Shown here: one piece after another, positions 1 to 11,301 of the stretch
Numbering within the stretch: position 1 is the stretch's first letter
How the letters are laid out: every line of letters starts with the position of its first letter
Assembly (NCBI RefSeq): GCF_001417965.1
Contig: NW_018388003.1
Coordinates: 643,677 to 654,977 of the forward strand
Direction: 5' to 3'
Length of the DNA: 11,301 nt
From: Exaiptasia diaphana
Lineage: Eukaryota
The notes under the pieces: generated by a model
Database searches by the model: none
Seen by the model: the letters and a program-made list of their open reading frames with translations, nothing else
Told to the model about the DNA's origin: nothing
Translations under genes and position numbers: made by a program

Positions 1-491
1 GTACATCTTTACTTCCAGTTCATCCTTCATTGTTTGTGGAGGTGGTGGGACTGCTTTTTTAAGTTCTTGGATTAAGCTCTCTCGTTCTTGGATTAAGCTC
101 TCTATCTCTCGTTGAGGCATGGCTGAACGTGCACGTCGCTTAGCTCGCAGTGAAGTTATTTCAGGTGGAGGAGGTGGTCCTCCACAAGGGGCAGGAGGTG
201 GAGGAGGTGGTCCCCCAAAAGGGGCAGGAGGTGGAAGGGGTGGTCCTTTGCTAGGAGGTGGAGGAGGTGGCCTTGCCCCAGTGGCAGAAAGTGGAGGAGA
301 TGGCCCTGCACCAGTGGCAGGAGGTGGAGGAGGTGGACCTCTCCTAGGGGCAGGAGTTGGGAGGCGTGGTCCTCTCCTAGGGGCAGGAGTTGGGGGGCGT
401 GGTCCTCTACTAGGAGGTGGCCCTGCCCCAGGAGCAGGAGGTGGAGGAGGGGGCGGTGGTAGGACCGCATTTACAGCAAATTTTTCATCTT
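1..491 (-). CDS. Poly-proline exon that continues beyond the window start: DEKFAVNAVLPPPPPPPPAPGAGPPPSRGPRPPTPAPRRGPRLPTPAPRRGPPPPPPATGAG...GGPPPPPPAPCGGPPPPPEITSLRAKRRARSAMPQREIESLIQERESLIQELKKAVPPPPQTMKDELEVKMY.
   Basis: I checked the frame codon by codon: it is a 163-codon open minus-strand frame. The acceptor is atctcttgcag| at 493-492, and the exon starts with 2 nt completing a codon, which is compatible with the FG exon ending in +1. The plus-strand Gly-rich ORF 119..523 is its antisense. Confidence 0.65.
170..470 (-). repeat. Imperfect tandem repeats of about 40-45 bp that encode the reiterated GPPPPPPAP(C/F)GG and APRRGPR(P/L)PTP poly-proline units.
   Basis: Recurring plus-strand ggtggaggaggtggtcc(t/c)cc...gggcaggagg blocks. 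The units are APRRGPR(P/L)PTP twice and GGPPPPPPAP twice, and the coding frame is verified. Confidence 0.8.
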
Positions 492-1193
492 CTGCAAGAG
501 ATCGCGATAAGATAAATCAATGAAAATAAATATGTATATAAATGACAGACATAAAATATTGAAATTAGGTGTAATATGATGGTCCTGGTGTGAGACGTCT
601 TGAGAACGACTGTTATAGTTTTACATGAGGTTTCGACATCCTGTGTGGATATTTACATATTTAATACCGACTTTGTCTGTTCGTCTTCTCACTCTGAATA
701 TAACTTCCACACAGGACGTCGAAATGTCAGGTGGTAACTACCGGACGATCACACCTACATCGCTTACACCTGGTTCAGACATAACATATTCACAATTAAA
801 CTATTAATTAGCAAATATAATTCATATTAATTCAGAAACAGACACTATATTTACATTGACCAACTTCAGAACACTAACGAAAAAACTCTCAAACAACCCT
901 CAGACACAGGAATTAGATGTCATTTTTGTGTAGGTGCGTAGGCTTGATAATCAAAAATAAAACGGTTTCTACTACGACTTAAGCACTAGTGATAGCCTAT
1001 GTCGTACTCTGAACCAGCACCAGACCCCTTGCATGTGACGTCAAAGCAGCTCCAGGAGGACAAAACACAAGATTATTTCCCTCTTGGGAACTAGAATCCA
1101 TTGTTTTGTCCTTCAGGTGCAGCTGCATTCCCATGTCTACAGATAATTGAAATAACAATCAAAAGTCATTAAGAAAGATGTGTTTTGACCTAC

Positions 1194-2159
1194 CCATGAG
1201 TAAAGGTTGTGAGCGATCGACGCCTGGCGAGGTTGGACTGTACTGAGGAGAAGGTGGACTAGGTGAGATACTTTCTTCTGTTCCCTTCACAAAACCTAGC
1301 AAATTTCCACCTGAACTACCTTGCTGCCCAAAAAGACTGGTATTTCCCATTAGGTTAAATGTTTTTGGTGGTACTCCAAACGCCAAGCCACCCGATTGAT
1401 TGACGGCACCACGGGATGGTGCTCCAAAAAGAGTAGTACCTTCCATTTGCTCAACTGGTTTTGTTGATCCTCCAAATGCAAAGCCACCCAATTCAATGCC
1501 CGCACCACTGGGTGGTGCTCCAAAACCAGATGGTATTCCATCAGCCCTTCCATCCATTGATTTTGTTTTAGGCATAGAGCGATACAATCCAAACATTCCC
1601 ATGCCGGTTTGCTCTGCACTAAATGCTGGACCAGAAGACGAAGCAAAACCAAAACTACTTGATGAACTTCTTGGTGCAGCACTACCAAACACTGGCTGGG
1701 ATAGTTTTTCTGGCTGTTGTTGCTGCACCGAGTCAAATAATCCGCCGCTCACTTTGGAAGCAGAAGATGAACCAAAAATAAATAACGAACTCGGTGCAGA
1801 CCCAAAAATACCTGTTGAACTATTTGCATCAGCAGTACCAAACAGTGGAGGTGCTACTTCTTGTTGCTGTTGTTGCTGCTGCTGTTGTTGTTGTACAGAG
1901 CCAAATAAGCCAAATCCAACAGCTGGTGCTGTTGTTGACTGTTGCTCTTTTGGCACTTCACTCGCTAAGAATGCACGACGTTGGGGTTTCATTTTCAAGT
2001 AATATTCTTTTTGCGGCTCAATTGGGATTGAAAATGATTCACTTTTAACATCCGCCTTACCAAGCATTAGTGAAGCCTTGTACGGTTTGAGATCCGCTGA
2101 AGCTTTATAGCATGTGACAGTCGGCTCAGCTTCAGATTTTTCGGGAACATAACCATAAA
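1194..2159 (-). CDS. 966-nt low-complexity exon with FG-type repeats (FGLFG, LFGTA, IFGSA, FIFGSS, VFGSA, FGFASS, GFAFGGS, LFGAPS, AFGVPP, LFGQQ), an 11-residue poly-Gln run and an S/P-rich end. It resembles an FG-nucleoporin repeat region.
   Basis: This is the listed ORF 1159..2067, and it is also open upstream as far as the acceptor ttttataatacag| at 2161-2160. The donor ATGG|gtaggt at 1193 keeps phase with the next exon. If that donor is not used a stop follows at 1159. Confidence 0.7.
1861..1894 (-). repeat. Coding (CAG/CAA)n tract encoding Q11 inside the FG-repeat exon.
   Basis: The plus strand reads ttgttgctgttgttgctgctgctgttgttgttg, which on the minus strand is CAA/CAG codons giving QQQQQQQQQQQ. 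Confidence 0.9.
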
Positions 2160-2245
2160 CTGTATTATAAAATATATATATATCGCTTTAAAATCTTCCA
2201 ATATATAACACCAAGCAATGGTTATCTGAGTTGCACTCATCTTAC

Positions 2246-2326
2246 CTTTAGATCGCTTTTCCTCTGATCTATTTCTGTGGACTGCAGATTCCATATCAGT
2301 ATATACTTCTTCATCATCTTTATCAT
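2246..2326 (-). CDS. Acidic micro-exon: DDKDDEEVYTDMESAVHRNRSEEKRSKG. It is copy 2 of the tandem exon duplication.
   Basis: The acceptor ttcctttttgtactttag| is nearly identical to that of copy 1. The donor is TAAAG|gtaaga. The exon is 81 nt with symmetric phase 1-1. Confidence 0.55.
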
Positions 2327-2432
2327 CTAAAGTACAAAAAGGAAAATTGTTATATGATAAACAAGCACCAAGTAAGCAATTAGTCATAGTTAATACACAA
2401 ACACCGTGCTACAAATTGTACAATCATCTTAC

Positions 2433-2531
2433 ATCCTGCGGATAGCATTTCCATGAGAAGTTCTGATCTATGTCGGGGACCTTTAAGTTCAATTAAATCA
2501 TCATAATCATCGTCTCCATCATCGTCATCAT
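2433..2531 (-). CDS. Acidic micro-exon: DDDDDGDDDYDDLIELKGPRHRSELLMEMLSAG. It is copy 1 of a tandem exon duplication.
   Basis: The acceptor is ttccttattgtactttag| and the donor is AGGAT|gtaaga. The exon is 99 nt with symmetric phase 1-1. Confidence 0.55.
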
Positions 2532-2817
2532 CTAAAGTACAATAAGGAAAATTGATCTATGATAAATTTAAGCAAACAAATAACGCTTCGTTCTTTCCCT
2601 TTCCCTCGATGCGTCTACAATTATTTCTACAAAATTAGATTTCAGTGGTTTTCAATAAGCCGTGAAATACATTTTAATTATTTAATACACTTTTCTTATT
2701 CTTTATTGTTCACCTTTTTTTGTCTTTTGGTTCATCAAACTTTAATGCGTCTTATCTATTACACATTATTTCAAGGGTTACTGAAAACCACTCTACTATT
2801 AAAGTTGTTATTGTTAC

Positions 2818-3360
2818 CAATGGAGCAGAAGTATGAAATGTTCTCATCAATGTCCACCTCAGTATCTCTACTGTTATCACGATCGGCATCTTCAAGCTCA
2901 ACCGGACTGTCAACGTCGCTATCAGAGTATCTGTGGAATCGCTCGAATCTGCGTGCACCTGCTCTTCTTCTTGTTCCAAAGAGCTGGTCTTCGGACTCAG
3001 TCATCTTAGTTCTTGCCTGAACCTCAGTTTCATCTTCTACACCACAACAAGTAATAGAACTCGAACTTGTGCTGTACTTTTCCCTTTCTTTCACTCCCTC
3101 TTCTTCCCATTCATCTTCCGAATCAGTCGAAACGGAGTCTGAATTGGAACTTGAACCATCAGAAGTTTCTGTTTCTGATAAATAATCTTTGATGATATCC
3201 TTTATATTCTCTGAAGGAAACATTGATTGACCAACTCTTAATATACGTCGAATTTCTTCATTGTCATCAATATCAGTGACATTTTCTAAGGTCTCTAAGC
3301 AGTCAATGAGATCACCAAATTTGGTCCGATCCAGCACGTCTATGTCAACATTTCCTCTCT
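2818..3360 (-). CDS. Long acidic/Ser-rich exon: (E)RGNVDIDVLDRTKFGDLIDCLETLENVTDIDDNEEIRRILRVGQSMFPSENIKDIIKDYLSETETSDGSSSNSDSVSTDSEDEWEEEGVKEREKY...DTEVDIDENISYFCSI(G).
   Basis: The exon is 543 nt with 181 open codons. The acceptor is tttcttatgtttag| and the donor is ATTG|gtaaca. It starts in phase 1, which matches the +1 end of exon 3794..4031, so it is probably a continuation of the PARP4-like ORF. Confidence 0.65.
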
Positions 3361-3793
3361 CTAAACATAAGAAATATAAAGATGAGAAAATTAAACAAGA
3401 CCATTGAAACATACTTATGAGGAGTCGGATAGGGTTAGGGTAAGGGGGCGGGGGAAGTAAAAACGTTTGAAGCAGCAGAAATGAAAGATATGAAGAATAA
3501 CATTAATACTAAAGACTTTTGTAGCAGCCCTAAGTAGATATTTTCTGAAATAATATCAAGCATGGCATTATCGTTTGTTTATGCTGCCAAATATAGTGCA
3601 ACTAGACCACAATGCAACATGGTTTTTGTAAAGATCTGTGACAGTGGTGCAATATCGCACCCAGAGCCCGCACGTTTGTCATAGAGTGGAAGACCACTGA
3701 CAAAGACTCTGTGCTCGAGATTCACAGCCATGAAAGACAGTAAAACATCATTATAAATAACTCGACCCAATGCAATTTTTACATGTTATTTAC

Positions 3794-4031
3794 CTAGAAT
3801 GCACACTAAAACAACAAGAATCACAAGTTTCTTGTCATCGTCCCCTAACACTTTGGCGTAAAAGTGGGCTAAATCTTTAAATGCCTGCCAACTTGTTTCC
3901 AAATTCAGCTCCTCAAAGTTGTCAAATACAATGGTACAAGCGTCTTTATAAAGATCTTCTGACTGAAGAAGTGAAACTCCTTCTAGTGACTTTGCTTCTA
4001 CAAGCAATCGATGGACATTGTCTTCTGGAGT
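3794..4031 (-). CDS. PARP4: Exon: TPEDNVHRLLVEAKSLEGVSLLQSEDLYKDACTIVFDNFEELNLETSWQAFKDLAHFYAKVLGDDDKKLVILVVLVCIL(G).
   Basis: The acceptor is ttggttttcag| and the donor is CTAG|gtaaat. The exon is 238 nt. If the intron were retained a TAA follows after 2 codons, giving ...ILGK*. Confidence 0.7.
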
Positions 4032-4123
4032 CTGAAAACCAATCATCATTATCATTATCATCATCATCATTTTCTTAATCAAATCACCCATCATTATCGT
4101 TATCACAAGCGTGTCATCATTAC

Positions 4124-4354
4124 CGGTTTGGTTTTCTCTGTAATCTGTGTTTGATTTGTTTCCTCCCATCCAACATATGGTATAATATCAACGTTTTCAC
4201 CAGCCACTAGTTCTAGTATACTAGGACCATTGTCAGCATCGAATTTTTCATCTTTTTCTCTAGTTTCAATGGCCACAAAACTGGTAAACTGGGACACGAT
4301 GGAGAACTCCTTGCTGAGCATTATGATACAATCTTTTTTGTCATGTTTGGCAAC
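4124..4354 (-). CDS. PARP4: Exon: VAKHDKKDCIIMLSKEFSIVSQFTSFVAIETREKDEKFDADNGPSILELVAGENVDIIPYVGWEETNQTQITEKTKP.
   Basis: The acceptor is ccattttag| and the donor is AAACCG|gtaatg. The exon is 231 nt. It contains TQFTSFVAVE, a segment conserved in PARP4 as I recall it. Confidence 0.85.
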
Positions 4355-4434
4355 CTAAAATGGTAAAAAAGAGTTTTAACCCCAGGGGGGAATAGATATA
4401 ACAATAACGACTTGGCTGATCCTCACTGACTTAC

Positions 4435-4596
4435 CTCATGTAATGTGTTATCAGCGTCTAAGTTTCCTTCTTCCCAGTCACGAATCATCGCCCTGGCAAC
4501 AAGCTGGTGTAAAATCTTGCCTCTGGTGATACTGAGATCAGATGTGGAGACCACTGTGGAAACTTCCCTGCTGTTCACTTCAGCTGACAGACTGGC
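4435..4596 (-). CDS. PARP4: Exon: ASLSAEVNSREVSTVVSTSDLSITRGKILHQLVARAMIRDWEEGNLDADNTLHE.
   Basis: The acceptor is acatttcag| and the donor is CATGAG|gtaagt. The exon is 162 nt. It carries the motif HQLAARALIRD that I recall in the conserved post-VWA region of PARP4. Confidence 0.8.
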
Positions 4597-4623
4597 CTGA
4601 AATGTAATTGGTAGATCGTTAAG

Positions 4624-4659
4624 AGCAGGAGCAGTAGCAGGAGCAGGAGCAGGAGCAGT
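4624..4659. repeat. (GCAGGA)n hexanucleotide repeat. It lies inside the 70-nt intron between the exons 4665..4739 and 4435..4596.
   Basis: Direct reading of agcaggagcagtagcaggagcaggagcaggagcag. Confidence 0.85.
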
Positions 4660-4664
4660 CTTAC

Positions 4665-4739
4665 CTGTGTACAATTAGATATCAGGCCATATACCACAAG
4701 TCTTGATCCATTGAACAAAGAAACAATCTCATGTGGAGC
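4665..4739 (-). CDS. PARP4: Exon: APHEIVSLFNGSRLVVYGLISNCTQ.
   Basis: The acceptor is cttcattttag| and the donor is ACACAG|gtaaga. The exon is 75 nt. Confidence 0.75.
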
Positions 4740-4805
4740 CTAAAATGAAGCATATCTATCGTTGCTTTTTTCTGAATATAATGGACAAACTGCTGCATAT
4801 CAAAC

Positions 4806-4901
4806 CTGCTCAGGGGGCGTGGCACAGCTGTCGTGCTGTTGCCAAGTAACTGATACTGACGTCAATCCAGGCTGTCCACACTTGGAAATTTGCTCTTTAA
4901 C
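4806..4901 (-). CDS. PARP4: Exon: VKEQISKCGQPGLTSVSVTWQQHDSCATPPEQ.
   Basis: The acceptor is ccgcttgaaaag|, which is weak, so the 5' boundary is tentative. The donor is GAGCAG|gtttga. I recall a similar SVSVKWQQ segment after the VWA domain in human PARP4. Confidence 0.65.
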
Positions 4902-4981
4902 CTTTTCAAGCGGAAAAACATTGCTTATTAGATTTAGTACTGTCAGAAATGAAAGAAAGAAATCGAAAAAATGAAAGAAAC

Positions 4982-5081
4982 CTTTCTTTCCCATTTTGAC
5001 TTTATCTTGGAATCAAAAAATTCACAGTCACCAGCACCAATACGTGCAAGAGAACGGAGAAAGTGGCGATTACTTGATGCA
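4982..5081 (-). CDS. PARP4: Exon at the end of the VWA domain: (G)ASSNRHFLRSLARIGAGDCEFFDSKIKSKWERK.
   Basis: The acceptor is ttttattgcag| and the donor is GAAAG|gtttct. The exon is 100 nt. Confidence 0.8.
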
Positions 5082-5152
5082 CTGCAATAAAACATACATC
5101 AAGACGTTGTGCTATGTCTTACAAGAAGTAATCAATCAATCAAATCACTCAC

Positions 5153-5349
5153 CCAACACCCATTGTAAACACTCTCGTCTTTAGTCGATGTTTTCTAACC
5201 AGCTTCATGGTTGTGGCTTCCTCTGTCACGTGACCATCGGAGATGATGATGACGTTTCTGGGATGATCTGCGGCTGACATGGATTGGATCAAACTCAATG
5301 ACTCCAAAACTCTCCATAAATCAGTACCTCCTTTGCGAGAAGTTGCAGA
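5153..5349 (-). CDS. PARP4: VWA exon: SATSRKGGTDLWRVLESLSLIQSMSAADHPRNVIIISDGHVTEEATTMKLVRKHRLKTRVFTMGVG.
   Basis: The acceptor is tttttgatag|, preceded by an in-frame stop. The donor is GTTGG|gtgagt. It contains GGT (the MIDAS Thr) and the VIIISDG motif. Confidence 0.9.
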
Positions 5350-5441
5350 CTATCAAAAATATTTGATATCATCAAAACAATGTCCTATAAACCTGTTTGA
5401 AGATCAAGTATGTGGCCATCACTATAGCCAATATATATTAC

Positions 5442-5515
5442 CATTATGAAATCAGTAGCTTGTGTGACTGTGAAGTTGTCTTTTGGTCGACTAGTTGGAA
5501 AGACCTCACTATGCG
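5442..5515 (-). CDS. PARP4: VWA exon: (S)HSEVFPTSRPKDNFTVTQATDFIM.
   Basis: The acceptor is tttacttcattag| and the donor is ATAATG|gtaata. The exon is 74 nt. Confidence 0.8.
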
Positions 5516-5724
5516 CTAATGAAGTAAAGAAAATACAAACAAATACTTGGAGAAAGAAATTAAAAACAGAAAATTGATAGTCAAAAAGGCAACTAAGACA
5601 ACCAATGGAATTGCAATCATAGGTACCAAAGTAACCATCTCCGTTCATTGCAAAGGTACATTTGTCCTTCAAGGTGGTGAGGGAATTTGGAAAGGCGACT
5701 ATATTGTTCTTTAATCATACTTAC

Positions 5725-5833
5725 AGCTCCCGAACACAGCAATGTTAAAAAGCCAGTTGTCAGGCAAGATTGTCAAACACATTAAAAGTATCTTCTTTGC
5801 TTGTTCAAATGGACTATCAACTTGACATGAACC
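5725..5833 (-). CDS. PARP4: VWA exon: GSCQVDSPFEQAKKILLMCLTILPDNWLFNIAVFGS.
   Basis: The acceptor is tatttttcag| and the donor is GGAGCT|gtaagt. The exon is 109 nt. Confidence 0.85.
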
Positions 5834-5982
5834 CTGAAAAATAAGTCTCAATTTGACAAAGAAACTGTTGATTTTTGCTGTTAGACTACTACAAGACTTT
5901 ATGTGAACAAAGAAATTAATGACATGATAGATTCAGTTAGTAATGCGTAGTTGATATTTGAAGCATATATCATGAATAATAC

Positions 5983-6075
5983 CTGCATAGAATTTGATGC
6001 ATCCAAGAAAAACAAGACTTCCGCTTGTGTACATGTTTCTGATTCAAACTCTGGATAAAAAACCAGCATACCAGC
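5983..6075 (-). CDS. PARP4: Exon at the start of the VWA domain: AGMLVFYPEFESETCTQAEVLFFLDASNSMQ. It contains the MIDAS DxSxS motif.
   Basis: The acceptor is tccctatag| and the donor is ATGCAG|gtatta. The exon is 93 nt. Confidence 0.9.
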
Positions 6076-6155
6076 CTATAGGGACACAACATAAAGAAGT
6101 ATAATGGTTGTGTTTGATTGGTATCAGATAGGACTAAAGAGATTTTAAAACATAC

Positions 6156-6293
6156 TTCACTATCATGTCTTGTATCATGGCTCTCGACCCACATTCTGGG
6201 AACATGAATCTCAGCCAATTGGATGACAAGCTGAAACCCATCACCTATCACATGACCTGACGCCATCTCTACCACAGCTTTAGTTGCAGTACG
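6156..6293 (-). CDS. PARP4: Exon: RTATKAVVEMASGHVIGDGFQLVIQLAEIHVPRMWVESHDTRHDSE.
   Basis: The acceptor is attatcag| and the donor is AGTGAA|gtatgt. The exon is 138 nt. The listed ORF 5970..6275 is this same region read one frame off and running through the intron. Confidence 0.75.
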
Positions 6294-6363
6294 CTGATAA
6301 TTAATAAGATTAAGATACAGTTAAGGAGTATTTTTGACTAAAACATCAGTTGCTTTCTTTTAC

Positions 6364-6445
6364 CTTGATTAAGATAGGATGGGTTGGTGATCTGATAGAC
6401 TTGATATCAAAAGGCATTTCTACAGCAACTTGAATGGTTGTATTT
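6364..6445 (-). CDS. PARP4: Exon: NTTIQVAVEMPFDIKSIRSPTHPILIK.
   Basis: The acceptor is tgttatttag| and the donor is ATCAAG|gtaaaa. The exon is 82 nt. Confidence 0.75.
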
Positions 6446-6480
6446 CTAAATAACAAAAAGACAATTCACAGGAAAGTTAG

Positions 6481-6590
6481 CGAGTGAATGAGTGAGTGAG
6501 TGATAGATTAGCTCCTTTCAAATGCAATCTCTGAGTCAAAAATGACAATTAAATAAAAAACAAAAAACAAACAAAAAAAAAAAAAAAAAG
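6481..6590. repeat. Intronic (GAGT)n microsatellite at 6481-6504 plus an A-rich, poly(A)-like tract at 6551-6589.
   Basis: Direct reading of cgagtgaatgagtgagtgagtgat and aaaaaacaaaaaacaaacaaaaaaaaaaaaaaaaaag. The A tract is the poly-pyrimidine side of the minus-strand intron. Confidence 0.9.
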
Positions 6591-6623
6591 CAGTGAGATG
6601 TGGAAAGAATGTTTTATTGTTAC

Positions 6624-6658
6624 CTCTCTTGCTCAACCTTGACAGTGTCAACATCACT
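6624..6658 (-). CDS. PARP4: 35-nt micro-exon: SDVDTVKVEQE(R).
   Basis: The acceptor is taatttgcag| and the donor is AGAGAG|gtaaca. It restores the phase between its neighbours. Confidence 0.75.
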
Positions 6659-6746
6659 CTGCAAATTATACAAAAAATACCATTTAATTGTGATTTCCTC
6701 ATTATAACATAATATAATAAATGATATATCACTGTTTATGGTTAAC

Positions 6747-6911
6747 CTGTATTTCATAATCAAGAGCTTGACTTTGTTTCCATGGTGCTACAGACCCAGG
6801 TAACTTGAAGCAAATGCTCTCTCCCTCAACATTAAGTTCTGCTACATATGTGATCTTGATCAAGACACTTGCATTCGGAGGAAGGTTGCCGACACTCACG
6901 GTAAACACATC
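6747..6911 (-). CDS. PARP4: VIT exon: DVFTVSVGNLPPNASVLIKITYVAELNVEGESICFKLPGSVAPWKQSQALDYEIQ.
   Basis: The acceptor is tttatttag| and the donor is ATACAG|gttaac (a weak donor). The exon is 165 nt. Confidence 0.9.
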
Positions 6912-6987
6912 CTAAATAAAACAAGAAATTAAGGATTAAATGCAGCAATACTACAGTTTTAGCAGACACATGGTGTGTGTGGCTTAC

Positions 6988-7121
6988 TGGCGTTTCTTCA
7001 TCCATTAAGTAGGCTCCATGGCCTTTGCTGATGGCTTCACGATACTCCTTGTGAGCTTGCTCTTTCTCTTTTACTTCACCAATGACATGTTTTCCATTTA
7101 TGAAAGCCTCAAAACCACAAA
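6988..7121 (-). CDS. PARP4: VIT exon: (V)CGFEAFINGKHVIGEVKEKEQAHKEYREAISKGHGAYLMDEETP.
   Basis: The acceptor is attttttcag| and the donor is ACGCCA|gtaagc. The exon is 134 nt. Confidence 0.9.
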
Positions 7122-7167
7122 CTGAAAAAATAGCAAATTTTTCAATTAATGAATCTATAACTCACTC

Positions 7168-7190
7168 AATTAATCAATCAATCATGTCAC
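7168..7190. repeat. Intronic (ATCA)n microsatellite. A second (CAAT)n block lies at 7376-7407.
   Basis: Direct reading of taatcaatcaatcatg and acaatcaatcaatctgtcagtcaatcaatcagg. Confidence 0.85.
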
Positions 7191-7275
7191 TCTGTTGTTT
7201 CCAATATCCAATTAATGGCCTTATCCCAGGTTGATTAATGAAATAATGTAATAATGATACATAAGAAACACATAC

Positions 7276-7360
7276 CAGCAGCCATGTCGTCCAGTGGAAA
7301 GACATACTTTGCCTCTATAGGTACAGAGCTGTTATTCTTGTAAGATTGTAAAACTACAAC
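7276..7360 (-). CDS. PARP4: VIT exon: VVVLQSYKNNSSVPIEAKYVFPLDDMAA.
   Basis: The acceptor is ttgttctgtag| and the donor is GCTGCTG|gtatgt. The sequence is nearly identical to what I recall of the human PARP4/VWA5A VIT core. Confidence 0.9.
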
Positions 7361-7430
7361 CTACAGAACAAAGATACAATCAATCAATCTGTCAGTCAAT
7401 CAATCAGGACATTATATCTAATCAAGCATC

Positions 7431-7511
7431 TATTATTATTATTATTTCTTCATTCACTCATCCTTTTATTCATTTTACCATGTATTCATTCATTCATTCA
7501 TTCATTCATTT
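7431..7511. repeat. Intronic microsatellites: (ATT)n at 7431-7446 and (CATT/TCAT)n at about 7448-7511.
   Basis: Direct reading of tattattattattatt and cattcattcattcattcattcatt in the intron between the exons 7533..7675 and 7276..7360. Confidence 0.9.
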
Positions 7512-7532
7512 AATTTAATTATCTATCTGTAC

Positions 7533-7675
7533 CTGACCAACAAGGTCCATTAGTTTTGCTCGAATATGTACAGCTTGAAGTGGGACGGGTACATCACCAC
7601 TGCCTTTAAGACCTGCTTTGACCTTAGACAATGGATCAGCCACAGACATAACATCTGATACATCAATTTGCCGAG
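7533..7675 (-). CDS. PARP4: Exon at the start of the VIT domain: (A)RQIDVSDVMSVADPLSKVKAGLKGSGDVPVPLQAVHIRAKLMDLVGQ.
   Basis: The acceptor is tccctgcag| and the donor is GGTCAG|gtacag. It carries the VPL....V...I....A V motif that opens VIT domains. Confidence 0.85.
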
Positions 7676-7747
7676 CTGCAGGGATGTAATTATAGTTTTC
7701 AATACAAAAGTAGCAGTATTAACTATCCAAATATTGCATTGATTTAC

Positions 7748-7866
7748 CATAAAAATCTTGGTTCTCTGATTCTTCATCCTCTTCAATATTTAGTTCTTGC
7801 AATAAAGTAACATCAACTTGACGTTTTCTTGTGTGCTCTCCATTCAAACTAAACTCAACAAGATAT
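7748..7866 (-). CDS. PARP4: Exon at the end of the catalytic domain: YLVEFSLNGEHTRKRQVDVTLLQELNIEEDEESENQDFY.
   Basis: The acceptor is ttttgtag| and the donor is TTTATG|gtaaat. It follows the RYL..F motif that ends the PARP fold. Confidence 0.8.
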
Positions 7867-7981
7867 CTACAAAAGAAGATTTTAGCAGGTTTAACTTCAA
7901 GCATCAAAATTAAAAGATGAGCAAGCAGGATACAAACCAAATATATCTTATCCAGGTTGACACATAACTGTGTTATCATAC

Positions 7982-8124
7982 CTCATTTGTTGCTGGTTTG
8001 TATTATAAATCACAAATTCATTGTTTTTAAAGTCTGATGGTTCTTGATTTGTCTCAGCAACACCACAAACACTATCAAAGCCAGCAGGAGGCGATGTCAA
8101 CTCTTTGTTAAAATGTCTGTAACG
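7982..8124 (-). CDS. PARP4: Exon of the catalytic domain: RYRHFNKELTSPPAGFDSVCGVAETNQEPSDFKNNEFVIYNTNQQQM(R). It contains the catalytic Glu (the YNEY-like NNEFVIY).
   Basis: The acceptor is tccttacag| and the donor is AATGAG|gtatga. The exon is 143 nt. Confidence 0.85.
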
Positions 8125-8264
8125 CTGTAAGGATTTATTAGTAGCTTGTTTTAGTAATTCATTTAGTTCATTAAGTATAAACTCAGTAAAAGTTTAATGA
8201 AGAGCTTTGCAAGATTTATTACAAATCAAATAACAAAAAAATATTTTGAATATGGGAACCTTAC

Positions 8265-8346
8265 CTTAATTTTACCTAATGCCACCTCACTAATCAGCAT
8301 AAACCGGGAACCATTGCCCCCACAGGTTGAGTATTTAGCACTAGTA
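8265..8346 (-). CDS. PARP4: Exon of the catalytic domain: TSAKYSTCGGNGSRFMLISEVALGKIK.
   Basis: The acceptor is tgattatag| and the donor is ATTAAG|gtaagg. It carries the SKSA.Y....LLL.EVALG motif. Confidence 0.85.
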
Positions 8347-8442
8347 CTATAATCATGAATGATAACAGCTCAATGATATATTATTGAGTTTAATTATTGA
8401 ATAATATAATAAATGATACAATAAATTTTAACTTCTGAATAC

Positions 8443-8541
8443 CTTATAGAATCACCAAAATAGATTCCCCCTCCAAGCATGCCAGCATCAGATCTCACGC
8501 CACCAAAGTCATCTACAATGATCTTAGGAAGCAGTAACCCT
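8443..8541 (-). CDS. PARP4: Exon of the catalytic domain: GLLLPKIIVDDFGGVRSDAGMLGGGIYFGDSI(S).
   Basis: The acceptor is caattttag| and the donor is TATAAG|gtattc. It contains the GIYF(A/G)D NAD-binding motif. Confidence 0.85.
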
Positions 8542-8623
8542 CTAAAATTGGACAACAACAGATAGTTTGATTGGTGAGAATTACATCTAGTGATAGAAAT
8601 TGCAATTAACTAGATAAAATTAC

Positions 8624-8652
8624 CTTGAAAGGATTCCAACAAAGTTGTTTGC
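8624..8652 (-). CDS. PARP4: 29-nt micro-exon of the catalytic domain: ANNFVGILS(R).
   Basis: The acceptor is cttcgcag| and the donor is TTTCAAG|gtaatt. The segment aligns to PARP1 TTNFAGILSQG. Confidence 0.8.
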
Positions 8653-8733
8653 CTGCGAAGACGAAATTATTAATGATATATTCAATAAACAAATGCAATT
8701 GAATCATAATATCTTTTTCTCGTCATAACATAC

Positions 8734-8842
8734 TCTCGATGCATGGAAGAGAAGTCTTTTGTCATCAATGTTGTGTGCGAAATTGCTTTCCTCTACTGGA
8801 CGGTGAAGGGAGAAGATATTGATGATTTCTACTTCTGAAGAA
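8734..8842 (-). CDS. PARP4: Exon of the PARP catalytic domain: (C)SSEVEIINIFSLHRPVEESNFAHNIDDKRLLFHASR. It contains the catalytic His motif (HGS in PARP1, HAS here).
   Basis: The acceptor is ttctttcag| and the donor is TCGAGA|gtatgt. The segment aligns to PARP1 LEVIDIFKIEREGE...NRRLLWHGSR. Confidence 0.85.
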
Positions 8843-8973
8843 CTGAAAGAATAATTTGTTGACAAACTCATTACATCACACAAAATAACTTAATTGAGTT
8901 TTAGCTCAATAATACATAATTAATTAATATTGAAATTTGATTAAAGAGTTATCAAATTGTTTCATTTACGTAC

Positions 8974-9134
8974 CATGTCTGGCTTGACAAAATATAAGCT
9001 TTGATTCTTTTAAACTCTTCATTGTCATGTTCCATGTAATCAATGTGGCATTTTAGAGCTCTATAAAGAGTTAAGTCTGACTTTCCTGATGACATGTTAT
9101 AGCATTCACCAACTGTGATGATGTCCCTTATGAT
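8974..9134 (-). CDS. PARP4: Exon encoding the end of the regulatory domain and the start of the catalytic domain: IIRDIITVGECYNMSSGKSDLTLYRALKCHIDYMEHDNEEFKRIKAYILSSQT.
   Basis: The acceptor is tttttaatag| and the donor is ACATG|gtacgt. The exon is 161 nt. It carries the pattern LKC.I..L....EF..I..Y that is typical just upstream of the PARP catalytic core. Confidence 0.8.
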
Positions 9135-9348
9135 CTATTAAAAACAAAGAAATCAAGAAAAACCATTATGAATAGGTTAACTAATAATTGTGTTAGTTTT
9201 TCCCAGTGCTCTGGTCATTGACAGTGACATGTTGAGACTTTGAAAGTTGCCTATGACTATAAAAATGATGACAAAAATGATATTATGAACAATATGATGA
9301 TCACATCATTTTTATAGCAAATGTTGTACTAAATGTCACTTAACCCAC

Positions 9349-9690
9349 CTGACACAAATTCTGTTTCTCTGCAATGAGGCTTTTGCTAAACTTTGAGACA
9401 GCGTCTAAACCATTAGCCTGAGGTATACATTGACAGAAATCTCCCCAGAGCTTCTGCATCTTGTCCTGGCTACCACTATCATCCAGACATCCCTTCATTA
9501 ACGTCAAAATAGCTTCAGCTTCCTGTAGTTTTTGAAGTTTTATGTTTTCAACAGTCCCTTTGATAACATCACCCACAAGCTTATCAGCCTCATCCCACAG
9601 ACACTTCACAAGACTTGTTACTTCTAATAGACCTGATGATTTTAGTAGAGGTTGAGCTCCATCACCACTTGACTGCATGTCAAGATATTG
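9349..9690 (-). CDS. PARP4: Exon encoding the PARP regulatory (alpha-helical) domain: QYLDMQSSGDGAQPLLKSSGLLEVTSLVKCLWDEADKLVGDVIKGTVENIKLQKLQEAEAILTLMKGC...LIAEKQNLCQ.
   Basis: An in-frame stop lies directly upstream of the acceptor gtttttag|. The donor is TGTCAG|gtgggt. The exon is 342 nt. Its helical, amphipathic character is similar to the PARP1 regulatory domain. Confidence 0.8.
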
Positions 9691-9809
9691 CTAAAAACAT
9701 TAAACAACATGTGATGTTAGTATTAATCAAAGTTTGCAATGAGTAAAGCCATTTGTTGCTGCAAGCACATGACATCTTGCTTCATGTCATGTCATGTATT
9801 CATACAAAC

Positions 9810-10109
9810 CTCTTTCATTTTATCAGATCCAATCTTGGATGACAAAAGTGATGAAGCCCTCATATAACCATTACTTATTGCAGCTCTGTCATGTAATGCA
9901 ACATAGATACCCATTGCTTCTTCTGCCGTGTACACATAACAACACTCCTTAAACCCCTGACCATGCCCTTCATTATGGTGCTTTAATAGTTCTAAATTGC
10001 CGTGGTGAGTAAAGATACGGTATCGCTGAGATTCACATGGGATAGGTTGAGGTATAACATGCAGCTCAATTTCAAGAAACTTGCTTGTCTTTCCATCATC
10101 ATCATTTTG
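9810..10109 (-). CDS. PARP4: Exon encoding the region between the BRCT and PARP regulatory domains: QNDDDGKTSKFLEIELHVIPQPIPCESQRYRIFTHHGNLELL...GIYVALHDRAAISNGYMRASSLLSSKIGSDKMKE.
   Basis: A 300-nt open frame matches the listed ORF 9792..10115. The acceptor is gatttgcag| and the donor is AAAGAG|gtttgt. Phase is 0 at both ends. Confidence 0.7.
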
Positions 10110-10371
10110 CTGCAAATCATAAGCAAAACATTTAACATCTTACACGACTTTGATCACAAAAGAAATCTTCACTGATAACTATCGTTGAGTATTTTAATTG
10201 ATTAGTACATCATTTATTGAGAAGCATTCTCTTGGTGAGCACATATTTCAATCACTAGGAATCAGCTACACGATTCATCTGCATAAATATTGCTTCACAT
10301 TATTCTTTACACGATCCCCTCTAGGGAATTCAATTGGCATAATGTTTGGTCTTCTATTGCTTTAGTCATAC

Positions 10372-10453
10372 CTTGAATAACACATTTTTGGCTATCTTGT
10401 AGTCTTTCTCAGAATAGGGTGGTGAACTTCTAGCATCTTTATAAGGCCAAACA
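10372..10453 (-). CDS. PARP4: Exon: (S)VWPYKDARSSPPYSEKDYKIAKNVLFK.
   Basis: The acceptor is attttaaag| and the donor is TTCAAG|gtatga. The exon is 82 nt and its phases are compatible with both neighbours. Confidence 0.55.
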
Positions 10454-10535
10454 CTTTAAAATAAAATATTTTATATACATAAGAGGAGAATGGTGGATTA
10501 ATTTATAGAATTATATTTTATATTGTTCAAATTAC

Positions 10536-10626
10536 CTTAAATTTGCTAATTTTGAATCGTCAAATTTGATCAAATTAGTTTCTTTTTTATTTTTATTGGA
10601 AGATAAATCTTTTGGTTTTGAGTATG
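10536..10626 (-). CDS. PARP4: Short Lys-rich linker exon: (T)YSKPKDLSSNKNKKETNLIKFDDSKLANL.
   Basis: The acceptor is ttatctccacag| and the donor is TTTAAG|gtaatt. The 91-nt length is exactly what is needed to bridge the phases of the flanking exons. The sequence is low complexity, so this call rests mainly on splice signals and phase. Confidence 0.45.
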
Positions 10627-10751
10627 CTGTGGAGATAAGAATATCACAGAGTCATTACAAAAAATAGTAGAGGCGCTTCAAATTAATCATCACCATCATC
10701 GTCATCATCATCATTATTATAAGGAAGTAGTAGTAATCTATGCCATCTTAC

Positions 10752-10965
10752 TGTTAATTTTGCCCGTCTTCAGCTGGTTATTTTCAAGTTGATATTCAGA
10801 GTCACAGAATGGATAAGTATAAAGTGGAAGATCTATGAACTCTTTCTTTTTGATGCAGTTTTCAATAAACTCCATTTTAACAATCTCGGTGCCATATTTT
10901 AATGCTGTAGCTCCTTTGTAAGATGAATACGTCTTTTTTGGATCAGCTGTCAGCAGAACGTGTGA
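10752..10965 (-). CDS. PARP4: Exon encoding the C-terminal half of the BRCT domain: SHVLLTADPKKTYSSYKGATALKYGTEIVKMEFIENCIKKKEFIDLPLY...KTGKIN.
   Basis: The acceptor is ttctttttag| and the donor is ACA|gtaaga. The exon is 214 nt, starts in phase 0 and ends with 1 extra nt. It has the BRCT consensus features (THV..., W/F-I..C). Confidence 0.75.
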
Positions 10966-11199
10966 CTAAAAAGAATATTTTTTAAAACATTGTAGATATA
11001 CGTATGCATAATTTTACCCCCTCCCCCCTAAACCAGAGTTGTTGATCATCAAAGAAACTTCCTGTAGACGAAGGAAGGTTTCTGCATCGCAAACCAACTC
11101 AAAAATACCACAAAATTCACAAATTTTGCAAAAATCATTGTTAAGTTCAAAACTCTTCCTATCTAAGTCAGTCAAGCAGCAATCATTGACAATTCATAC

Positions 11200-11301
11200 C
11201 TTTCTTGTCAAAATATACGAGACGATTCCTCCATTGGAAGTGATGTCTTCACGGAGTTTTTGCTTCTTTTTGAACGGCACATAGGTAAAACTTGAGGAAT
11301 C
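11200..11301 (-). CDS. PARP4: Exon (5' end lies beyond the window) encoding the N-terminal half of the BRCT domain: DSSSFTYVPFKKKQKLREDITSNGGIVSYILTRK.
   Basis: The frame is open from the window edge. The donor is AAG|gtatga at 11199-11198. The BRCT-like motif NGG.V...THV continues into the next exon. Confidence 0.7.

Follow-up and report, generated by a model that had tools for sequence, protein, structure and literature searches.

A low-complexity FG- and proline-rich tail is probably part of the PARP4 gene of Exaiptasia diaphana

An acidic, FG-rich, and proline-rich tail encoded on the minus strand in Exaiptasia diaphana is probably part of a cnidarian PARP4 (vault PARP) gene and, as judged from sequence, the counterpart of the disordered linker of human PARP4. 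We describe the exon structure and composition of this tail in an 11,301-nucleotide window (the whole stretch of DNA analyzed), and find that its layout is conserved. Comparison with orthologues indicates that PARP4 and the tail form one continuous gene. The original prediction left two options: either a vault PARP carries an unusual binding module, or the exons belong to a distinct gene further downstream. Membership in PARP4 is favored by an alignment to Nematostella, by shared phase-1 introns, and by the open reading frame (ORF) of a coral-like transcript. The idea of an unusual module is not, as linkers from Lingula and coral share the same order and FG enrichment. The tail is therefore not unusual among invertebrate PARP4 linkers.

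The finding addresses a gene-model question, since predictors tend either to truncate PARP4 or, as in Lingula, to divide it at its low-complexity region. The linker is usually dismissed as a fast-evolving spacer, a view formed from the human protein. Linkers of distant invertebrates nevertheless keep a recognizable layout of acidic segment, FG cluster, and Pro-rich segment, with the MVP anchor next wherever the end of the orthologue is visible.

RESULTS

The gene upstream of the tail is PARP4. Residues 13-1240 of Nematostella vectensis PARP4 isoform X1 (XP_048577466.1, 2354 aa) map in the same order onto 11301..4160 of the window, and this collinearity identifies the upstream gene. Its domain order is that of PARP4/vPARP (PARP clade 5A) as the family is defined (PMC2964712): BRCT, PARP regulatory and catalytic domains mid-protein, then VIT and vWA. 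Pfam searches of single-exon translations recovered BRCT_2, PARP_reg, PARP, VIT, and VWA_3, each below its cut-off because the exon pieces are short. The exon translations include the segments LLFHASR, GIYFGDS, and NEFVIYN (LLFHASR, GIYFADR, and DEFVVYD in Nematostella), whose positions we take to be the H-Y-E triad of the PARP catalytic domain. The last clearly conserved exon (4354..4124) translates as …FSIVSQFTSFVAIETREKDEKF…IPYVGWEE…TKP, and is 75% identical to residues 1176-1240 of Nematostella PARP4 X1 and 60% identical to a Lingula PARP4-like fragment.

The features of the tail and of this exon are as follows:

4124..4354, minus strand: exon, last clearly conserved ITIH-like/post-vWA exon of PARP4
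3794..4031, minus strand: exon, helices 1-4 of a predicted helical-repeat module (TPEDNVHRLL…KKLVILVVLVCIL)
3361..3793, minus strand: phase-1 intron of 433 nt
3173..3360, minus strand: second half of the helical module, predicted helices 5-7 (ERGNVDIDVLDRTKFGDLIDCL…IIKDYLSE), first part of exon 3360..2818
2818..3172, minus strand: Ser-rich/acidic disordered segment, rest of exon 3360..2818
2433..2531, minus strand: acidic mini-exon 1 (DDDDGDDDYDDLIELKGPRHRSELLMEMLSAG)
2246..2326, minus strand: acidic mini-exon 2 (DKDDEEVYTDMESAVHRNRSEEKRSK)
1194..2159, minus strand: large exon with FG core, Q11, internal repeat, and YSPTSPG
492..1193, minus strand: phase-1 intron with a 27-nt inverted repeat inside (623-649 / 706-732)
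1..491, minus strand: exon open at the window edge, with poly-Pro, basic cluster, and duplicated heptad

The tail exons can be joined into a single open frame. Exon 4354..4124 ends in phase 0 at its donor (CCG|GTAATG), which sets the frame of exon 4031..3794; the latter is 238 nt long, leaves 1 nt over, and is in phase 1 at its donor (TAG|GTAAAT). The GT-AG signals claimed for the intervals 4031..3794, 3360..2818, 2531..2433, 2326..2246, 2159..1194, and 491..1 are present: the AG acceptors have polypyrimidine tracts, and the donors read, in order, GTAAAT, GTAACA, GTAAGA, GTAAGA, and GTAGGT. The predicted phases hold as well, with the four exons after 4031..3794 being multiples of 3 that read as 2 nt, whole codons, and 1 nt. 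Joined, the six exons give a 2418-nt CDS (806 codons, zero stops) that is still open at position 1; over the full length of exon 1..491, frame 2 alone is open. Given local composition, a stop-free frame would arise by chance with a probability of 1.5e-6 in exon 3360..2818 and 7.9e-9 in exon 2159..1194, while the open frames of the two mini-exons are not significant by themselves in this test. Because the exon boundaries were originally picked as phase-compatible, phase agreement alone is weak evidence. A plus-strand poly-Gly ORF at 119..523 was rejected as the mirror of the Pro-rich frame, lacking independent support.

Composition counts recover every segment described for the tail: acidic, FG with Q11, poly-Pro, and charged. 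The first ~62 residues of exon 3360..2818, however, form the second half of the helical module and are no part of the acidic tail. The Ser/acidic stretch comprises 180 aa (D+E = 31%). The 322-aa large exon contains 13 FG motifs, against a mean of 2.8 and a maximum of 9 in 20,000 shuffles. Its FG core, at 1920..1282, holds 13 FG in 213-219 aa (p<5e-5 versus shuffles) and is 9.6% charged and 66% S/T/G/A/Q/N/P, with the Q11 run at 1893..1861 and YSPTSPG at 1242..1222. The Pro-rich segment (462..160) is 102 aa long and 53% Pro, with runs of 8, 6, 6, 6, and 5, two RPPTPAPR-type PxxPxR sites, and one PPLP. The 53 residues past it are basic/charged, and include the cluster LRAKRRAR at 150..127 and a 7-aa duplication, the ESLIQE heptad, at 102..64. 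A WH2-like reading of …LIQELKKAV… found no Pfam support and was dropped; a basic cluster resembling an NLS is the simpler reading of LRAKRRAR close by.

The tail contains several tandem duplications. The two mini-exons are tandem duplicates, copied together with the donor and ~40 nt of intron. The large exon has an internal repeat of 96 nt (1328..1525), the poly-Pro tract consists of ~8 copies of a 33-nt repeat, and a 21-nt repeat occurs in two copies. Most likely, the tail was enlarged by local tandem duplication of this kind.

Homology to PARP4 crosses the junction between 3794 and 3360. Conservation had been thought to end at 3794; an alignment and an AF2 model extend it ~30 residues into exon 3360 instead. 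One BLASTP alignment to the Nematostella tail covers tail residues 4-109 (36% identity, E 2.8e-13), crossing the junction at tail residues 79/80. A phmmer search against 1.8e9 proteins matched Nematostella PARP4 over tail residues 4-103 (E 2e-4). By BLASTP against the Nematostella tail, the exon-3360 product alone gave no significant match. The Nematostella intron at the homologous place is in phase 1 (…HGALG|G|IEHD), and a phase-1 donor occupies the same place in a genomic contig of a closer relative (L003). The phmmer search also matched exon 4031..3794 to the exon of this close relative (P0002, E 7.5e-13). P0002 was rejected as junction-crossing evidence, as L003 is genomic and the last six residues are intron read-through; both are retained solely as support for the conserved phase-1 donor.

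The AF2 model predicts seven helices (pTM 0.67), with a pLDDT of 84-91 for helices 1-4 (exon 4031..3794) and ~70 for helices 5-7 (start of exon 3360..2818). Helix 84-100 is predicted to span the junction. A Pfam scan of the module gave no match, TPR profile included, and searching PDB sequences with the module across the junction yielded chance matches only. Foldseek against the PDB returned generic TPR, 14-3-3, and designed repeats (best E 0.03, TM 0.3-0.45). Exon 4031 was also considered as the human MVP-binding domain (SLLQSEDLY compared with SLQTEDGFW); this was rejected, since Nematostella has the module and a separate, genuine MVP-ID.

Past tail residue ~109, there is no significant alignment with any orthologue. 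Homology of the FG and Pro exons therefore rests on composition, order, and synteny. Queried in full, the 806-aa tail had no match in a word-indexed homology search; low-complexity words probably filled the candidate list.

Nematostella PARP4 X1 resembles the window in domain order through the helical module, including the phase-1 intron. After the module come a Ser/acidic segment, Pro-rich repeats, and a charged segment, as in the window, and these lead to an MVP-binding-type domain. This C-terminal domain matches human PARP4 1564-1704 in the PDB (E 9.5e-13); the corresponding region of the tail would lie beyond position 1. The motif of mini-exon 1, DxYDD[LI]xE, recurs in the Nematostella linker, as does the acidic Y-x-D-M motif of mini-exon 2 (DLYVDM, DMYVDM). 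Nematostella differs from the window in that it carries just 3 FG along with an embedded actin fragment and ~400 aa of Pro-rich repeat of a different kind. An actin fragment is present in both Nematostella and sponge PARP4 linkers. Of the five Nematostella isoforms in RefSeq, X2-X5 stop short of the Pro-rich and MVP-ID segments; the tail is thus not necessarily constitutive.

A coral transcript and a brachiopod locus share the layout of the tail. The contig of the coral-like transcript P0036 (3144 nt) contains an 884-aa ORF without interruption, carrying VWA_3, an acidic/Ser stretch, YRPTSPG, 7 FG, PLPPPPAPP, and PARP4_MVP-ID, the C-terminal MVP-interacting domain of Pfam PF26156. In Lingula anatina (LFEI02001411.1), the PARP4 vWA exons are followed immediately, on the same strand, by acidic, FG, and Pro exons, which can be joined to them in frame. 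NCBI annotates this Lingula tail as a separate gene, yet its 751-aa model starts in a polypyrimidine tract (MIYVVLFFFSK), and its end is a read-through of a strong donor; it is truncated at both ends. Ser/acidic runs comparable to 2818..3172 occur past the module in Nematostella, and past the vWA in the coral transcript and Tegillarca.

Like the window, both P0036 and Lingula run from acidic segment to FG cluster to Pro run, and they have significantly more FG motifs than composition predicts (p<5e-5 for the window and for Lingula, 1e-4 for coral). All three also share a Y[S/R]PTSP motif. Unlike the window, they have fewer FG (7 in coral, 12 in Lingula) and a reduced or missing helical module. 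The coral Pro runs are shorter, and the Lingula YSPTSP precedes the FG cluster, whereas that of the window comes after. By the same FG-versus-shuffle statistic, the Nematostella and human linkers have no significant FG enrichment.

The human PARP4 linker is ~350 aa long (about residues 1230-1570), and lies between the ITIH-like region and the MVP-interacting domain. It has the same gene-family position as the tail, after the conserved …FTSFVA[IV]E…[DE]VD.[IL]PY..W motif. Both linkers are disordered and Ser/Pro/Phe-rich, with a basic NLS-like cluster. In the PDB chain sequence, however, the human linker has 2 FG and lacks Q runs as well as Pro runs of at least 4 residues, and no counterpart of the helical module was detected in it; the window tail has >800 aa, 16 FG, and six Pro runs. 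This agrees with the earlier description of the tail as far more extreme than the human one. Published accounts of the human linker call it long and flexible, and describe its evolution as fast (PMC10450202, PMC12280208). As vertebrate linker references, the fish PARP4 models P0030 and P0033 were set aside, being too incomplete.

DISCUSSION

We propose that the linker opens with a helical-repeat module of ~140 residues, which the 3794|3360 intron interrupts, and continues for >660 residues that are predicted to be disordered: first a Ser/acidic segment, then the FG cluster with its Q11 run, YSPTSP, poly-Pro, and finally basic/charged sequence. By comparison with orthologues, exons 4031..1 are probably joined by splicing in E. 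diaphana. By analogy with human PARP4, an MVP-binding domain would be encoded beyond position 1, anchoring the protein at the inner vault wall, and the linker would let the catalytic half move within the vault lumen. The low-charge FG cluster may bind itself, cargo, or other copies of PARP4 through weak and multivalent hydrophobic interactions, while the stiff poly-Pro tract may offer docking sites of profilin/SH3/WW type.

It is highly improbable that PARP4 instead ends in …VCILGK at the TAA at 3786, and that a separate FG/Pro-rich gene starts at or near ATG 3412. The stop noted earlier just past the 3794 donor (GGT AAA TAA) is real, lies two codons downstream, and would be read in frame were the intron retained. 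The in-frame ATG would give MFQWSCLIFSSLYFLCL-ERGN…, and NCBI calls the equivalent Lingula region a separate 751-aa gene. However, the ATG sits within the polypyrimidine tract of intron 3793..3361, and the 17 codons past it simply translate that tract, an artefact that also opens the doubly truncated Lingula model. Both the Nematostella PARP4 alignment and the predicted helix cross the junction, the phase-1 donor is conserved in three species, and the coral transcript joins the vWA to the FG, Pro, and MVP-ID segments. Moreover, 3793..3361 has no canonical poly(A) signal on the minus strand (no AATAAA or ATTAAA; CATAAA at 3583 only). It is rather unlikely that the tail belongs to some PARP4 isoforms only, with alternative 3' ends that remove the vault anchor and some of the linker, for example through intron retention at 3793 or read-through at 1193 (ending in …PLLMGRSKHIFLNDF before a stop). 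The donors at 3794 and 1194 each have an in-frame stop shortly after them, and four of the five Nematostella isoforms lack the Pro-rich and MVP-ID part. Such stops are nonetheless expected by chance in AT-rich introns, no poly(A) signal follows 3786, and the window itself shows no alternative use.

Within PARP4, the FG and Pro segments could lack a specific function and form an entropic spacer, for which only length matters and which drifts by replication slippage. We consider this quite possible, if short of probable. Much of the Pro segment, and part of the FG segment, consists of recent tandem repeats, their sequence cannot be aligned with orthologues, the Nematostella and human linkers lack significant FG enrichment, and the human linker is reportedly fast-evolving (PMC10450202). 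Against this, FG enrichment and the acidic/FG/Pro order recur in the cnidarian window, the coral transcript, and the brachiopod, together with the Y[S/R]PTSP motif. Most likely, the enlarged linker is mostly ordinary, with one mildly interesting conserved trait.

There is a slim chance that the FG cluster is an ancestral, selected feature of animal PARP4 that behaves like a cohesive nucleoporin FG domain and forms a vault-tethered FG-type phase. It would then predate the cnidarian-bilaterian split and have degraded later in vertebrates and Nematostella, a history that we also find improbable. If true, several FG copies in a vault could form a phase retaining nuclear transport receptors or cargo, or vaults could engage nuclear pores. 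An association between vaults and nuclear pores has long been reported and is unexplained; the FG cluster would provide a molecular handle on it. The poly-Pro tract, together with the actin fragment of Nematostella and sponge, would tie the tether to actin-binding machinery. If the layout is functional, it offers testable ideas on the role of the vault PARP inside the vault; if not, the tail is an ordinary expanded disordered linker.

The tail resembles two known kinds of low-complexity region. Its G/A-flanked runs of 5-8 Pro, PxxPxR, and PPLP are like those of formin FH1 regions and of profilin/SH3/WW-binding tracts. Compared with formin FH1, the Pro tract is a recent 33-nt tandem repeat; Pfam detected no FH2, WH2, or EVH1-partner domain in the window, and no FH2 was found in the 806-aa tail. 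The FG segment matches Pfam Nucleoporin_FG (PF13634) at 24.3 bits (E 5.8e-5), below the 32.2 cut-off. Unlike nucleoporin FG regions, it sits on a PARP, flanked by PARP4 domains, and the window has no NPC scaffold-binding or anchoring domain. As in low-charge cohesive nucleoporin FG domains (Nup62/Nup58/Nup98-like), there is one FG per ~17 residues, and the spacers are rich in S/T/G/A/Q and 9.6% charged. By this analogy, the FG segment would at most work like a nucleoporin FG domain, while being no member of that family.

PARP4 gene and exon structure of the tail
The window DNA is AT-rich and eukaryotic genomic, and its minus strand is predicted to carry a nearly complete PARP4 (vault PARP) gene. 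Positions 11301..4160 are collinear with Nematostella vectensis PARP4 isoform X1 (residues 13-1240), the individual exons being 35-80% identical. Single-exon translations give Pfam hints of BRCT, PARP_reg, PARP, VIT and VWA_3, and the catalytic motifs H, Y and E are legible directly in them. The nearest named relatives are all cnidarian: Desmophyllum (66%), Acropora (51%), then Nematostella; the searches turned up no protein of the species itself. The intron at 4032-4123, between exons 4354..4124 and 4031..3794, is mostly an ATG/ATA trinucleotide microsatellite; it reads open and Met/Ile-rich, and inflates the mechanical ORF 3786..4169.

All tail exon boundaries of the original prediction were reproduced, with GT donors and with AG acceptors preceded by polypyrimidine tracts. 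The frame of exon 4031..3794 is set by exon 4354..4124, whose end is in phase 0. Exon 4031..3794 leaves one extra base; the following four exons begin and end in phase 1. The six tail exons, once joined, comprise 2418 nt (806 codons) with no stops.

4031..3794, minus strand: first tail exon
3360..2818, minus strand: helical module, then acidic sequence
2531..2433 and 2326..2246, minus strand: acidic mini-exons
2312-2292 and 2511-2488, minus strand: acidic Tyr motifs, recurring in the Nematostella X1 linker
2159..1194, minus strand: FG exon
491..1, minus strand: last tail exon in the window

The open frames of the two large tail exons are much longer than local composition permits (P = 1.5e-6 and 7.9e-9); by the same test, the two acidic mini-exons are not significant taken singly. 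The low-complexity content foreseen for this region is all present: an acidic stretch (180 aa, Ser/acidic, 31% D+E), a Q11 run, a Pro tract of 102 residues (53% Pro; runs of 8, 6, 6, 6 and 5) and a basic, charged end. More than 10 FG motifs had been claimed, and the 322-aa exon holds 13 FG dipeptides, against a mean of 2.8 and a maximum of 9 in 20,000 shuffles. The FG core is 9.6% charged and 66% S/T/G/A/Q/N/P. The acidic tail does not take in the first ~62 residues of exon 3360..2818; these belong to a folded helical module.

The 3794|3360 junction
Conservation was thought to end at 3794, yet it extends past this point. With the 148 residues spanning the junction as query, phmmer was run exhaustively against 1.8 billion representative proteins and returned two: P0002, an exon of a close relative, and Nematostella PARP4, matched over query residues 4-103. 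In pairwise BLASTP, tail residues 4-109 form a single alignment with the Nematostella tail (36% identity, E 2.8e-13), which crosses the junction at residue 79/80 and runs on for 30 residues. The homologous Nematostella intron is phase 1 (…HGALG|G|IEHD…) and is spliced across in 5/5 RefSeq isoforms. In L003, the genomic contig of the closer relative, a GT donor, again of phase 1, closes the same exon. An AlphaFold2 model of the junction module has seven helices (pTM 0.67), one of them across the junction, with pLDDT of 84-91 upstream and ~70 downstream.

The 433-nt intron contains no canonical poly(A) signal. Its in-frame ATG at 3412 sits within the polypyrimidine tract, and 17 hydrophobic codons follow because such a tract translates in this way. 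Short isoforms that stop at 3786 or 1159 may exist; several of the annotated Nematostella isoforms end early.

At ~400-470 of L003, the exon encoding GKxLHQLxARAMIRDxEEG recurs in degenerate form within a PARP4 intron; this second copy is an exon-duplication remnant.

Linker architecture among orthologues
Past tail residue ~109 there is no significant alignment to any orthologue. The assignment of the acidic, FG and Pro exons to PARP4, rather than to a separate downstream gene, therefore rests on architecture. In Nematostella X1, the helical module leads into Ser/acidic sequence, then acidic Y-x-D-M motifs resembling EEVYTDM of the window, Pro-rich repeats over ~400 aa and a charged stretch; the C-terminal domain matches human PARP4 1564-1704 (PDB 9bw6/9bw7/11jf; E 9.5e-13). 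The coral-like P0036, whose ORF runs unbroken for 884 aa on a Logan contig of 3144 nt, contains VWA_3, an acidic/Ser stretch, YRPTSPG, seven FG, PLPPPPAPP and PARP4_MVP-ID; this contig must be a spliced transcript, since orthologous genes are intron-rich. The PARP4 vWA exons of Lingula anatina are followed directly, with no change of strand, by acidic exons, a large 12-FG exon, Pro runs as long as 9 and a Ser-rich end. NCBI annotates these exons as a separate 751-aa gene. This model begins inside a polypyrimidine tract, its first exon can be spliced to the PARP4 exon with the frame kept (phase 2 to phase 2), and it terminates by read-through of a strong phase-1 donor; thus, it has the appearance of an internal PARP4 fragment.

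Acidic, FG and Pro segments follow one another in this order in the window, Lingula and the coral transcript. Relative to composition, FG is significantly enriched in these three (p<5e-5, p<5e-5 and p = 1e-4, respectively) and not in Nematostella (0.06) or human (0.29). All three linkers also contain Y[S/R]PTSP(G), at 1242-1222 in the window and ~14880-14900 of the Lingula locus, a motif that exactly matches the heptad core of the RNA polymerase II CTD. By rough estimate, the chance of a coincidental 6-mer common to two such linkers is ~7%.

Acidic Tyr motifs recur as EEVYTDM in the window and DLYVDM and DMYVDM in Nematostella X1, with DxYDD[LI]xE in both linkers. Their agreement with the Y-x-x-M pattern of phosphotyrosine SH2 ligands could be accidental.

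An N-terminal actin fragment (Pfam Actin, E 7.5e-12) lies inside the Nematostella PARP4 linker (OW051998.1, 33452-34532; residues 1490-1555) in 5/5 RefSeq isoforms. Another (E 3.5e-12) occupies residues 561-628 of a PARP4-like protein from the sponge Dysidea avara, preceded by a ubiquitin domain. The window lacks this fragment. An actin piece within the vault PARP is conserved in two phyla.

Growth by local duplication
The tail expanded through local duplication. The acidic mini-exons are tandem duplicates (79% identity, window 2215-2600), and the copied unit includes the GTAAGATGA donor as well as ~40 nt of the intron upstream. A 96-nt unit is repeated within the FG exon, about eight copies of a 33-nt unit make up the Pro tract, and the heptad ESLIQE occurs twice.

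Intron 1193..492 carries a 27-nt inverted repeat at 623-732 (85% complementary, arms 56 nt apart), suggestive of a small insertion of the foldback or MITE-like type.

Proposed role and comparison with known linkers
In human PARP4, a disordered linker joins the ITIH-like region with the MVP-interacting domain (PMC10450202), and in the vault structure it reaches into the lumen from the C-terminus, which is anchored at the wall (PMC12280208). The tail is the probable cnidarian counterpart of this linker. An MVP-binding domain, expected beyond position 1, would anchor the protein on the inner vault wall, and the long linker would leave the BRCT-PARP-ITIH-like half mobile in the lumen. The low-charge FG cluster could then make weak multivalent contacts between PARP4 copies or with cargo; a spacer role, in which length alone matters, is a serious alternative to such contacts.

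PARP4 was already known in non-vertebrate animals (PMC2964712), and a long Nematostella linker is part of the existing RefSeq models. Our literature search found no paper on the FG or poly-Pro content of PARP4 linkers. The conserved FG-rich layout is a modest new observation, and it merits a broader survey. A comparison of MVP sequences took PARP4 as vertebrate-only (PMC12280208). Contrary to this view, Nematostella X1 and the coral-like transcript have a clear PARP4 MVP-interacting domain; therefore, conservation of the MVP-PARP4 interface could be re-examined in cnidarians.

Read residue by residue from the PDB chain, the human linker has ~350 aa, 2 FG and no Pro runs, which bears out the view that the window tail is far more extreme; among invertebrate orthologues it is only at the upper end of the range. 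The Pro tract of the window tail has profilin-type runs, two PxxPxR sites and one PPLP site. In spacing and composition, the low-charge FG cluster of the tail is similar to nucleoporin FG domains of the cohesive type, though its Pfam FG-nucleoporin score, 24.3 bits, is below the cut-off of 32.2.

Follow-up and report, generated by a model that had tools for sequence, protein, structure and literature searches.

The C-terminal tail of the PARP4 gene on the minus strand of the window (the whole stretch of 11.3 kb of DNA analyzed here) contains two tandem copies of a unit of ~205 bp, each of which carries a small, predicted acidic exon (tentatively referred to as exon A and exon B). The reading that we regard as probable is that a small acidic symmetric exon was duplicated in tandem in this tail, that both copies are splice-competent, and that a (GAT)n tract in a distant intron of the same gene (the distal tract) is unrelated to them. 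The event is an ordinary tandem exon duplication of a well-known kind; where PMC9013439 summarizes a survey from 2002, such duplications are put at about 10% of animal genes. As in other tandemly duplicated exons, A and B are adjacent in one gene and on one strand and are similar to each other, the similarity reaches into the flanking intron, and a common phase, common splice-site sequences and symmetry leave the frame intact after duplication. They differ from other such exons in being short, of low complexity, located in a lineage-specific tail and separated by a length gap of 18 nt, and in being known here from sequence alone. The features discussed below are listed in Table 1.

Table 1. 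Features of the PARP4 gene discussed in the text, with their positions in the window; exons and introns of the tail are predicted.
Feature	Position	Strand	Remarks
Distal (GAT)n tract	10682..10718	-	Inside the 125-nt intron 10751..10627; TRF (ATC)9.7 at 10686-10714
Second intronic (GAT)n	4042..4071	-	TRF (ATC)9.7 at 4042-4070; in the 92-nt intron 4123..4032, 9 nt before its acceptor AG (4033-4032)
Exon X	2818..3360	-	Large, Ser/Asp/Glu-rich, upstream of the duplicates; placed by stop-free frame, junction enumeration and donor context
Intron X-A	2532..2817	-	286 nt; holds inverted repeat/hairpin at 2644-2792
Acceptor module A	2532..2566	-	TTTATCATAGATCAATTTTCCTTATTGTACTTTAG; 32/35 identical to module B
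Exon A	2433..2531	-	Predicted; 99 nt, phase 1-1, encodes (D)DDDDGDDDYDDLIELKGPRHRSELLMEMLSAG; donor GAT then GTAAGATGA; GC 0.39
Intron A-B	2327..2432	-	106 nt; ends with acceptor module B (35 nt, 2361..2327)
Acceptor module B	2327..2361	-	TTTATCATATAACAATTTTCCTTTTTGTACTTTAG; end of intron A-B
Exon B	2246..2326	-	Predicted; 81 nt, phase 1-1, encodes (D)DKDDEEVYTDMESAVHRNRSEEKRSK; donor AAG then GTAAGATGA; GC 0.35
Intron B-T	2160..2245	-	86 nt; acceptor ...TTTTATAATACAG, then TTT; GC 0.28
FG-repeat-rich exon	1162..2159	-	Final (or next-to-last) coding exon, with phase-1 entry; 342-codon open frame

The Host Gene and Its Tail

The window is AT-rich (GC about 0.30-0.45), and its minus strand carries a compact, intron-rich, multi-exon GT-AG gene whose confidently placed introns are mostly 68-262 nt long (the longest is 433 nt). 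Pfam matches above the cutoffs in its conceptual translation are BRCT_2 (31 bits), PARP (100 bits), VIT (120 bits), and VWA_3 (70 bits), and the resulting order of BRCT_2, PARP catalytic, VIT, and vWA domains is the canonical one of PARP4 (vault poly(ADP-ribose) polymerase), whose architecture the gene thus shares. The closest database proteins for the conserved core are PARP4 of corals (54-61% identity), and the highest identity in the collection searched (68%) was to a JGI sequence. The region that follows the vWA domain also matches PARP4, with 61% identity in Lingula and 59% in a crinoid, and the best matches annotated as PARP4 belong to corals, a brachiopod, a crinoid, molluscs, and vertebrates. 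Based on this domain set and these best matches, we identify the gene from its conceptual translation as a PARP4 orthologue.

For the C-terminal tail, by contrast, which comprises exon X, the predicted exons A and B, and the FG-rich exon, no counterpart was detected in any database protein. Exact-sequence lookup of ten ORFs of the window returned 0 matches in a collection of 15 billion proteins, exon X has 0 homologues among 1.8 billion representatives, and the FG-rich exon has none in a word-indexed protein search. Five partial PARP4s match the post-vWA region, and all of them end before the tail. Among the coral PARP4 loci, that of Acropora digitifera (L001) is gap-rich past the gene model, and at the Desmophyllum locus and another Acropora locus the introns are so long that the flanking sequence ends short of the tail. 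The tail is best described, as far as its sequence indicates, as fast-evolving, disordered, non-conserved, and lineage-specific.

Exon X ends with ...TCCATTG followed by a GTAACA donor in phase 1, and its GC content is 0.41 as compared to 0.28 in intron X-A. The acceptor of intron B-T, through which the FG-rich exon is entered, scores 7.8 and thus above 18 of the 24 reference acceptors described below. The FG-rich exon contains internal direct repeats with spacings of 96 nt and 153 nt, and its Pfam Nucleoporin_FG score (30 bits) lies just under the cutoff of 32.2. An FG-nucleoporin-like tail is unusual for a vault PARP. Downstream of this exon, a further small exon may be present at ~1150..1000, after a GGTAGGT donor near 1185.

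Some other features of the locus were observed along the way. Some invertebrate PARP4-like proteins (P0121 and P0032) have a precomputed 14-3-3 match (PF00244) on the C-terminal side of the vWA region; in the host gene, the corresponding helical region (exon 4031..3794 and the start of exon X) gave no Pfam match. Two strong hairpins are located downstream of the FG-rich exon, at 615-740 (z -7.05, with a near-perfect stem of ~20 bp) and at 1035-1135 (z -5.45), and are candidates for MITEs or for a structured 3' region. The sole match of the window in an Rfam scan, to CRISPR-DR63, was sub-threshold; it overlaps the hairpin at 1035-1135 and is surely due to chance. Finally, positions 1-516 (minus strand) contain a fragment of another gene in the orientation of PARP4, which encodes a Pro-rich stretch with a 33-nt periodicity at 163-414 and has no Pfam match in this fragment. 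A Pro-rich ORF likewise lies downstream of PARP4 in A. digitifera (L001, 28326-29237), which hints at microsynteny between the two loci.

Tandem Duplication of the A and B Units

The two units are genuine tandem duplicates, with a similarity far beyond chance. A repeat search of the window paired 2295-2361 with 2500-2566 (82% identity over 67 nt, spacing 205), and the local alignment score of unit A against unit B is 56, as compared to a window background of 11.3 +/- 2.9. A 23-nt module, TTCCTTNTTGTACTTTAGATGAT, occurs exactly twice in the window where 0.01 occurrences are expected, and none of 200 shuffled sequences contained it twice. The near-identical acceptors that an earlier sequence-only reading of this DNA had reported for the two exons are thus borne out, as are the exon limits, the AG acceptors, the shared GTAAGATGA donor, the lengths, and the symmetric phase that it had proposed. 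Both exons begin with AG|ATGAT and a GAT run, and the first 36 nt of exon A are an imperfect (GAT)12.

The similarity is unevenly distributed along the unit. It is highest in the acceptor module, where 40 nt are 81% identical between A and B (with the last 35 nt matching as given in Table 1) and the best of the shuffled comparisons reached 67%, and in the donor plus 14 nt, with 86% identity (shuffled maximum 79%). It falls to 62% in the exon body (shuffled maximum 58%), and to 51% in the far intron, where the far part of intron A-B was compared to the corresponding stretch upstream of A (shuffled mean 45%, maximum 58%). A codon-aware alignment of the exons, of 33 and 27 codons, has 69% nucleotide identity and 13 of 27 identical residues, and its four gaps are all in-frame. 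Over the 27 codons, pN is 0.30 and pS is 0.33, and conservation does not differ among the three codon positions; therefore, no constraint at the protein level is visible beyond composition. This pattern would fit a disordered acidic linker, and it would fit non-coding DNA equally well.

Are A and B Exons?

Because the tail lacks detectable homologues, the exon status of A and B has to be judged by sequence features. We scored their splice sites with position weight matrices, for which 24 other introns of this PARP4 gene, all placed with confidence, served as the reference and yielded leave-one-out ranges, and all four sites fall within these ranges. The donors score 4.8 (A) and 11.1 (B), with a reference mean of 6.8 +/- 2.6, and the acceptors 5.7 (A) and 6.5 (B), with a reference mean of 5.8 +/- 2.6. 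The donor of exon B exceeds 22 of the 24 reference donors and the 99th percentile of all GT sites. Most informative is the mosaic described above, in which the splice modules of A and B are more alike than the exon bodies or the far intron; it suggests that both copies have been kept as exons, and the conservation of these modules may be inferred to reflect selection on splicing. Taken together, we predict with considerable confidence that A and B are both real exons and that both are spliced into the mRNA.

The strongest competing explanation is that neither A nor B is an exon and that the two instead form a non-coding tandem repeat, either within a long intron from exon X to the FG-rich exon, or between PARP4 and a separate FG-rich gene that starts at an ATG at 2067. 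Their resemblance to exons would in that case be a coincidence, or what is left of a dead exon. Consistent with this explanation, pN and pS are nearly the same and the codon positions do not differ in conservation, no homologue of the tail is available to anchor the gene model, and the acceptor matrix discriminates weakly (the 95th percentile of all AG sites, 6.9, lies above the scores of both A and B). Moreover, exon X can be spliced directly to the FG-rich exon in frame, so the gene model does not require A and B. However, A and B offer two independent open frames in exactly the right phase, for which the chance probabilities are 0.058 and 0.097 (stops make up 8.3% of intronic triplets), their donors are strong, above all that of exon B, and their splice modules are far better conserved than the neighboring intron. 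The GC content of both exons is also raised relative to the three flanking introns (0.28-0.30). As for a separate FG-rich gene, the open, coding-like frame (GC 0.43) of the FG-rich exon already runs from the acceptor at 2159, ahead of the proposed ATG. We thus consider it rather unlikely that A and B are non-coding.

Inclusion of the Two Predicted Exons

Since A and B are multiples of 3 nt in length and all their flanking introns are in phase 1, each exon could be included or skipped independently of the other. In agreement with what had been proposed from the sequence, all four combinations (X+A+B+T, X+B+T, X+A+T, and X+T, T being the FG-rich last exon) translate openly into the FG-rich exon. 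Most likely, judging by this architecture, the predicted exons are either included constitutively or used as independent cassettes.

Mutually exclusive exons classically derive from tandemly duplicated exons (PMC9013439; PMC6071210), often by way of duplicated selector sequences in competition for a single docking site (PMC6071210). If A and B were such a pair, exactly one of them would be included in each transcript, and the gene would switch between two versions of the acidic linker. The resemblance to the docking/selector clusters of Dscam exon 6 and srp (PMC1431710; PMC6071210) is real in that A and B, too, are tandem duplicates of an exon and its adjacent intron, with an intronic element just upstream of each exon that is conserved above the exon body, as selector sequences are. 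In A and B, however, this element coincides with the ordinary branch-point/polypyrimidine/AG region, and ordinary splicing constraint therefore explains its conservation. A search of A and B for a device that could enforce exclusion (steric hindrance, frameshift/NMD, different spliceosome types, or competing RNA structures) found none. Intron A-B is long enough to be spliced and imposes no steric limit, the frame is kept whether both exons are included or both are skipped, and the introns have ordinary GT-AG, U2-type sites. No docking site for both modules was found, with duplex energies not better than those of shuffled sequences for both copies, and there is no reverse-complement match to the modules nearby. 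The two exons also differ in length, and their peptides are of low complexity. Mutual exclusion of A and B is thus unsupported, and we consider it improbable.

The sole inverted repeat near the two units, at 2644-2792 in intron X-A, lies outside their well-conserved part. Its 35-nt arms are 80% complementary and enclose a 79-nt loop, and it folds with a z-score of -4.56 (none of 200 shuffled sequences was equally stable). Candidate explanations for it are an insertion of the MITE type and a structure by which the effective length of intron X-A is reduced.

GAT Microsatellites and the Origin of the Duplicated Exon

In the sequence-only reading, the string around the distal tract was taken as a degenerate third copy of the A/B unit. 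Its location was correct, and so were the lack of an AG at the position equivalent to the acceptor of A and B, and the TAA in the GAT frame; the relatedness beyond (GAT)n was not confirmed, as the flank and whole-unit tests were not significant. When the core of the tract was kept and both flanks were randomised with window sequence, 10% of the controls matched its score against A, and 40% did so against B. For the upstream flank alone, P was 0.035-0.04 with A but 0.37 with B. In the comparison with unit B, unrelated segments of the window reach 18 and outscore the distal region (17). A circularly permuted "junction" homology, in which donor, module, and GAT run would be joined in the tract, was also considered and rejected (P about 0.5).

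The gene contains three (ATC)n arrays detected by TRF, all in the same orientation with (GAT)n on the sense strand. One of them, at 4042-4071, was missed in the earlier reading; it occupies the position expected for the polypyrimidine tract of its intron, and, taken as a control for nonspecific similarity, it scores 21 against unit A, as compared to 22 for the distal core alone. The resemblance of the distal tract to A in particular is marginal, not nil: besides the P of about 0.04 for the flank, A and the distal core share a 17-mer, as do ~3% of simulated pairs of imperfect (GAT)n arrays under uniform substitutions. Interruptions of real (GAT)n arrays may well be transition-biased, and a shared 17-mer would then be less rare than in this simulation. 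What the distal tract resembles is the extended GAT run still present in A. We judge the tract to be an independent microsatellite, of a kind that recurs in the PARP4 gene, and not a copy of the unit. Essentially, then, the similarity is that of generic (ATC)n without shared flanks, an outcome that the sequence-only reading had itself named as speaking against a third copy.

For the A and B units, we propose the following origin. A segment of the tail of ~205 bp would have been duplicated in tandem, comprising one exon of phase 1-1 together with its branch-point/polypyrimidine/AG region and its GTAAGATGA donor. The ancestral exon would have begun with a poly-Asp run encoded by a GAT repeat. 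Both copies would then have stayed splice-competent coding exons, lengthening the acidic linker that connects exon X to the FG-rich tail.

The microsatellites of the gene could be given a larger part in this history. A (GAT)n tract on the sense strand may have been exonised in place, giving an acidic micro-exon that was then duplicated into A and B, although we assign little probability to this course of events. In that case, the naive tract at 10682-10718 and the tract at 4042-4071, 9 nt before an acceptor AG, would be proto-exons rather than relics, which is a similarly doubtful interpretation of the two. Such tracts would then have appeared time and again in the short introns of the gene, which would display three stages in the birth of an exon from a microsatellite.

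Exons derived from Alu or other transposable elements are an established phenomenon, and the origin suggested in the sequence-only reading likewise had a repeated sequence supply the exon. Specifically, a dispersed element of ~60 bp (a GAT run with a ...taaggaaaattg flank), inserted at more than one site, would have given rise to an exon through one copy that was subsequently duplicated, with 10676-10735 left as a non-exonised relic. Exon A and the distal tract do share GATGATGACGATGATGG, TTCCTTAT at the same 10-nt offset, and CATAGAT upstream and TGATGATT downstream, in addition to the marginal flank and 17-mer similarities given above. However, the distal tract resembles A and not B, and a relic older than the split of A and B, which should resemble both, is therefore unlikely; the score against A is matched too often with randomised flanks, the other intronic (GAT)n does nearly as well, and junction-type alignment is at chance. 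In the window, the acceptor module occurs in these two copies only, a metagenome scan for it gave 0 matches, and neither terminal repeats, nor a target-site duplication, nor poly-A were seen around the A and B units. In contrast to exons derived from Alu or other transposable elements, the sole recurring sequence here is a trinucleotide microsatellite, with no transposon hallmarks and no dispersed family in the window. A dispersed family, as sought within the window and the metagenome collection, is unsupported rather than disproved, and we regard such an origin of A and B as very unlikely.

Implications

Beyond annotation, the importance of this duplication is small. A and B are small predicted exons of a kind that may escape gene predictors or be handled by them inconsistently, and the negative result for a third copy is a caution against inferring homology from microsatellites. 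For the vault PARP of this lineage, the duplication illustrates how a disordered acidic linker in the tail may grow by tandem exon duplication. If the inclusion of A and B is regulated, they would provide a small example of how the length and charge of a linker are tuned between the PARP4 core and its unusual FG-repeat tail.

Follow-up and report, generated by a model that had tools for sequence, protein, structure and literature searches.

One of the closest described systems is human PARP4, the vault PARP whose architecture and mechanism have been reported (PMC12212138; PMC12280208). [quoted passage not shown] PARP4 orthologues have already been annotated in other cnidarians, among them the PARP4-like proteins of Actinia tenebrosa (XP_031548613.1 and XP_031548614.1) and PARP4 of Nematostella vectensis (XP_048577466.1). 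Two other groups of proteins resemble parts of PARP4. PARP1, PARP2 and PARP3 (clade 1) share the helical domain and the ADP-ribosyltransferase (ART) fold, but carry the catalytic domain at the C terminus and lack VIT and von Willebrand factor A (vWA) domains. [quoted passage not shown]

Here we describe a stretch of 11,301 nucleotides from the sea anemone Exaiptasia diaphana (hereafter the window), which contains a PARP4 orthologue on the minus strand. The domain order of its product is that of the Actinia and Nematostella proteins, and we are confident that one PARP4 gene spans the whole window, exons 31–35 included.

Exon–intron structure

We rebuilt the exon model from the raw minus strand, independently of the coordinates of the first-pass annotation. 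The resulting model has 30 exons running from 11301 to 3794, with GT-AG at every junction, consistent phases and no internal stop codon, in agreement with the earlier description of an uninterrupted, phase-consistent 30-exon reading frame. The exons are listed below; the model is supported by GT-AG boundaries, an open frame, tblastn and shared introns.

Exons 1–6, minus strand: 11301-11200, 10965-10752, 10626-10536, 10453-10372, 10109-9810, 9690-9349
Exons 7–12, minus strand: 9134-8974, 8842-8734, 8652-8624, 8541-8443, 8346-8265, 8124-7982
Exons 13–18, minus strand: 7866-7748, 7675-7533, 7360-7276, 7121-6988, 6911-6747, 6658-6624
Exons 19–24, minus strand: 6445-6364, 6293-6156, 6075-5983, 5833-5725, 5515-5442, 5349-5153
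Exons 25–30, minus strand: 5081-4982, 4901-4806, 4739-4665, 4596-4435, 4354-4124, 4031-3794

Searches by tblastn with three cnidarian PARP4 proteins as queries recovered 28–29 of the 30 exons. Intron positions and phases are shared with the Actinia PARP4 gene in 30 of 30 cases and with the Nematostella gene in 27 of 30. Chance cannot account for such agreement, and the 30-exon model is correct. In total, 4,030 nt are exonic and 3,478 nt fall in the 29 internal introns. Introns measure 66–262 nt (median 92), which slightly widens the 70–260 nt given earlier; the very short introns and the microexons stand. One microexon measures 29 nt (8652-8624) and another 35 nt (6658-6624); both have equal sizes in Actinia, and the 29-nt one is also found in Nematostella. 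GC content is 0.40 in exons versus 0.30 in introns. Scans of the window for Rfam families, tRNAs, and bacterial promoters and terminators returned nothing above chance.

The chain had been called complete, a description that holds at neither end. Exon 1 is cut by the window end at 11301, which places about 13 N-terminal codons and the ATG beyond the window: Actinia isoform X1 begins MVNRFFEGIQFVL, and the window protein picks up with the next residues, DSSSFTYVPFKKKQ. At the other end, position 3794 is a splice donor from which the gene very probably goes on in the 3' direction. We also could not reproduce the report that open reading frames (ORFs) recover only 2 of the 30 exons, as with the minimum length set at 50, 60, 80 and 100 amino acids, in-frame ORFs starting with ATG, GTG or TTG overlapped 16, 9, 7 and 4 exons, respectively. 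The expectation that automated annotation would fragment such a gene found no support in these relatives: the RefSeq models of PARP4 in two anemones are full-length, with 43–45 exons; both contain the 29-nt microexon, and that of Actinia also has the one of 35 nt.

The claim of compactness held up well. The same stretch occupies 7.5 kb in the window versus approximately 27 kb in Actinia and Nematostella, making the window gene about 3.6 times more compact, and the median intron of 92 nt compares with approximately 430–470 nt in these two species. The window gene lacks five introns held by both Actinia and Nematostella, with the corresponding fusions lying in window exons 5, 12, 28, 29 and 30.

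Domains and orthology

The domains encoded by exons 1–30 are as follows.

10752..11301, minus strand: BRCT domain (exons 1–2, model residues 8–83)
9810..10453, minus strand: presumed WGR-like domain, between the BRCT and helical domains (exons 4–5)
7982..9690, minus strand: helical (PARP regulatory) and ART catalytic domain (exons 6–12, residues ~279–596)
6747..7675, minus strand: VIT domain (exons 14–17, residues 657–767)
4982..6075, minus strand: vWA domain with a MIDAS-type D-A-S-N-S motif (exons 21–25, residues 904–1066)
3794..4901, minus strand: post-vWA conserved region (exons 26–30)

Pfam matches along the spliced protein fall in the order BRCT_2, (PARP_reg), PARP, VIT and VWA_3. An N-terminal BRCT domain is present (BRCT_2, 31.2 bits against a cut-off of 27.3; profile positions 14–85 of 86). 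The first-pass annotation had expected a Pfam scan of the joined exons to return BRCT, PARP_reg, PARP, VIT and VWA in that order; all five came in this order, PARP_reg at 14.4 bits, under its 26.8 cut-off. A helical domain ahead of the ART fold is nevertheless present, as the human PARP4 HD–ART crystal chain (8sx1_A) aligns with query residues 279–596 (E = 1.3e-66) and PARP1 catalytic fragments match from query residue 304, the PARP1 helical domain included (E ~1e-20). The presumed WGR-like domain was missing from the domain list of the first-pass annotation.

The catalytic domain (Pfam PARP, 109 bits, 2.4e-31) occupies residues 416–591 of at least 2,070 and thus lies mid-protein. Its H-Y-E triad is kept, with His, Tyr and Glu opposite HGS, IYF and DEF of human PARP4. 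The VIT domain matches the whole profile (positions 1–111, 128 bits, 3e-37), and the vWA domain (VWA_3, residues 904–1064, 74 bits, 1.8e-20; VWA, 1.4e-09) keeps the DxSxS motif, with FLDASNSM opposite human CLDCSSSM. VIT is followed by vWA, both C-terminal to the catalytic domain, as in PARP4.

Human PARP4 was the best match among solved structures, in one continuous alignment over query residues 279–1258 (E = 4.5e-248, 816 bits) that runs into the post-vWA conserved region. The 120 database matches listed were all PARP4 by name or by domain match, a few of them carrying generic labels with the same Pfam domains; among these, Actinia (65% identity) and Nematostella (56%) ranked at the top. Over exons 1–30 the identity is an even 65% to Actinia and 57% to Nematostella. 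Given the PARP4 best matches, the Pfam domains and the gene structure in common with Actinia, the original proposal of a PARP4 (vault PARP) orthologue is fully supported; the gene belongs to clade 5 and comes from a sea anemone.

Human PARP4 (PDB 11jf, 9bw6 and 8sx1) is alike in its BRCT domain, HD–ART with H-Y-E, VIT domain and vWA domain with DxSxS. It differs in the region between the BRCT and helical domains (WGR), which is unalignable by sequence, and in its C-terminal linker, which is of other composition. Clade 1 PARPs match through the helical domain and ART fold (E 1e-20 to 1e-14), but the catalytic domain of the window protein is central, as in clade 5. ITIH1 and ITIH4 match the VIT–vWA tandem (E ~1e-10, query residues 657–1143). 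Because ITIH proteins have no BRCT or PARP modules, both of which the window protein carries upstream in one open frame, the window gene lies outside the ITIH family.

Continuation beyond exon 30

Several observations indicate that the gene very probably runs past 3794 and on to window position 1, its further exons being acidic, FG-rich or poly-proline. Exon 30 spans exactly 238 nt between a shared phase-0 acceptor and a phase-1 donor; the equivalent exons of Actinia (147+91) and Nematostella (144+94) add up to the same length and end in the same phase. This agreement of length and phase in three species argues for continuation, as does the length of the orthologous proteins (1,827–2,354 amino acids). 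Adding five further exons gives an extended model of 35 exons and 2,070 codons without a stop, in which every added exon is bounded by AG/GT and is phase 1 to 1. Finally, the acidic, FG and poly-proline modules are colinear with those of Actinia and include a 342-codon open run. The features of this region are as follows.

3793-3792, minus strand: GT donor of exon 30, phase 1; an in-frame TAA follows at 3788-3786 if the intron is kept
2818..3360, minus strand: putative exon 31 (543 nt, AG/GT, phase 1 to 1, open frame), a linker that is acidic and rich in Ser
2531-2433 and 2326-2246, minus strand: putative exons 32 and 33, acidic (each phase 1 to 1, open frame in the extended model)
1194..2159, minus strand: putative exon 34 (966 nt, phase 1 to 1), rich in Gln, Gly, Ser and Phe and carrying FG-type repeats
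1008..1136, minus strand: candidate for an optional exon within a 702-nt intron (129 nt, AG/GT, phase 1 to 1, open frame)
1..491, minus strand: putative exon 35 (AG acceptor, phase 1, open to the window edge), with poly-proline repeats and then a charged coiled segment

The counterpart of exon 31 is Actinia exons 36–38 (76+431 nt, phase 1 to 1), and in the best local alignment exon 31 lies colinear with residues 1335–1474 of the Nematostella protein (z = 3.4). Exons 32 and 33 form a tandem duplication; the aligned DNA, which also takes in the donor and ~35 nt of the intron on the acceptor side, has 83% column identity. For exon 34, the stop-free run of 342 codons far exceeds the maximum of 199 in 500 shuffles. 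This exon contains a 96-nt repeat at 1328-1525, matches Pfam Nucleoporin_FG at 24 bits (under the 32.2 cut-off), and is colinear with the place of LFGSASGG repeats in Actinia PARP4. Exon 35 carries 7.8 copies of a 33-nt repeat at 163-414 and is colinear with poly-proline tracts of Actinia (1898–2021) and Nematostella (1859–1991; z = 3.9). A long, low-complexity C-terminal linker with poly-proline tracts, present in Actinia and Nematostella, would be common to the three species. The candidate exon at 1008..1136 has a GC content of 0.48, above that of the 57 nt immediately upstream (0.28) and of the 516 nt downstream (0.35); Pfam and alignment gave no homology support for it. We take the ORFs on the plus strand, at 119-523, 1400-2002 and 2559-3020, to be antisense shadows cast by coding exons of low complexity.

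At the residue level, blastp and Smith–Waterman alignment with shuffles (z 0–3.9) found nothing beyond composition in common between exons 31–35 and the C termini of Actinia and Nematostella PARP4, and a database search with exons 30–34 (408 amino acids), aimed at transcripts or closer relatives that cross the 30/31 junction, returned no matches at E <= 1e-3. We also looked for the actin-like fragment of these two proteins, in which actin (PF00022) scores 46–48 bits. The window protein, including exon 34 and the ORF at 1136-1008, had no Pfam actin match at E <= 10. By eye, a remnant of the actin D-loop region was suspected in the opening residues of exon 34, KPYKASLMLGKAD, and in VFCPPGAALTSHARGLVLV, from the ORF at 1136-1008, but this was ruled out, as their alignment scores fell under the shuffle means (z < 0) and neither gave a Pfam actin match. 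Compared with Actinia and Nematostella, the window gene therefore has no detectable actin-like fragment, and its small acidic exon is tandemly duplicated.

Discussion

The reading that most directly competes with a gene spanning the window is that PARP4 stops at the TAA at 3788-3786, with no linker or MINT domain, and that the ORFs on the minus strand at 3360-1 are parts of another gene or genes, which might encode an FG-repeat nucleoporin-like protein and a proline-rich formin- or WASP-like protein. The in-frame stop two codons past the putative donor, the lack of significant residue-level similarity between the downstream exons and PARP4 C termini, and the weak Nucleoporin_FG match would all fit such an arrangement. 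However, the donor at 3794 sits at an intron position and phase conserved in Actinia and Nematostella PARP4, and the orthologues go on for 500–1,000 more residues past this point, with acidic, FG/Gly-rich and poly-proline segments in like order. Moreover, the downstream exons open at phase-1 AG acceptors instead of start codons, and all are phase 1 to 1 and join stop-free. We therefore consider an end at the TAA improbable.

Still less probable, to the point of being hardly credible, is that the locus represents a PARP4 paralogue that is decaying or no longer functions, and not the functional orthologue. PARP4 duplications are known from several animals, including frog, sea urchin and Trichoplax (PMC4245714), and the loss of the actin-like insert and of five introns could be taken as signs of decay. 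Against this, the 2,070 codons contain no stop or frameshift, every splice site is canonical, neither the H-Y-E triad nor the MIDAS motif has been lost, VIT scores across its full profile, and identity to Actinia stays at an even 65% over exons 1–30.

We thus favour a model in which the whole window would lie inside one minus-strand PARP4 gene of 35 exons, possibly 36, encoding at least 2,070 residues. From the N terminus the protein runs through BRCT, a presumed WGR-like region, the helical domain, ART with H-Y-E, VIT, vWA and a conserved helical post-vWA segment, and would then enter a long, low-complexity linker that passes from acidic to FG-rich to poly-proline. The start codon lies about 13 codons past 11301, and a C-terminal MINT (MVP-interaction) domain would lie past position 1; the Actinia gene product has a recorded MVP-ID domain (PF26156), with four more exons after the equivalent of exon 35. 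By analogy with the human enzyme, the BRCT domain may bind vault RNA or other nucleic acid, HD–ART would use NAD+ to mono-ADP-ribosylate targets, VIT and vWA may provide protein contacts, and the MINT domain would dock on MVP repeats 3–5 inside the vault cage. The window protein is therefore predicted, from its homology, to be enzymatically active and to associate with vaults. A short product, formed by retention of intron 30 and ending at the stop two codons past the exon-30 donor, is possible.

A broader evolutionary scenario is speculative, and we think it rather unlikely: in an anthozoan lineage with an unusually compact genome, PARP4 may have shed five or more ancestral introns together with the actin-like insert, shrunk its remaining introns to ~90 nt and gained a tandemly duplicated, possibly alternative, acidic exon, and intron-30 retention could also give a MINT-less, vault-independent isoform.

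The window gene adds no new domain combination to the cnidarian PARP4 genes already annotated, and the importance that the first-pass annotation attached to it is not supported. Its genuine feature is compaction, together with the five introns missing in comparison with two other anemones. The significance of these findings is small: they provide an accurate, homology-validated gene model for a sea-anemone PARP4 without a counterpart in the protein databases searched, and show that its introns are strongly shrunken, with five of them lost, by comparison with Actinia and Nematostella.

The window encodes a PARP4 orthologue in an open frame

We built an exon chain from the minus strand of positions 3500-11301 and a list of all stop-free segments, leaving the coordinates of the first-pass annotation unused. 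The chain comprised 30 exons between 11301 and 3794 (minus strand), two of them microexons (29 and 35 nt), with GT-AG at all junctions, agreeing phases and no internal stops. The open, phase-consistent 30-exon frame of the first-pass annotation was thus right in detail, and its intron range of 70-260 nt was close to the 66-262 nt (median 92) measured for the 29 internal introns. Mean GC content was 40% in exons and 30% in introns. In tblastn searches with Actinia, Nematostella and Acropora proteins as queries, 28-29 of the 30 exons were recovered at the derived coordinates. Isoform X1 of Actinia PARP4 begins with MVNRFFEGIQFVL followed by DSSSFTYVPFKKKQ; the window starts at DSSSFTYVPFKKKQ, and the ATG and about 13 codons therefore lie beyond position 11301.

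The 120 matches listed from a large protein collection were all named or domain-matched PARP4, the few with generic labels having the same Pfam domains; the best among them reached 65% identity in Actinia tenebrosa, 56% in Nematostella vectensis and 52-53% in stony corals, which places the source of the window among the sea anemones. The gene retains the BRCT domain, the helical and ADP-ribosyltransferase domains (HD-ART) with H-Y-E, VIT and a vWA domain that carries a MIDAS-type motif, all in an intact frame. It is an ordinary PARP4 orthologue and had been correctly read as PARP4.

Intron positions are conserved and introns are short

We mapped the RefSeq proteins exon by exon on the PARP4 loci of Actinia (35.9 kb; 45 segments) and Nematostella (38.0 kb; 43 segments), treating two Actinia segments 3 nt apart as one exon, and compared intron positions in a three-way protein alignment. 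Each of the 30 intron positions in the window, that of the donor at 3794 included, has a counterpart of the same position and phase in Actinia; 27 of the 30 also have one in Nematostella. Exon lengths were often identical to the nucleotide (29, 99, 82, 85, 134, 165 and 35 nt, among others, and also 82, 138, 93, 74, 197, 100, 96 and 75 nt). The window gene lacks five introns common to both relatives, and its exons 5, 12, 28, 29 and 30 are therefore fusions of two ancestral exons each. The compaction described in the first-pass annotation is real: exon 1 to the phase-1 donor takes 7.5 kb, compared with about 27 kb in each relative, and the median intron is 92 nt rather than about 430-470 nt, the remaining introns being about fivefold shorter. 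The first-pass annotation expected automated pipelines to break up a gene of this kind; in the relatives they did not, and both RefSeq models are full length, microexons included (29 nt in both, 35 nt in Actinia).

The gene probably continues past position 3794

Exon 30 is exactly 238 nt in the window, between a phase-0 acceptor that the three genes share and a phase-1 GT donor, and the same span is also 238 nt in Actinia (147+91) and Nematostella (144+94), whose proteins run 500-1,000 residues further. Downstream in the window we found the following.

Predicted downstream exons of the window gene
3360-2818, minus strand: exon 31, acidic and Ser-rich; open frame, phase 1, AG/GT
2531-2433, minus strand: exon 32, acidic; phase 1, AG/GT
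2326-2246, minus strand: exon 33, acidic; phase 1, AG/GT
2159-1194, minus strand: exon 34, Gln/Gly/Ser/Phe-rich with FG repeats; phase 1, AG/GT
491-1, minus strand: exon 35, poly-proline; frame open to the window edge

Together these give a stop-free extended model of 35 exons and 2,070 codons. A stop-free run of 342 codons at exon 34 compares with a maximum of 199 in 500 shuffles. Actinia PARP4 has acidic, FG/Gly-rich and poly-Pro modules in the same succession, and the best local alignments of the downstream exons to the relatives' C termini fall at colinear places. In these exons, residue-level similarity to the relatives was not above that expected from composition (z 0-3.9), and a database search with exons 30-34 as query gave no match. 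If the last intron is retained, the frame runs 1,345 residues to a TAA at 3788-3786. A gene end at 3786, with the downstream ORFs as separate genes, is improbable, as the exon-30 donor is conserved in the relatives. A pseudogene or decaying PARP4 paralogue is less probable still, because 2,070 codons are open, the splice sites are canonical and the catalytic residues are kept. From the conserved splice site, phase logic and module order, we consider it very likely that the gene continues through exons 31-35. The C-terminal MVP-interaction (MINT) domain would fall beyond window position 1.

The in-frame TAA lies two codons past the conserved donor (3786-3794), so that retention of intron 30 would truncate the product, which would end ...VLVCILGK and have neither linker nor MINT domain.

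Repeats, a duplicated exon and the actin-like fragment of the relatives

Exons 32 and 33 are adjacent tandem duplicates (83% column identity), the duplicated unit spanning about 35 nt of upstream polypyrimidine/acceptor region and the donor. As both are phase 1 to 1, the frame would hold whether either or both were spliced in. Coding tandem repeats occupy 163-414 in the poly-proline exon (33-nt, 11-codon unit; 7.8 copies) and 1328-1525 in the FG-rich exon (96-nt, 32-codon unit; 2.1 copies); plus-strand ORFs at 119-523 and 1400-2002 over the repeat regions are antisense shadows. Within the 702-nt intron between these exons, a 129-nt open segment (1008-1136, minus strand; AG acceptor, GT donor, phase 1 to 1, GC 0.48) may serve as an extra or alternative exon; no homology support was found for it.

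The proteins of both relatives include a stretch of about 60 residues of the actin N terminus (PF00022 profile positions 2-65; 46-48 bits), with no counterpart detected in the window gene. Perina et al. 2014 (PMC4245714) had already noted PARP4-like proteins with actin domains appended.

Actin-like fragments in the relatives
30490-30696 of the Actinia PARP4 locus (L001): own 207-nt exon, phase 1 to 1
Residues 1490-1555 of Nematostella PARP4 (P0002): PF00022

Implications for PARP4 in cnidarians

By analogy with the human enzyme, a lysine patch in the BRCT domain would bind vault RNA or duplex nucleic acid (PMC12212138); this patch reads QQQKKK in human PARP4 and FKKKQK at the same place in the window protein. 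The human HD is natively open, permitting constitutive mono-ADP-ribosylation (PMC12212138), and an open HD would allow the same activity here. MINT docks PARP4 on MVP repeats 3-5, inside the vault cage (PMC12280208); a flexible linker would join the window protein to this cage-binding domain.

The first-pass annotation stated the distribution of vaults correctly, in agreement with Perina et al. 2014 (PMC4245714) and Citarelli et al. 2010 (PMC2964712), but its suggestion of a vault-bearing lineage brings no new information, since cnidarians already belong to the vault-bearing groups. The family is well known and PARP4 is already annotated in cnidarians; the window gene adds another member. Its only mildly notable features are that it is 3.6-fold more compact and has lost five introns, that it lacks the actin-like insert of the two other anemones and that it carries the tandem exon duplication. 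The missing and short introns suggest either that the source genome is compact or that intron loss is specific to this gene.
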